Origin: an uncultured bacterium
GTDB lineage: Bacteria; Oederibacteriota; Oederibacteriia; Oederibacteriales; Oederibacteriaceae
Reading direction: 5' to 3'
Assembly (NCBI GenBank): GCA_965112635.1
Contig: OZ218778.1
Span: 160,001-224,000, forward strand
DNA length: 64,000 bases
Below the pieces are notes generated by a model. The model had not been told where the DNA came from. It saw only the letters and a program-made list of their open reading frames with translations, and made no database searches. The position numbers and the translations under genes are program-made. Shown here one piece after another: positions 1 to 64,000 of this stretch (its first letter is position 1; every line of letters starts with the position of its first letter).

Positions 1-272
1 TCAAGGTGCTCTACGACGCCTACCATATGTTCCAGATGGGCGAAGATATCCTCAAGGACCTGACCGAAAACCTAAAAAGCGTGGCCCATATCCATGTGGC
101 GGAAAGCCAGGGCCGGTCCATCCCCTCTATGCAGGGCAAAATAGATTACAAAACAGTGGTCCAAAAGGTCCAGGCCGCCGGATACGAGGGATATTGGGGC
201 ATGGAATATTTCCCCGGCGAGAACGTGATGCAGAGCCTGCAGCAGGCCGCGGACCTGTTCCGGTCTTTTTGA
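1..272 (+). CDS. Hydroxypyruvate isomerase-like TIM-barrel protein, 3' part (5' truncated by window)
   Basis: LYDAYH..Q, HIHVAE..GR..P..G.IDY and GY.G..GMEYFP motifs typical of the Hyi/AP-endonuclease-2 family. Confidence 0.75.
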   Translation, partial: KVLYDAYHMFQMGEDILKDLTENLKSVAHIHVAESQGRSIPSMQGKIDYKTVVQKVQAAGYEGYWGMEYFPGENVMQSLQQAADLFRSF

Positions 273-287
273 GTTTTCTGGTGCTAC

Positions 288-423
288 AATAAACTACCAC
301 GGGCTCACGCCCGTGGTTTTAAAGCGGAAGAATTTATTATGTTTGTTACTCCTCCGCCTCCGGCTCCGGGCTGCCATTCATCCCCGCCGCTTGCGGCGGG
401 GTACTATGGCAGTAGTAATAGAG
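288..423. mobile_element. Non-autonomous IS200/IS605-type palindromic MITE, copy 1
   Basis: Hairpins ACCACGGGC-tcac-GCCCGTGGT (296-317) and CCCCGCCGC-tt-GCGGCGGGG (382-401). The core tgtttgtt.ctcctccgc...ctccgggctgcc.ttcatcccc and the end ggcagtagt.ata.a are shared with 8696-8856. Confidence 0.65.
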
Positions 424-461
424 TTTTGTTTCACCAAATCTTGCGGGTAAAGGATGAAAAA

Positions 462-1220
462 ATGAAAAAATATCCGGTTTCAGTGCAGCTCTATTCGGTC
501 AGGGACCAGGCGGCCAAGGATTTCGCGGGTGTCCTCAAAAAGATCGCCTCATTTGGCTACACGGGGGTGGAGTTCGCCGGCCTGCACAACCTGACCCCCA
601 AGGAGGTCCGCAACATTATCGACGACCTGGGGCTGGTAGCCTCTTCCACGCACGGCCCCATGCCCGACAGGGGCAACCTGACCGAGATCGTGGACGCCGC
701 CCATGTGCTTGGTTATGACTGCCATATCAGCGGATGCGGGCCGGATGATTTCAAAGATGTAGAAACAAGCAAAAGGACCGGCGCCCGTTTCCAGGAAGCC
801 AGCCAGCTGCTCAAAGCACAGGGCTTGCGCTTCGGCGTCCATAACCACTGGTGGGAGTTCAATAAAAATTTCAAAGGCAAACTGCCCTATGACATCGCCC
901 TGGAAGCCGCTCCCGGAGCTTTATGCGAGATAGACACCTACTGGGTCAAGTTCGGCGGCCCTGACCCCGCCAACCTCATCAAACGGTTCTCTTCTCGGAC
1001 AAATTTCCTGCATATCAAAGACGGCCCGCTCCAAAAAGACAAAGCCATGACCGCGGTGGGCCAGGGCAGAATGAACTGGAAACCTATTATGGAGGCTGCC
1101 TCAGCCAGCGCAGCTGAGTGGCTGGTGGTGGAGCTGGACAGCTGCGACACAGACATGCTGGAAGCGGTCCAGCAAAGCATCCAGTACCTGGTGGAACAAG
1201 GTTACGGTAAAGCAAAATAG
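462..1220 (+). CDS. Sugar phosphate isomerase/epimerase (xylose isomerase-like TIM barrel)
   Basis: QLYSVRD, HNHWWEF, EIDTYW, LHIKD, VVELD motifs. Start set to ATG 462; the upstream ORF extension lies in the MITE. Confidence 0.9.
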   Translation: MKKYPVSVQLYSVRDQAAKDFAGVLKKIASFGYTGVEFAGLHNLTPKEVRNIIDDLGLVASSTHGPMPDRGNLTEIVDAAHVLGYDCHISGCGPDDFKDVETSKRTGARFQEASQLLKAQGLRFGVHNHWWEFNKNFKGKLPYDIALEAAPGALCEIDTYWVKFGGPDPANLIKRFSSRTNFLHIKDGPLQKDKAMTAVGQGRMNWKPIMEAASASAAEWLVVELDSCDTDMLEAVQQSIQYLVEQGYGKAK

Positions 1221-1235
1221 AATAGGGAGGATATT

Positions 1236-2339
1236 ATGAAAGGTAATAGGATCAAGGTCGGGCTCGTGGGATGCGGGAACATCTGCGATATTTACTTCCA
1301 GAACATGAAAACCCATCCGGTCCTCCAGGTGGCGGCCTGCTCCGACCTGCTCTTGGACAGGGCCAAAGCCAAGGCCAAGCAGTATGGCATCCCCAAAGCC
1401 TGCACAGTTAAAGAGCTTTTGGCTGATCCCGCAATAGGCATTATTGTTAATCTTACGGTCCCCAAAGCCCACGCGGACATAGCTTTGGCAGCGGTCAAGG
1501 CAGGCAAAAGCGTTTATAACGAAAAACCTTTGACCATCCGGCGCGAGGACGGGCAAAAGCTGTTGAAATTGGCCAGATCCAAACGGGTACTGGTGGGAGG
1601 CGCTCCGGATACATTTCTGGGCGCCGGCCTGCAGACCTGCCGCAAACTCATCGACGACGGGGTCATCGGCGACCCGGTCGCGGCCACGGCTTTTATGATG
1701 GGCCACGGCCCTGAGGGATGGCATCCCAACCCAACCTTCTTTTACCAGGTCGGCGGAGGCCCCATGTTCGACGTGGGCCCTTACTATGTGACTGCCCTGG
1801 TCACCCTGCTGGGGTCGGTCAAACGCGTGTCCGGTTCGGCCAGGATCAGTTTCAAAGAACGCCTGATCACCAGCAAACCCCAATACGGCAAAAAGATCAA
1901 AGTGCAGGTGCCTACTCATATTGCCGGGGTCATGGACTTTGCCAGCGGAGCGGTCGGGACTATCATCACCAGCTTTGATGTTTGGGGCGCTGAACTGCCC
2001 CGGATAGAGATCTACGGCTCCAAGGGCACCTTGAGCGTGCCTGACCCAAATTCTTTCGGCGGGCCGGTCAGGGTAAAACTCGCCGGCAAAGAATGGAAAG
2101 AAATGCCTTTGACCCACAACTATCCCCAGAACAGCCGGAGCTTGGGCGTGGCGGATATGGCCTACGCTCTTTTGTCCGGCAGGCCCCATCGCGCCAGCGG
2201 CAGTTTGGCCTACCATGTCCTGGACATCATGCACGCCATCCATGACGCTTCGGCCCGTGGGGTTTATGCCAAGCTAAAAAGTTCCTGCACTCGTCCGGCA
2301 CCTCTGCCTGCGGGATTGAAATATAAAATTAATGGTTAA
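1236..2339 (+). CDS. Gfo/Idh/MocA family oxidoreductase
   Basis: GLVGCGNI Rossmann motif, [18 protein letters not shown]; GGAGG RBS. Confidence 0.93.
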
Positions 2340-2376
2340 GGAAACTTTTCGCCCGGCCTGAGGCTGAGGAGGCTTC

Positions 2377-4401
2377 ATGAAGAATTGGAATACAACGGTC
2401 CCTCTGGGACTGACCCAGCTGAACAGGAAAAACATGCCGCTTTACGCCGCAAGGCTCAAGGCCATGGGAGCTGACCGCGTTTTCCTGGCGGCACCGGACG
2501 GCATGACCGACCATCCTCCCTTCCCCAAAGACTGGCTCGACCTGAAAAAACGCCTAATCAAAGCCAAAGCGTTCTTTAACGCCAGGGGCATTGCCGTGGC
2601 TTACTGGCTGGGCAGGACCATCGGACACAACCAACTGCCGACCGACCGGAAAGACTGGCCTTTTCAGCCCATCGTGGGCCCCACCGGCAAGGAGGCTGAA
2701 GGCTGTTTTTGCCCCCTGGACAAGCGTTTTCGCGGCTATCTCTCCTCTGGCCTGGCTACGATGGCCCGGAGCGGAGTGGAGCTGATCGTCTTGGACGATG
2801 ACTTCCGGATGAACGGCCACGGCCCTGATACTGATTTCGCCTGTTACTGCCCCCTGCATCTGGCCGAGTTCCGCGCCAGGACCGGCCGCAAAATCTCCCG
2901 CGAAAAACTTTTTAAAGAGGCTATGGGCGGCGCTCCCAGCCGGACTCGCGACCAGTGGCTGGATATCCAGGGAAAAACCCTGATGCTTCTGGCCGGTGAC
3001 CTGGAGCAAGCGGTGCACCGGGTAAATCCCCGGGCCCGGCTCGGGCTCTGCTCGGTCATCTGGCATAACAGCGGCCACGACGGCGTGGAACTTCCAGCGC
3101 TGGTCAAGAAGCTGGCGGGAAATACCCGGCCGTTCATGCGCACCATAGGCGCGCCCTATTGGGACAAGCAGCCGTTCCATGTCTGCTGGGTGACCGAATA
3201 TACCCGCCTGCAGGCTTCCTGGTCCAAAGGGCATGACATAGAACTGTTGGCTGAGGGCGACACCTGGCCTCATACCCGTTTCAGCTGTTCCGCGGCCATG
3301 CTCGGCGCCTACCAGGAATGGCTGATGGCTTCGGGCTTCCCCGGTATCCTCTGCTATGCCCTTGGTTACACTGGCAACCCGGACTTCGAAACAGGCTTTT
3401 GGCGGAAGATCAGCGCCAGCCGCCGGCACAGCCAGGCAATCCTCGGCTTTTTCCCGTCCGATTACCAGGCCCTGGGCGTGCGGCCTTTGGAGCCCCAGAA
3501 CAGCTTCCGGCACTGGGTCATGCCCTCTGGCCCCGGGACCAACAACTGGGCCAACCAGCCTGCGGCCCTCCGATTGCTGTCCAGGATGGGCATCCCCCTG
3601 ACCTATGAAAAAACAGGCGGCCCTGTTCTAATCACGGGCTGGAGCGCTTCCGGTCTCTCCAGGGCAGAAATACAAGAGGCCCTGCGTTCCGGGGCAGTGC
3701 TGGATGCCATAGCCGCGCAATGGCTCCTGCAGAAAGGCTTTGACATCGGAGTGCTTGCGGTGGAGGAGGCCCCTGTGCCGCGGACCGAACGCTTTATTGA
3801 CCCCGGCTTCAGCGGCCGTCATTTAGGTCTGAATCTCTGGCCCGGCCCGGCCGGGAAAAACTCTTTTTACCGCTGCCAACCTGCACCAAGAGCAAGGGTC
3901 CTCAGCGAATTCCTGGACTCTGACCAAAAAAGGCTCTATCCAGGGACCCTGCTTTACGAGAACAGGGCCGGCAACCGTTTCTGCGTCCTGCCTTTGGGAT
4001 TGCACTCCCTGACCCTGGACCTGGCAACGCCCCTGCCCGTCCTGAACTATGCCCGGCAGGAGCAATTGACCCGTTCCCTGACCTGGGTCAACCGCCGTCC
4101 TTTAGCGGTATCTGTCCAGGATATCGCTGATGTCCATGTGCTGTGCCGGGTATCCCCGTCCAGGGACCGCCTGGCCATCGCGGTCCAAAACGCCCATTCC
4201 GACCCCATCCAAAACCCTGTGCTTAGGCTGGACCCGGCTATTGAGGTGGGAAAAACAATAGAACTCCTCGTCCCCGCTGCTGGCAAGGCGCAAAAAACCT
4301 CAGCATTTAAATATAGGAACGACGGAGAATACGGTCACCTTACTGTTCCCTGCACCATCCCGTCCATGGGTATGATGTCGGTGGGGATTACAAGAAGATG
4401 A
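2377..4401 (+). CDS. Uncharacterised cytoplasmic glycoside-hydrolase-like protein (TIM barrel plus C-terminal domains)
   Basis: 674 aa ORF with RBS; CFCPLD..F and LDDDFR...CYCPLH motifs recall GH42-like barrels; sugar operon context. Confidence 0.55.
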   Translation: MKNWNTTVPLGLTQLNRKNMPLYAARLKAMGADRVFLAAPDGMTDHPPFPKDWLDLKKRLIKAKAFFNARGIAVAYWLGRTIGHNQLPTDRKDWPFQPIVGPTGKEAEGCFCPLDKRFRGYLSSGLATMARSGVELIVLDDDFRMNGHGPDTDFACYCPLHLAEFRARTGRKISREKLFKEAMGGAPSRTRDQWLDIQGKTLMLLAGDLEQAVHRVNPRARLGLCSVIWHNSGHDGVELPALVKKLAGNTRPFMRTIGAPYWDKQPFHVCWVTEYTRLQASWSKGHDIELLAEGDTWPHTRFSCSAAMLGAYQEWLMASGFPGILCYALGYTGNPDFETGFWRKISASRRHSQAILGFFPSDYQALGVRPLEPQNSFRHWVMPSGPGTNNWANQPAALRLLSRMGIPLTYEKTGGPVLITGWSASGLSRAEIQEALRSGAVLDAIAAQWLLQKGFDIGVLAVEEAPVPRTERFIDPGFSGRHLGLNLWPGPAGKNSFYRCQPAPRARVLSEFLDSDQKRLYPGTLLYENRAGNRFCVLPLGLHSLTLDLATPLPVLNYARQEQLTRSLTWVNRRPLAVSVQDIADVHVLCRVSPSRDRLAIAVQNAHSDPIQNPVLRLDPAIEVGKTIELLVPAAGKAQKTSAFKYRNDGEYGHLTVPCTIPSMGMMSVGITRR

Positions 4402-4466
4402 TTTTCTCCAGGTTTACAGGGAGCCGTAGGCGTAGGTTTTATTTACCTTAAATAACACAAGACAGC

Positions 4467-5222
4467 TTATGCCTGAGCCACGACCCAAAGCCAGTAAGGT
4501 TCAGGACCGCCTTGAAACAGGTCCCCTGACATGGTCCTCAGGGTGCACTGGGAAAAACCGGCTTCCTGGAGCAACGAGATGGTTTTGGACGGGTCGGTTT
4601 TAAGGCCTGGTTCGGATATATTTGAGCTCTCTTCGATGGCATCGCGTTGCGGGTCAATAGTGATCCAAACATCTTCCTGCTTGCCTGACTTAGGATCGAT
4701 CCCATGACTTTCCAGCTTGAATACACCGTTATCCTCACGCCAACTGCGCCAATTTCCTGAATGGGCTTTGATCTTTGGATGTTCAGGATTTCTCACATCG
4801 CAGATGAAGCATCCCCCGGGCTTAAGCGTCCGGTGTATCCTGCGGAACACATCCAGGTCCAAAAGCGACATTTCGATCCAGGTGGCCGCCGTGAATTCCC
4901 TAGGAAGGTCCAGGGAACGCATATCACAGACAAGGAACTTGACCTGGGGCAGTCCCGACGCTGACTGGCGCGCCCTGTCCACAAAAGTTTCGGAGATATC
5001 TATCCCCAGGACCTCATGTCCCTTGTTACCCCAACAGACGGCATGGGTCCCGATCCCGCAGGCAATATCCAATATCTTGTGTGGCCCAGGCTGTCCCAGG
5101 AGACGAAGCACGGACTCCGCCTCATCGGCCTGTGTCTTGGGGTCAGGGAAGCCCCAGTTAAGGTAATCTTTGTCAAAATCCGGCTCCCCATAGCGATGCA
5201 TTTGTTTTTTGATACGGCGCAT
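4467..5222 (-). CDS. Class I SAM-dependent methyltransferase
   Basis: ILDIACGIG, GIDISE, CDMRSL, LKPGG motifs. Confidence 0.9.
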   Translation of the reverse strand: MRRIKKQMHRYGEPDFDKDYLNWGFPDPKTQADEAESVLRLLGQPGPHKILDIACGIGTHAVCWGNKGHEVLGIDISETFVDRARQSASGLPQVKFLVCDMRSLDLPREFTAATWIEMSLLDLDVFRRIHRTLKPGGCFICDVRNPEHPKIKAHSGNWRSWREDNGVFKLESHGIDPKSGKQEDVWITIDPQRDAIEESSNISEPGLKTDPSKTISLLQEAGFSQCTLRTMSGDLFQGGPEPYWLWVVAQA

Positions 5223-5294
5223 AAGTCCCCCTTTGTCTGATATTTATATTGCTTTTTTGTTCCTGGAAATATTAGCAAAAGGCGAAATGTTGAA

Positions 5295-6263
5295 TTATAT
5301 GGAGCCGCCGGCCTTTAAAAGGTCGTGCAGGTGGACGATGCCGACCGGCCGATGGGCTTTGTCCACGACCATCAAGGTGCCCACGGATTTTTCTTCGGTG
5401 ATATAAATGGCCTCAGCCACCAGCTGGTCCTGGTCGATGACCTTGGGATGGGGGTTCATGAGCTGTTTGATCCTGACCCTGTTAAAATCCATCCGGCCTG
5501 ACCGCTGGATGAACCGCCTCAGGTCGTCGTCCGTGAAGATGCCGCATAATTTCCCCGACGCGTTGACCACGCCCGTGCAGCCTTTGCGTTTGGCGGTCAT
5601 CTCCTGGACCGCCTCGTTGAGGGTCGCTTGCTGGCTGACCAGCGGCACAGCGCTTCCCGAGTGCATGATGGACCTGACCTTGAGGAGCTTGCGCCCGATC
5701 TGTCCGCCCGGGTGAAGGAAAGCGAAATCCTCTTTTTTAAACCCTTTTTCCTTGAGCAGCACCACGGCCAGGGCGTCGCCCATGGCCATCGCCGCGGCGC
5801 TGGAGGCCGTTGGCGCCAGGCCCAGGGGGCAAGCCTCTTCTTTGACGCTGCAGTCCAGGGCCACTTCGCTGTTCTTGGCCAGGGTGGAATGGATGTTGCC
5901 GGTCAGGGAGACCAGTTTGGCGCCAATGCGTTTGATCATGGGCAGGACCACGCTGAGCTCATCGGTCTCTCCGCTGTAGGAAACGGCTAAAACCACGTCG
6001 TCCCTCATCAGGACCCCGAGGTCGCCGTGCACGCCCTCGGCCGGGTGGATGAACAGGGCCGGGGTCCCGGTGCTGGCCAGGGTGGAGGCGATTTTACGGC
6101 CCACCAGCCCCGACTTGCCGATACCCATGACGATGACCCTGCCTTTGCAGTGGAGGAGGAGCTTGACGGCCTGGAGGAACCGTTTATCCAGCTTGGGGGC
6201 CAGGCCGAGGATGGCCCCGGCTTCTATCTTGAGAACTTTCCTGGCTTGATTGAGGGAGGCCAT
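5295..6263 (-). CDS. kdsD: Arabinose-5-phosphate isomerase (KpsF/GutQ family, SIS + 2 CBS domains)
   Basis: GIGKSGLVGRKIASTLASTGTPA, HGDLG, EACPLGLAPTAS, HPGG, HLHDLL. Confidence 0.93.
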   Translation of the reverse strand: MASLNQARKVLKIEAGAILGLAPKLDKRFLQAVKLLLHCKGRVIVMGIGKSGLVGRKIASTLASTGTPALFIHPAEGVHGDLGVLMRDDVVLAVSYSGETDELSVVLPMIKRIGAKLVSLTGNIHSTLAKNSEVALDCSVKEEACPLGLAPTASSAAAMAMGDALAVVLLKEKGFKKEDFAFLHPGGQIGRKLLKVRSIMHSGSAVPLVSQQATLNEAVQEMTAKRKGCTGVVNASGKLCGIFTDDDLRRFIQRSGRMDFNRVRIKQLMNPHPKVIDQDQLVAEAIYITEEKSVGTLMVVDKAHRPVGIVHLHDLLKAGGSI

Positions 6264-6266
6264 GGA

Positions 6267-6977
6267 TTACTCCACGTAGAGCATGCGTCCGCAGCTTTCA
6301 CAGAATATCATCTCTTTGCCTTTTTGGATCTCGATGATGACCTGCGGCCTGATGTTGATCTGGCATCCCCCACAGTTACCCTGCCGGACCGGGGCGATGG
6401 CCATGCTTTTCTTGCTCTGGCGGATGCGTTCGTAGCGGTCCAGGATCCCGCGTTCGACTTTGGCGGTCGCTTCCTGGCGCTTGGTCTGGGATTCGCCGAT
6501 CTTCTGGTTGATGACGGCGAGGTCTTTCTGGAACTTTTCCTCTTCCTGTTTTACTTTTTGCTCTTCGGTCTTGACCTCGTCCTGCAGGACGGCCAGTTTC
6601 TTGCGGTTCTCGTCATCCTGGTCCATCTTGACCAGGATCTGTTCCTCCAGCTTGGAGTTATCTTCTTTGAGCTTGGCGATCTCGTTCTGCAGGGAGGTGT
6701 AGGCTTCGTTGGACTTGACCTCAAAGACCTGCTCTTTGTATTTGGACATGTTGGCCAGCTTGGCTTTGGAGTCCAGCTCCATGGCCAGCCTGGCCTTGCG
6801 GTCCTCTTCGGCGCTTTTTTTGGCCTGGTCCAGGGCCTGCTTCTTGGCTTCCAAAAACGCCTTGGCGTTTTCCAGGGAAGCCGAACCTGCGGATTTTTCC
6901 GCCTGGAGCTGGTCCAGTCCCAGATCGATCTTCTGAAGGTCAAGCAGCTGCGGCAACCCGCTATTGGTCGTGATCAT
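6267..6977 (-). CDS. Coiled-coil protein with C4-type zinc ribbon (DUF164 family)
   Basis: LQKID start, long coiled coil, CGGC...CESCGRMLY. Confidence 0.9.
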   Translation of the reverse strand: MITTNSGLPQLLDLQKIDLGLDQLQAEKSAGSASLENAKAFLEAKKQALDQAKKSAEEDRKARLAMELDSKAKLANMSKYKEQVFEVKSNEAYTSLQNEIAKLKEDNSKLEEQILVKMDQDDENRKKLAVLQDEVKTEEQKVKQEEEKFQKDLAVINQKIGESQTKRQEATAKVERGILDRYERIRQSKKSMAIAPVRQGNCGGCQINIRPQVIIEIQKGKEMIFCESCGRMLYVE

Positions 6978-7021
6978 GCATCCCCCTTCGTGGAAATCTA
7001 GGCCACCATTCTAACACAGAC

Positions 7022-8269
7022 TCATTTTTTCGGTAAACTTAACAGCCGGTAGACCGTATCCTTGTTGGCGTCAGCCACGTCCCCCTGGTTGAACGAACTG
7101 CGCATCCTCACACGGGCTTCGGCGTGGGCGCCATCAAAATCAGGGTATGTCAGCGACTTTTTATAGGCTTTGGTGGCTTCGTCGTCCTTCCCCATAATGT
7201 CGTAAGTGCGGCCCTCTTCCACGTTGCCCCAGACCAGGAACCTGGGCATGGCCTTGGCGTCATTATTGCAGAGTTCGTATTCGCGGATGGCTTGCTCGTA
7301 CTCTTTTTTTGCGCGGTAAAGGTTCCCCAGCATAATATGAATGAACGGCGCCATCTTCTTGTTGAAGGTGGGATGTTTGTCATCCATCATTTGCAGGATC
7401 TCATTAAAAAGGGTAGCTCCGGCATCCGGGTCAAAAAAGGAAGTGACCAGGGCTAAGTTCAACCTGTATCGGAAATTATCCGGATAGCTAGCCACGAGCT
7501 CTTTCAAGAGGGTCGCGGATTTGGCGTATTGGTCCTCATAAATTCCCAGGCCTTCGGCGATGAATACCTTGGCCATCACTTTGGCGTAGTGCCCTTTTTC
7601 GCAGACCAGCTCCAGCTTCTTGATGCCTTCGGTCTTGCTGCCGTTGATCAGCAGCCAGCTCCCGAAAAGCCGGGGGATAATGGGCAGGGTATCGATATAG
7701 TACTGGTATATCCCCAGGCCCACGTTGGCATCGATCAGGTCGGGTTCCTGTTCCAGGGATTTTTTGAGCCTGGATATGGCCTCACTGCTCTTGTTAAACG
7801 CATCCAGATAATCGCCGTCCCACATGGAGAGCAAAGCCAGGCAGCCGTAGGCGTTGCCTGTAAAGAACAGGGAGTAAGCGTCATGATGCCTGTTATTCTC
7901 GTAGGCTTTGCCCAGGGAGATCAGCTCGTTGCCCTTTTTGACCAAAGCGTCTTCCACGGATTTATCTTCTTTATCGTCCTTGAGCTTTTCCCAGTTGATG
8001 ATCAAATGGCCGAAATAGCCCTCCATGCGCTCAGGATGGGTGGCGATGGCCTTGTCAAAGATAGCTGCCGCCGCGGCGTAATGCATATTGTAGGTTTCAT
8101 CCAAGCCGTTCAGCAGCATCTGCTCCCAGAGCTGTTCGGGGGATAAAGGGGTCTGGCTAGGCGTGGGTGTTTTAGCTGTTTTGGAAAAAACAGGGACAGA
8201 AAAAATCAGGGCAATGACAAACCAAAGGCAGACGACCTGAAAGTTAGCGGGTAGCTTTTTGTTAAATAT
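7022..8269 (-). CDS. Secreted tetratricopeptide-repeat protein
   Basis: TPR-like helical repeats and signal-peptide-like N-terminus. The ORF-track start (8419) runs through the tRNA, so the true start is downstream; proposed ATA at 8269. Confidence 0.75.
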   Translation of the reverse strand: MFNKKLPANFQVVCLWFVIALIFSVPVFSKTAKTPTPSQTPLSPEQLWEQMLLNGLDETYNMHYAAAAAIFDKAIATHPERMEGYFGHLIINWEKLKDDKEDKSVEDALVKKGNELISLGKAYENNRHHDAYSLFFTGNAYGCLALLSMWDGDYLDAFNKSSEAISRLKKSLEQEPDLIDANVGLGIYQYYIDTLPIIPRLFGSWLLINGSKTEGIKKLELVCEKGHYAKVMAKVFIAEGLGIYEDQYAKSATLLKELVASYPDNFRYRLNLALVTSFFDPDAGATLFNEILQMMDDKHPTFNKKMAPFIHIMLGNLYRAKKEYEQAIREYELCNNDAKAMPRFLVWGNVEEGRTYDIMGKDDEATKAYKKSLTYPDFDGAHAEARVRMRSSFNQGDVADANKDTVYRLLSLPKK

Positions 8270-8309
8270 AGTCCTTCTCCACTCTACGTCGCAAAGCGAC
8301 GATATTAAA

Positions 8310-8386
8310 TGGTAGGCGGTACAGGGCTTGAACCTGTGACCTCTGCTCTGTGAAAGCAGCGCTCTAGCCAACTGAGCTAACCGCCC
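8310..8386 (-). tRNA. tRNA-Val(CAC)
   Basis: 77-nt cloverleaf GGGCGGT...; anticodon arm CTGCT-TTCACAG-AGCAG; T-loop GGTTCAAGCC; encoded CCA. Confidence 0.96.
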
Positions 8387-8442
8387 ACGTACAACTCCAG
8401 CGCACTCGAGCTCTGTCAAACTCTACCACAGTTATAATGCCA

Positions 8443-8557
8443 AAGACGGCAGCGTACCCAACCGAAGGCTGGGAGCTCGATTGCACTTGCCCTCTATAAT
8501 AATGCGTTTCCTTTCAAGTGCAATCGCACCAAACAGCGGTTTGGTGACGCCCATCCT
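8443..8557 (-). ncRNA. Candidate structured RNA or palindromic element upstream of tRNA-Val (four-way junction)
   Basis: Closing stem AGGAUGG-GCGU/ACGC-UG-CCGUCUU encloses hairpins CACCAAAC/GUUUGGUG, CGAUUGCACUUG/CAAGUGCAAUCG and CCCAGCC/GGUUGGG; G-U pairs favour the minus strand. Confidence 0.4.
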
Positions 8558-8572
8558 AACAAACAAGCACAA

Positions 8573-8601
8573 ATTATATTATTTAGTAAGCCTTTTGTAA
8601 A
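8573..8601 (-). promoter_or_regulatory. Sigma70-type promoter for the tRNA-Val transcript
   Basis: TTTACA-N17-TATAAT on the minus strand. Confidence 0.65.
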
Positions 8602-8695
8602 ACCTTCAATTTACTCTCCAAGCCTCTAGCCTGACCAAAGCTAAAAATTGTAACCAATTTGTAACCACCCTACCCAACTTTGCCATCATTAAACG

Positions 8696-8856
8696 AATAA
8701 ACTTCCCCGCCCTAACGCCCTCATGGGCGCGCACCTTGAGGGCGAGGGCGGGTTTTCGTAAGGAGGAGTTATCTTGTTTGTTCCTCCTCCGCTGCGCTCC
8801 GGGCTGCCGTTCATCCCCGGCCTAAAGGCCGGGGTTTTCTCGGCAGTAGTCATAAA
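8696..8856. mobile_element. Non-autonomous IS200/IS605-type palindromic MITE, copy 2
   Basis: CCCGCCCTAA[inserted hairpin]AGGGCGGG (8706-8752) and CCCCGGCCTAAAGGCCGGGG (8815-8834); homologous to 288-423. Confidence 0.65.
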
Positions 8857-8975
8857 CAGGCTCCTGGGGAACATCTTTTGACTTCATCCGGAAACGACCT
8901 GAATGCCAAGGTCAGATGGTCATTCAACCCCAGGCTTTGCTGGTTAGCTTTTCTTGGCGGGACTAAAGAAGACCG

Positions 8976-9914
8976 TTAAAAAAGATAACTGACGCTCACT
9001 CGGTTGGAAGTCCCCAGGTCTCCGTAGGGCAGGTAGGCATAGTCCACCACGAAATCCTGGACGGTGAAACCGACCCCCGCGCTCAACCCCGTAAGGCCTT
9101 CCAATTGCATATCGCTCAGGTTGAGCTGGTAACCCGCCCGCAACGCAACCACCGAATACATCACATCCTCCGCGGCCAGTTGGATCTGGTTCACGCTGTT
9201 GGTTCCCACTTGCGCGCCCAGCGCCACGATCACCCTGCTCTGCTTGGCCAGCCTGACGTGGTAGGACCCGCCCACATTGAGCGCTCCGTCCAGCTGGTTC
9301 CCGTTGACCGCGGTCCCCAGATTGTTGTAACTGAGCCCCAGCCTGAAATTCTTGCCTATTTGCTTCATCAGCCCGAGTTCGCCGCTAAAAACCGAGACCG
9401 CCTGGCTGGACAGGGTCATCTGGGAGTATTTCAAGGTCAACCCGGCGAAATACTGGTCCATGAGCTCCGAACCCCAGCCCAGGGCCCCAGCGATGTTATT
9501 CCCCGTATAGCTCGAAGTCTGGGCACCCGTGCTGTCCCTGCCCTCAAAACTGCCATAATTCACGAAATCAACGGCTACGCCCAGGGTTCCGTATTCCATG
9601 GGCAGGCTCATGACCGCTGTCTCTTCCGTGATATCCGTGAGCCAACTGTTATGGTGAAAGGCGATCTCCCCGTCCTCCTGGAAGCCCAATCCGGCCGGGT
9701 TCCAAAAGACCGCCGAGGAATCGTCCGCCACCCCTACAAAGGCCGAGCCCATCACGTTGGCCCTGGCCGAAGGCCCCAGATTGCTGAGCGGCATCGCGTA
9801 ACCGCCCGAGGTCAACACCTGGGCCTGGCCCCAACCCAGGCTGGGTAGCAATAAACAAACCGCCGTGAGGATGGCCCCATAGGCCGTTTTAAAACCCGAG
9901 TAGTTTTTCATCAT
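8976..9914 (-). CDS. PorV/PorQ (UPF0164) family outer-membrane beta-barrel protein
   Basis: Signal peptide; SARANVMGSAFVGVADDSSAVFWNPAGL motif; C-terminal DYAYLPYGDLG...RVSVSYLF beta signal; ATGA overlap with upstream cargo gene. Confidence 0.88.
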   Translation of the reverse strand: MMKNYSGFKTAYGAILTAVCLLLPSLGWGQAQVLTSGGYAMPLSNLGPSARANVMGSAFVGVADDSSAVFWNPAGLGFQEDGEIAFHHNSWLTDITEETAVMSLPMEYGTLGVAVDFVNYGSFEGRDSTGAQTSSYTGNNIAGALGWGSELMDQYFAGLTLKYSQMTLSSQAVSVFSGELGLMKQIGKNFRLGLSYNNLGTAVNGNQLDGALNVGGSYHVRLAKQSRVIVALGAQVGTNSVNQIQLAAEDVMYSVVALRAGYQLNLSDMQLEGLTGLSAGVGFTVQDFVVDYAYLPYGDLGTSNRVSVSYLF

Positions 9915-11061
9915 TTCAGCACCATGAATTTCTTGGGCCCGATCTTTGTCGTTCCCTGATTTTGGTAGGTAAGGGTCAATATATACATATACACTCCTGT
10001 TGATAGATTTTTAATGTTTAAAACGCTCGTCTGAGGGCCCCCTTGCTTGTCTTCGGTCAAGGTTTCCACCAATTGCGCCGCGTCATTATACACTCTTATC
10101 TTCACGTTGCCAGGCCCTGATAGGGTATAAACGACATTGGCCTTATCGCCCGTCGCCGGGGATGGGTAGATAAAAGTGGCGCCTGCCGCGGCCGGGGTGG
10201 TGACAAAAGTCGGGCTGGCCGTTGTCGTAGGCTGGATCGTGGCGGTTTCGGATGGAGTGGTTGTCGGAGGTAGCGTCATGGTCTGGCTCGGCGTCACGGT
10301 CGAGGTGACCGTGTAAGTACTGGTCATGAGAGGCGTATTGGTGCTGGTCAAGGTCTGCGTCCCCGTAGTGGTCACCGTTCCGGTCAGAGAAGGCGTTAAA
10401 GTCAGGGTGGCTGTGCCTGACGGCGCAGGGGTTGGGGAATCGGTCAAAGTGCTCGTGTCCGTGATCGTGGCTGTGGCCGTCTGGGTCGCGGTAACGGTAA
10501 TGGTAGGGGTCTCCGTGGGCGTGCCGGTGCAGGCATTGCCATTGAGCATCAGGTCGTTGAATAAGAGGCCCACATTGGTCGTATTGCACTGCATGGTGAA
10601 CTTAGCTACATAATGAAAATCGGTCTCGTTGAGGATGCCGCTCTGAAAACCATTGTAACCCGTGGGACTGGGCACGTATTGCAGTTGGATGGTCTCCGCG
10701 GTCCAACTGGTCGGCGCGGTCAGCCAACTGCCATTGGGCAAATTGAAAGTGTCGTTGCCCGCCGAATCTTCAATGCCCACCCGGTACTGCACTCCAGTCA
10801 CCGTGGCGCAAATATAATATGTGACGGAGTCATAACAGCGCCAATCCCAATAAGCCGGGCTCGGGCCGTCGGTAATCTTGACGCATGCTCCATTCGGCGG
10901 CAAAGCCCCAAAATCTACTTCCAAAGAATGGTTAAAGTCATACCGTTCATCCTGTCCAGCATAAAAGATTGCGCGCCGGCTATTGAAGGAAATAACAAGG
11001 AAAAGAAGGAGAGAGCGGGAAAAAGATAAACCAGGAGGGTCCGGAAAGAAAACGTTCTCAT
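9911..11061 (-). CDS. Secreted protein with Thr-rich linker and T9SS-like CTD (subtype a), frameshifted
   Basis: Signal peptide MRTFSF...AGAQS in one frame, body in another. One extra T in the T4 run (10963-10966) restores AQSFYAGQDERYDFNHSLEVDFG. CTD FIYPSPATGD...KKFMVLK. Confidence 0.75.
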
Positions 11062-11108
11062 CAAAAAGTTACCCTTGTCCGATATATGATGACAAAATTG
11101 TTTCCCTG

Positions 11109-13193
11109 TCATTTCAGCACCATAAACTTCTTTGGACCAATCTTGCTGTTACCCTGGCCTTGATAAGTGATATTGATGATATAGAGATAAACCCCGGTCG
11201 CCAAACCCTTGGTGTCGATCAAACTTTCCTGGGGCCCTCCCTGCTTTTCATCCGCAACGGTTTCCACCAATTGCGCTGCGTCATTATACACCCGTATTTT
11301 CACGGTTCCAGGCCCCGTCATAAAATAGGTGATCTCTGCGGTATCTCCCGTGGCCGGGGATGGATAAATAAAGGTATTGCCCGGTGCCGGAGGAGTGGTG
11401 ACAAAGGTCGGGCTGGCCGTGGCGGTCTGGGACGGGGTGGAGGTCGGCGCGGCTGTCGTGGTCTGGCTCGGCGTCACGGTCACGGTGGCCGTTGAGGTGA
11501 TGGTCGCGGTCTGGGTGATGGTGTTCGTCGTGGTGCTCGTGGGGACGGGCGTGCTGGTCCCGGTAAAGGTCGGGGTGGCCGTGGCCGAGGAGGTGCTGGT
11601 CACGGTGACGGTCAAGGAACTGGTCCTGGTCGCGGTCCCAGTCCCCGAAGCGGTCCCGGTCACCGTCACGGTCGCGGTAATCGAAGCCGTGGGGGTGCTG
11701 GTGCTGGTCGCCGTATTGGAAGCCGTTTGGGTGGGCGTGGCCGTGGGTCTGGGCGGGCAGAACTGGATATCATCGATCCATATCGTATAGGGCCCGCCTG
11801 GATTGTTGAAATCAGCTAGAAAAGCCACATCCCCCATAGTATTCAGCTGGGGCATCGGCTCACGGTTGGGATTGAGGTTTGATGGGATATAGACGGTATA
11901 CTGGGTCCAGGTTGTTGCGGCGGAAAATCCGAAATAAGCCCAAGCCTGGTCATCGGCGGGATGGTCCCTGACCTGGAAGATAAAAGGTTCTCCCCCGCTC
12001 TGGCCTTTGGCCCAAAAAGAAACTTGGGTATAACTCGTCCAATCCGTCAGGGAACCCACCGAGACATAGAGGGCCACCCAGCCGCCGCCGGTGTTGTCCC
12101 AGGTAAATTTAATGGAGTCTCCCGAGGGTCCGCCGTGGTTCTGGGTGTTGTCATACATAAAGGAACCCGTAGCCGGCAGCGTGGCTGAAATAAGGGTAGC
12201 GCCTCCGCTGCTGGTAGGGTCTGTGCCGCTGTCGAAATTGGCCATCAAGTCCGGCACGGAACACATCGCCGGAGTGGGCGTGTTGGTCGGCGTGTTGGCG
12301 CACACGCAGGGCCCGGCGCCGGAACTGCTGACCTGGAAATCCGCGACACCGTCCGTACAGGTATATTTGCCCTTGGTGCTGCAGCACCCCGCGCCAAAGA
12401 TAAAATACGAGTTCGCTCCCCAGTTGGCCGAGATCGGCGTATAGGCCTGGGTGTTGACCAAAGTGCCGTTAAGGGTGAGATAGTTGTTGGTCCCGTCCCA
12501 TTGCAAGTTCACATGGAGGACCACCCCATTGCCATAGAGGGCGTCCTCGGTCGTCGCGGGGACCGTATACACGGTGTCCCCCCCGCTGGAATCCGTTTGG
12601 TAGGAAAGGATAAGGCTGGTCCCGGATTCGCCGGCATAAAAATGGAACAGGGGATCGCTGCCGGTGTCGTTGACGTCAAAGACCCAGTCCTGGGTATTGG
12701 CCGCCAGGCGGGTGGCCCAGGATTCGCTGGACCTGAGGTAAAAATCAACCGAGCCTCCGCAGGTGCTGAAATAATTCCCCACGTCCGCTCCGGACCAGAG
12801 GTAGTAACAGGAGTTGGCGCTCTGGCTTCCGCCCGTTCCGAAATACACGCCGTCGAGCAATCCCTGCCCGCCGCCGCTCTCAAACGCATTGCCGTCCACC
12901 GAACTGTAGTTAAGCGTGCCGGCCCCATTGACGACCACGGTCCCGCAGGGACCTTCGTGGGGTTTTATGGGGTTTCCGTTGAGATTGCCCCAAAGATTGG
13001 CGTTCGAGTTGTTCGTGGCATAATTGCCAAAAGGGGTCTCGTTATAGTTGCCCGCGATATAAAGCTGGACGCAGGACTGGGCGAAGGTTGTCTGGGAAAA
13101 ACACAGGATGATCATACTGACTAGAGCCAGCAAGCCACGCTGCAAGACGGTTGATACATTTTTCACAAATCTTTTTCTCCTGACAATAACCAA
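11109..13193 (-). CDS. Secreted modular protein: LamG-like + CBM11/CIA30-like domain, Thr-rich linker, T9SS-like CTD (subtype a)
   Basis: Signal peptide; DWTSYTQVSFWAKG...WTQYTV...IWIDDIQF carbohydrate-binding-like module; CTD closely similar to the adjacent gene; exact start uncertain. Confidence 0.82.
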   Translation of the reverse strand: MVIVRRKRFVKNVSTVLQRGLLALVSMIILCFSQTTFAQSCVQLYIAGNYNETPFGNYATNNSNANLWGNLNGNPIKPHEGPCGTVVVNGAGTLNYSSVDGNAFESGGGQGLLDGVYFGTGGSQSANSCYYLWSGADVGNYFSTCGGSVDFYLRSSESWATRLAANTQDWVFDVNDTGSDPLFHFYAGESGTSLILSYQTDSSGGDTVYTVPATTEDALYGNGVVLHVNLQWDGTNNYLTLNGTLVNTQAYTPISANWGANSYFIFGAGCCSTKGKYTCTDGVADFQVSSSGAGPCVCANTPTNTPTPAMCSVPDLMANFDSGTDPTSSGGATLISATLPATGSFMYDNTQNHGGPSGDSIKFTWDNTGGGWVALYVSVGSLTDWTSYTQVSFWAKGQSGGEPFIFQVRDHPADDQAWAYFGFSAATTWTQYTVYIPSNLNPNREPMPQLNTMGDVAFLADFNNPGGPYTIWIDDIQFCPPRPTATPTQTASNTATSTSTPTASITATVTVTGTASGTGTATRTSSLTVTVTSTSSATATPTFTGTSTPVPTSTTTNTITQTATITSTATVTVTPSQTTTAAPTSTPSQTATASPTFVTTPPAPGNTFIYPSPATGDTAEITYFMTGPGTVKIRVYNDAAQLVETVADEKQGGPQESLIDTKGLATGVYLYIINITYQGQGNSKIGPKKFMVLK

Positions 13194-13511
13194 ATAATGT
13201 TTCCTAAAGCCGTTTATATTAACTCTATTCAGCTAGGAAAAAAAGGGGGGAAAGGGTTTATTTCCAACACCCCTGATCAGGGTTAATATCTAAAAAAACA
13301 CTGGTTTTACCTGCTTTTTGACCGCTTTCCTGACCTTATACTATCCCATCGAGCAATTTATCATGCTCTAACTAAAAACACTCATAGTTTGGTCGGGTTG
13401 GAATATGATTTTTTGCTTTTTTACATCCTGCTCTTTACCTTTTCTATATTATAGGAGAACGTCGCATTCAGCACTGCATATCCCATTTTCCCTAACCTAG
13501 CCATCCGCTCA

Positions 13512-13540
13512 TTGACTTCAATTGGCGCAGATATTATTAT
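13512..13540 (+). promoter_or_regulatory. Sigma70-type promoter of GH38 gene
   Basis: TTGACT-N17-TATTAT 36 bp upstream of the ATG; AAGGAG RBS. Confidence 0.55.
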
Positions 13541-13576
13541 CACTATTCAAATCTTCCATCCTCAAAAGGAGCAAAA

Positions 13577-16500
13577 ATGAAAAAACCCACGATATACGTT
13601 GTCGCCACGGCGCACATTGATTCCCAGTGGCTCTGGACCATCCAGCATACGATCCACAACTGCATTCATACGACCCTGCGGCAGAACTTCAGCCTGTTTA
13701 AAAAATATCCTTTCTACAAATTCAACTTTGAGGGTACTTACCACTATATGTTGATGAAAGAATACTTCCCCGAGGATTTCAAGTTGCTGAAAAAATACGT
13801 CAGGCAGGGACGCTGGCTCTTATCCGGGTCCTGGTTCAATGCCACCGACGTCAATGTCCCCACCCCGGAGTCCATTTTCCGGCACGCCCTTTACGGCAAC
13901 GGTTTTTACCGCAAGGAGTTCGGCAAGGTCAGCCGGGACGTGTACCTTCCCGACTGTTTCGGTTTTGGCTACTCCCTGCCTTCCATCGCCAAGCACTCCG
14001 GCCTGGATTCTTTCTCTTCGGCCAAACTGCAGTGGTGTAACACGGCCATCCCCATCCCTTTCGGCGTGGGCCGCTGGGAGGGACCGGACGGCTCTGAGAT
14101 CGTGGCAGGCTTGAAATGCGGCCCCTACTGGAGGTTCATCAGGACCGATATCACCAGGGATCCCCTGTGGACCGGGCCTTTGACCGACGCCGGTGACACC
14201 AAGGTCTGCATCCAGTATGTCGGCACTGGCGACCAGGGCGGCGCTCCGGATGAGGAATCGGTCAAACGACTGGGTAAGTTCATTAAGGACAAGCATAGCC
14301 GGGTCAGGGTCGTCATGGCCTCCAACGACCAGCTGGCCAAGGAATTGACCAAGGAAGAAAGAGCGGCCCTTCCTCGCCATAAAGGCGAGCTCTTGATCAC
14401 GACCCACAGCGTCGGCGGCTACACCAGCCAGTCGGCCATGAAAAAGTGGAACCATATGAACGAGAACCTGGCGGACGCTGCGGAACGGTCCCTGGTGGCC
14501 GCGCAGTGGCTCGGCGGCCTGGACTATCCGGCTGAGTCCGTCAAAAAAGCCTGGCTGCATTTCATGAGCGTCCAGCACCACGACGACCTGCCGGGCACCT
14601 CCATCCCCGAAGCCTACCAGTTCGCCTGGAACGAGGAACTGGTCTCTCTCAACAAGTTCTCCAATCTTCTCGCTACCGGTGTGGGCTCGGTGGCCTGCTC
14701 CCTGGACACCCAGGTCCAAGGCATCCCCGTCCTGGTCTTTAATCCCCTTTCCCATCCGAGGCAGGATACGGTCGAAACGGCCGTCAAATTCAAAGGAAAA
14801 GCCCCCCGCCAGGCCAGGGTGTTTGACCCGGAAACCGGCCAGGAAGTCCCCAGCCAGGTTCTGTCCACGGAACAAGATACGATGAAACTCCTTATCCTGG
14901 CCAGCCTTCCTTCGGTGGGATTTAAGATCTTTGATGTCAGGACCTCGGACAAACCCTGTGCCCTAAAAACCGGGCTCAAGATCAGCGGGAAGACCATGGA
15001 AAACGACCGTTTTACGGTCCGTCTCGACGGAAACGGCAACATCGCCAGCATCGTCCAGAAAAACGACGGCAGGGAATTTTTGAAAGCTCCGGCCACCATC
15101 GAATATTTCGACAACCTTTCCAACTTTTGGCCTGCCTGGGAGATCCTTTACGACGCGGTCAGCCGTCCCAGCCGGACCACCCTGCGTCATCCTAAAATAA
15201 GGGTCGTAGAAAAGGGCCCAGTGAGGGTCAGCCTGGAGGTCGTCCGGTCGGCCGAAGGTTCCACCTTTACCCAACTTATCCGCTTGACCGCCTCCGGCGA
15301 CTGGGTGGAATGCGACACCAGCATCGATTGGAAAACCCCCGATGCTCTGGTCAAGGCCGTGTTCCCCCTGACCGCTTCTAACTCCAAAGCTACCTATGAC
15401 CTGGGCCTCGGGACTATAGAACGGGGCAACAACACACCCAGCCTCTACGAAGTGCCCGCCCAGCAGTGGGCTGACCTGACCGACTCATCGGGCCGGTTCG
15501 GCCTTTCCGTGCTGAGCCGTTATAAATACGGCTGGGACAAGCCCGGCGACAATGTCCTGCGGCTGACCCTCCTTCATACTCCCAGCATTGATGAAAAGAC
15601 CATGAATTTCACCAAACCCCAGACCTCCCTGGACATCGGCAGACATCATTTCAGTTATGCCTTGGCAGGCCACAGCCACAGCTGGGTCAATAGCGAGACA
15701 CCTTTGGTCGCCAGCCGCTTCAACCAGCCTCCCCTCGCTTTCCAGACCGTCAAACATCCCGGGACTTTGGGACGCGTCTGGAGTTTCCTCCAGGTCAGCA
15801 CCAGGCAGGTCGCGGTCAAGGCGGTCAAAAAAGCGGAGGACAGCAGCGAGATCGTCCTGCGGCTCCATGAACTCTACGGCCAGCCGGCCAAGAGGGTTAA
15901 GATCAGCCTGGCCGCTCCCGTGGCCAGCGTCCGGGAGATCAACGCCGCTGAAGAGCCGGTCGCCAACGGTGTCCCTGAAAACGGCTGCCTGGCGTTGGAC
16001 CTCCAAGCTTACCAGCCCCGTTCTTTTGCGCTCAAGCTGGCCTCGCCCAGAACCAAAGCCAAAAAACCGGCCAGCAAGCCTGTGCCCATCCCTCCCCAAT
16101 ACATCGACGCCTGCGTAGCTTCGGATCACAACGCCATTGAACTGGATAACAATTTTGTGGCTGCCGTGGATGAGGAACGCTCCTCTTACCCGGCCGAACA
16201 GCTTCCCCAAGAGCTTGTGGCGGACGGCGTTAGGTTCGTTCTCAAGACGGTCAAAGGGAAAAAGAACTACCGTTCCATCAACTATCACGCCATGGGCTGC
16301 AACGGCCAAACCATCCGCCTGCCCCGGGGCAGGTTCAACCGTCTCTATATCCTGGCCAGCGCTTTCCGCAACGACCAGACCGAAATCTTTAAGATCAAGA
16401 CCAGGAATGGCAAACTGGTCCCCTTTACCCTCACGGTCCAGGAATGGAGCGGCTGGATAGGTCAGTGGCATAGCAGGTTGGTCAACGGCCGGTTGGTCGT

Positions 16501-16789
16501 GAAATTGAACGACAAAGGGATTTTGGAAGGGTTGGATAAGATGGCCCCGGCCTACGTGAAAAAAGACAACATCGCCTGGCTGGGCACCCACATCCACCGT
16601 TTGGAAGAGAACAAATACGTGAGCGTGCCGAGAATCTTCTGTTATCTGTTCAAATACAGGATAGACCTGCCGCCCCAGGCTCAGGCCCTGGTCCTGCCGG
16701 ACAACTACCAGATACGGATCATGGGTCTGACCGTCGCCAAAAATGAAATAGACGGCACGGTCCCCGCCCAGGAACTGTTCGAGCTCTAG
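13577..16789 (+). CDS. Alpha-mannosidase, glycoside hydrolase family 38
   Basis: AHIDSQWLW, YLPDCFG, GTGDQGG, QHHDDLPGTSI, YEVPAQQWADL. Confidence 0.93.
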   Translation: MKKPTIYVVATAHIDSQWLWTIQHTIHNCIHTTLRQNFSLFKKYPFYKFNFEGTYHYMLMKEYFPEDFKLLKKYVRQGRWLLSGSWFNATDVNVPTPESIFRHALYGNGFYRKEFGKVSRDVYLPDCFGFGYSLPSIAKHSGLDSFSSAKLQWCNTAIPIPFGVGRWEGPDGSEIVAGLKCGPYWRFIRTDITRDPLWTGPLTDAGDTKVCIQYVGTGDQGGAPDEESVKRLGKFIKDKHSRVRVVMASNDQLAKELTKEERAALPRHKGELLITTHSVGGYTSQSAMKKWNHMNENLADAAERSLVAAQWLGGLDYPAESVKKAWLHFMSVQHHDDLPGTSIPEAYQFAWNEELVSLNKFSNLLATGVGSVACSLDTQVQGIPVLVFNPLSHPRQDTVETAVKFKGKAPRQARVFDPETGQEVPSQVLSTEQDTMKLLILASLPSVGFKIFDVRTSDKPCALKTGLKISGKTMENDRFTVRLDGNGNIASIVQKNDGREFLKAPATIEYFDNLSNFWPAWEILYDAVSRPSRTTLRHPKIRVVEKGPVRVSLEVVRSAEGSTFTQLIRLTASGDWVECDTSIDWKTPDALVKAVFPLTASNSKATYDLGLGTIERGNNTPSLYEVPAQQWADLTDSSGRFGLSVLSRYKYGWDKPGDNVLRLTLLHTPSIDEKTMNFTKPQTSLDIGRHHFSYALAGHSHSWVNSETPLVASRFNQPPLAFQTVKHPGTLGRVWSFLQVSTRQVAVKAVKKAEDSSEIVLRLHELYGQPAKRVKISLAAPVASVREINAAEEPVANGVPENGCLALDLQAYQPRSFALKLASPRTKAKKPASKPVPIPPQYIDACVASDHNAIELDNNFVAAVDEERSSYPAEQLPQELVADGVRFVLKTVKGKKNYRSINYHAMGCNGQTIRLPRGRFNRLYILASAFRNDQTEIFKIKTRNGKLVPFTLTVQEWSGWIGQWHSRLVNGRLVVKLNDKGILEGLDKMAPAYVKKDNIAWLGTHIHRLEENKYVSVPRIFCYLFKYRIDLPPQAQALVLPDNYQIRIMGLTVAKNEIDGTVPAQELFEL

Positions 16790-16804
16790 GAGTTCTGTAA
16801 GGGC

Positions 16805-17272
16805 TTAACGGATCTTGGCGCTGGCCACCTGGGTTTTGGACAGGCTGGTTAGCACCCGGCTAAAATGTTCCCGCATATCTTTTAAAGAGCTCAGCCGGAC
16901 AACCTGCATATTAACCTGGTCCAGCCTGACCGTGACGCCCGTCTGTTCCCGGATAATCCTTACAATGGCTGCATCAGGGTCATGTTTTGGGTCAAAGCTG
17001 AACTTATTGAACTCCTGGCCTTCGAGGGAACCCCTCTTGCTCCCTTTGGGCAGATAAATGGTGCCGTTGGTATAGTCCACCGCGAACGCCACGACCCCGG
17101 GAAGGATAAATAACAGCAGGCATACCGCGTCCAAAGCCACGATATTGACATCAAGTTCTCCTGATTTTTGCCCCCTGCGCTCCGGGTACAGCAGGTAGCC
17201 GCATCCCACGAACTGGACAAACACCAGCAAACAAAGCAGGGATGCCGCAACTTTCCCATAGATTGTTTTCAT
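16805..17272 (-). CDS. Conserved hypothetical membrane lipoprotein
   Basis: Lipobox-like FVG-C followed by YPERRGQ, a TM segment and AFAVDY..GTIYLP; GGAGG RBS. Confidence 0.7.
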   Translation of the reverse strand: MKTIYGKVAASLLCLLVFVQFVGCGYLLYPERRGQKSGELDVNIVALDAVCLLLFILPGVVAFAVDYTNGTIYLPKGSKRGSLEGQEFNKFSFDPKHDPDAAIVRIIREQTGVTVRLDQVNMQVVRLSSLKDMREHFSRVLTSLSKTQVASAKIR

Positions 17273-17316
17273 CTCTCTTTCCTCCTTAAATTTTAATTTT
17301 TATTCATCCAACTTAC

Positions 17317-18351
17317 TTACATCGTCAGGGTGATCTTGCGCAGTCCCCTGGGATGGTCGGGACTCATTCCCTTGGTCAGGGACAGGTAATAGCTGAACAG
17401 CTGGCCGGCCAGGATATAAGTGATGGGCGTGAGCATGGGGTCCATCTTGGGCATCCGTAAGGTCCCGTGGGCCAGCTTGAGTATGCCGGGTTCGCTGGAC
17501 ACGGCAATGATCTCGGCCTCTTTGGCCCTGAGCTTTTTGGCCACATCGAGCATGCTTTTATAGGTCGGGTCAGGCGGAGCGAACAGGATGACCGGGAAGT
17601 TTTTGTCCACGATGGCGATGGGTCCGTGCAAAAAGTCCGTGCCTGACATGGCCTCGGCTCTCAGGTAGCAGGTCTCTTTTAATTTGAGCGCGGTCTCCAG
17701 GGCCGTGGCGTAGTTAAATCCCCTTCCCAGCACCAGGCATTCCCGGATATAGCGGTAGGGTTCCACGGCCGCGCGAAAAACCTCCTTTTGCGACAATATT
17801 TTTCGCATCAGCCCCGGCACTTTGGCCAGCAAGCTGACGACCTCGGTCTTGCCGCCCAGGGAACAGGCCAGGAGATGCAGCAAAGCCAGCTGGGAGGTAT
17901 AAGTCTTGGTGGCCGGTACGGACCGCTCCGGGCCCGCGTTGCAATACAGGGCCGCGTGGGACTGTTTGACGATGCTGGAATTTTCCTGGTTGGTCACGGC
18001 CACGCAATAGGCCCCGAGCTTCTTGGCCTGGCGCATGCCGTCCACGATATCAATGGACTCGCCGGACTGGGAAATGCCTATGACCAGGGCATTGTGCAGG
18101 GAGATGGATTTTTTATACAGGGAAAGAAGCGAAGGGGCGGTCATCCCCACCGGGAACCCGTTGGTGTAGCCGAAAATATATTTGCCAAAAGCGGCCGCGT
18201 TGTCCGAGGTGCCCCTGGCATGGAAAAGCACGAAATCAATGACCCGGCGGTTCAGGTCCTTGCAGATCTTTTCCAAAGCCTTGCGGTTCTTGGCCACGAC
18301 CCGGCTGATGACCTCGGGCTGTTGCTCTATCTCTTGCAGCATGACCGACAT
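17317..18351 (-). CDS. Double-SIS-domain sugar-phosphate isomerase/deaminase (GlmS C-terminal-like)
   Basis: EIEQQP, ARGTSDNAA, ISQSGES, ATKTY, ALKLKE, FLHGP, PDHPRGLRKIT; no glutaminase domain. Confidence 0.88.
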   Translation of the reverse strand: MSVMLQEIEQQPEVISRVVAKNRKALEKICKDLNRRVIDFVLFHARGTSDNAAAFGKYIFGYTNGFPVGMTAPSLLSLYKKSISLHNALVIGISQSGESIDIVDGMRQAKKLGAYCVAVTNQENSSIVKQSHAALYCNAGPERSVPATKTYTSQLALLHLLACSLGGKTEVVSLLAKVPGLMRKILSQKEVFRAAVEPYRYIRECLVLGRGFNYATALETALKLKETCYLRAEAMSGTDFLHGPIAIVDKNFPVILFAPPDPTYKSMLDVAKKLRAKEAEIIAVSSEPGILKLAHGTLRMPKMDPMLTPITYILAGQLFSYYLSLTKGMSPDHPRGLRKITLTM

Positions 18352-18505
18352 GATAGCTCCTCCCTGCCTATGAATCTTGCCAGAAACAGGGACAATAATC
18401 AATTGCACCTGAAAAATAGGGCCCTTTCACTATGGTCAAACCCGGACCATACTGCTATGATTTTGTTCTGCAACTCCACATCCCATCCAAGAAGGAGGTT
18501 TTCCT

Positions 18506-20773
18506 ATGAGCCGCTCTACCCTGTCCTGGCTTTTAGCCGCTTTGATCCTGTGTTCCTTGCCCGTGAGCATCCATGCCCAGAAATCGTGGGAGCCTGTGGG
18601 CCCGGGCGGCGGCGGCTCGCTCTACGTGCCCTCTATTTCTCCGGTGGACCCAGACCTCATCATGGAAGGCTGCGACATGAGCGGCGCCTACCGCTCCGAG
18701 AACGGCGGCCTGACCTGGCAGACGGTGGATTTCAACGAACTCACCACCTATATACCCTGGAGCTTGGGCCACGAATGGATGTGTCCGTTCGCCTGGCATC
18801 CCCAGGACGCTAATGTAGTCTTTGTCTACGGGAGCAAGCTCGGCGCTACGAGACTTTATAAGAGCGTGGACAAAGGTAAAACCTGGTCCCCAGCCCTGAC
18901 CGCGGCAACCGACCCCTGGAGAGTGGTCACCCAGCTCGCCATTGACCGGACCAATCCGGATTTCATGCTGGCCGGAACCAACGACGGCGCCTATAGGAGC
19001 ACGGATGGGGGCAAGACCTGGACGGTCTGCAAAGGCGTGGCGGGATATGCGGTCGGCCTCATGATCGACCAGAACAGCCCGGCTGGCAAAAGGACTTGCT
19101 ATGTCGGCACCAACACAGCGGCCTACATCTCCCAGAACCAGGGCGCTGACTTCGAGCCTGTCCGGTCTGAGGGCACACTCACCAACCTCGCCAGCCTGGC
19201 CGGCGGCAGCCTCACCACCACTGGCCGGACGGTCGTATATGCGGCAGCGGGCGGCCTGGTCTACAGGTCCGTGAACGGCGGCTCCTGGTCCGCAGCCGGG
19301 TCTGATGACTGCAAGTCCAACAACTTCCTGGCCGTGGCGGACAATACGCCCGACGTCGCCTATGTCTCTGCCTCGGATACCTATGACGGCATCTATAAAA
19401 CTGTAGACAGCGGCAAGACCTGGAAAAAAGTTTTTAACCCTTCCCTGACCGGCGGAAACGTGGACCTGGGCTGGATCCATTACGACGGCGGGTTCAAGCT
19501 CGTCAATTTGGGCCAAGACGTGTTCCCTGCCCTGGGGCTGGGCGTCAACCCGGCCAATCCTGACATGGTCATGCTGACCAACGGCATGGAATCCATCATT
19601 TCCACCAACGGCGGCGACACCTGGCAGCAGGACTACTCCGTGGCCATAGACCCGGCTCCGCGCCACGCGGGCCAGCGCTGGGCATCCCGCGGCCTGGAGG
19701 TCACCGGCGCCTGGTTTTACCAGATCAATCCCTCCAACCCCCAGCTCCATTACATCGCCTATACGGACATCTGTTATGCTCGGAGCATGGACGCCGGACT
19801 GACCTGGATCCCCCTGCCCAAGCCCTACCCGACCCACATCAACACCTTTTACCAGCTGGCCTTTGACCCTTCCCAGCCCAAGGTAGTTTACGCGGCCATG
19901 TCCGACCAGCACGATATTCCCCACAAGCCCTACGACGCCGCACCGGACAATCCCTGGTCTATTGGTAGCGTTTTCAAGAGCACGGACGAAGGAGCCACCT
20001 GGTTCGATTCCTCCAACGGCCTGCCTCTCAAGCCCAAAAATACAAGAACGTATCCCATCACATCCATCATCTCCGACACCAGCACCAAACCGGCCACCCT
20101 CTATGCCGCCGTGTGGGGAGGCGGGGTTTACAAGTCCGTGGACAGCGCCGCCAACTGGACGCCTCTGGCTCCTATTTCCATTGGCGAGAACAAACACACC
20201 TACTTTTTGAAACTGCATAAGGACGGCACCTTGTTCTGCGTCCTGGGACCCCGTATTCCCGAAGACCATATTGTTTACAAGGACCCGGGAGGATTGTTCC
20301 GTTCCAGGGACAAGGGCAAGACCTGGGAGAATATCACGGAACACGCGGACACGGCTCACGGCAACATCCCCTTTTATTGCCCCATCCAGATGGATGTGGA
20401 CCCTAAAAACAGCAACATCATCTACCTAGCTACCAATAACGGCCAATGGTCCCCCCTACCCGGCCACTTTTTTCCGGACCAGGGAGGTGTGTATAAGACC
20501 ATCGATGGTGGAAAGAACTGGAAGCGCCTGACCTTACCCCCCAACCCTGCCGGCTACGACGGCATCTCTGTGATTATTGATCCCACCAATACCCAGAGAG
20601 TCTATTTCACCACCGAGAACATAGGATTGTATGTCAGCGAGAACGCGGGTAAATCATGGCAGAGGGTGACCGATATTCCTTTTGCCTCTATTCAAAGGGT
20701 CGCTTTCGATACGGCTCATAAAAAGATTTTTGTGGGAACCAACGGCAACGGAGTGTGGCGGAAAGATTACTAG
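18506..20773 (+). CDS. Secreted BNR/Asp-box beta-propeller protein (GH74/VPS10-like)
   Basis: Signal peptide; GPGGGG...CDMSGAYRS; many S.D.G.TW repeats. Confidence 0.82.
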   Translation: MSRSTLSWLLAALILCSLPVSIHAQKSWEPVGPGGGGSLYVPSISPVDPDLIMEGCDMSGAYRSENGGLTWQTVDFNELTTYIPWSLGHEWMCPFAWHPQDANVVFVYGSKLGATRLYKSVDKGKTWSPALTAATDPWRVVTQLAIDRTNPDFMLAGTNDGAYRSTDGGKTWTVCKGVAGYAVGLMIDQNSPAGKRTCYVGTNTAAYISQNQGADFEPVRSEGTLTNLASLAGGSLTTTGRTVVYAAAGGLVYRSVNGGSWSAAGSDDCKSNNFLAVADNTPDVAYVSASDTYDGIYKTVDSGKTWKKVFNPSLTGGNVDLGWIHYDGGFKLVNLGQDVFPALGLGVNPANPDMVMLTNGMESIISTNGGDTWQQDYSVAIDPAPRHAGQRWASRGLEVTGAWFYQINPSNPQLHYIAYTDICYARSMDAGLTWIPLPKPYPTHINTFYQLAFDPSQPKVVYAAMSDQHDIPHKPYDAAPDNPWSIGSVFKSTDEGATWFDSSNGLPLKPKNTRTYPITSIISDTSTKPATLYAAVWGGGVYKSVDSAANWTPLAPISIGENKHTYFLKLHKDGTLFCVLGPRIPEDHIVYKDPGGLFRSRDKGKTWENITEHADTAHGNIPFYCPIQMDVDPKNSNIIYLATNNGQWSPLPGHFFPDQGGVYKTIDGGKNWKRLTLPPNPAGYDGISVIIDPTNTQRVYFTTENIGLYVSENAGKSWQRVTDIPFASIQRVAFDTAHKKIFVGTNGNGVWRKDY

Positions 20774-20797
20774 CCCTGGGACTCAGCGGCGAACTGT

Positions 20798-23191
20798 TTA
20801 CCTGCCCATCACGGCGGTCACTTCGACCGTTCTTTTGCCCTTTTGGACGGGTATGATGCAGCCGCTGATGATCTTGCCATGGACCACCAGATACTTGACC
20901 CCGTGGCTGACATGCTGGGGGTTCTTGACGCTTATTTCGTAACGCGTTCCCCGGAAGACCCGCGACAGTTTAAACCCGTCCCAATCGCTCGGAATGGAAG
21001 GGTCGATCCTGAGTCCTTTGTATTCCGGTCTGCATCCCAGGATATACTGCTTGGCGCCGTGTGCCATCCAGGTGGCGGTACCGGTCAGCCAGGCATTGCG
21101 GCCGCGTCCCACGATATGGAACGGCTTTTCGCTGATGAACTGGCAGGCCACGTAGGGCTCGGACTCGTGCACTTCGGCCTTGCGGTTCTTGGTGGCGCCG
21201 CACATCCTCTTGAAATACTCCATGGCCTTGTCCCCGCGGCCTATAAAGCCCTCCGCGTTGATCACCCAGCTGGAAGCGTGGTTAAAGACCGCCCCGTTCT
21301 CTTTGATGCCGCCGGGGTCAGTGGTCGTCCCGCCTATCTCCGGGTCAAAGGATTTGAAGGGTCTATCCATTATTTTATGCCCGTCCGGAGTCCCTAAATA
21401 TTTTTCCACGGCATTGAGGACCACTTCCGCCCGTTCTCCCTCAGCGACCCCTCCTAATACGGCCCAGGGCTGGGGTTCCAGGAAAATACGCCCGTCCTTA
21501 CTCTTGCGGCTCCCCAGGATCATCCCGTTGGTATAGATCATCCGCTGGTACCACTGGCCGTCCCAGGCCGCCTTGTTCATGAGCTTTTTCTGGATGTCAT
21601 AACGTTTCTGGTATTTTTCCGCCAGGTTCTTCTTGCCCAGCGCCTCCAAAAGCTCCACCAGCAATTTGGTGGAAAAGCAATAAAGAGCCGAGTTAAAAGG
21701 GCTTTCCGTGGTCAGGTCCGGCGGGTTGAGGCCGTCGTTCCAGTCCGCGTGCCCCACCTGCATCAGGCCGTGCTTGCCCCGGAGCGTCCAGGCGTATTCC
21801 TGGCATTTGAGCAGATGCTCCAGCACCGTGCCTTTTTTTCCGCTCGTGACATAGTCCACTTTTTGCTGGAGGAATTTAAGGTCGCCGGTTTCTTTGACGT
21901 ACTGGCAGATGGGAATGGCCAGCCAGTGATGGTCGTCATAAAACCCCGCCCCGTCATACTGCTTGCGCAGGGGAAAGGAATTGTGCGCGGCCGAGCCGTC
22001 CGGATAAATGGCCGAGCACAGCCTCAGCAGCATGGTCCTGGACCTGTCCGGCAGGGCGTGCATCATGCCCAGCTGGTCCTGGCAGCTGTCGCGGAACCCC
22101 ATGCCCCGGCCCATGCCCCATTCATAGCTGGAGATACTGCGGGACAGCCACATCGTCATGGCCGCCTGGTACTGGACGAACCCGTTGACCAAGGCGTCGA
22201 ACTCCGCATCCGGGGTGCTGACCTTAAAAAGGTCCATTTTCTCTGACCAGAACCGTTTGACTTCCTGGAGGGCCAGGTCCACCTGGCGGGTGCTCTTGTA
22301 TTTTTGGCTCATTCTGAATACATCCGCTTCGTTCTTGGCCATGCCGGTCTGGTAAACAATGCGCTTGGTTTGCCCGGGTTTGAGCTCGAACCTGTGCTCC
22401 AGGCACCCGATGGGGTATCCGCCGTCCTTGCAGTAATTGGTGGACTCCCCTTTTTCCAGGACTATGGGGTTTTTCTCGTCATGGTAATTGCCCAGGAACC
22501 TGTCCCGGTCGCCGTTATGGCCGAAGGGTGTCTGGTTGGAGGTATGGAAGCCGAAATTCTGCACAAAGATGCAGTTATCCAGGCCCGTGCCGATGTCGTT
22601 GAAGGAAGAATGGATGATGGCGCCCTTGCTGTATTTCTGCTTGGACTCATTGGGGCAGTTGTCGATATTCATGAGGTCGCGCATGGCTCCCCAAAAAGCG
22701 AATTCCGCGTAGCTGAAGGTGGACAGCTTTCGTTTGCGTGAGGAGAGGTTAGTAACGGTCAGGTCCCATATTTCCAGAGGCTTATCCTGGGGCACGAAAT
22801 AGGTGATCTCGGTCCTGATGCCCTCGTACTCGAAGGTGATGACCTGGTAACTGAACCCGACCCGGCATTGGTAAAAGCATTTTTCCACCGGAGGAAGCAC
22901 CGGCGCCCAGCAGCCTGACCAGTATTTGCCTGACTGGCGGTCTTTGATGTAGATATAGCGGCCCGGACGGTCATAGGGGATGTTCTGGTAGCGGTAGCGC
23001 AGCAGGCGGTAAATGCCGGGGTCTTTGTCATAGCTCACCCCGCCGCCGGTGTTGGATATCATGGCCACGTAGGTCTCGTTCATCAGGTAGTTGTACCAGG
23101 GCCGGGGCGTGTCCGGCCGGATGATGACATATTCCCTTTTCTCAGCGTCAAAATATCCGTACTTGCCCGGAGCTATCTTTTGCTCTTTCAT
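20798..23191 (-). CDS. GH94 glycoside phosphorylase (cellobiose/chitobiose phosphorylase family)
   Basis: YGYFD...EYVI..PDTPRPWYNYL, GMGFRDSCQD, ADWNDGL, KENGAVFNH, WLTGTA. Confidence 0.92.
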   Translation of the reverse strand: MKEQKIAPGKYGYFDAEKREYVIIRPDTPRPWYNYLMNETYVAMISNTGGGVSYDKDPGIYRLLRYRYQNIPYDRPGRYIYIKDRQSGKYWSGCWAPVLPPVEKCFYQCRVGFSYQVITFEYEGIRTEITYFVPQDKPLEIWDLTVTNLSSRKRKLSTFSYAEFAFWGAMRDLMNIDNCPNESKQKYSKGAIIHSSFNDIGTGLDNCIFVQNFGFHTSNQTPFGHNGDRDRFLGNYHDEKNPIVLEKGESTNYCKDGGYPIGCLEHRFELKPGQTKRIVYQTGMAKNEADVFRMSQKYKSTRQVDLALQEVKRFWSEKMDLFKVSTPDAEFDALVNGFVQYQAAMTMWLSRSISSYEWGMGRGMGFRDSCQDQLGMMHALPDRSRTMLLRLCSAIYPDGSAAHNSFPLRKQYDGAGFYDDHHWLAIPICQYVKETGDLKFLQQKVDYVTSGKKGTVLEHLLKCQEYAWTLRGKHGLMQVGHADWNDGLNPPDLTTESPFNSALYCFSTKLLVELLEALGKKNLAEKYQKRYDIQKKLMNKAAWDGQWYQRMIYTNGMILGSRKSKDGRIFLEPQPWAVLGGVAEGERAEVVLNAVEKYLGTPDGHKIMDRPFKSFDPEIGGTTTDPGGIKENGAVFNHASSWVINAEGFIGRGDKAMEYFKRMCGATKNRKAEVHESEPYVACQFISEKPFHIVGRGRNAWLTGTATWMAHGAKQYILGCRPEYKGLRIDPSIPSDWDGFKLSRVFRGTRYEISVKNPQHVSHGVKYLVVHGKIISGCIIPVQKGKRTVEVTAVMGR

Positions 23192-23331
23192 TCCTCGACC
23201 TCTCCTCGGCCTTTTAAGGCACAAATTTTTTAAACGAAAAGATTATATCATAGCCCTGCCGCCTCAGCCTTTAACCATAGAAATCCAAAAAGTTTTCTGC
23301 TCTAATATTGGAAAATCAAAAAGGAGGATTT

Positions 23332-23583
23332 ATGAAAAAAGCGCTGCTTTCCGTTGCTATCATTCTTTGCCTGGCCATCCCGGCCAGCCTTCTGGCTGAC
23401 ACCAGCATCAATAACAGCTCGGTCGAATTTAATGTTAAGGGAAGTTTCAAAGAGCCCGGCGCCAAGAACTCGTCAAAAAGGAGTTCATCTAAAAAGAAAA
23501 AATCCAGCTCCCAATCTAAATCAAAGAAAACCAAAAAAACAAAGAAAACAAAGAAAAAAAGCGCCTCAGGAGAAGGACAATGA
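23332..23583 (+). CDS. Small secreted Lys/Ser-rich protein
   Basis: AAGGAGG RBS; signal peptide MKKALLS...LLA-D; basic low-complexity tail. Confidence 0.65.
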   Translation: MKKALLSVAIILCLAIPASLLADTSINNSSVEFNVKGSFKEPGAKNSSKRSSSKKKKSSSQSKSKKTKKTKKTKKKSASGEGQ

Positions 23584-24335
23584 TAAAAGAAGCTAAAAAC
23601 TGGTGGGAACTGCATGGCCAATCGTTCCAGAAAGATAACTCTATTCCCATTGATATCCTCTACGGCATAGGCAGTCCCAATGAACAGGAACTGGGGCTTA
23701 TTGGTCCAGTGGCGGGGAAAAAAGTCCTGGAGATAGGTTGCGGGGGGGCGCAATGCTCCATTGCCTTTGCCAAGATGGGCGCCACGGTCACCGGGATTGA
23801 TGTGGCTGCGTCCCAAATAGAGTTTGCCCGGGAACTGGCCAGGAAAAACAACGTCTCCATCGACTTGTTGCAAAGAGACATGTCTGACCTGTCAGCCATA
23901 GCCTCGGACAGCCAGGACGTGGTTTTTTCATCCTCAGCCTTTGGATATGTGGACGACCTATCGGTTTGCTTTAAAGAAGTTTTCCGGGTTTTGAAGCCGG
24001 ACGGGCTGTTTGTTTGGGGCGTCGGTCACCCCTTTATGGGCATCCTCGACACGGATACGATGAAGGTGAAACGCTCCTACTTTGAAACAGGAGTGCGCAT
24101 CGAAGGCGCGGAAACCGGTTGCGCGTTCGCTTGTGTTGACCGGACCATAAGCGAGTTCCTCAATACGCTTGTGGATGCCGGCTTCCACATTGAACGGATG
24201 GTGGAGCCTGACTCGCGGAAACGGTATGCCTGCGACCCCTGGTTCGGACGGTGGGGGTTGACGGCTGATGTTCTGGCCAAGGTTCCCGCAACCTTAATTT
24301 TCAAAGCCAAAAAACCAATAAGAAGAAAAGGCTAA
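23580..24335 (+). CDS. Class I SAM-dependent methyltransferase
   Basis: VLEIGCGGAQ, GIDVA, RVLKPDG. Confidence 0.9.
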   Translation: MIKEAKNWWELHGQSFQKDNSIPIDILYGIGSPNEQELGLIGPVAGKKVLEIGCGGAQCSIAFAKMGATVTGIDVAASQIEFARELARKNNVSIDLLQRDMSDLSAIASDSQDVVFSSSAFGYVDDLSVCFKEVFRVLKPDGLFVWGVGHPFMGILDTDTMKVKRSYFETGVRIEGAETGCAFACVDRTISEFLNTLVDAGFHIERMVEPDSRKRYACDPWFGRWGLTADVLAKVPATLIFKAKKPIRRKG

Positions 24336-24347
24336 GAACCGCCCACT

Positions 24348-25148
24348 ATGGCTAGAAACAAAAAACAAACACCCCTTTTGGAATTCAAAAATATTACGGT
24401 TTACCGGGGAGAGACTAAAGCCCTGGATAACATCGATCTAACTATTCCCAAAGGCCAGGATGTTGCCATTTTGGGCCCCAACGGGTCCGGCAAATCCACG
24501 CTCATCAAGACCATCACCCATGAATGTTATGCCTGGCAGGGCAACCCCAAATCCTCCATCAAAATATTCGGGGAAGTATTATGGAACATCTTTGATCTAC
24601 AGGACAAGCTGGGTATTGTCACCAATGACCTGATGCAGACCTGCTCCCGCGACATCACCGCCATGGAGCTCATCCTTTCCGGTTTTTTCAGCAGTATCGG
24701 CCTGTGGCAGGGCCAGCAGGTCACCAAAGCCATGGAGAAAAAGGCCCGGCAAGCCCTGACGCAAATGGAAGCATTGCCTTTGGCCCAGCGCCTGGTCTCG
24801 CACCTGTCCGACGGCCAGGCCCGCCGCATCCTCATCAGCCGCGCCCTGGTCCATGACCCCCAGGCCCTGCTTTTGGACGAACCCTTCAACAGCCTCGACC
24901 CCAAAGCCAGCTATGACCTTAAAAATATCCTCGGTAAACTGGCCCGTTCCGGCAGGAACATCATCCTGGCCACGCACCAGTTTTCGGATATCATCCCTGA
25001 GATCACGCGGGTAATATTTATGAAAGAAGGAAGGATATACCTGGACGGTTCCAGGGAAAAGGTTTTGACCAGCAAGAACCTCACCGCTCTTTTCGACTTT
25101 CCGGTAGGGAAACAATCTACCTATAAACTTCCCGACGGTGCCCTATAG
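24348..25148 (+). CDS. ABC transporter ATP-binding protein (ModF-like)
   Basis: Walker A GPNGSGKST, signature LSDGQ, Walker B LLLDEP, H-loop. Confidence 0.9.
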   Translation: MARNKKQTPLLEFKNITVYRGETKALDNIDLTIPKGQDVAILGPNGSGKSTLIKTITHECYAWQGNPKSSIKIFGEVLWNIFDLQDKLGIVTNDLMQTCSRDITAMELILSGFFSSIGLWQGQQVTKAMEKKARQALTQMEALPLAQRLVSHLSDGQARRILISRALVHDPQALLLDEPFNSLDPKASYDLKNILGKLARSGRNIILATHQFSDIIPEITRVIFMKEGRIYLDGSREKVLTSKNLTALFDFPVGKQSTYKLPDGAL

Positions 25149-25371
25149 ACAAAATAGTTATGATCCTATTTCTTGGCTCGATCGAATAAATGACACGGTA
25201 GTCACCTACACGAAACCGAAAATAATCCGAATCCCTTAACTTTATCGAACCATGAATATGGGGGTCATTCGCAAGAGAAAGTAATTTGGGCCGTATTCTG
25301 GAATAAATTTCTGCAGGAAGGCTGGACAGTTCTTTTTCGGCTGATTTGGATATCTGAATATCAAAGGCCAA
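25117..25371 (-). CDS. Type II toxin, RelE/ParE family
   Basis: SAEKEL..L, KL...YFRFRVGDYRVIY, IGHRREVYR. Confidence 0.9.
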   Translation of the reverse strand: MAFDIQISKSAEKELSSLPAEIYSRIRPKLLSLANDPHIHGSIKLRDSDYFRFRVGDYRVIYSIEPRNRIITILSIGHRREVYR

Positions 25372-25377
25372 ACAAGG

Positions 25378-25584
25378 CTACTTTCTGTTGTCTAAAACGG
25401 CCAAGACCTGTTTTAAAGACCGGCTGGGTTCGCGGTGGCGCGCTTCGGCTATGGCCAAGTCTATCAAGTCTTCGCGTATGACCTTGTCCTTGACCAGTTC
25501 CACAATCACCTGGTTCTTCCCTTTTTTCGGAAGCGCTTCAAATGCTGTCATAAAAACCTCAGCAGTCGCTTGTAACTTAGTCAT
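25378..25584 (-). CDS. Putative antitoxin of RelE module
   Basis: 68 aa gene directly upstream of relE; GGAGG RBS; EDLIDLAIAEAR..EP motif. Confidence 0.75.
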   Translation of the reverse strand: MTKLQATAEVFMTAFEALPKKGKNQVIVELVKDKVIREDLIDLAIAEARHREPSRSLKQVLAVLDNRK

Positions 25585-25674
25585 CTCTGTTCCTCCTGCC
25601 AAGTATTATAAGTGAATCCAATTGCGAAATCAAACCTACCTAGAAAAAGTGATATCATCGAAAGAGGAGGATCC

Positions 25675-26142
25675 ATGCAGGCCCCTATGAGACGGCAGGA
25701 CAGGAAGTTAACCGACCAACAAGCCTTAGCAATACTGGAAAAAGGCGAATACGGTGTTCTATCTATGTGCACACCGGACAATCAGGGTTACGGCGTGCCT
25801 GTAAGTTATGTCCTCTGGAATAATGCCCTTTATTTTCATGGAGCAGGACAAGGGACCAAATTAAGCAACCTCAAAAACAATAACAAGGTCTCTTTTTGCG
25901 TGGTGGGCCACACCCAAGTCCTTCCTGCTAAATTTAGCATGCAATACGAAAGCGCTATTGTTTCCGGGACCACCAGTGAAGTGGAGGGTGATGAAAAAAG
26001 ACAGGCGTTGGTGAAGTTCATAGAAAAGTATTCAGGCGAGTTCCTTCAGCAAGGCATCCAATATATTGATAAACAGTTTGATAACACCCTTGTGCTAAAA
26101 CTAACTATTACCACCCTCACCGGAAAAGCCAAAAAACCCTAG
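25675..26142 (+). CDS. Pyridoxamine 5'-phosphate oxidase-like flavin-binding protein (NimA-like)
   Basis: MRRQDR, YGVLS, YGVPVSY, LYFHGA..G.K, VSFCVV, YESAI. Confidence 0.88.
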   Translation: MQAPMRRQDRKLTDQQALAILEKGEYGVLSMCTPDNQGYGVPVSYVLWNNALYFHGAGQGTKLSNLKNNNKVSFCVVGHTQVLPAKFSMQYESAIVSGTTSEVEGDEKRQALVKFIEKYSGEFLQQGIQYIDKQFDNTLVLKLTITTLTGKAKKP

Positions 26143-26155
26143 CTCAACTAAACCA

Positions 26156-26193
26156 TCATTTTTTGCATGTCACAAGTAAAGACGCGACCCCGG
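26156..26193. repeat. Repeat A, copy 1 (catgtcaca.gt.aagacgcgaccccgg)
   Basis: Near-identical to 30133-30170 and 30185-30223. Confidence 0.8.
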
Positions 26194-26224
26194 CTCACGC
26201 CTCTTTTCGCAATGCCCCCGAATT

Positions 26225-26539
26225 CTACAAATTTTCGTTCCGAAGACGTTTCGCTCTTTGATTCCATGCTGTTGCTAATATGTATTTCCAAGTAAAGTAG
26301 ACAATCAACCACATTAAAGCTATGGCAATCCAAAAACAAAACCAACATATTTTTTTTTCTGTGGCAACGATTAGTATGGCAAACAACACACTACCAAAAA
26401 ACCCACAATAGATCGTTAATTTGAGAATCAATACAGTATCGAAATCATTTGTTTTGGAAGGACGCCAACTCAATATTGGCCACCAGCCCCAATCCATGTC
26501 GGAAAACCAATTAGCGATTTTTTCTAGTTTATCATTCAT
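26225..26539 (-). CDS. Hypothetical membrane protein (low-GC cargo)
   Basis: 104 aa, two hydrophobic segments, GGAG RBS, AT-rich. Confidence 0.65.
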   Translation of the reverse strand: MNDKLEKIANWFSDMDWGWWPILSWRPSKTNDFDTVLILKLTIYCGFFGSVLFAILIVATEKKICWFCFWIAIALMWLIVYFTWKYILATAWNQRAKRLRNENL

Positions 26540-26618
26540 CTTTATCTCCCCGGAATAATCGAATTACGAACCATTTAATTTACTTTCAACAAACAAAGTG
26601 AACCAAATATTCAGCATG

Positions 26619-27278
26619 CTATTCTTTATTTTCCCATTCAATTGGCCTAGGGGAGTCAAAGCGATTATAGACTTCACCGTTCGAGGATTTAATATCTCCA
26701 AATATTAATAAGGACAATGTTCTTTTGTATTTTTCGTTTTCATTCAATCTGTCATAATTTTTTTGTACCTTTTTCATTTCACTACCATTATTTTCTAACC
26801 TTTTAATAAATTTACAAATAGCCTCTTTTAAATCATCTACTAATTGACAGATATTTATGACAATAATTATTTTTTCCCTATTCCCATCTACTTGGTAACA
26901 TTTTAAATGTTCCTGTCTATGGCACTGTTTTGAAGAATTATTTGAAAGCCATAATAATTGAATTTGATTTGCAACCATAAATGTTTTGGGTTTATATTGG
27001 TGAATAGTGCCATGACGCCACATATTGATTAAAATATGAACAATTGGTTTATATTTTTCATCAAAATAGGTCTTAATAAAATCCATCTCTCTTTTGGTTG
27101 ATTTAGCATTACGGCCAGAAAGCAAAGCACCTAAATAATCAATGTAACAAAAGACTTGCCGAGGAATACTAAAATATCCACCCCCAGCATATCCATGAAA
27201 CTGAGTTACTGCTGCTATATCATCATTTATAGAATCCAACATATCGTTTTTTAGAAACTCAATAACATTTTTAGTCAT
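26619..27278 (-). CDS. Hypothetical protein with HEPN-like RxxxxH motif (low-GC cargo)
   Basis: 219 aa AT-rich ORF; YIDYLGAL...FIKTYF...WRHGTIHQY. Confidence 0.6.
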   Translation of the reverse strand: MTKNVIEFLKNDMLDSINDDIAAVTQFHGYAGGGYFSIPRQVFCYIDYLGALLSGRNAKSTKREMDFIKTYFDEKYKPIVHILINMWRHGTIHQYKPKTFMVANQIQLLWLSNNSSKQCHRQEHLKCYQVDGNREKIIIVINICQLVDDLKEAICKFIKRLENNGSEMKKVQKNYDRLNENEKYKRTLSLLIFGDIKSSNGEVYNRFDSPRPIEWENKE

Positions 27279-27365
27279 TTAATAATGTTCTCCGAATTGG
27301 ACTCGAACCTGCGACCACATTTTTAACCGGCCTTCACAACTATTATCTCTGCCGTAATTGATACT

Positions 27366-27397
27366 AAAAAGGTTCCAGGTCTTGTTTTTTGCTTTCC
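27366..27397. repeat. Repeat B, copy 1 (degenerate inverted partner of repeat A)
   Basis: aaaaaggttccaggtcttgttttttgc; homologous to 30812-30843; its gtcttg core is the reverse complement of the caagac core of repeat A. Confidence 0.5.
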
Positions 27398-27439
27398 ACT
27401 GCGTCCGATCCAATGGTTATTTACTCCCCAAGTTTACCC

Positions 27440-28165
27440 TTATCGCGCCTGGCTGACCACAAAATCAACCAGTTCCCGGCATTCAAACCAGCCCGGCCAC
27501 ATATCATGGCCTTTTCCCCTGACCAGGTTAAGGGTCATGGCCCCGCCCAGCTTGCGGTAGCGCCGGCACAGTTCGCCGGAATTCTTTTCCAATGGCACGA
27601 CCGTATCGCTGTCCCCGTGGATGTGATAAATGGGGATACGCGCCTTGGCCAGTGGCTCCAGGCGGTCAATGGGATTATGCTCTTTCAGTCCGGCCTGGAG
27701 CTGCAGCTCGGTCATTCCATAAGCTTCGCAGGCTTTGTCAACGCCGGGGTAGCTGGTCAGGGCGCACACGGGATAGATGCCCGCCACGCAGGCCACGCAA
27801 AAGGGATGCTCCACGGCCCAGTTATAGTGCATCAATCCTCCCCGGCTTCTGGCCAGCAAACAGGGCGTCTGGGAATAGCCGCGCCTCTGGACCATCTCCT
27901 CGTAAAAGCAAGTGAACAGGGCCCGGCCCGCGGGACTGCCGAACGATTCACCAACGTCTATTCCTGAAACAGCCAGCCCGTTTTTTAGGAACTCCTGAAG
28001 CATCCATTTTTCTTCCGGGCCCGGGTAGGCAGGCAGTGTCGGCGCGTACCAAACCCAGGGTTTCCCCGGCTTGGCCAAACTGTTATCCGGAGCGATCAAA
28101 AACGTCGTGCAGTTCTTTACGCTAAAAACTTGTCCGGGTATGGGCAATTCTTTGGACGGCCCCAT
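27440..28165 (-). CDS. Alpha/beta-hydrolase (esterase/peptidase S9-like), duplicate copy
   Basis: LARSRGG nucleophile elbow, HGDSDTVVP, GKGHD; near-identical to 30923-31645. Confidence 0.85.
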   Translation of the reverse strand: MGPSKELPIPGQVFSVKNCTTFLIAPDNSLAKPGKPWVWYAPTLPAYPGPEEKWMLQEFLKNGLAVSGIDVGESFGSPAGRALFTCFYEEMVQRRGYSQTPCLLARSRGGLMHYNWAVEHPFCVACVAGIYPVCALTSYPGVDKACEAYGMTELQLQAGLKEHNPIDRLEPLAKARIPIYHIHGDSDTVVPLEKNSGELCRRYRKLGGAMTLNLVRGKGHDMWPGWFECRELVDFVVSQAR

Positions 28166-28238
28166 CCGCACTCCTCAACTTCCCAACCAGATTGCATTAG
28201 ACGGCTCATATTTTTCTTTCTAATTTTTGCCGTGGGGT

Positions 28239-28757
28239 TTAATTTTGCTCGGAAAACTGAATATTGTTCTTATCAAGTAAAGCAATGACAGCAGAGATAT
28301 CAGTCACATATTTGAGCTCAATCTTCCACCGCCGGATCGCTTCCGCCATCGTAATCGTTTCGCATGCAAGAGCCTTTTTCGGTTCCCGCGTAATATATTC
28401 ATTGCTGGGAATTGGTTCAAAACCGTCACGGGTAAAAGTGAACACTGTCGGACAGAAATCCAAGATCATCTTTTGGTCCTCTTGACGGGCAAACAGAAGC
28501 GTTCTGCAGTCAGACCGCAGCTGATATCCCAGGGCATGTATTCTATCCGCGGAATCCGGCGTGACCCTTACGCGTAACCTTCTGACTTTGGGCAGCAAAT
28601 GGATGCTCACCTCGTCGAAGTCGCCGGCATACAAGACAGCATCTTCGATATATCCCTCTCGGGGACGATTTGAACTGCTTTTCCAATCAGGCGTGTGCCA
28701 GAACCTGGTTGGCTGGAAGATCATATCGCTTCTTGGTTTAGTCACTTTGTAGAGCAT
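28239..28757 (-). CDS. Hypothetical protein
   Basis: 172 aa ORF placed between the duplicated GH fragment and the esterase; absent from the other copy. Confidence 0.55.
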   Translation of the reverse strand: MLYKVTKPRSDMIFQPTRFWHTPDWKSSSNRPREGYIEDAVLYAGDFDEVSIHLLPKVRRLRVRVTPDSADRIHALGYQLRSDCRTLLFARQEDQKMILDFCPTVFTFTRDGFEPIPSNEYITREPKKALACETITMAEAIRRWKIELKYVTDISAVIALLDKNNIQFSEQN

Positions 28758-28787
28758 GTCGTGTTTTCCAATTTAGGATTTCCCCTA

Positions 28788-28919
28788 TTATCCCTGATGG
28801 TCTTTTCCAAACACATTTTTAACAGCCTGCAAGTAGCCGTATCCCCAGCGCTCGTCCGGCAGGAGGTAACTGCCCTCGGTCCACTCATTCCAGCTGTTGA
28901 GGGTCAGGAGAGGAGCCTG
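28788..28919 (-). pseudogene. 3'-terminal fragment duplicated from the GH99/WbsX-like gene
   Basis: Translates to [38 protein letters not shown], matching the C-terminus of 31663-32727. Confidence 0.85.
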
Positions 28920-28942
28920 GCCCGTGGAACTCGAAAACGCCG

Positions 28943-29356
28943 TCAGATTTTTTGAACAATCTTGGTTTTAACCCATTCAAAGAACCTTTCCGCGTGCTTC
29001 ACGATCTCATCGGCTTCTTTCCGCGTGAATAGGCGGGATTCATATTCCACCAGGTTTTTCTGGTTCAGTATCTTACGAAGATGGCCGGCCGCATCGTCCG
29101 TTCCTTTGAACATCACTTTTTGCTGTAGAAGAACGGTCAGGTCCGAATGTTTTTGGCTGGAGCTTCGCAAACCGGCTTCAGCGACCAGGATGGCATCGGC
29201 TGAGCTGATCGCGCAATGTATGGCCGAAAGGGCGGCGGCATTCCAGCGGTCCCCGGCATAGTTATCGGTCATGGAATCGTAAAACTCCTGGGACTTTTTC
29301 CAATATAGAGCGGCTTGTTTGTGATCCACTTCTCTGGTGGGAATCTTACCTGCCAC
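28943..29356 (-). CDS. HEPN domain protein (toxin partner of MNT)
   Basis: [35 protein letters not shown]; overlaps the MNT gene. Confidence 0.8.
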
Positions 29357-29999
29357 TGACGATCACCTCCATTTTGCTTTTGCCATGGACCACGATCCCA
29401 TCCCGATGGATATTCTTGACCAGGGGGTCGCCTTGCTTCATTTTGCGCCTGTATTCCATGACCGTATAGACGACCGGGGACAACATGATCTGGGTGTTGC
29501 GCTCAAATTCCATGGTCAACCACTCCAGAGTCGCTCCTTGAATGGACGCCTTATCTTTTTCCCCATTGACCAGGACCAGCAGGTCGGCATCGCTTGGCCA
29601 ATCCGCCTTGCCGGTGGCCCAGCTTCCGAATAAGACCAAAGAAACGACCCTCCCCCTTATTTCCCTGGGGAGCCTGCGGAAAAGTTCGTCTATTTCCATG
29701 ACGATCAACTTGTTTGGGTCAAGGCTGGGTTCTAATATCCTTTTATATAGAAGATGGGCGCGGTTGACCGTATAGACATGGCTATTGCCTATCCTCTTTA
29801 CCTGAACGAGACCGGACGAGGTAAGTTCTTTCAATACCCGGTGCACGGTCGGATGGGACAAACCGCTGTCCCTAGCCAACTGCCGGCCGCTCAATCCGGC
29901 GGGGTCGTTACGGAGAAGGCGGAGCAGACGCCAGACCGGACTGGCCGGAAAGAGTTTTTCCATAATGGATGAGTGGTGAAATTCATTGATCTTCTTCAT
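29346..29999 (-). CDS. HTH-minimal nucleotidyltransferase fusion (MNT antitoxin)
   Basis: N-terminal winged HTH (SGRQLARDSGLSHPTV); LFGSWATG....SDADLLVL nucleotidyltransferase motif; start uncertain. Confidence 0.85.
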   Translation of the reverse strand: MKKINEFHHSSIMEKLFPASPVWRLLRLLRNDPAGLSGRQLARDSGLSHPTVHRVLKELTSSGLVQVKRIGNSHVYTVNRAHLLYKRILEPSLDPNKLIVMEIDELFRRLPREIRGRVVSLVLFGSWATGKADWPSDADLLVLVNGEKDKASIQGATLEWLTMEFERNTQIMLSPVVYTVMEYRRKMKQGDPLVKNIHRDGIVVHGKSKMEVIVSGR

Positions 30000-30036
30000 G
30001 GTAAATAATATTACCATATGGTAAGTATATTTACCA
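29999..30036. promoter_or_regulatory. Tandem palindromic operator upstream of the HTH-MNT/HEPN operon
   Basis: TGGTAA-N6-TTACCA twice (29999-30016, 30019-30036). Confidence 0.6.
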
Positions 30037-30132
30037 ACATAATGTGGGTCCCCACCTATTTCGGCGTTTCGGCAAATGCCAAATGACCGAAAGGCTGGAA
30101 AATTGCAAGATTAGGCGGGGGTTACTGAACCT

Positions 30133-30223
30133 TCAATTTTTGCATGTCACATGTCAAGACGCGACCCCGGAGCTATAAGGTAACTTCAATTTAAACATGT
30201 CACATGTCAAGACGCGACCCCGG
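30133..30223. repeat. Repeat A, copies 2 and 3 (tandem, 53-bp period)
   Basis: catgtcacatgtcaagacgcgaccccggag twice. Confidence 0.85.
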
Positions 30224-30424
30224 AGGCGCTGATCCAGAAGATATATCATTGATATATAAATTTATTTCACTGTAAGCAGGCGAGGAAATACATAATTGTT
30301 GAATCGCACTTCTAGTGATAAAAGGATGAGAAGTGTTATTATCCCAAGCAAAACACTTATCAGATTTAGAAAACGTTAACAATACTAATACCCAAAACAA
30401 TAACGGAATCATTTTCCTTGCCAT
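30224..30424 (-). pseudogene. Truncated secreted protein with zinc-dependent phospholipase C/P1-nuclease-like N-terminus
   Basis: Signal peptide then AWDNNTSHPFITRSAI (W...H..IT..A); the frame runs into repeat A and stops inside it. Confidence 0.5.
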
Positions 30425-30443
30425 GTTATTTTACCCTTACATC

Positions 30444-30689
30444 CTAAAATATATTGTCATGGAGAACAGTTACGGAATAATAAGTAAGAGCTAATATGAT
30501 GGGAATGTGAATCACAAGAAATAATAAATAAAGCATCTTTTTTCTGTGCCTGAATTTCCACAATAGTAAAAACATCAATGATAAATCAAGAAAGGCGCAA
30601 GGCACAAATTTATCGGGATGATACCAAGCAAAAGCTGGCACTTGTATTGGGGCTATAATTAATAAAACTATTAAAGTATGAAACTCCAT
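30444..30689 (-). CDS. Small hypothetical membrane protein (low-GC cargo)
   Basis: 81 aa, three hydrophobic segments, AT-rich. Confidence 0.55.
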   Translation of the reverse strand: MEFHTLIVLLIIAPIQVPAFAWYHPDKFVPCAFLDLSLMFLLLWKFRHRKKMLYLLFLVIHIPIILALTYYSVTVLHDNIF

Positions 30690-30811
30690 ATTTTCTTACC
30701 TATTCCCTTCTATATAATATTTACTGAATGTCATTCGTTACCAGGACTTGGATTGCCTCCTGACTACCCAGCCCATCTGTATCTACCTCATTTTTTAGGA
30801 TACTGATCAAT

Positions 30812-30843
30812 AAAAAGGTACCGTGTCTTGTTTCTTGCATTCT
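30812..30843. repeat. Repeat B, copy 2
   Basis: aaaaaggtaccgtgtcttgtttcttgcatt; the reverse complement core caagacacggtacc resembles repeat A caagacgcgacccc. Confidence 0.5.
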
Positions 30844-30922
30844 GCCATCTCCCCTGCCTACCCTGAGCCTGTCGAAGGGCCTGCCTCCGGCTCTTTGGCT
30901 ACTTACTCACCAATTTTACCTC

Positions 30923-31645
30923 TTATCTTGCCTGGCTGACCACAAAATCAAGCAGTTCCTGACATTCAAACCAGCCCGGCCACATATCATGGCCTTTGCC
31001 TTGGACCAGATTAAGTGTCATCACCCCGCCCAGCTGGCGGTAGCGCAGAGCCAGCTCGCCGGAATTCTTTTCCAAAGGTACCACCGTATCGCTGTCTCCG
31101 TGGATGTGATAAATGGGGACACGGCCTTTAGCCAGAGGCTCCAGGCGGTCAATGGGATTATGTCCGGCCAGCTTGGCCTGAAGCTGTTGTTCGGTCATTC
31201 CATAAGCTTCGCAGGCTTTGTCAACGCCGGGGTAGCTGGTCAGGTCGCACACGGGATAGATACCCGCCACGCAAGCCACGCAAACGGGATGCTCCACCGC
31301 CCAGTTATAGTGCATCAGCCCTCCCCGGCTTCTGGCCAGCAAACAGGGAGTCTGTGAATAACCGCGTTGGACCATAACCTCATAAAAGGAAGTGAACAAA
31401 GCCCGGCCGGCAGGACTGCCGAACGATTCACCCACGTCTATGCCTGCGACAGCCAGCCCGTTTTTAAGGAACTCTTGGAACATCCATTTTTCTTCCGGGC
31501 CCGGGTAAGCAGGCAGGGTCGGCGCGTACCACACCCACGGCCTCCCCTGTTTGGCCAAACTGTTTTCCGGCGCGATCAAAAAAGCCGTGCAGTTCTTTAC
31601 GCTAAAAACTTGTCCGGGTATGGGCAGTTCTTTGGAAGGCTCCAC
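30923..31645 (-). CDS. Alpha/beta-hydrolase (esterase/peptidase S9-like)
   Basis: LARSRGG, HGDSDTVVP, GKGHD; GAGGAG RBS before GTG. Confidence 0.85.
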   Translation of the reverse strand: MEPSKELPIPGQVFSVKNCTAFLIAPENSLAKQGRPWVWYAPTLPAYPGPEEKWMFQEFLKNGLAVAGIDVGESFGSPAGRALFTSFYEVMVQRGYSQTPCLLARSRGGLMHYNWAVEHPVCVACVAGIYPVCDLTSYPGVDKACEAYGMTEQQLQAKLAGHNPIDRLEPLAKGRVPIYHIHGDSDTVVPLEKNSGELALRYRQLGGVMTLNLVQGKGHDMWPGWFECQELLDFVVSQAR

Positions 31646-31662
31646 TCAAACTCCTCTTTCAC

Positions 31663-32727
31663 TCACCCTTTGCTATCTTTTCCAAACACATTTTTAACCG
31701 CCTGCAGGTAACCGTATCCCCAGCGTTGGTCCGGCAGGAGGTAACTGCCCTCGGTCCATTCATTCCAGCTATTGAGGGTCAGGAGCGGCGTCTGTTGCGG
31801 ACGGCTGTCCAAAAAGCTTTTGGCTTTCCGCAGGCAGGCCTCAAAAGCCTCAGGAGTGGAGCCGGTTACCGCGGTCTTGGCCGAGGGAAAGCGGTGGGTG
31901 TTGTCCCAGCCGATGGAGACTTGGGGAAAATATTGGTTGAATTCCTTTTCATATCCTTCCCAGCTGGCCATGGCCTTTTGCGCCCAGGCCGGGTAGCCCC
32001 CTTCGCCTCCGGCGTCCATGCAAAACTGGTAACTGGTGGCGCTGTCAAAAAGAAAGGCTTTGGCTTCCTGGACTTCCCCCTCATCATGGCGGGCAATGGC
32101 CTGCAGATGCAGGCCCGCTAAACCCTTTTCCACGCAGCGTTTCCTCATCCATGCCACGGCCTTTTGCGTCTCGCTCACCCCACCCAGCCCGCTGATAAGG
32201 TTGGGATATTCAAAAATGGAAAAAACGGGTTTATCTTTAATACGGTAGTAGCAATCCAGTTTCAGGTAGCGCTCGATGACCCGGTCAAACATGGGCTCCA
32301 AGATGGGGCGGGCTACTTGCCCGGTCCACAACAAATTCTGCTCATCGGTGTGCATATTCCACAAAGAAGTGGCGTCATGGTTGGCCCACATCAGGTAGAA
32401 CTTGGAGTCCGTGCCTTTTAGGGCCGGGATCAGGCCTTCGTTGAGCTGGCGCTCAAAGCAGGGAGCGTTTTCGTACCAATACCAGTCCATGATAAAAACA
32501 TTGATGCCGTGCTCTTGCGCCAGCTGCACATGTTCCCGCATGACTTTGGGGTCGGCCTCGTCCTGGTACCCCAGGAGCGGGACGCGGGGCATGTAGTGGC
32601 CCGGAAATCTCGGCGTCCCGCGCCGCACCGTATACCATTCGCCGTCCTTTTCCGGCCAGAATCTTTCCATACGCGGCTCATAATGATAGGAAGGCCAGAT
32701 ATAAGCGGCCACATCGTATTTTTTCAC
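31663..32727 (-). CDS. Glycoside hydrolase family 99-like / WbsX-like protein
   Basis: [53 protein letters not shown]. Confidence 0.85.
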   Translation of the reverse strand: MKKYDVAAYIWPSYHYEPRMERFWPEKDGEWYTVRRGTPRFPGHYMPRVPLLGYQDEADPKVMREHVQLAQEHGINVFIMDWYWYENAPCFERQLNEGLIPALKGTDSKFYLMWANHDATSLWNMHTDEQNLLWTGQVARPILEPMFDRVIERYLKLDCYYRIKDKPVFSIFEYPNLISGLGGVSETQKAVAWMRKRCVEKGLAGLHLQAIARHDEGEVQEAKAFLFDSATSYQFCMDAGGEGGYPAWAQKAMASWEGYEKEFNQYFPQVSIGWDNTHRFPSAKTAVTGSTPEAFEACLRKAKSFLDSRPQQTPLLTLNSWNEWTEGSYLLPDQRWGYGYLQAVKNVFGKDSKG

Positions 32728-32775
32728 GGCTAAGGCTCTCTTTGTCAGGCAAATTTAAGGGTATTGGCGCAAATT

Positions 32776-33051
32776 TTATTTTTTATTCCTGGAACCAGGT
32801 TTTGGCCGGCTATCCTCTGTTTTCATTTCCATATATTTCGCAAGGGCTTCAACCTGGGGACGCAATAGGTTCTGAAAACATTCTGGAATATGACCCTTAT
32901 GCCTCAGATGACCCTGTACGCATAAAACACAATTACCCAGTATCGAACAATCATATTGAATACAGGGGCAATGCTTGTTCACCGATATTTTTTGGTCTCT
33001 CATATTTACCTTCAACATTTTTCTATAGGCAACGACATCGCACTTTTTCAT
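32776..33051 (-). CDS. Small Cys/His-rich putative metal-binding protein
   Basis: CPC...DC...GNCVLCV..H....HIPECF. Confidence 0.65.
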   Translation of the reverse strand: MKKCDVVAYRKMLKVNMRDQKISVNKHCPCIQYDCSILGNCVLCVQGHLRHKGHIPECFQNLLRPQVEALAKYMEMKTEDSRPKPGSRNKK

Positions 33052-33070
33052 GGCCCAACTCTCCTCTTTA

Positions 33071-33649
33071 TCACGCGGGTTTCAGGGTTTTGATCAGCCA
33101 GGCAATGGTTTCGCCCAGGTCCTGCATATTGGCCAGTCCTTCGCTGTCATTGGCCACTTCGCCTTTTTCCCTGCCGACCCCGAAATTCCAGTAGGTTGAC
33201 CCCGGCACGATCATCCGGGACATCAGGAACATATGGTTGATGGAGTCCAGGACATGGATGGCGCCTCCGCGCCGATGGGCCACCACAGCCGCCCCGATCT
33301 TGCGGTCAAAAAGCCTGCCGTTGGCTAGGGCCACATAGCCGGACCTGTCTATCAGGGCTTTCAGTTCCGGAGTCATATCGGCAAAATAAGTCGGCGACCC
33401 CAGGATGATGGCATCGGCCTCGATCATCTTGGCGATGCAATCATTGACCATATCGGTCGTGATGACGCATTTCCTATCCTTGGTCTCCCGGCACTTCATG
33501 CAGGCCGTGCAGCCGCGGATCGCTTTGCCGCCGACCTGCACCAGCTCTGTTTCTATCCCGGCCGCCGCAATGGGCTCCAGGACTTTTTTGAGCAAAAATT
33601 CCGTATTCCCGCCCTTGCGCGGGCTTCCGTTGAACGCTACAGCTTTCAT
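33071..33649 (-). CDS. Iron-sulfur flavoprotein (flavodoxin/NADPH-dependent FMN reductase family)
   Basis: NGSPRKGGNT, CTACMKC......C, GSPTYF, KALIDR. Confidence 0.9.
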   Translation of the reverse strand: MKAVAFNGSPRKGGNTEFLLKKVLEPIAAAGIETELVQVGGKAIRGCTACMKCRETKDRKCVITTDMVNDCIAKMIEADAIILGSPTYFADMTPELKALIDRSGYVALANGRLFDRKIGAAVVAHRRGGAIHVLDSINHMFLMSRMIVPGSTYWNFGVGREKGEVANDSEGLANMQDLGETIAWLIKTLKPA

Positions 33650-33660
33650 CTTTTTCCTCC

Positions 33661-35961
33661 CTATTCTTTAATAGCCTTGTCCCAGCTTTTCATCGTGATA
33701 TTTTTCCCGCTGTTACCGGTGACCAGCAGTTTGACCACGGCGCAGCAAGTATAACCGTTAAGAGGCACCGTGATGATGGACCCGTCAAAGGTGAACTTCG
33801 TGTCCCTGGGCTTTTTATCCCCCGGATACATCACCTGCACCTTGCCGATATCATACCCGCGCCTGACCCTGAAATAGGCCGTGTGCGGGGCCGAGTATTC
33901 CACTTTATCCAGGCTGTTGATATTGTCGCTCCGGATGCCGGCGATATAGTCGTCCTTGACGGTAAAGATCTGGCCCACCATCCCGTGGTTGAGCCGCATC
34001 GGGTCAGGCTCAAAGCACAGCACCCTTCTCCGGAAAAGCTCATACAACGGACGATACCGGCCGTAAAGCTTGGCGTAAAAATCCAGCTGTTTCGCGGCCC
34101 TGTCCGTTTTTCCCCAATAGTCAGCGCTGGGCACGGTCGGAAAACCGCCCAGGACCACGGTCCTTTTGAGATTCTCTTCCGTCACTTCCTCGCCCGGACG
34201 ATAGAACAGCTTGATGAACGGCTTGGCGATGGCCGCGTAAAACAGGGTCATTTCACTGTCATCGTCCCCCTCCTGCAGCATGCAGTCGGTGTATTTCATG
34301 CTCCGGATGGTGGCCGGCCGGTTGGAAAAATTGCTCATGCCGCGTTCCAAAAGCATCTTTTTGATGGCTGCGCCGACGTCGTCGTAGCCGAAGCTGAGGC
34401 TGTAAGCCGGCCTGTTATTGATGACCGTGATGCCGTCCTCATGCCCGAAATCAATGTCCACGTGGGAGCAGGCGTCGTAAAAAAAGCCGTTGATTTCGGG
34501 ATACTCTTTCAATATTTTCGCGGCGTTATCCAGGATATGCCGGCCAAAAGAATAGGCCAGGTCCGGGTTCATCAACCGGCACATGAACCACCCGCTGCCC
34601 TTGTCACTGCCGTCCTGGTTCTTGGCCACGGAGTCGGCAAATCCCTTGTCCGCCCAGGGCATGAACCCGTCGGAGAAATTGATGTAGTAGTAAACATTGA
34701 CCCCCGCCTCATGGCACTTTTTCATGGCCGCGTGGGTCATGGCCCGCGAGGTGTCGAACCAGTTGCTGCCGAACTTCTCTTTGACCTCCGCGTCCGACAT
34801 CTCCTGATCTTGACGCCAGCATTCCGCCGGGTCCATCTTGTCCCCGCTGCGGTGGAAGATTTCTTCTAGCAGCATGACCCGTCTGAATTTTACCGTTTCC
34901 GGAAAATACTCGCCGTACCACGGAAAATTACCATGGAACTCTAAATATTGGAGGCCCATTTTACGGTAATTTTCCAGGCTATCCGCCGTATCCTTGCTCC
35001 CGCAGTTAAAAATCCCGGCCCGGTTGAACACGTCCTTGTTCTGCGGGTCAAAACAATCCCTGAACCTCTCATAGGCCAGGCCCAGGCCCGGCCTCCAGTC
35101 GCCCTCATGGAAAAATATCCGGCAGCTGGTGTGCATAACTTTCTGCCTGATGAGGCCGATGCAGCTGTTGACGACCTCCAACTGGGGCAGGTCCCCGGCC
35201 TCCTTTTCACAGCCCCGGTAAATAACCTTGTCCCCGCTGGAATACCTGAAAGTAGTGAGCGGTATCCTCTCGTCAAAAGGCACGATGACCGAATAACCCA
35301 CGTCCAGGCCTTTGCTGAAATGGGAAACAATGGGAACAATGATGTTGGTGTCCGGGCCGTAAGGGGTGCTTCCGTAGACATACTGGAAAGGGGCTTCGTC
35401 GTCAAAAGTGAACTGCCCCTTGCCCGAGGGCGCCCATACTTCCCAGCCGTAAATGACGGGCAGGCAAAAATGGACCTGCAAACTCCTGTCCGGCGCCGAG
35501 TCCGTTTTTTTCCTGGCCTCGACCTGCCAGTTCAGGGAATCGTTATCCAGGGTCAGGGTCTCCCGGAGCGTAAAATCCGCCCCTTTAAAATCCTTGGTGA
35601 ACGAAACCGCCCTGTCGTCCGCCTTAAAATCCTCTATCGTGAAATTTTTATCCAGGTCATTGAACCACTGTTTAGTCAGCTCGTCATAAAGCCGCAGGCC
35701 TCCCAGGTAATCTTGGGTATCCACTTTTTTCAGGTTCAATTTCTGTTTCAAAAGGTCAACACCCTTGTCTTTCCAGACCAGGGAGCTGAGCCAGCCTGTT
35801 TCCTTGCTCAGGCCTAGCTTGACCATGCTGTTTTCCAGGTAAATAACACCCTGGTCGGAAGGAGATTCCCCTCCTCCAGCAATACCCGCCAGCCCCAGCC
35901 ACACAACCGCGGCCAGGAAACTGACGGCCTTATAGGTTTTATTCTTTCCTCTTAGTGTCAT
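33661..35961 (-). CDS. Secreted uncharacterised glycoside-hydrolase-like protein
   Basis: Signal peptide, N-terminal beta-sandwich, TIM-barrel-like segment YYYIN...LMNPD...INGFFYD. Confidence 0.55.
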   Translation of the reverse strand: MTLRGKNKTYKAVSFLAAVVWLGLAGIAGGGESPSDQGVIYLENSMVKLGLSKETGWLSSLVWKDKGVDLLKQKLNLKKVDTQDYLGGLRLYDELTKQWFNDLDKNFTIEDFKADDRAVSFTKDFKGADFTLRETLTLDNDSLNWQVEARKKTDSAPDRSLQVHFCLPVIYGWEVWAPSGKGQFTFDDEAPFQYVYGSTPYGPDTNIIVPIVSHFSKGLDVGYSVIVPFDERIPLTTFRYSSGDKVIYRGCEKEAGDLPQLEVVNSCIGLIRQKVMHTSCRIFFHEGDWRPGLGLAYERFRDCFDPQNKDVFNRAGIFNCGSKDTADSLENYRKMGLQYLEFHGNFPWYGEYFPETVKFRRVMLLEEIFHRSGDKMDPAECWRQDQEMSDAEVKEKFGSNWFDTSRAMTHAAMKKCHEAGVNVYYYINFSDGFMPWADKGFADSVAKNQDGSDKGSGWFMCRLMNPDLAYSFGRHILDNAAKILKEYPEINGFFYDACSHVDIDFGHEDGITVINNRPAYSLSFGYDDVGAAIKKMLLERGMSNFSNRPATIRSMKYTDCMLQEGDDDSEMTLFYAAIAKPFIKLFYRPGEEVTEENLKRTVVLGGFPTVPSADYWGKTDRAAKQLDFYAKLYGRYRPLYELFRRRVLCFEPDPMRLNHGMVGQIFTVKDDYIAGIRSDNINSLDKVEYSAPHTAYFRVRRGYDIGKVQVMYPGDKKPRDTKFTFDGSIITVPLNGYTCCAVVKLLVTGNSGKNITMKSWDKAIKE

Positions 35962-36195
35962 CCAACCCTCCCTTTTTTCTCCCACTTGGGTCAAAACCCC
36001 GGCCTTGCCAAAGGCTCTGCACAGTTCCCCCTGAAGGTTGCGGGTTTTTAGAATTATACCACCTTGGCCTTGGCCCGCTGACCTGTTCCCCTCAAGCTAT
36101 TTTCTGTTCAAAAGGCCTTGACCAGGCATTTAAAGTCCTTAGAATGATGCGGTAGGAACATTGGAGCCAATCAAATGATTGGGAAGGAACCAGGC

Positions 36196-36849
36196 ATGCC
36201 CGACCAGCCAGACAACGCTACTCAAAGCCCAGAACAGCCTACAACGCTCCCCCCCAGGAAAGTAGTTTGCCCGAAACACAACCTCACCTACGACGCCAAC
36301 CTCTATGACGGCTGCGCGGTCTGCCGGATGGCCCAGAAACACCAGGAGGAAATGGACAGGAAATACGGGAAATTCGCCACGCCCCTGATGCTCATCCTGC
36401 TGGTGGTCCTGGGGTACGCCTTATGGTCGCTTTTGGACCACTATCATTTGCTGGGCATACAAGTCCAGGGCCAAAACAGGACCAGGGGCCTGCAGGTGGA
36501 CCCCGCGCCTTACCAGATAGAGATCCAAAACCTGGAAACTAAACTGTATTCCGGGGACAGTTTTTCCCAGCAGGATGGCCAGGACATTGCCCTGGCCGTG
36601 CAGGTTATAGGGGATAGAATGGTGGACAACCGCAGCAGGGCCGTCAGCGCCGGAGGGGCCCTTTTGGAAACTTTCAGCTCGCAGATAGGCTCCACGGCCC
36701 GTTCCCTGGACCAAAACCCCGACCCCGGCCTGAAACAGACCTGGGTCCGCCAATGGCAGGACCTTAGGGCCGGTATCTTTAATCAAGCGGCCTGGTTCCA
36801 CCAGCCCTTGACCACTACGGCCCAGCCCGCCCCTGCTCCGGCCCCTTAA
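36196..36849 (+). CDS. Hypothetical membrane-anchored protein with N-terminal C-x2-H...C-x2-C motif
   Basis: CPKH........DGCAVC, single TM helix. Confidence 0.65.
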   Translation: MPDQPDNATQSPEQPTTLPPRKVVCPKHNLTYDANLYDGCAVCRMAQKHQEEMDRKYGKFATPLMLILLVVLGYALWSLLDHYHLLGIQVQGQNRTRGLQVDPAPYQIEIQNLETKLYSGDSFSQQDGQDIALAVQVIGDRMVDNRSRAVSAGGALLETFSSQIGSTARSLDQNPDPGLKQTWVRQWQDLRAGIFNQAAWFHQPLTTTAQPAPAPAP

Positions 36850-36874
36850 TTTTTCCCAGCGCTCCCGGGCCGTT

Positions 36875-37840
36875 TCAGGCCCAGTGCATCTTGCCCATTT
36901 TTTCCTTGATGACGATCTGCTTTAAGAACGCCACGGCCTTGAGAAAACCGTCTTCCATGGACATCAGGCTGTCCTCATGCTCGATGGAGAGCACATCGTC
37001 GTAACCGGCCATGATGAGGTTGCTGATGATGTCTTTCCAGACCATGGCGTCATGGCCGAACCCCACGGTGCGGAATATCCACGAACGATGTAGCTCGTCC
37101 CCGTAATGCTTGGTGTCCAGCACGCCGTTCTTGCCGGAGTTGATGGGGTCGATGCGGCAATCCTTGGCGTGGAAAAAGTGGATGGCGCCCTTCAGGGTGC
37201 GGATGACCGCCGGAAGGTCCATGCCCTGCCAGAACAAATGGCTCGGGTCCAGGTTGGCGCCGATGACCGGCCCCACGGCGTCCCGCAGCCTGAGACAGGT
37301 CTCGGGATTATAAACCACAAAACCCGGATGCATTTCCAGGGCTATCTTCGTGACGCCCCGTTTTTTCGCGTAGGCCACCGCTTGTTTCCAGTAAGGGATG
37401 ACCTGTTTGTTCCACTGCCAGTCCAATATTTTCAAAAAATCATCGGGCCAGGGACAGGTCACCCAGTTGGGGTATTTGGAACTAGCCGAATCGCCCGGGC
37501 AACCGGAAAAGGTCACTATCCTTTTGATGCCCATCTTGGAAGCCAGGTCCACGGTCTGCCTGAAAACTTTATCGTGCGCCGCAGCAATTTTGCGGTCCGG
37601 ATGCAGGGGGTTGCCGTGGCAGCTCAGGGCGCTTATCTCCAGCCTGCGGGACTCCGCGGCGGCTAGGAAACTCCTGCGCAGGCCTTCGTCAGCCAGCAAT
37701 TTTTTCGGGTCGCAGTGGCTGTTGCCCGGGTAATTTCCCGTGCCCACCTCCACGGCTTCGACCCCGGCGGCCGCGATCCTGTCCAGGGCCTGTTCCCAGG
37801 GCTCCTGCCCGAAAATTACCGCAAATACACCTATTTTCAT
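36875..37840 (-). CDS. Sugar phosphate isomerase/epimerase-family TIM barrel (probable keto-sugar eliminase/hydratase)
   Basis: HGNPLHP, FSGCPGD, LEMHPG, NLDPSHLFWQG, HAKD, SIEHED. Confidence 0.9.
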   Translation of the reverse strand: MKIGVFAVIFGQEPWEQALDRIAAAGVEAVEVGTGNYPGNSHCDPKKLLADEGLRRSFLAAAESRRLEISALSCHGNPLHPDRKIAAAHDKVFRQTVDLASKMGIKRIVTFSGCPGDSASSKYPNWVTCPWPDDFLKILDWQWNKQVIPYWKQAVAYAKKRGVTKIALEMHPGFVVYNPETCLRLRDAVGPVIGANLDPSHLFWQGMDLPAVIRTLKGAIHFFHAKDCRIDPINSGKNGVLDTKHYGDELHRSWIFRTVGFGHDAMVWKDIISNLIMAGYDDVLSIEHEDSLMSMEDGFLKAVAFLKQIVIKEKMGKMHWA

Positions 37841-37855
37841 GACCTTTTCCTCCTT

Positions 37856-39007
37856 TTAATTTTTGATCTTTACCCAGCGTTTGGTCTTGGCCGAACGCTC
37901 CACAGCTTCCAAAACCTCCTGGCAGGCCACGCCGTCCGCGAAATTGGGCGTCGGCGATTGGTGCTCGCTGAAAGCGTTGAGGACCTCGTAGATCTGGTGC
38001 ACGAACCCGTGCTCGTAACCTAGGATGTGCCCTGCCGGCCACCAGTGTCCGGCATAGGGGTGGTCGCCTTCGGTCGCCAGGATGTCCTTGAAACCCTGCT
38101 CCCGGCCCGGCTGGGTGCGGTCGTAGAATTTCAGGCGGTTCATATCCTCGAAGTTGAACACCAGGCTGCCCTTGGAGCCATTGATCTCGAACCCGTTGAA
38201 ATTCTTCCGGCCCGTGGCAAAACGGCTGGCCTCAAAAGAGCCCACCACCCCGTTCTTGAACCTGGCCAGGAACACGGCCGTGTCGTCCACCGTGACCTTG
38301 GCCTTGCCCTTGCCGGCCCTGGCGACCAGGCCGTCCATGGAGGCCGGGACGCTGCGTTCCTTGATAAAGGTCTCGGTCATGCCGCAAACTTCGCCGATGT
38401 CGCCCACCAAAAACCTGGCCATGTCGATGGAGTGCGCCGCGATGTCGCCCAGGGCCCCGGAGCCGCTGAGCTTCTTGTCCAGTCTCCAGACCATGGGGAA
38501 CTTGGGGTCCACGATCCAGTCCTGCAAATAGACCGAGCGCCAGTGGAACAGCCTGCCCATTTTTCCCTGCTCAACGAACTGTTTGGCCAGGCTCACTGCC
38601 GGAGAAAAGCGGTAGTTAAAGATGATGGCGTGCTGGACCTTGGCTTTTTTTGCGGCCACCAGCATGGCTTTGGCTTCCGCCAGCGTATTGGCCAGGGGTT
38701 TTTCGCAAAGGACCTGCTTGCCCGCCTTGATGGCTTCCATGACCATGGGATAGTGCATGTCCCCGGACGCGACCACGTCCACCATGTCGATGTCGGACCT
38801 GCGCACGGTCTCTTTCCAGTCTGTGGAAACCTCCTGCCAGCCGAAACGCCGGGCCAGCTCCGCAGCTCCGGCGTAGTTCCTGCCGCACACCACGGCCATC
38901 ACGGGCATGGCCTTGGGGTCAAAGAACTGCGGGATGCGGGAGTAGGCGTTGCTGTGCGCCTTTCCCATGAATTTATACCCCAGCATGGCTATCCTGATCT
39001 CTTTCAT
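37856..39007 (-). CDS. Gfo/Idh/MocA oxidoreductase (levoglucosan dehydrogenase-like subfamily)
   Basis: GYKFMGKAHS, CEKPLA, FNYRFSPA, YLQDW, GSGALGDIAAH. Confidence 0.92.
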   Translation of the reverse strand: MKEIRIAMLGYKFMGKAHSNAYSRIPQFFDPKAMPVMAVVCGRNYAGAAELARRFGWQEVSTDWKETVRRSDIDMVDVVASGDMHYPMVMEAIKAGKQVLCEKPLANTLAEAKAMLVAAKKAKVQHAIIFNYRFSPAVSLAKQFVEQGKMGRLFHWRSVYLQDWIVDPKFPMVWRLDKKLSGSGALGDIAAHSIDMARFLVGDIGEVCGMTETFIKERSVPASMDGLVARAGKGKAKVTVDDTAVFLARFKNGVVGSFEASRFATGRKNFNGFEINGSKGSLVFNFEDMNRLKFYDRTQPGREQGFKDILATEGDHPYAGHWWPAGHILGYEHGFVHQIYEVLNAFSEHQSPTPNFADGVACQEVLEAVERSAKTKRWVKIKN

Positions 39008-39039
39008 ACAACCCCTCCTTTTATCCTAAAATGATGACT

Positions 39040-40056
39040 TTAACCGTTTTTCCTTGCGGGCAAAGGCTTTCCGTAAAGCTTTTCCGACCACTTGCTGAAC
39101 GCGTCGTACATATAGGGTTTGACAGTAGGGTCATTCACGCCGATGGCCTCGCCGTCCCCGTAATCGCTGAACACAAACCCTCCCTGGGGAGAGGCCCAGT
39201 GGGTCATCAGGTCGGCCGCATCCGCGTCGATCTTTTTCCTGTCTCCCGTGGGCAGGGTCGCCTGGATGTCGGCCAGGCTGTGGAAAGCGATGCGTCCGCG
39301 GTACCTCCGGCCTATCTCCTCGATGCCCAGGGCGCGCGGCTGCTGGAGGTTGACGCTGTTGACCCCGGCCTGGATGTAACCTTCGATGAGGTCGTTGATG
39401 CGGCCGCAGGAGTGCAGCCACACGTCCGCCCCTGTCTCGTGCATGGCGTCGAAGATGCGCTTGTAACGGGGCAGGAAAAAATCCATCCAGAGCTTATAAC
39501 TGACAAAGGAGTTCTGCTGGGTGCCCCAGTCGTCGGTCATGTCCCACCCGTTGATGCGGCCCGGGAACCGCCTGGCCGTCTCGCGGACAAAGGTCACGTG
39601 GGCCTCCACGATGCGGTCCGCCAGCTCTTCCATGGCCGGCCTGTCCGCGTAAAGGTCGGCCAGCGTGTTCTCGAAGCCGTGCAAAGAGTGCATCCTCTCA
39701 AAAAGAACCATAAAGATGCTGGCCATCACATATTTATTTTCGGATTCGGCTAGGGCGACCAGGGCGTGGGCCTCGGTAAAGCGGCTTTCTTTTTTGAAAT
39801 TGGGGACGGACAGCTTGTCCATTTTGGAGATATCTGCAAGCGGGTGGTCGGTGACCTGTCCCATGTTGTTGACCTCGGTCCTGCTCCACACGCAGCCCCA
39901 TTCGTCTTCGGCCTGCTTGAGGCCAGGCTCTAGCGGGTTACTGACGGCCCCGAGGACCCCCCGGGCGTCGCTGACCCCCAGGCTGTCCATAAAAACAGGA
40001 AGACGCTCCGGCTTTTCCTGCCGCAGCGCCCGGCGAACGATCTCTTTTGATGTCAT
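39040..40056 (-). CDS. Uroporphyrinogen decarboxylase/MtaA-CmuA family protein
   Basis: DEWGCVW, LFER...L.GFEN, DDWGTQ, LHSCG, DIQATLP. Confidence 0.85.
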   Translation of the reverse strand: MTSKEIVRRALRQEKPERLPVFMDSLGVSDARGVLGAVSNPLEPGLKQAEDEWGCVWSRTEVNNMGQVTDHPLADISKMDKLSVPNFKKESRFTEAHALVALAESENKYVMASIFMVLFERMHSLHGFENTLADLYADRPAMEELADRIVEAHVTFVRETARRFPGRINGWDMTDDWGTQQNSFVSYKLWMDFFLPRYKRIFDAMHETGADVWLHSCGRINDLIEGYIQAGVNSVNLQQPRALGIEEIGRRYRGRIAFHSLADIQATLPTGDRKKIDADAADLMTHWASPQGGFVFSDYGDGEAIGVNDPTVKPYMYDAFSKWSEKLYGKPLPARKNG

Positions 40057-40086
40057 AACCTGTACCCTCCTCTCAGGGAGGATATT

Positions 40087-41157
40087 CTAGTATTTCCCGG
40101 CTTCTTTGACCACATCCATGGTCGCTTTAAAATCCTTGAGGCTGACTAAGGGCGGGATGGAGTGGTCCGTGGCATAGATATAACCGCCATTCTGCTTCAT
40201 GGCCGGCACGATTTTCCGTATCTCCGCCTGCATGGCTTCGGGCCTGTCCCACAAAACCGCGTTGATTCCACCGTGAAAAGTGAGCTTTTGGCCGTATTTT
40301 TGCTTTAAAGCCACCGGGTCCATCCCGGCTTTGACTTCCAGGGGATTGAGCACATCCACCCCCATGGCCACCAGTTCCGGGACAAAGGGGTTCACGTCCC
40401 CGCAGGAATGCAGGAAGACTTTCATTCCCTTTTGGTGCGCCCAGTCAATGGCGCGTTGGTGCACGGGTTTAAGCAATTCGCGGTAGGTCTTGAGGGAAAA
40501 GAACTGGCTCTTTTTGTAGCCCATGTCATCCCACCACCGCATCCCGTCGAACTCATAGCCCGCCTCCAGGATCATCTCAAAAAGTGCGATGTTCATGTCC
40601 AGCTCGTGGTTGAACATCTCCACGCACCACTCCGGCTCCTCCAGCAAAGCCATCAGGAACCGTTCGGTCCCCACAATACCGGCGTGAGTGATGTCAAATC
40701 CGAACCAGAACGCGGCATTGAGCCAGGCCCCGTCCTTCCTCCAGGTTGCATAATTTTCCTGCAGCCTGGCCCAGTCTATCCTGTCCTTGGTGGGAGTGAT
40801 CCTTTTTTTGACCTCTCTCCAGGAGTCCGGGTCCACCACCGTAAATTTCAGAAACTCGGGGGTGGAATCCATATGCGTCCAGGTTTTTTGGGTCGCGCCC
40901 CAGTTGGTGGTATAGATGGTGTATTCCGGGGTTTTTTCTATATCCACTTCGGGAAAGCGGGGGCTCCCATCTACCTTGAACTCTGCGATCTTATCCAGAT
41001 CAAAAAAATCTATCCAGTCCGCGCCCTCAGGCATGCCCTCTTTGACCCATCTTTCCTCTGTGGCCCGCCACGGGTAATCATAGATAGGGACGCGGTCAGC
41101 CTCCTGGTGGTTGATCATCCTGGTCATGCGTTCCTTGGTCGTCATTTTCACAGCCAT
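40087..41157 (-). CDS. Uroporphyrinogen decarboxylase/MtaA-CmuA family protein
   Basis: MTTKERM......DRVP, DDMGYK, LHSCG, NPLEVKAGMD, GGYIYATDHSIP. Confidence 0.87.
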   Translation of the reverse strand: MAVKMTTKERMTRMINHQEADRVPIYDYPWRATEERWVKEGMPEGADWIDFFDLDKIAEFKVDGSPRFPEVDIEKTPEYTIYTTNWGATQKTWTHMDSTPEFLKFTVVDPDSWREVKKRITPTKDRIDWARLQENYATWRKDGAWLNAAFWFGFDITHAGIVGTERFLMALLEEPEWCVEMFNHELDMNIALFEMILEAGYEFDGMRWWDDMGYKKSQFFSLKTYRELLKPVHQRAIDWAHQKGMKVFLHSCGDVNPFVPELVAMGVDVLNPLEVKAGMDPVALKQKYGQKLTFHGGINAVLWDRPEAMQAEIRKIVPAMKQNGGYIYATDHSIPPLVSLKDFKATMDVVKEAGKY

Positions 41158-41176
41158 TTACGAAAACTCCCTTCTG

Positions 41177-42250
41177 CTACCAGCCGAGGACTTTTTCCCA
41201 GCGGCCGCTCTTGGCCGATTTGAGGCAGGTTTCCAAATAAGCCTGGATCTGCGCTCCCCGCACCAGGTCGGGCTGGGGCTGCCGGCCTGTTTGGATGGCC
41301 TTGATGAACCGCTGGTAATTGTTCATGGCGGGTTTGAGCTTTTTGGTCTTCCAAACGAACTTATCCGCGTCCTTGCCCAGGCAGAGCTCCAACTCGTGGT
41401 AACTCTTGTTGAGGTCTATCTTCAAGGCGCCCTTGGTGCCGCTCACTTCGCAGACGAGATGGTTGGCGTGCCCCGTGGTCCAGCGGCTGGTCTGGATGAC
41501 GCCCAGCCCGCCGCGGGTAAACTCCAGCTCAATGACCGCGGTGTCATTGGCGTCCATTTTCCTGCCTTTGTAGGCATTGACCTCTTTGTTGTTCAAAACC
41601 TTGGGAAATGTCCTTAAATTGCACCGTATCCTGGCCACATCGCCGGCCACGGCCGTGGTCATATCCAGGATATGACAGCCTATGTCGGCCAGCACCCCGC
41701 CTGACCCTGCGGCGGTCTGCAGTCTCCAAAGCCATCCCTCCGCGGTCCAGTGCCCCCAGCCCTTGCTGGAAAGCCAGCTCTGCAGGTAAAGGGACTGCAC
41801 GTGCCGGACCTGGCCCAGCTGGCCCTTGCGGACCATTTCCGCGGCGGTCCAGATGGCCTGGCTGCTGCGGTAGCTGAAATTGGTCATATGGATCACACCT
41901 TTTTTGGCGGCCTTATCCGCGGCCCGCCTCAGCGTCCGCGCATCTTTTAAGGTAACGGTGATGGGCTTTTCACAGAGCAGGTGTTTGCCCGCCTGCAGGG
42001 CTTTTAAAGCCGGTTCAAAATGGAAACGGTCCGGGGTGACCACGCTCAAAGCGTCAACCCGGCTGAGGAGCTCATCCAGGTTGGAGGCCGGATAGGGTAT
42101 GCCCCATTTCTGAGCAAAAGCGCGGGACCGTTCCTGGTTGATGTCCAGACAGGAGGTCAACTCCACTCCCGGTATATCCTTGAAGTTGTTGGCATGGGTG
42201 CCCCCCATGCCTCCGGTTCCGATGATACCTATCTTGATAGTTTTACTCAT
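41177..42250 (-). CDS. Gfo/Idh/MocA family oxidoreductase (ThuB-like)
   Basis: GIIGTGGMG, CEKP, NFSYR, YLQSW, GVLADIGCH. Confidence 0.92.
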   Translation of the reverse strand: MSKTIKIGIIGTGGMGGTHANNFKDIPGVELTSCLDINQERSRAFAQKWGIPYPASNLDELLSRVDALSVVTPDRFHFEPALKALQAGKHLLCEKPITVTLKDARTLRRAADKAAKKGVIHMTNFSYRSSQAIWTAAEMVRKGQLGQVRHVQSLYLQSWLSSKGWGHWTAEGWLWRLQTAAGSGGVLADIGCHILDMTTAVAGDVARIRCNLRTFPKVLNNKEVNAYKGRKMDANDTAVIELEFTRGGLGVIQTSRWTTGHANHLVCEVSGTKGALKIDLNKSYHELELCLGKDADKFVWKTKKLKPAMNNYQRFIKAIQTGRQPQPDLVRGAQIQAYLETCLKSAKSGRWEKVLGW

Positions 42251-42263
42251 GGTTTCGTTCTCC

Positions 42264-43004
42264 TTAGCGATAACCTTTGATTTTTTCTCTGGTCATTTCT
42301 GGTTTGACCCTGGGACAACTGTCAATCCAACGACTGGTGGTGGGAGCGGCCCATTTGACCGCGTTCTTCAGGATCATCTGGATCTTTTTATTATGGTAGA
42401 TGGGGTAGGTTTCGTGCCCCGGCTGGAAATAAAAGATCTTGCCGTTGCCCCGGAAAAAGCAGCAGCCTGACCTGAACACTTCGCCGCCCTGGAACCAGCT
42501 GACAAAGACCTGCTCGTCCGGGACCGGGATGCCGAAGGGTTCGCCGTACATCTCCTCGTGAGGCAGCTCCACGTAGCGGTCTATCCCCTGAGCTATCGGA
42601 TGCCCCGGCTGGGTCACCCAAAGCCGCGCCTTTTCGCCGGCCTCGCGCCAGCACAGGGAGCAGGTGGTGCCCATAAGCTTCTTGAATATCTTGGAGTAAT
42701 GCCCGCTGTGCAGGACGATAAGGCCCATGCCTTCCAGTACTCTAGTGTGTACCCTGTCCACGATCTCGTCGCGGACCCGGTCATGGGCCATGTGGCCCCA
42801 CCATAACAGCACGTCGGTCTTGTCCAAAACTTCCCTGGTCAGCCCGTGCTCCGGCTGTTCCAGCCAGGCCGTCCCCGCCTTGATGCCCTTATCGGTGTTG
42901 AGCGCTTGGGCAACGCACCCGTGGATGCCTTTGGGATAGATCTTCGCGATCTTGGCATTTGATTTTTCGTGCAAAAATTCGTTCCATACCAGAGCTTTGA
43001 TCAT
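42264..43004 (-). CDS. thuA: Trehalose utilization protein ThuA
   Basis: [45 protein letters not shown]. Confidence 0.9.
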
Positions 43005-43087
43005 GGATGAGTCCTCCTGGATATAAGATTTTGATGTAAAAGTTTAACCTATTGAATACCCAAAGCCAATTCTTTAAAATAGCCGGG

Positions 43088-43996
43088 ATGAACAAAAGTA
43101 TGCCTGTTTTTAACATTGAAAAACTAGCCTTCGACTTCCACTGGAAGGGCAACGTGGGGCTGGCCATCTACCCCGCGGGCACGAGCCTGGGGCCCCGGAC
43201 CATGGAGGACTATGAGTTCGTCTGGGTCATCGACGGGTCCGCGGACTGGGAATGCAATGGCCGGGTCATCCCGGCCCCGGCCGGCAGCATCATCCTGTCC
43301 CGGCCCGGCATGCGCGAAACCTACCGCTGGCACCCTCTGCAGCAGTCCCGGCACGCCTTTTTTCACTTCCAGATGCACCGTGCAGGCGTGAAACTGCCCC
43401 CGGAAAACTCCTGGCCCCTCATCCAGTACATGCCCGAAGGCGACATCATCCGGCCCTTGTTCCGCTACCTGGCCTGCCTTTTGGACGAGCGCCAGCCCGG
43501 CTGGGAAGAAGCTTCCCAGGGAGCGGCCCGCCAGATCTTCACGGCTTTTTTGACCGGACGCTTCCACACCAAGGGTGAGGGCAACCTCAAGCTGCCCCCT
43601 CCGGTGGAAAAAGTATTCAGCTATGTCCAGCAAAAATGGCTCAAGGATACCAGCTCCAACCCTACCCTGAACGAAATGGCCAAAGTGGCCTCGGTCTCGG
43701 TCATGCATTTATCCCGCCTGTTCCACCAGGCCGTGGGTTATAGCCCCAAAAAAGCGATTTTCCTCCTGAGGCTGGACCGCGCCGCCTCGCTCCTGACCCG
43801 GAGCAATTTCAACATCAAGCAGGTGTCTGAGATGACGGGATTCCAGAGCCAGTTCCATTTTTCCCGCAGTTTCAAAAGAGTCTACGGCATGTCTCCGTGG
43901 GATTTCAAAAAAGGGTTACTGAAGGGAAAGATCAACGCCAAACCCGCCTCGCGCCTGACCCAGCTAAGAAGCATGTCCCATATTTTATGGGACTAA
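43088..43996 (+). CDS. AraC family transcriptional regulator (divergent from the thuA operon)
   Basis: N-terminal cupin; C-terminal HLSRLF...GF.SQFHFSRSFKRVYG.SP. Confidence 0.9.
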   Translation: MNKSMPVFNIEKLAFDFHWKGNVGLAIYPAGTSLGPRTMEDYEFVWVIDGSADWECNGRVIPAPAGSIILSRPGMRETYRWHPLQQSRHAFFHFQMHRAGVKLPPENSWPLIQYMPEGDIIRPLFRYLACLLDERQPGWEEASQGAARQIFTAFLTGRFHTKGEGNLKLPPPVEKVFSYVQQKWLKDTSSNPTLNEMAKVASVSVMHLSRLFHQAVGYSPKKAIFLLRLDRAASLLTRSNFNIKQVSEMTGFQSQFHFSRSFKRVYGMSPWDFKKGLLKGKINAKPASRLTQLRSMSHILWD

Positions 43997-44123
43997 TTGC
44001 AATTTTTTGACACTAGAGCTCAAATATTTCCACCAGGCCTAAGGGACCGCAGAAACCTAGAAATACCTCTGCAAAATTATCGTGATAAAATAAGGCCAGC
44101 AAAACATAAAAGAAAGAAGAAGC

Positions 44124-47100
44124 ATGCACAGAATTAAAGCAAAACTTCTTTTGCTTCTATGGCTGATCCCAGGGTTTTTATTCGTAGCGGATTCCCAGGC
44201 TATCGATCAATTCGTGGTTTGGCAATGCGGACGATACACCGCGCCCAGCCGGGGCTGTATTTACCTCTATCCCTGCGTGAATAACACAGCGATAAACCTT
44301 TATGGTTCGCAGATTTCTGACACCAACATCACCACCCAGAACGCCTGGGTGGGAAATTTCGCGAACGCCGGGAACCTGGGAGGCCAGCCGTGGAATCCTG
44401 TCTGTAATTTCGGCCCTGACTATTATTTTTATGCCAACACTAATTTCCCTTTCCCTTGGGAGATCGATAACGTTCCTGATGGCACTAACAGTGACTATGG
44501 GGTCTGGCTGATGTCCCCCAACGGGTCAGGGGTCGGAAATGTTTTTTTTACCCACCTTAATTGCAATGGCGGTGACGCTTCGAGCGATCAGACCGGCGAC
44601 GCTGTCTCGGTTTACAATCCCAATGCTTTTGCCGTGCCCGTGGATTTTGCCCGCTGGAACGGCGCCAATTGGGTGACTGAAGTGACCGGGCAGGTTATCC
44701 AGGCCCAAAGTATTTGGATGTCCGGCGGCACCATAGGTTTTGGCGCCACAGGCACGAGACTCCCTGAGGCCGGCGATTTTAGGGTGGTGTGCTGCACCGC
44801 CAACGTGTGCGTTCACAAAGGTTTTATTCAAGCCGCCGACCATGATACTTTTTTTACCAACGCCATTGATGTGAATACTGGTTTAAAGATCGGCACGGAT
44901 ATGATCGGATTAGCTTCCAGCACTCCCCTGTCAGGCGTTGCGGCCCAATCCATCATGATTACCGCCGGCCCGGCTGGCGCCCACTACACGATTTTCCAGT
45001 ATGTGCCCAATGGCCCTGCTCCTGTGGGCAATTTCATGGTCGGCATGACCAATAGCGGCAATTGGATCCAAGCCACCAATCTTCCCGGCAACGCCGGGGT
45101 TCTGGGAGCCAACGGAGTCATTGCTCTGCCCGCCATCAACGGCAATAATAACGCAAACGCTGGCGAGGTGAATAACTTTTACCGAGTCGTGACCGATAAC
45201 CCCGTCCAGGTGGCCATCGGCACAAGCATTCTTTCCTCTTACGGCGCCTCGGATTGGGCCGATAGCTTTGATAATCTGGCCAATCCCCTTCCCATGGGCA
45301 ATAACTTTACCTTCTCTTACTACAATCTTTTTCCGCAATCTGCTGACGGTTCAGACCGTTATGTCACGGCTATTTTCCCGAATGCGGGAACCACGGCCAC
45401 CCTTTCCGGCCCGGCCGGCATCATCACGGGCGTATCCAACAATCCCCCCGGCACGATCGCTCCCATCGCGGCAACGAACAGCCGGGCCCAGACCAGTGCC
45501 GCGCCTTATGAGGCAAAAGTCTGGCAACTGAACAGCTTTACAGCCGGCCTGGTCACCCTCAATTTAAACGTGAACAGCGGCGGCCCCGTTTTCTTTAATA
45601 TTTCAGGGGATGTGAACGAAAACAGCGAAGAACGAACCGTGGAAGGCATGATGAACCCCGGGGGTCCCAATTTAACCGTCACATGCCCCAACACTCCGAC
45701 CGTCACCTCTACCCCCACGATCACCTGGACCCCGAACCCCTGTCCTGTCGAGCGCATCTATGCCGGTGCCACAAATTACACGGACACCTCCGGTAACGTA
45801 TGGCAGGCTTTTCAAAATTACTCCGCGGGTGGTTATGGGTTCGTGGGCGCAGGCGACCAACTCACCGGCTCAAATATTCTGGGAACCAACGATTCTGCGT
45901 TGTACCAAAATTCAGCCATCAGTTCTTCTTTTCAATGCATTTTTACACTGCCGGATGGGAACTATGAGCTCACCATGAAATTCGCCGAGTGCTGGCTTGG
46001 AGCCACGATCGGCACCAGAGTTTTCACGGTCACAGCGAACGGGACCCCGATCGCCACCAACCTTGATGTTTATGCCACCGTGGGGGACTTCTATGCCTAC
46101 GACGTGAATAGTGTTGTGACTGTTGCGGGCGGCCTGCTGACGCTTGATTTTACGGCCAGCTCCAATAACGCCATAGTCAGCGCCATACAAGTTCAATCGC
46201 TGTCCTGTTCCACTTCTACACCCACAGTAACCCCGACCGTTTCACCGACGGCTTCATTGACCTGTACCTCCACCAACTCGCCTACCTCCTCAGCGACACC
46301 GACGGCCTCACCAACGGCGACCATAACAAGCACGGCTACGGCTTCTCCCACTGCCTCTAATACGGGTACCGTAACTTCCACGGCCACCCCGACCGCCACG
46401 GACACCTGGATGGCCAGCCCGACCTTTTCCAATACCGCCACCGCAACAGCCACTCTGTCCCAGACCAGCACGCCCACTATATCCAACACGGCCAGCTCCA
46501 CCGCAACAACAACTTTTACATTTACCATAACCCTGACCAGCACTATTACCTGGACCCCATCCCTGACCTTAACTCCTTCCATAACCTGGACCCCGTCCAA
46601 AACTCCTACCCAGACTAATACGGCCACTGTGACCGCCACCAATACCCCTGTGATGACCAACCTGGAGCTCAAGGTCTACAATGAGGCCGGTGAAGTGGTC
46701 AAAACCTTCAGTAATGTCCTTGTCTTGGGTGGGTTTAGCGGTATCCAGCTTTCCTCAGGCAGCGGCTCTACCATCTTTGACCCCAACTCCGGCCTCTTTG
46801 ATATCGAGATCAAGAGCGCTGGCATCATCTACCACGTCCCCTGGGACGGCAAAAGCGACCTGGGCTACCTTGTGGACAGCGGGCAATATGTGCTCAAAGC
46901 CGATATCCCCGGCCTGCAAGGCAATACGGTCGTCATGCCCCTGACCGTGCTCAAGTCAGGAGACCTTTTGACCGTCAGTATCTACACCACCAGCGGAGAG
47001 TTGGTCAAACAGCTTTACCAGAGCTATTTCGTCCAGGGACAATTGGGAAGCATGAAGTTGACCAGTAATTTACTGCAGATAAGCAATCAACCCACAGGGA

Positions 47101-47606
47101 CAACCACGATCGGGATAAACATCTTTTCCTCCACAGGTCAGTTAATGGCAGATGGGCTAGGCTCCTTGAACCAAGCCCGCCTGACCTGGGACGGCACCAC
47201 GGCCTTGGGCAATTATGTGCAAAGCGGAGAGTATTTGATCAAAATAGATCAGACCTACAACCACCAGCACGATGTGCTGGTGCAAAGTGTGACCGTGTTA
47301 AGCTCCAATTTAAGCGGGTTTATGGACGCTTCGGTCTACCCCAACCCGTACCTCTCCACCCCAGACCACAAGGTATGGTTCAAGGTCGCTTTGCAGGACC
47401 AATCCAGCCTGACCGTGAGAATTTATGATGTGGTGGGAGAGCTGGTGAACACCCTCAGCTTGCCCGCAGCCGGGCCTGGCATTGCCACCCTGGGTTGGGA
47501 TGTCAATAATACTGCGGCCGGTCTTTATGTGGGAATTGTAGAAGCCGCTTCACAGGTCAGCGGTCAAACACAGAAAAAACCTTTGAAAATATCAGTTATA
47601 AAGTAG
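44124..47606 (+). CDS. Large secreted protein: unknown N-domain + malectin + Thr-rich linker + FlgD-like Ig domains + T9SS-like CTD (subtype b)
   Basis: Signal peptide; malectin motif (YTDTSGNVW, LPDGNYE...KFAE, RVF.V..NG, VSAIQV); WDGK......SGQY repeats; VYPNP CTD. Confidence 0.85.
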   Translation: MHRIKAKLLLLLWLIPGFLFVADSQAIDQFVVWQCGRYTAPSRGCIYLYPCVNNTAINLYGSQISDTNITTQNAWVGNFANAGNLGGQPWNPVCNFGPDYYFYANTNFPFPWEIDNVPDGTNSDYGVWLMSPNGSGVGNVFFTHLNCNGGDASSDQTGDAVSVYNPNAFAVPVDFARWNGANWVTEVTGQVIQAQSIWMSGGTIGFGATGTRLPEAGDFRVVCCTANVCVHKGFIQAADHDTFFTNAIDVNTGLKIGTDMIGLASSTPLSGVAAQSIMITAGPAGAHYTIFQYVPNGPAPVGNFMVGMTNSGNWIQATNLPGNAGVLGANGVIALPAINGNNNANAGEVNNFYRVVTDNPVQVAIGTSILSSYGASDWADSFDNLANPLPMGNNFTFSYYNLFPQSADGSDRYVTAIFPNAGTTATLSGPAGIITGVSNNPPGTIAPIAATNSRAQTSAAPYEAKVWQLNSFTAGLVTLNLNVNSGGPVFFNISGDVNENSEERTVEGMMNPGGPNLTVTCPNTPTVTSTPTITWTPNPCPVERIYAGATNYTDTSGNVWQAFQNYSAGGYGFVGAGDQLTGSNILGTNDSALYQNSAISSSFQCIFTLPDGNYELTMKFAECWLGATIGTRVFTVTANGTPIATNLDVYATVGDFYAYDVNSVVTVAGGLLTLDFTASSNNAIVSAIQVQSLSCSTSTPTVTPTVSPTASLTCTSTNSPTSSATPTASPTATITSTATASPTASNTGTVTSTATPTATDTWMASPTFSNTATATATLSQTSTPTISNTASSTATTTFTFTITLTSTITWTPSLTLTPSITWTPSKTPTQTNTATVTATNTPVMTNLELKVYNEAGEVVKTFSNVLVLGGFSGIQLSSGSGSTIFDPNSGLFDIEIKSAGIIYHVPWDGKSDLGYLVDSGQYVLKADIPGLQGNTVVMPLTVLKSGDLLTVSIYTTSGELVKQLYQSYFVQGQLGSMKLTSNLLQISNQPTGTTTIGINIFSSTGQLMADGLGSLNQARLTWDGTTALGNYVQSGEYLIKIDQTYNHQHDVLVQSVTVLSSNLSGFMDASVYPNPYLSTPDHKVWFKVALQDQSSLTVRIYDVVGELVNTLSLPAAGPGIATLGWDVNNTAAGLYVGIVEAASQVSGQTQKKPLKISVIK

Positions 47607-47647
47607 GTTGCTTACCAGGAAAACTGCAGATTCCATTACCCGCCTAG

Positions 47648-48541
47648 TTAAACCAAATGGACAGAACGTTCGCGGTAGGCTTTGGGAGAGAGCCCGTAAA
47701 CTTTGACGAATGTTCGGTGGAAATGGCTCTCATCCCCGAACCCCCAGTTCCCGGCCACCGCCTTGACCGGGACATCGGATTGCCGAAGTTCCGTGGCGGC
47801 GCCTTGGAGCCTGTACTGCAAACCGAACTGTCCAAAACTCATATTCATAAGACTATGGAACCGTTTGCAAAAGATCGACCTGGGCATGCGGCAGACTTTG
47901 GCCCCATCTTGCACATTGATCTTCCCGTGGCTATTGAACACCATTTCTATCGCAGGATTGATACGGTCAAGTTCATCATGGGCCTTCTCATTCTCATCGG
48001 ATGGCCTGCGCCAGTCCTTGAGGATGGTCAGAAGCAACTCGAGGCTCAGCAACCGCACCATGGCCATGGTGTGTCCGCTGGGAGGATTCACCCATGTCTT
48101 ATAAGTGGCTATCCGCCTCCCCAGATCGATGATTTCCTGTCTTTTTTGGTTATCCTTCACGCTCACCTGCGGGCGCTGGTGGGGCGGGACAAAAAAGGGG
48201 GCCAGCAGGTTCAAATGGGGCATCTCGGGAAAACGCGTTCTCGCGAGCAAGGGAGGATAGAAAAAAATCACCAGCCCGTCAGCCGGGGTTTCAATTTTTT
48301 TATTGCCATGAGGCTCCCACATGCTGGCCAGCCACACTTGTCCCGGCCCGACCGTGATCTCGCTATCTTCATAGAGTGCTTTTAACTTGCCGGAGAATAA
48401 CACCCCTATTTCCAATTCATAATGCCGGTCGTTCAAGGGTGCCACGGGATCAAAATTACTGGTAAAAAGTGGCTTCGCTTCAGATAGATTAAAGAACGAA
48501 GGATAGAATGTTTTGAAATTGGTCAGAATATTCTTGGCCAT
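47648..48541 (-). CDS. AraC family transcriptional regulator
   Basis: HYELEIG...WEPHG cupin; RLQGA..L......VK.VA..WGF.DESHFHRTF..YG.SP. Confidence 0.9.
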   Translation of the reverse strand: MAKNILTNFKTFYPSFFNLSEAKPLFTSNFDPVAPLNDRHYELEIGVLFSGKLKALYEDSEITVGPGQVWLASMWEPHGNKKIETPADGLVIFFYPPLLARTRFPEMPHLNLLAPFFVPPHQRPQVSVKDNQKRQEIIDLGRRIATYKTWVNPPSGHTMAMVRLLSLELLLTILKDWRRPSDENEKAHDELDRINPAIEMVFNSHGKINVQDGAKVCRMPRSIFCKRFHSLMNMSFGQFGLQYRLQGAATELRQSDVPVKAVAGNWGFGDESHFHRTFVKVYGLSPKAYRERSVHLV

Positions 48542-48727
48542 CTTTAATTTCCTCAATAATCCCCTTATTTCCTGCGTCTAAATTATAACCTACAGGACCG
48601 TTCTTCCAGAGACGAATCTGCAAAGATTGTTGTCCAGTTCTGCAACACTCTGATTGGTTATTTCCCAGAATAAGTTGTCTAATTAAATAAAGAAACGCTC
48701 AAAGCTAACCAAAAGGGCCGGCAGATC

Positions 48728-51700
48728 ATGAAAAAAGTCATTTTTGCTTCTTTCTTACTATGTTTTTCTATATTTTTAACCCCTATCACAGGCTGGAGCC
48801 AGCAGGTTACCGGCCTCGCGGTCCACGGCCCCTACAATGGCCAAACCATACTGACCTGGAACGAAGTAAACCCGCCGGCCATCCCTGCCAGCACCACCTC
48901 TGTGGCGACGGTTGACACCTATGTCACAAACCTGGCCACAGCCAATCCTTCCTATACCTATAACATTTATCACTCCGCCTCCCAGATCAACGCGGTCGCC
49001 AGCCTCACCCCTGTGGCCACAGGAGTGCGCCAGCTGACCGGTTGGAATGACGATAACTCCCTGCCCAATCAGGCAGGCGTCCCCCTACGTTTCGTCGTGG
49101 ATGAAGGTGGAACGGGCAATCTGGTTCCCCAGACCCCGGTAGCCAACGGCACAGGGGTCTATGCCTATAATCCCGCCACCGCGGGTCCAGGTTATTACGC
49201 CATCACGGTATCCGTCAACGGCGTGGAGAACACAACCATTACACTCGGACAGAACTCCCTGACCAACCCGGTGACTGAAACAGTCGGCCGGGGAGACCCG
49301 ATACTGCAGTGCACCGCTACTGAGATCAACAATCCCAATAATTTCATCGCGCAAGATACGACCTACTATTACGTCCGCTGGGAATATCCGGATAATTGCT
49401 CCTTGTTCAGCACTCCTATGAACTATGCCCTGCGAGTGCCCTTGGGAACAACTTTCCCGGCTCCTTTGGGCATCAACCTGCACTGTTGGGGTGCGAATCT
49501 TGATAACCCCTGCTATTTTCCACCCAATGCGGGCGCAGCCGGCAGCACTCCCCCGCACCTTTCCATGCTGGTGAGCTCCGATGAGTGTCCCTATGATTGG
49601 TGGACTGGTTATTACGACAAAGCCTGGACTGGGATGAACGGCGGTGGAGGAGAGACATTTCTGCCTGGAGGCAGCTCCAGTTGGGCCACCTCAGGAGTGG
49701 TGAAAGATTACTCCGAGCAAAGGATGGTATCCATCTATGACTGGATCGCGGCCAACTGGGATAACGGCAGTAAGGTGGACTTGACCCGGGGCTTTATCGC
49801 GGGCGTCTCCATGGGAGGTTCGGGCACGGCCATGCTGATGATCCGCTATCCTGGCCGTTTTGCCTGGTGCTATTCCAGCGTGGGAGTGCATATCCCGTTA
49901 TTATCCCCTGTTTTTGAGGGCTCTTACGCCGGTGTGTATGGGGACCCCACTTGGAATGTTCTGTATCAGAGCCTGACCATCGTGCCTACAATAAGGGCAT
50001 TTGACTATTTTGACGATACCCAGTATTTGGCCAGTCATCCCACCCTTCAGACAGGCTACATGTGTGTGGCCAATGGTAAGAACGACAGCGGCATCGGCTG
50101 GAACCAGGCTTGGCAGTATGTCAAAGCCATGCAAGCGGCCAAAATGCCTTTCATTTTCTATTGGACTCAAAACGGCCATCAGACCCGCGCTTGCGGTCCC
50201 TATCCCAGCGCGGGCAACAACATGGCCATTGATGTGCAAAATAATCAGAGCATCCCGGCCTTTGAAAATTGCAGTATTGATGATGCTATCGGAGATGGTG
50301 TTGAGGACGGAACTGGCGCCGGCCTCAATGGCGGGACCCATGGATATGCTACAGGAGCCATCAATGGCTATCTTTACTGGAACCCAGCCACCATTGTGGA
50401 CACGGCCGGGTCCTGGCAGATGGATATAGGTCTCGTTTCCGCGGCTCATGGCCTGACCTGGGCCGCCTCCTGCACCGTGGACATCACCCCGCGCCGTTTG
50501 CAGAGCTTCGCAGTCAGCCCGGGCCAGTGCTTTAACTGGACCAATACGGATTTGAACACCAGCACAGTCATCCAGTCCGGCTCGGCCACGGCCGACACGA
50601 ACGGCTTTATCACCCTCCCCGCGGTCCTGATCAAAAACCAGCTGCAATGGCAGAACAGGATCAATATCGTTCCATCCGGGACATGCGCGACCAAAACGAA
50701 TACGCCCACGGAGACGAACACACCAACCGCAGGGCCATCACAAACCAGTACAGCTACACCCACGATTACACTTACTGCGACACAAACTGCCACCGCTTCA
50801 ATTACCGGTACGCCGACCCCGACGTATACGGCTGGTCCCAGCCAGACCGGAACTGCTACGGGCACCTCAACCTATACTGCCACTGCAACCTCAGCTTGTG
50901 TCCAATTCCAGGTAGCATGTAAAAGCTCAGAGGTGCCGAGTGGAAATACCAACGGCCAGCCCGTCAATCCCGCCGTCGGGCCTCATGGTACGGTCAAGAT
51001 AAGCGGTGCTGGTTCCATCACCTTTGACCCTTTTGAACCGGGAGGGAGCCCTACGGATGGGTTCTTTTGCGGGGTAGGCGGGGTCACCAACCAATCAGGA
51101 TACTGGAACTGGTCTGGAGCCCAGATAGGTACTATTTTCAGCCCTACCGGCGGAGATGTTATTTTCTATTGGAAATCCTACGCCAGTATGGCCCAGCGGA
51201 ACACAGACAACAAAACAGGGTGGAGTTTTGGAGTCACGGATGATGGAACGAGAACATTATGGCGTATTGAAGTAAGCCCTGCAGGCGGTGCTTACAACAC
51301 CATTACCTGGCAGGCTAATAGTCCTTCCTCGGGTCAATATTTTGACACCACCTATACCGTCAATGCTGGAGAAATAGCAAAATTCAGATTATCATGGACC
51401 GCCACAACGCAATCACTCTATATAAACGATATATTGATACAATCCGGCGCCACCACTGCCTACACTCCCAGTTGGGGAGCATCGTCACAGTTTAATATCG
51501 GAGCGTCAGCGGGTGACAATGGTTTTTCGGGCTGGAAAGCCAGCAAAGATACTATTGCCGACCTCCAGGTCAATGCCACTTGCGCGGGAAACACCAACAC
51601 CCCAACTGTTACGGCCACTTTGACCGGAACAGCCAGCCCGACAGCTTCTCCCACCCTGACCTACACCACCGGCCCCAGTCAGACTGCCACCAATACCATG

Positions 51701-52558
51701 ACCACCAGTTACACCGGCACCACGACCTATACCGCCACGGTCACGGCATCGCCTAGCAGCACCAGCACCAGGACTTTCACCGGCACAGTCACAGTGACCC
51801 CTTCTCTGACCTTGACCCCTAGTTCTACAAATACCATCACCCAGACCCCGACTTCCAGCACAACCGCAACGGTCACTCAGACCAGTACGCAGACCCTCTC
51901 GCCCAGCCAGACTTTTACAGCTTCAGCCACTCCCACTCGGACTGATACGGCAACCCAAACCATGACTTCTTCTCAGACCCTGACCTCCAGCCAGACCTAT
52001 ACCATCACCCAGACTTTTACTTCTACCGCGACCCCCAGCCAAACCTATACTTTTACCCAGACCGCCACCTTTACTCAGACCTCGACTCCCAGTCAAACCT
52101 TGACTCCTTCTTACACCTCTACCCCTTCCAACACGGTAACCCCTAGCCTCACCCTGACCTCCAGCATGACTTTCACCAATTCACCCACTTTCACTCCTAC
52201 CGCCAGCGCTCCTCTCTGGATCGCTTCCCATGTCCCCTACCCCAACCCTGTGAGGGATAATAATGGAACAAAGCTCTACATCAAAATGACCGATGTACCT
52301 AACCGCATATCCGTCAGGATTTACACTACCTCGATGCGTTTGATTTGGGATATTTCAGTAGAAAACCCGGCACTACAGATCGAGTATAACAACGAGGTCG
52401 CCTATTTCACCTACACCCTACCCTACAGCTTGACGGACAACCACAACGTGCCTCTGGCTAATGGTTTGTATTACTATTCCATCACGGCCAATAATATGAC
52501 CAGCTCCACCAATAGCCGCCAGGCCAGGGTCATGGGTAAATTGGCTGTTTTGAAGTGA
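48728..52558 (+). CDS. Large secreted alpha/beta-hydrolase + LamG-like module + Thr-rich linker + T9SS-like CTD (subtype c)
   Basis: Signal peptide; GVSMGG nucleophile elbow, GKND, NGH; PYPNP...LANGLYYY CTD. Confidence 0.85.
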   Translation: MKKVIFASFLLCFSIFLTPITGWSQQVTGLAVHGPYNGQTILTWNEVNPPAIPASTTSVATVDTYVTNLATANPSYTYNIYHSASQINAVASLTPVATGVRQLTGWNDDNSLPNQAGVPLRFVVDEGGTGNLVPQTPVANGTGVYAYNPATAGPGYYAITVSVNGVENTTITLGQNSLTNPVTETVGRGDPILQCTATEINNPNNFIAQDTTYYYVRWEYPDNCSLFSTPMNYALRVPLGTTFPAPLGINLHCWGANLDNPCYFPPNAGAAGSTPPHLSMLVSSDECPYDWWTGYYDKAWTGMNGGGGETFLPGGSSSWATSGVVKDYSEQRMVSIYDWIAANWDNGSKVDLTRGFIAGVSMGGSGTAMLMIRYPGRFAWCYSSVGVHIPLLSPVFEGSYAGVYGDPTWNVLYQSLTIVPTIRAFDYFDDTQYLASHPTLQTGYMCVANGKNDSGIGWNQAWQYVKAMQAAKMPFIFYWTQNGHQTRACGPYPSAGNNMAIDVQNNQSIPAFENCSIDDAIGDGVEDGTGAGLNGGTHGYATGAINGYLYWNPATIVDTAGSWQMDIGLVSAAHGLTWAASCTVDITPRRLQSFAVSPGQCFNWTNTDLNTSTVIQSGSATADTNGFITLPAVLIKNQLQWQNRINIVPSGTCATKTNTPTETNTPTAGPSQTSTATPTITLTATQTATASITGTPTPTYTAGPSQTGTATGTSTYTATATSACVQFQVACKSSEVPSGNTNGQPVNPAVGPHGTVKISGAGSITFDPFEPGGSPTDGFFCGVGGVTNQSGYWNWSGAQIGTIFSPTGGDVIFYWKSYASMAQRNTDNKTGWSFGVTDDGTRTLWRIEVSPAGGAYNTITWQANSPSSGQYFDTTYTVNAGEIAKFRLSWTATTQSLYINDILIQSGATTAYTPSWGASSQFNIGASAGDNGFSGWKASKDTIADLQVNATCAGNTNTPTVTATLTGTASPTASPTLTYTTGPSQTATNTMTTSYTGTTTYTATVTASPSSTSTRTFTGTVTVTPSLTLTPSSTNTITQTPTSSTTATVTQTSTQTLSPSQTFTASATPTRTDTATQTMTSSQTLTSSQTYTITQTFTSTATPSQTYTFTQTATFTQTSTPSQTLTPSYTSTPSNTVTPSLTLTSSMTFTNSPTFTPTASAPLWIASHVPYPNPVRDNNGTKLYIKMTDVPNRISVRIYTTSMRLIWDISVENPALQIEYNNEVAYFTYTLPYSLTDNHNVPLANGLYYYSITANNMTSSTNSRQARVMGKLAVLK

Positions 52559-52587
52559 TGAACTTTAAACTCAACTAGACAAACCGT

Positions 52588-52771
52588 ACAACACCTGGTG
52601 ACAAAGTCGCGGCCAAGCAAAAATTGGCCAGAGAGCCGAACAGGGGGTTATAAAACAAAATAAAGAACCAGCGATAAAGCCGTCCTGAGGTGTAAACCCG
52701 GGTGGGAGAGCTAACCGTCCTACAGAAAGCTTTGGGGATACAGGGGCATACCGAAAGGTTCTTTTTTTGTT
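52588..52771 (+). ncRNA. Candidate cis-regulatory structured RNA leader, copy 1 (unassigned)
   Basis: Conserved with 55294-55479; stems are kept despite different loop and stem sequences; ends 8 nt before the ATG. Confidence 0.65.
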
Positions 52772-52779
52772 GAAGAAAT

Positions 52780-55163
52780 ATGATAAAAAGTAAAAACAGA
52801 ATATTAGTACTGGTCCTGGTTAGTTTGTTAGAGTTGGGCCTGAGCAAGCCAAGCCTGGCCAAGGTGCTGCTCCAGCAAAGCGATTTCACTTACTTAGGGT
52901 CGTTCAAATGCCCTGATTCGATCGGGTGCTCCAGCGACTCCTCGTTCAGCTATGGAGGGCTGACCCACCGCTACTTGAATGGAAATCTTCAGTTCTTTCT
53001 TTTGGGTCACACTGGCGCTTGCACGCCTTGTTATGAGGTAAATTATCCGGGCGTGTCCGCCGCCTCCCCCCCACCGCTGCTGTGGTCAGATGCTGGGGAG
53101 ATATCTATCACGGACATAAACTCCTCTACGACCAGAACCAGCCCGGCAATCCCACTCCTTATGATTCATGCTCCAACCCCCAGCCAAGCCAAACCGTCGT
53201 TGTCTATGGGTTGTTTTGGGATCCCACCCTGCAGAGGCTTTATTGGTCTTACGGCAACAACTACAACACCACCTGGCCTAGTGACCCGTGTATGGGCTAC
53301 TCCACGCTTAATGATGCTAACGGCACCTCCCAGGGGTTTGGACCCTGGGCGACCGGAGATACGCAGAAGATGTGCCAGGGGGGATTCACCCGTATTCCCT
53401 CGTGGTTCGCCTCTCAATACACAGGAGGCAAGAGTTTGGGGGTAGGATTCGGGGGTTATTTTTCCGTCTGTTCCAGCGCCAGCCTGGGCCCTTATCTGTG
53501 TGCTGTCGCAGACCCCACCACGGAGCCCCCTGTCACCGTGCCCAATCCAAGCCCGGCTCCCCTGCCCCATCTTGATTTGGTGGGATACCCCCACAACCCC
53601 ACCCCCTACACGCAACCGATGCCCTGCCAACGTGACATTGATTATTCCGGCGGGTTTGACGGCTGGCTTCCGCAGGGAGGAGTTGGATATTGGCAATGGA
53701 CGGATACGCTCTGGCAGAGTGGAATATGGGTGGACACCACCAACAAGACGGGGATGCTCTACTTTCCAACGATGGGTGACGGTTTTGTACATTACTGCAA
53801 TGCCGGCATAAACTCCGAACGCGGTTCACACTACTGTTTTGTCTACGATCCCGCTGACCTGGCCACTGTGGCCCAGGGCGCCAACATGTGGTCCATCCAG
53901 CCGAAGGACACCTGGAAAATGCACTATCCTGATGTGAACTATTCCACCATCAATCTTACGACGACCTGCTTTGCGGGAACAGGGTGTCCGGGCCAGTGCT
54001 GCCCCTCTACTTTTACCACTCCAGCCATACCGGATCCCCAAGGTTTTTTGACGTGTTGGGGTGCCGGTCAAAGCCCGTCCCATGTAGTGGCAGGAGTTGA
54101 TTTTGATTCGGCCACCAACACCCTGTACCTGGAGATTTTGGACGTGGATAAAATCGGATGCTGTTCTTTTCCGCCCCGCATCTATGCCTATCAGGTCTCT
54201 GATACCGTGGGAACACCGACAGCGACAGCCACCCAGACTTATTCTGCCACTTCCACGCAAACACCTGTTCCCAGTCTGACCGCCACGACCACAGCCAGCC
54301 TGACCTATACACGGACCTCCAGCCAGACGCCTTCAGCCAGTCCGACCTTTATGCCCTCTTTGACTTCCACACAAACCCCGTCTCCAAGCCTAACTTACAC
54401 CAGGACCTATTCTTTTACCCAGTCCCCTACCTTTTCCCAGACCTTGACTGCCAGCCAGACCTCTTCTCCAAGTTTAACTTCCACCAGGACCTATACTTTT
54501 ACTCAGTCTCCTACTTTTTCCCAGACCTTGACCTCTAGCCAAACCTCCTCTCCAAGTTTAACCTCCACTGGGTCCTATACTTTTACCCCGTCCCCCACTT
54601 TTTCCCAGACCTTGACTCCGAGCCAAACCTCCACCTCCAGCCTGACCGCCACGAAATCTTATACCTCTACCCAGACAGCCACCCCTACCGTGACCCCGAC
54701 TTCCAGCAACACCTACACCCCCTCCCTCACCACGACCCCTTCTTTTACGATGACCCCGAGCATGACCCTGACCTCCAGCCAAACCTTCACCAGCTCGCCC
54801 ACCTGCTCGCCCACGGCCAGCGAATCCCTTTGGATCGCCAGCCATGCACCCTATCCCAACCCCCTCCGCCAAGGTAATCAAGTCTCGGTTTATATGCTCA
54901 TGACCGATGTGCCCGATCGGCTGTCCCTCAAGGTCTACACCGTTTCCATGAGGCTCATCCGCTACATCACGATGGGGGATCCCCGGCATTCTCCAGACCC
55001 TTTAATTGTCTATGACGGCAATGTGGCCCGTTATGCCTACACGGTCGGCATCGACCTGGCCAAACCTAACCTTGTGGCAAACGGCCTTTATTACTATTCG
55101 ATCCAGGCAACTAAAGGGGATAGACAGGCTAAGGTTTTTGGGAAGTTTGTGATCATTAAATAA
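52780..55163 (+). CDS. Secreted Cys-rich protein, Thr-rich linker, T9SS-like CTD (subtype c), frameshifted at poly-C
   Basis: ORFs 52780-53445 and 53082-55163 together align to paralog 55491-58229. One extra C in the C7 run (53066-53072) gives SPPTAAVVRCWGDIY. Confidence 0.8.
54381..54632 (+). repeat. 3 x 84-bp tandem repeat (28-aa unit) in the Thr-rich linker
   Basis: tctccaag at 54381, 54465, 54549; unit SPSLTxTxxYxFTxSPTFSQTLTxSQTS. Confidence 0.85.
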
Positions 55164-55196
55164 CCCGCCTTCTTGTGTGCTATAATCCCAAAAATA

Positions 55197-55224
55197 GGAA
55201 CTTTTACTGTTAATAATTGTCTAA
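55197..55224 (+). promoter_or_regulatory. ECF (sigmaE-like) promoter
   Basis: GGAACTT-N15-GTCTAA; same spacing at 62895-62922. Confidence 0.55.
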
Positions 55225-55293
55225 TTTTCAGCCTTTTAGGGAGGTAGAAAAAGTTTTGCCGTAATTATTCGTCTAACGCAGTGAGTATACTGC

Positions 55294-55479
55294 ACAACAC
55301 CTGGTGACAAAGTCGTGGCCAAGTTCCACTTGGCCAGAGAGCCGAACAGGGGGTTATAAGACAAAATTAAGAACAAGCGAAAAGCCGGTCCGTGGTGTAA
55401 ACCCGGGTGGGAGAGCTAACCGTCCTTTCCCTGTCAGGGGAAAGGATACAGGAGCATACCGAAAGGTTCTTTTTTTGTT
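55294..55479 (+). ncRNA. Candidate cis-regulatory structured RNA leader, copy 2 (unassigned)
   Basis: Homologous to 52588-52771; ends 11 nt before the ATG. Confidence 0.65.
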
Positions 55480-55490
55480 TTTAGAACAAC

Positions 55491-58229
55491 ATGAGCAAGC
55501 AAAGAGTCAATTCGGTCCTGCTCCTCCTAGGCCTGATGGTATTTAGTTTAACCTGCCCATCCCTGGCCAAAGTCATGTACCAGCCCGGAGATTTCACCTA
55601 CCTGGGGTCGTTCAGGATACCAGACTCTCTCGGCTGTACGGACGGATGGCCTTCGTCGTTCAGTTACGGAGGCCTTGCCCACCGCTATGTAAACGGCAAT
55701 CTCCAGTTCTTTCTTTTGGGCCACACCTACGGACCTCCGGATTGCTATGAAATAAATTATCCGGGTGTGTCCCTGGCCGCCCCTCCTATGTCTACCGTTT
55801 TAACCTGCTGGGGAGACATCTACCACGGACATAAGCTCCAGTACAGCGGGCCTGCCGGTAATCCGACCCCAGTGGATACCGTTCCCGGAGGATGCGTTTC
55901 TTACGGCCTGATGTGGGATCCAACCTCGCAAAGGCTTTATTGGTCCTACGGAAATAGTTACAACACGACCTACCAAAACGACCCCAATATGGGCTACTCG
56001 ACCTTCGACGATGTGCACGGCACTTCAGCAGGGTTCGGGCCCTGGGCCACAGGCGACGGGTGTAAGTGCGTCCAGGGAGGTTTTACCCAGATCCCGTCTT
56101 GGTTTGCCACCGCCTACACCGGCGGTAAAACTCTGGGGGTGGGGTTTGGGGGCTATTTTTCCATCGTGGACGTCGGGTCCACTAGCCTGGGCCCGGCGTT
56201 GTGCGCCATCGCGCCTCCCACCGCCGAGCAGCCCGTGACCGGGGCCGATCCCACTCCGCCGCTCCTGCCCTACGTGGACCTGCTCGGTTACCCTTACACC
56301 GGCAATTGCCCGCCGCCCACAGCGGCCTATGACCGCTGCCACCGGGACACCAATTACACCGATGAACTCGACTGCTGGCTGCCCTTTAACGGCACGGGCT
56401 ACTGGACCTGGCTGGACACCCTGTACCAATCCGGGATCTGGTTGGATACGCCCAACAAAAGCGGACTACTCTATTTCACCACTCTGGGGGACGGCGGGAT
56501 GTGCTACGAATGCGCCCTGACCGGCGGTGGGGCTGAACCAGGCTGCGAAAAAGGATCGCATTGGTGGCTTGAATACGACCCTAACGACCTGGCCACGGTT
56601 GCCCAGGGCGCCCACGAATGGTCCGTCCAGCCTAAAATGGCCTGGCAGGTGCAGTATCCTGACGTGCCCTACCCTGGCGGTTATTTAGCCGGATGGGGTG
56701 GAACCGCCCCCTACCAGCCAGCCGGGATCGATTTTGATCCGACCACGAGCACTTTGTATATAGAGGTCTTGGGCGTGGATAGGATAGGTTGTTGTTCCTA
56801 TCCTCCCCGCATCTATGCTTACGCGGTTTCTGATGTGGTGAATCCAACGGCGACGCCGACGCAGACAGCCACTCCGACCCAGACTTTGACGCCCTGGATC
56901 GCTGGTCCAAACTGCAGCACTCCTACCCTGGTGAACCAGGATGTGGGCCTTCCCTACCCGCAGGGAAGCTCCAGTTTGAGCAGCGGCACCTATACGGTCA
57001 ACGGCGGAGGAGAAATGGGGGGCAATCTTGACTCGTTCCAGTTCGATTATATCTATGTGCTGGGGGATGGAACCATGACCGTGCGGGTGGCGAGCCAGCA
57101 GAACACCAACGCCAATGCCATCGCCGGGCTCATGATACGCAACGACCTCTCGCCTAACTCTATGAACATGACCATAGGGCTCCAGCCCGGCGGCACCGGC
57201 GCCACGATGATGTACCGGTCGTCCTATGGAGGAACCGAGGCCGTGGGAGGCAACACGGCGAGCCCGGCGGCCCCGTATTGGGTCAGGCTGGTGAGAAGCG
57301 GCAATAGTTTCAGCGCCTATATATCCCCGGACGGCAACACCTGGACACAGGAAGGTTCCACCGTGACCCTAGGCATCAACACTTACGCCTATTGGGGACT
57401 GGTCGTGAACAGCGCTGTCGTCGCCGGTGTCAATAGTGTGCTGAACACTTCCACCTTTGACAACCTGTGCATCCCCTGGGGACCCTCCACACCGACCTTT
57501 ACGATGACGGCGACGCCAATGTTTACAGCGACCAGCACTTGGACCCCGACCCCCTCCAAAACGGCGACAGCCTCAGCGACTTTCTCGGCCACAGCAAGCT
57601 CTACCCAAACCCCCACCGCTACCCAGACCTTCACGGCCAGCCCGACAGCCACTCGTACGGCTACGGCGACCTATTCTCCGACTCCCAGCCAGACCTTTAC
57701 CTCCACCTTGACGAGCACCAGGACCAATACATCTACCCAGACCGCCACTTTTACCATGACCCTGACCTTCAGCAATACTTTCACGCCTTCCTGCACTATG
57801 ACCCCGTCTTACTCACTGACTCCCAGCCTTACCTTGACCTCCAGCCAGACCTTTACCAGCTCGCCCACCTGTTCACCCACAGCCAGCGAGCCTTTGTGGA
57901 TACCCTACCACGTGGCCTTTCCTAATCCTGACCGCTCTAGCAATCAGGTCACGATCTATATGCTCATGACCGATGTGCCCGACCGGTTGTCCGTGAAGAT
58001 CTATACGGTGGCCATGAGGTTGATCCGCAGCGCGTCCGCGATGGACCTCGATCAATCCTCCGTCCTCCAAGTTGTCTATGATGGCAGCGTCGCCCGCTAT
58101 TCCTATGCGGTCAGCATGGACCTTACCAAACCCGACATCGTGGCAGACGGCCTGTATTATTACTCGATCCAGGCTGATAAAGGCGGCAAGCGGGCCAGGG
58201 TCATTGGAAAACTCGTCATTATGAGGTAA
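55491..58229 (+). CDS. Secreted Cys-rich protein with DUF1349/ConA-like lectin module, Thr-rich linker, T9SS-like CTD (subtype c)
   Basis: Signal peptide; DSFQF.Y...GDG...RV...AGLMIR...PYWVRLVRSGN.F.AY.SPDG..WT; FPNP CTD. Confidence 0.85.
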   Translation: MSKQRVNSVLLLLGLMVFSLTCPSLAKVMYQPGDFTYLGSFRIPDSLGCTDGWPSSFSYGGLAHRYVNGNLQFFLLGHTYGPPDCYEINYPGVSLAAPPMSTVLTCWGDIYHGHKLQYSGPAGNPTPVDTVPGGCVSYGLMWDPTSQRLYWSYGNSYNTTYQNDPNMGYSTFDDVHGTSAGFGPWATGDGCKCVQGGFTQIPSWFATAYTGGKTLGVGFGGYFSIVDVGSTSLGPALCAIAPPTAEQPVTGADPTPPLLPYVDLLGYPYTGNCPPPTAAYDRCHRDTNYTDELDCWLPFNGTGYWTWLDTLYQSGIWLDTPNKSGLLYFTTLGDGGMCYECALTGGGAEPGCEKGSHWWLEYDPNDLATVAQGAHEWSVQPKMAWQVQYPDVPYPGGYLAGWGGTAPYQPAGIDFDPTTSTLYIEVLGVDRIGCCSYPPRIYAYAVSDVVNPTATPTQTATPTQTLTPWIAGPNCSTPTLVNQDVGLPYPQGSSSLSSGTYTVNGGGEMGGNLDSFQFDYIYVLGDGTMTVRVASQQNTNANAIAGLMIRNDLSPNSMNMTIGLQPGGTGATMMYRSSYGGTEAVGGNTASPAAPYWVRLVRSGNSFSAYISPDGNTWTQEGSTVTLGINTYAYWGLVVNSAVVAGVNSVLNTSTFDNLCIPWGPSTPTFTMTATPMFTATSTWTPTPSKTATASATFSATASSTQTPTATQTFTASPTATRTATATYSPTPSQTFTSTLTSTRTNTSTQTATFTMTLTFSNTFTPSCTMTPSYSLTPSLTLTSSQTFTSSPTCSPTASEPLWIPYHVAFPNPDRSSNQVTIYMLMTDVPDRLSVKIYTVAMRLIRSASAMDLDQSSVLQVVYDGSVARYSYAVSMDLTKPDIVADGLYYYSIQADKGGKRARVIGKLVIMR

Positions 58230-58407
58230 TTTGTTTTTCAAAGTAATAGGCTGTTGAAAAACTCTAAATAACTGCCCTCTCATTATTCCTTTAAGGACAG
58301 CTCCTTATTGTGGTAGAAACCTTATGTGACTATAATTGCCCCATTAGTAGTTTCCCCTGCTACTGTTTCTCTTTGCAGTGCTGGTATTACAAAAGAGACG
58401 GCAAAGC

Positions 58408-61400
58408 ATGAAAACAAAATATTTTACATACAGCAGCCTGATCGTCTATTTATTCCTTCTTCTGATGTTCCCTACCCCGTTACAGCCAGCAGTATGCAGC
58501 AATAATCCCGGCAAGGACGGCTCGGGAAACATTGGGGGAGTGGTCAACACCTACTACCCTGCCACGGCCTCAGTGGGCGCCGGAGCCGGAGCCATCCCCG
58601 TGGGTCCTATTAATGCCTGGGGCAGTCAGACCCCCATTTCAGCCGGAGACCTGCTCTTGGTCATCCAGATGCAGGATGCCACCATAGACTATACCGATAC
58701 GGATTCCTACGGGGACGGCACAGCTGGAGCTCCGGCCTCAGGTCAAACCGGCGTGGGCAACACCGGTACATTCGAATACGTGCTGGCCTCAGGTCCGGTA
58801 GCCGGCGGCGTTGTTCCCCTGAGTACTCCCCTGCAGAATGCCTACCACGAGGCTGCGGCCACAGCCACGCTGGGACAAAAGACCTATCAAGTGGTGAGGG
58901 TGCCCCAATACGCCAATCCTTCGTTGACCTCAAACTTGACCGCGGCCTACTGGAACGGCAGCAGCGGCGGTGTCCTGGCCTTTGACGTCTGCGGCACCAT
59001 GAACCTGAACAATGCCACGGTCAGTGTGGACGGTACTGGTTTCCGCGGAGGTGGCGGCTTTTTAGGCACAGGCGGAGGTGACGTTGCTGGTTATGTGACG
59101 GTGGTCGACCCCACGGGCGCAGATACCAGCGCCGAGAAAGGCGAGGGCATCGCGGGAACACCTCGGTTGGTCGCCAATGCCTATGGAGGGACCATTATTG
59201 ACACCGGAGTGGAGGGATACCCTGGAGGGAGTGCGCGCAGGGGAGCGCCCGCTAACGCGGGCGGGGGCGGCAACCAATGGCAGTCGGGAGGAGGAGGAGG
59301 CTCCAACGCTGGTGCAGGCGGCACTGGTGGAGATACCATTTCTTTCATCGACGATCCGTACGGAGGTTATGGGGGAGCGGTCTTTCCCTCTTCCAGCACC
59401 AGCCTGATCATGGGAGGCGGAGGCGGAGCTGGAGCCAGTAATAACGGCGGGAATGAAGTGAATTTCTGCAGCGGAGGAGCCGGAGGCGGGATCGTGATGA
59501 TCCGCACGGGTTCGGTTGCCGGAACAGGCACGATCTCGGCTAATGGAACTAAGGGAGTGGATGGGGGTGCCTGGGATGAAAACAACGCAGGAAACAATAA
59601 TGAATCCGCCTCAGGAGGAAGCGGCGGTGGAGGAAGCGTCCTGATCAGCTCCGCGGGAGCCCTGGGTGGATTGACCTGTGAACGCCAACGGAGGAGCTGG
59701 TGGGGACAATCTGCCCCGGTCCAATCCTCCTAATTACCTCCACGGTCCGGGAGGCGGGGGTGGCGGAGGAGCGGTGTTTCTTTCCGGCGCTCCAGCTGCA
59801 GCCACGGTTAATGGAGGAGCTCCTGGAACAACAGGTGGGGTAAATTACAATGCCACAACGGGGTCCGCAGGGCAAATAAGCACTTCCCTAGCCTCCAACA
59901 CCTGCTCAGGAGCCTGCGGCCCGGCATCTACCCCGTCGCTTACACCTACCCTGGAACCGGTTGCCTGCACGACCCCGGGCAGTAGCACTGCCACGCTTTC
60001 CGGGGTCATTAATACCTATTATCCGGGGGCCAACGGAACCGTGACTCAGGGATCTATGGCTATCCCGGTGGGAGCCATGCGGGCCGGCGGCGGGCCCGCC
60101 ATTGCGGCCGGAGACCTGCTCTTGGTCATCCAAATGCAGGCGGCTACTATAAATTCAAGCAATACGGCCTTTTATGGGGATGGGACAGGCAACGCCTCGG
60201 GGTCCACCAGCCTGCAAAACGCCGGAGTTTTTGAATACGCGGTGACCACAGGGCCGGTTGTGGGTGGTGTCGTTTCACTCATGGGTCCTTTGATGAACTC
60301 CTATACCAACGCGGCAGCCACCGGCGTGCAAGGCCAGGAGACCTATCAGGTGGTGAGGGTTCCGCAGTATTTTAACGCCACCTTGACCGGAGGTTTGACT
60401 GCTCTGCCCTGGGACGGTTCCAGCGGAGGCATCCTGGACTTTAATGTCTCGGGCACACTGAATTTGAACGGAGCCACGGTAAACATAGATGCTATGGGTT
60501 TCCGCGGTGGCGGCGGCAGGCAGCTCGGGGGCGGGGCAGGTGGATTGCTGACGGACTTTGTGAACCTTTCCACCAATAATTTCTATGGTCAAAAAGGAGA
60601 AGGCATCGCGGGCACTCCTAGGTTTGTATATGATTCCGTGACCATGGCTGAGGTGGATACTGGAGTGGAAGGATACCCCAATGGCAGTACTTGCCGGGGA
60701 GCACCGGGTAATGGCGGCGGGGGTGGCAGTGATGACTATCCGATTGGCAACCTGGACAACGCTGGTGGCGGTGGAGGAGGCAATGGCGGCACAGGAGGCA
60801 AGGGAGGAAATACCTGGAATCAGGATTTACCTATAGGAGGATACGGAGGAGTGGCGTTCCCAGCCTCAGCCAACAGACTTATCCTGGGAGGAGGCGGAGG
60901 AGCCGGAGATGATAATAATAGTGGAAATCCTAGCAGCAGCGGTGGATCAGGAGGAGGATTAGTCATCATCAAGGCCTGCACCTGTATCAGTACCGGGACC
61001 ATTACAGCCAATGGCGGATTTGGGGTAACCCCAGGCCTTGACGCAGGCGGTGGCGGTGGTGCGGGAGGAAGCGTGGTGTTCTTGACAGGAGGAGGAATAG
61101 GCGGACTGACCTTGCACGCCGACGGCGCCAATGGAACAGATGCTTCTTTGTCTTGGGCGAATCCTCCACCCTGGCATGGGCCCGGAGGTGGAGGTGGTGG
61201 CGGTGTAATATTTGTTTCCGGCGCCCCGGCTGCAGCTACGGCCAATGGAGGTATGAACGGATCAACAGGTATTCCATTATCTCTTTATAGTTCTAAACCG
61301 GGGAATAACGGCATTATTTCCACTACTCTTCCCTATCCTGAGCAAGGATGTATTTGCGGTATTTCTCCAACATTCACATCCACTGCTACCATCACGTCAA

Positions 61401-62776
61401 CCAGTACAAGCACAGCGACGGCGACACCTACCGCAACCGTTACGGTCAGTCCTACGTTGACCTCCACAAACACAACCAGTGCTACGGCCACCATCACCCT
61501 AACCAGTACGGCCACAGAGACTGCAACCCCTACGGCCACGGCGACGACTTTGTACTCCTCGACCAGTACGAATACAACTACTGAAACGGCAACGCCTACT
61601 GGCACATCGACACCTTTACCCACCTCGACCACTACAAACACCACCACCGAGACAGCGACGGCTACGACTACATCCACCATCACCCTAACTCAAACCAACA
61701 CCGTAACATTTTCTGTGACCTTAACCTCCTCTCTGACCTGGACCTCTTCCCAGACCTGGACTCCCTCCAAGACTCCCACGCAGACCTGCACGGCTACCGT
61801 GACCGCTACCAACACTCCAGTCATGACCAACCTGGAATTAAAGGTCTACAACGAGGCGGGAGAGGTGGTCAGGACCCTTCCCAACCTGCTGGTCTTGGGA
61901 GGCTTCAGCGGTATCCAGCTCACTCCGGGAAGCGGCTCCCCTGCTTTTGACCCCAGCACCGGTATTTTTGACATAGAGGTCCTCAGCAGCGGCATCGTGT
62001 ATCACATCCCCTGGGACGGCAAGAGCGATCTGGGCTATCTTGTGGACAGCGGGCAATACATTCTCAAGGCTGATATCCCAGGCCAGCCAGGCAATACGGT
62101 CACCATGGGCTTGACCGTGCTCAAGGCAGGAGACTATTTGACCGTCAGCGTCTATACCCCCAGCGGTGAACTGGTCAAACAGCTGTACAGCAGCTACCTG
62201 GTGCAAGGGCAATTGGGAGGCATGGATTTGACCAGTAAATTACTGCAGATAAGTAATCAGACCATAGGAACAGTTAAAATTGGGATAGACGTTATATCCT
62301 CTACCGGAACCTTGATAGCGGACAACCTAGGACCTTTGAACCAGGCCCGCCTGGTTTGGGACGGCACCACGGCTTTGGGCAATTATGTACAGAGCGGAGA
62401 GTATTTGATCAAGATAGAGCAGGTCTACAACCATCAGCATGACGTGGTGGTGCAAAGCGTAACCGTGTTAAGCTCCGATTTGAACGGGTTTATGGACGCT
62501 TCGGTCTATCCCAACCCGTACCTCTCCACCCCTGACCACAAGGTATGGTTCAAGGTCACTTTGCAGGACCAATCCAACCTGACCGTGAGAATTTACAATG
62601 TGGTGGGAGAGCTGGTGAACACCCTCAGCTTGCCTGCGGCCGGGCCTGGAGTAGCTTCCGTAGGTTGGGACATGACCTCAGTAGCCAGCGGTCTTTATGT
62701 GGGGATCGTGGAGGCCGACTCCCAGGTCAGCGGACAAACGCAGAAAAAACCTTTGAAAATTAGTGTCATCAAATAA
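58408..62776 (+). CDS. Large secreted adhesin-like protein with two glycine-rich domains, Thr-rich linker, FlgD-like Ig domains and CTD (subtype b), frameshifted
   Basis: ORFs 58378-59733 and 59678-62776 join if the extra T at 59677 is removed (GGLTVNANGGAG). Duplicated NTYYP...GDLLLVIQMQ...YQVVRVPQY...GFRGGGG domain. Confidence 0.8.
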
Positions 62777-62894
62777 GTCAGCTTATATCCATCTCAGAAT
62801 ATCCTTGTTTTTCCTTCCAAAAAATCCATTAAACTCACGATTATTTGAGGTTTACTCTTTATTATTCTCTTAAAGGGGACTATTTCTTGTGACA

Positions 62895-62922
62895 GGAACA
62901 TTTTGTGACTATAATTGTCTAA
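62895..62922 (+). promoter_or_regulatory. ECF (sigmaE-like) promoter
   Basis: GGAACAT-N15-GTCTAA. Confidence 0.5.
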
Positions 62923-62978
62923 TTAAGTAAGAATTTTGTTAAAAAAATGATAATAATAGGGTTAAAGAGAAATCAAAA

Positions 62979-64000
62979 ATGGCTAGAACACAGGAACAAA
63001 TCGCCTTGGTAAGGAAATATTTTTTTATCCCTCTGTTTCTACTATTATTTTTTCCCCAAATGGCCTCCGGCTATATTGTGACTGCGGACCTAGAATGCTG
63101 CGGAGACGATCATTGCCAATTTTATATTAACGGGACTTTAGGCGGCCAAACCGGCTGGAACTTTGACCAGATGATTAATTATTCCACCGCGGACGGGACC
63201 CTCGACCTGAACGATTTCCTTCCCGGTGTGCAAAACCTCATTGCCTGCGACAATCCGCCCAATACTGGAGGCCCGCAGTGCATCACCTTCCGCCTGACCG
63301 TCCGTTATTCCGACGGTACCACGGATGTCGTTTGGAGCAATCCTGACGCCACCTCGAAGTTCTTTCATGTGCAGTGGCCCCTGCCCGTACCCGTGGGATG
63401 GATGAACCCGGGGTTCAATGATTCGGCCTGGACCACGCCTTTTGACATTACGTACGAGGACTCAGGGTATTATGTGATGCCTGATGCATCCAATGTCCCG
63501 TATGGTTATGTGCCCTGGCTTTCGAATTCGCAACCATTTGCCCCTGATCCTCCGGGCTCCCAGAATTTGTACAGGAATTATTTCAGCTTTCCCGGCTCCG
63601 GCATCAACCTGGCGAAAAGCGCTTCGGTCAGCTCCGTTATGACCGGAGGCCAGGTGGATTATACCCTGGCCATAGGCACTCTTAACGATACGGTCAGCAC
63701 CATCACGGTCTACGATACGGTCCCGGCAGGCACGGTCTATGTCCCCGGTTCTGTGACCGGCGGAGGGACTTATAACCCTGTCACCAATATGCTTTCCTGG
63801 ACCTACAACCTCACCGGACAGGTAACTTTCAATTATTCCAACCAGTATATTAGTTCCGTGATCAGCGCTCCGGGTTGGACCAGTCCGGCCAGCGCGGTAG
63901 GAGTGACCCAGGGCGCTTTTGGAACAATGTTCACGCCCGGGAACACGGGATGGTTCCAGGTGGCGGCTCCCAATGTCGCTAATCAAAACCAATATATTAT
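62979..64000 (+). CDS. Secreted protein with DUF11-like Ig domain (3' truncated by window; missing from ORF track)
   Basis: Frame from ATG 62979: MARTQEQ...FLLLFFPQMASG-YIV signal peptide; INLAKSAS......GGQVDYTLAI......TITVYDTVPAGTVYVPGS. Confidence 0.8.
   Translation, partial: MARTQEQIALVRKYFFIPLFLLLFFPQMASGYIVTADLECCGDDHCQFYINGTLGGQTGWNFDQMINYSTADGTLDLNDFLPGVQNLIACDNPPNTGGPQCITFRLTVRYSDGTTDVVWSNPDATSKFFHVQWPLPVPVGWMNPGFNDSAWTTPFDITYEDSGYYVMPDASNVPYGYVPWLSNSQPFAPDPPGSQNLYRNYFSFPGSGINLAKSASVSSVMTGGQVDYTLAIGTLNDTVSTITVYDTVPAGTVYVPGSVTGGGTYNPVTNMLSWTYNLTGQVTFNYSNQYISSVISAPGWTSPASAVGVTQGAFGTMFTPGNTGWFQVAAPNVANQNQYI

Follow-up and report, generated by a model that had tools for sequence, protein, structure and literature searches.

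Two RNA leaders in this 64,000-nucleotide stretch of DNA (the window, meaning the whole stretch analysed) probably act as c-di-GMP OFF switches: each consists of a diverged aptamer of the c-di-GMP-I (GEMM-I) class, domain 2, placed behind a miniature of the same pattern that lacks the P3 helix, domain 1. The window belongs to a genome of 2,876,006 bases (2.88 Mb) assembled as one contig, in which domain 2 recurs ten times, and the leaders and genes A and B described below lie on the forward (+) strand of the window. An earlier note, written from the letters alone, had taken the leader for a new tandem class with echoes of glycine and c-di-GMP-I aptamers; the analysis below keeps much of its description and changes its classification.

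The leader, of some 185 nt, is found at 52588-52772 and again at 55294-55480, and the strings that the earlier note described for both copies are present there. The cores are near-identical between copies, with loops, flanks and coding regions diverged: when 52588-52779 is aligned with 55294-55490, 168 of 207 columns are identical, and most of the differences sit in the loop of the domain-1 hairpin, at the P3 tip of domain 2 and in the stretch before the ATG. The 150 nt upstream of the two copies are unrelated (83/176 identical), and the genes behind them, A and B, are paralogues, both as first noticed. Over the first ~300 nt of their coding regions 210 of 310 positions are identical, and their proteins share 64% identity over 98 aligned N-terminal columns and 46% over the 850 remaining aligned columns, so the leader cores are far better kept than the genes downstream. 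Gene conversion by itself would not explain this pattern, since the loops of the leaders have diverged completely. Both leaders also fold somewhat better than shuffled sequences, with an MFE z-score of -1.85 for copy 1 (9 of 200 shuffles as good) and -2.78 for copy 2 (1 of 200). Gene A (52780..55163 in the ORF list) encodes a secreted protein with a signal peptide and is split into overlapping frames, 52780-53445 and 53082-55163; its alignment to gene B switches frame near residue 98-103, which suggests a frameshift, whether genuine or introduced in assembly. Gene B (55491..58229, ORF list) encodes a secreted protein of 912 aa, also with a signal peptide, and neither gene has a Pfam or NCBIfam family. 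Elsewhere in the window, two neighbouring genes, 58378-59733 and 59678-62776, match the N-terminal domain of AgmC, a gliding-motility protein, at 107 and 121 bits (cut-off 275), the latter gene ending in a T9SS sorting domain, and the gene at 44124-47606 combines a Malectin domain with a T9SS tail.

Domain 2 is the part of the leader that travels alone: BLASTN of copy 1 against the whole genome showed that the leader's second half also occurs by itself elsewhere. Two covariance models were built, R1 from seven divergent copies and R2 from 13 divergent copies only, given a GEMM-I-like structure; the R2 seed includes two near-canonical paralogues (L026 and L027) and its calibration is rough. At E<=1 each model finds exactly ten domain-2 copies in the genome, with no other match. 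In the window these are copy 1 at 52658..52774 (R1 116.4 bits, R2 99.2 bits) and copy 2 at 55364..55482 (R1 119.5 bits, R2 105.2 bits). Sixty other genomes of the phylum were searched with R1; two of them, both Candidatus Firestonebacteria MAGs, contain three further copies between them. A strict sequence pattern run on one genome per GTDB species returned 111 loci, four of which pass R1, all in Firestonebacteria MAGs; a pattern scan of metagenome contigs returned 18 loci, four of which pass R1, and adds no new diversity because the four passing bit scores equal those of the Firestonebacteria copies. Among the collections searched, the divergent form is present in only two lineages, and the 13 divergent sequences, ten of them paralogues of one genome, reflect few independent evolutionary events. 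Because domain 2 recurs ten times in the genome with compensatory changes, the motif is more than chance, and the original reading of a structured 5' leader of the riboswitch type holds.

The standard annotation route misses this family. With Rfam 15 at gathering level, the window yields no match in the leaders and only a tRNA at 8313-8386; at E<=10, 52400-55700 gives only eukaryotic and other junk matches, and 55285-55495 (211 nt) gives junk only, with no match in the c-di-GMP clan. No domain-2 copy reaches the gathering score of RF01051 (c-di-GMP-I; best 26.1 vs 35 bits), and a genome-wide search found no aptamer over the Rfam c-di-GMP-I cut-off in this genome. The relationship is nevertheless seen through the paralogues. 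L027 matches RF01051 over its full length (model positions 1-87) with 26.1 bits, E being 0.0016 on 171 nt and 0.006 genome-wide, and L024 matches RF03167 (c-di-GMP-I-GGC) at 17.9 bits, below the cut-off of 59. Canonical c-di-GMP-I riboswitches over the cut-off are present in 10 of 99 genomes of the phylum, and one Firestonebacteria MAG (G051) carries a canonical aptamer (55 bits) as well as the divergent type. The purpose-built models lead in the same direction: R1 matches three Rfam-passing c-di-GMP-I riboswitches at E 4e-4 to 0.012, and R2 matches 12 of 26 Rfam-passing canonical loci at E<=1, at the Rfam coordinates, the best four at 44, 34.9, 32.2 and 28.4 bits (E 4e-10 to 2.5e-5). On 90 decoy loci with the same primary-sequence pattern (251.5 kb), R2 gave one match, at E 0.82. 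L026 and L027 are near-canonical and grade into the canonical form. At the level of these model comparisons, domain 2 is established as a homologue of GEMM-I, a far-diverged relative and no new class. The proposal of an unmatched class therefore falls, and what had looked like a partial c-di-GMP-I echo is a true relationship. A significant match to an existing Rfam family, which the earlier note had named as the result that would overturn it, is lacking for the window copies themselves and is found indirectly, via the paralogues and the purpose-built model.

The fold that domain 2 has in common with c-di-GMP-I RNAs (RF01051, clan CL00126; e.g. Vc2 of Vibrio cholerae) is a junction of three helices, P1, P2 and P3; positions are from the model alignment and are given for copy 1, then copy 2. 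The outer helix of P1 (52663-52669 with 52757-52763 in copy 1) covaries between copies (AAGAAC/GUUCUU, AAGAUA/UAUCUU, AUCAUCA/UGAUGAU), and its inner part is YG..CG. J1/2 reads (A)AAAAG, its last G (52679; 55384) matching G20. P2a has two pairs (CC 52680-81 with GG 52705-06; CC 55385-86 with GG 55410-11), which are C-G and C-G in the divergent copies and G-C and C-G in canonical RNAs. After P2a a G stands opposite a G, to which the canonical AAA/GNC internal loop is reduced, and P2b is capped by a GNRA loop in 13/13 divergent copies (GUAA in copy 2), like the first hairpin of c-di-GMP-I. J2/3 is A-R, its A (52707; 55412) matching A47, which we take to be the intercalating position of the c-di-GMP-I aptamer. 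P3 opens with A-GCU, continues with a 2-nt bulge and CC, and closes with GG-RGY-(A)-U around a 3-nt bulge (ACA, CAA or CCC; ACA at 52740-42 and 55448-50). Its tip is variable, and between the window copies the tip differs in length and sequence with the hairpin kept, as had been described. J3/1 is (A/G)-C, the C (52751; 55459) matching C92, and is followed by the CG of P1. The purine-rich AAAAG, the two-pair P2a, the A-R-A that opens P3 and the closing ..U-(A/G)-C-CG are all points of likeness to the canonical class. The earlier note had read GUGAC-AAA-GUCG and GCGA-AAA-GCCG as hairpins; the strings are there, but on the alignment they are better understood as J1/2 with the first P2 pairs.

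Covariation supports this three-helix fold, as far as model-fitted alignments can be used for the purpose. In the alignment of 25 sequences (A5, 13 divergent and 12 canonical) 88.0% of cells pair vs 69.4% in shuffles, with 0/500 shuffles reaching the observed value, 22/27 pairs changed on both sides and slid controls pairing at 30-45%; in the alignment of the 13 divergent copies (A4) the corresponding values are 92.5% vs 79.2%, 0/500, 16/27 and 33-50%; none of these figures is a probability, because the alignments are model-fitted and ten rows are paralogues. Least biased are the eight pairs of P2a and P3a, which lie outside the model that produced A4. Over the 25 sequences, the first P2a pair is G-C in 13 and C-G in 12 and is never unpaired.

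Several features set the divergent copies apart from canonical c-di-GMP-I RNAs beyond their scores, which lie below the Rfam cut-off. P3a has two pairs and a 2-nt 5' bulge where the canonical helix has three pairs, there is an extra A before the closing U, and the canonical CCUAA/UAUGG 11-nt tetraloop receptor is visible only in L026 and L027, none having been identified in the window copies. The c-di-GMP-I-GGC family (RF03167) belongs to the same clan, has the same fold and is the sole other Rfam family matched; its consensus has a G at the first junction position after P2a, whereas the divergent copies keep an A there (the A47 column, 13/13) and vary the second position, and with the best score at 17.9 vs 59 bits they fall outside that family. 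The cGAMP riboswitch (GEMM-Ib) is built on the same GEMM-I scaffold. As for glycine, the likeness comes down to the short strings GGAGAG and ACCGAA, which in the GEMM-I alignment belong to J2/3 and the beginning of P3 in the one case and to J3/1 and P1 in the other; there was no Rfam glycine match at E<=10 on any stretch searched, and a glycine riboswitch was rejected.

Domain 1 (52588..52649 in copy 1, from the sequence; 55294..55355 in copy 2, from sequence and alignment) repeats the pattern of domain 2 on a smaller scale, as the earlier note had recognised: it has its own P1, J1/2 and P2, and ends in C-CG-AA like domain 2. Its layout is CCUG-G-UG-ACAAAG-UC-G-(C/U)-hairpin-A-GA-GAG-C-CG-AA-CAGG, that is, a P1 of CCUG/CAGG with an inner UG..CG, an ACAAAG junction, UC/GA pairs, a GGCCAAG/CUUGGCC hairpin with a variable loop, and then GAG-C-CG-AA. 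In GEMM-I terms this reads as P1, a J1/2 with its G, P2a with two pairs, a P2b that lacks the GNRA loop, and directly after it the C-CG of J3/1 and P1, with no P3. Neither R2, in the genome search, nor Rfam matches it. Domain 1 is confined to this genome, in two full copies and one 34-nt partial copy at 414286; BLASTN over 99 genomes of the phylum gave, outside its own genome, only matches of 28 nt or less with E 8e-4 or weaker, and the related leader L021 keeps only its outer shell. The partial copy (L006, G000:C1:414286-414319) is 85% identical to the domain-1 5' half and lies before another signal-peptide gene; a different hairpin follows, then a GGAGCAU box 9 nt before the ATG, and this may possibly be a decayed or recombined leader. 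Between the two full copies the stems are unchanged while the loop differs at 5/8 positions, with one stem-adjacent change, which argues that the hairpin is still under selection, as far as two sequences, which cannot prove it, can tell. Tandem c-di-GMP-I riboswitches are frequent, with 347 doublets and 12 triplets (PMC9481103), and the most likely origin of domain 1 is an upstream aptamer of such a tandem, of which it would be what remains; because such tandems are frequent in the class, decay is the economical reading.

How would the leader act on expression? We propose that c-di-GMP made by the genome's GGDEF enzymes would bind domain 2 and that binding would stabilise the junction and P1. 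The closed aptamer, through P1 and its A-rich/U-rich extension into a run of seven U, would then act as an intrinsic terminator; alternatively, it would block the adjacent initiation region. Either way, high c-di-GMP would lower expression. The terminator version is suggested because the P1 3' strand runs straight into the U tract, at 52762..52768 in copy 1 and 55470..55476 in copy 2. The P1 3' strand runs directly into at least six U in 8 of the 13 divergent copies, both window copies included, and among these U-run copies P1 shows covariation (GUUCUU or UAUCUU). A separate SD and start codon lie further downstream of the U-run in L022, L020 and the Firestonebacteria copies, so that the U-run is not simply part of a ribosome-binding site. 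In the window, the U-run ends 11 nt (copy 1) or 14 nt (copy 2) before the ATG, and the U-rich strand including its GUU ends 8 nt or 11 nt before it, in agreement with the 8-11 nt of the earlier note; no other hairpin fits between aptamer and start codon. The step from P1 to termination is uncertain, because the P1 stem is weak, A-U rich, interrupted by a ~90-nt insert and uncalled by the scan: a simple promoter and terminator scan of the + strand over 52300-55700 found no site, though that scan covers only stems with loops of 3-8 nt, for which a P1 stem with a ~90-nt insert cannot qualify. The window leaders differ here from canonical RNAs in having P1 run into the U-run without a separate terminator hairpin. 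In L023, L024 and L025 (3/13) the start codon, AUG or GUG, lies inside the P1 3' strand, 7-10 nt after the AGGGG of P3, and for these copies we infer translational OFF control by the P1 helix. An ON mechanism, with the P1 3' strand (GUUCU/UUCUU) pairing with an AGAAC/AAGAA box near the start in copies 1 and 2 and in L020, was rejected as the main model because it offers only five A-U-rich pairs and is absent from L021, L022 and the Firestonebacteria copies.

Other loci add observations on platforms and starts. L154 (G059:C206:1202-1360) scores 66.3 bits as a canonical c-di-GMP-I riboswitch and has P2a in its C-G/C-G form; the 3' strand of its P3 is able to pair with a CAACCCGG box further downstream, after which comes a U-run, and this makes a classical competing terminator in which it is P3 that is competed for. 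Downstream of the aptamer, L026 (G000:C1:1605299-1605360) and L027 (G000:C1:991859-991920) have in common a conserved stretch of ~60 nt, which lies about 125-135 nt ahead of their STAS genes and may be an expression platform. In L020 (G000:C1:2829848-2830061) and L021 (G000:C1:2723005-2723146) the signal-peptide frames are open back into the aptamer and no ATG, GTG or TTG is sensibly placed, so that the start codons are uncertain; L021 has a TTG with its own GGGAG inside the P3 hairpin, and L020 an ATA 7 nt after AGGAGG. No RNA run turned up among the sequencing runs, and of five peat-metagenome DNA runs four contain a small share of the sequence words.

The ten aptamers of the genome head secreted, giant or T9SS-linked surface-protein genes and STAS regulators. 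Besides genes A and B, the genes concerned are those of a further pair of signal-peptide proteins (a beta-helix and CBM11 in one of them), of a protein of 591 aa that matches no family, and of a set of three small exported proteins, as well as the two STAS genes behind L026 and L027 and two giant ORFs. Each giant ORF lies behind an aptamer copy: one, in L195 (G000:C1:2648000-2658250, - strand), is open for 3393 aa, and the other, in L197 (G000:C1:1816700-1826900), is open for 3039 aa and is preceded by a PorV/PorQ family gene (157 bits), also among the genes that the aptamers head. Both giant ORFs run off the fetched stretch and neither has a Pfam match. In the Firestonebacteria MAGs the motif precedes GAF-PAS proteins. 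By analogy, this would be a regulon of the kind that c-di-GMP usually governs, and the window itself looks like a surface-protein island; it is again like c-di-GMP-I that the RNA precedes surface and signalling genes, in their 5' leaders, and that the genome encodes GGDEF enzymes. Elsewhere in the genome, G000:C1:1468706-1468774 gives a sub-threshold match to c-di-GMP-II (RF01786; 25.8 bits, cut-off 53.5, E 0.004).

The nucleotides expected to touch the ligand argue for c-di-GMP. In 13/13 divergent copies the base before P2a is G, the one after P2a is A and the one preceding the 3' strand of P1 is C, as at G20, A47 and C92, an equivalence that rests on the R2 and Rfam alignments, and the genome has 11 GGDEF matches. 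PMC6140456 describes G20 as reading one guanine of c-di-GMP and C92 as the pairing partner of the second, with A at position 20 as the mark of cGAMP sensors. Because these contact equivalents are kept throughout and GGDEF matches are present, c-di-GMP is the most likely ligand, in agreement with the signalling nucleotide that the earlier note had thought plausible. What surrounds these positions is less canonical. Two contacts hold the arms of GEMM-I together, the tetraloop-receptor contact and the C44-G83 pair (PMC11705072). The C44 column is G in 13/13 divergent copies (52704 in copy 1, 55409 in copy 2) and C in 12/12 aligned canonical ones, and the 3-nt bulge at the G83 place has C and no G in 13/13, where the canonical set contains G. 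The tertiary pair is thus apparently reversed in the divergent copies, on an alignment that spans only two lineages. According to the same source (PMC11705072), Vc2 engineered to carry a C44G/G83C swap did not regain ligand binding; the natural swap can therefore not be assumed to be neutral for binding, and the natural version would have to be compensated elsewhere or work differently.

Such changes raise the question of whether the same GEMM-I-derived fold has altered its specificity, for example towards a different cyclic or linear dinucleotide. The core neighbourhood is indeed unlike that of each of the 12 canonical sequences in the alignment: at position 48, 7/13 divergent copies have G and 12/12 canonical ones A, the P2 internal loop is lost, the C44-G83 partners are changed and the extra A is present. 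Moreover, canonical and divergent forms coexist in MAG G051, the pattern expected of variants that gain a new ligand, and no aptamer of the window's own genome passes the Rfam cut-off. Yet the three positions that read the ligand bases are unchanged in all 13 copies, with the G kept at position 20 where cGAMP sensors have A (PMC6140456), L026 and L027 grade into the canonical form and the gene context is typical of c-di-GMP, so that we consider a change of ligand unlikely. For domain 1 the corresponding question is whether it is a working minimal two-helix second sensor that cooperates with domain 2. Its repeated P1, J1/2 and P2 pattern, its unchanged stems in front of coding regions only 46-64% identical, and the frequency of tandem c-di-GMP-I aptamers (PMC9481103) would fit such a device. 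A tandem riboswitch, however, has two complete aptamers per leader, and domain 1 has no P3, which is among the three pocket-building helices; R2 and Rfam do not detect it, it is found in one genome only, L021 makes do with its outer shell, eight other copies work without it, and two sequences cannot show covariation. We regard a cooperative tandem as quite improbable, and a decayed companion of domain 2 as the better account.

A bolder combination of these two ideas would see in the divergent copies a subclass beyond drift, in which the reversed C44-G83 pair and the lost P2 loop mark a GEMM-I architecture that reads another nucleotide or tolerates the change that failed in Vc2, with domain 1 as a working two-helix sensor besides; we would give it only a small chance. 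At the other extreme, the duplicated leader could be no ligand sensor at all but a protein-binding site, an RNA-stability element or a remnant of duplication. Most copies are paralogues of one genome and the simple scan saw no promoter-like or terminator-like site on the + strand, which leaves some room for this view. It does not sit well with compensatory changes through all helices, with junction nucleotides that do not vary between the two lineages, with homology at model level to a riboswitch class that has been validated, or with start codons embedded in P1 in three copies, and we think it very improbable. The reading that we retain is the c-di-GMP OFF switch, with domain 2 as the sensor.

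A literature search, within the library covered, returned no paper linking Firestonebacteria and riboswitches. The leaders described here indicate that in a candidate phylum one genome of 2.9 Mb can contain ten riboswitches of the c-di-GMP type, every one of them missed by standard Rfam annotation, and riboswitch censuses of uncultured lineages are therefore undercounts. Through this family, second-messenger control is connected with 'dark' proteins, both giant and secreted, with a PorV/PorQ gene and with STAS regulators. The family further provides natural sequences with an apparently reversed GEMM-I tertiary contact, a test set for how the arms of the aptamer are held and how its ligand is chosen; if the reversal is true, it would show either a scaffold that tolerates a change that failed in Vc2 or one that reads another nucleotide.
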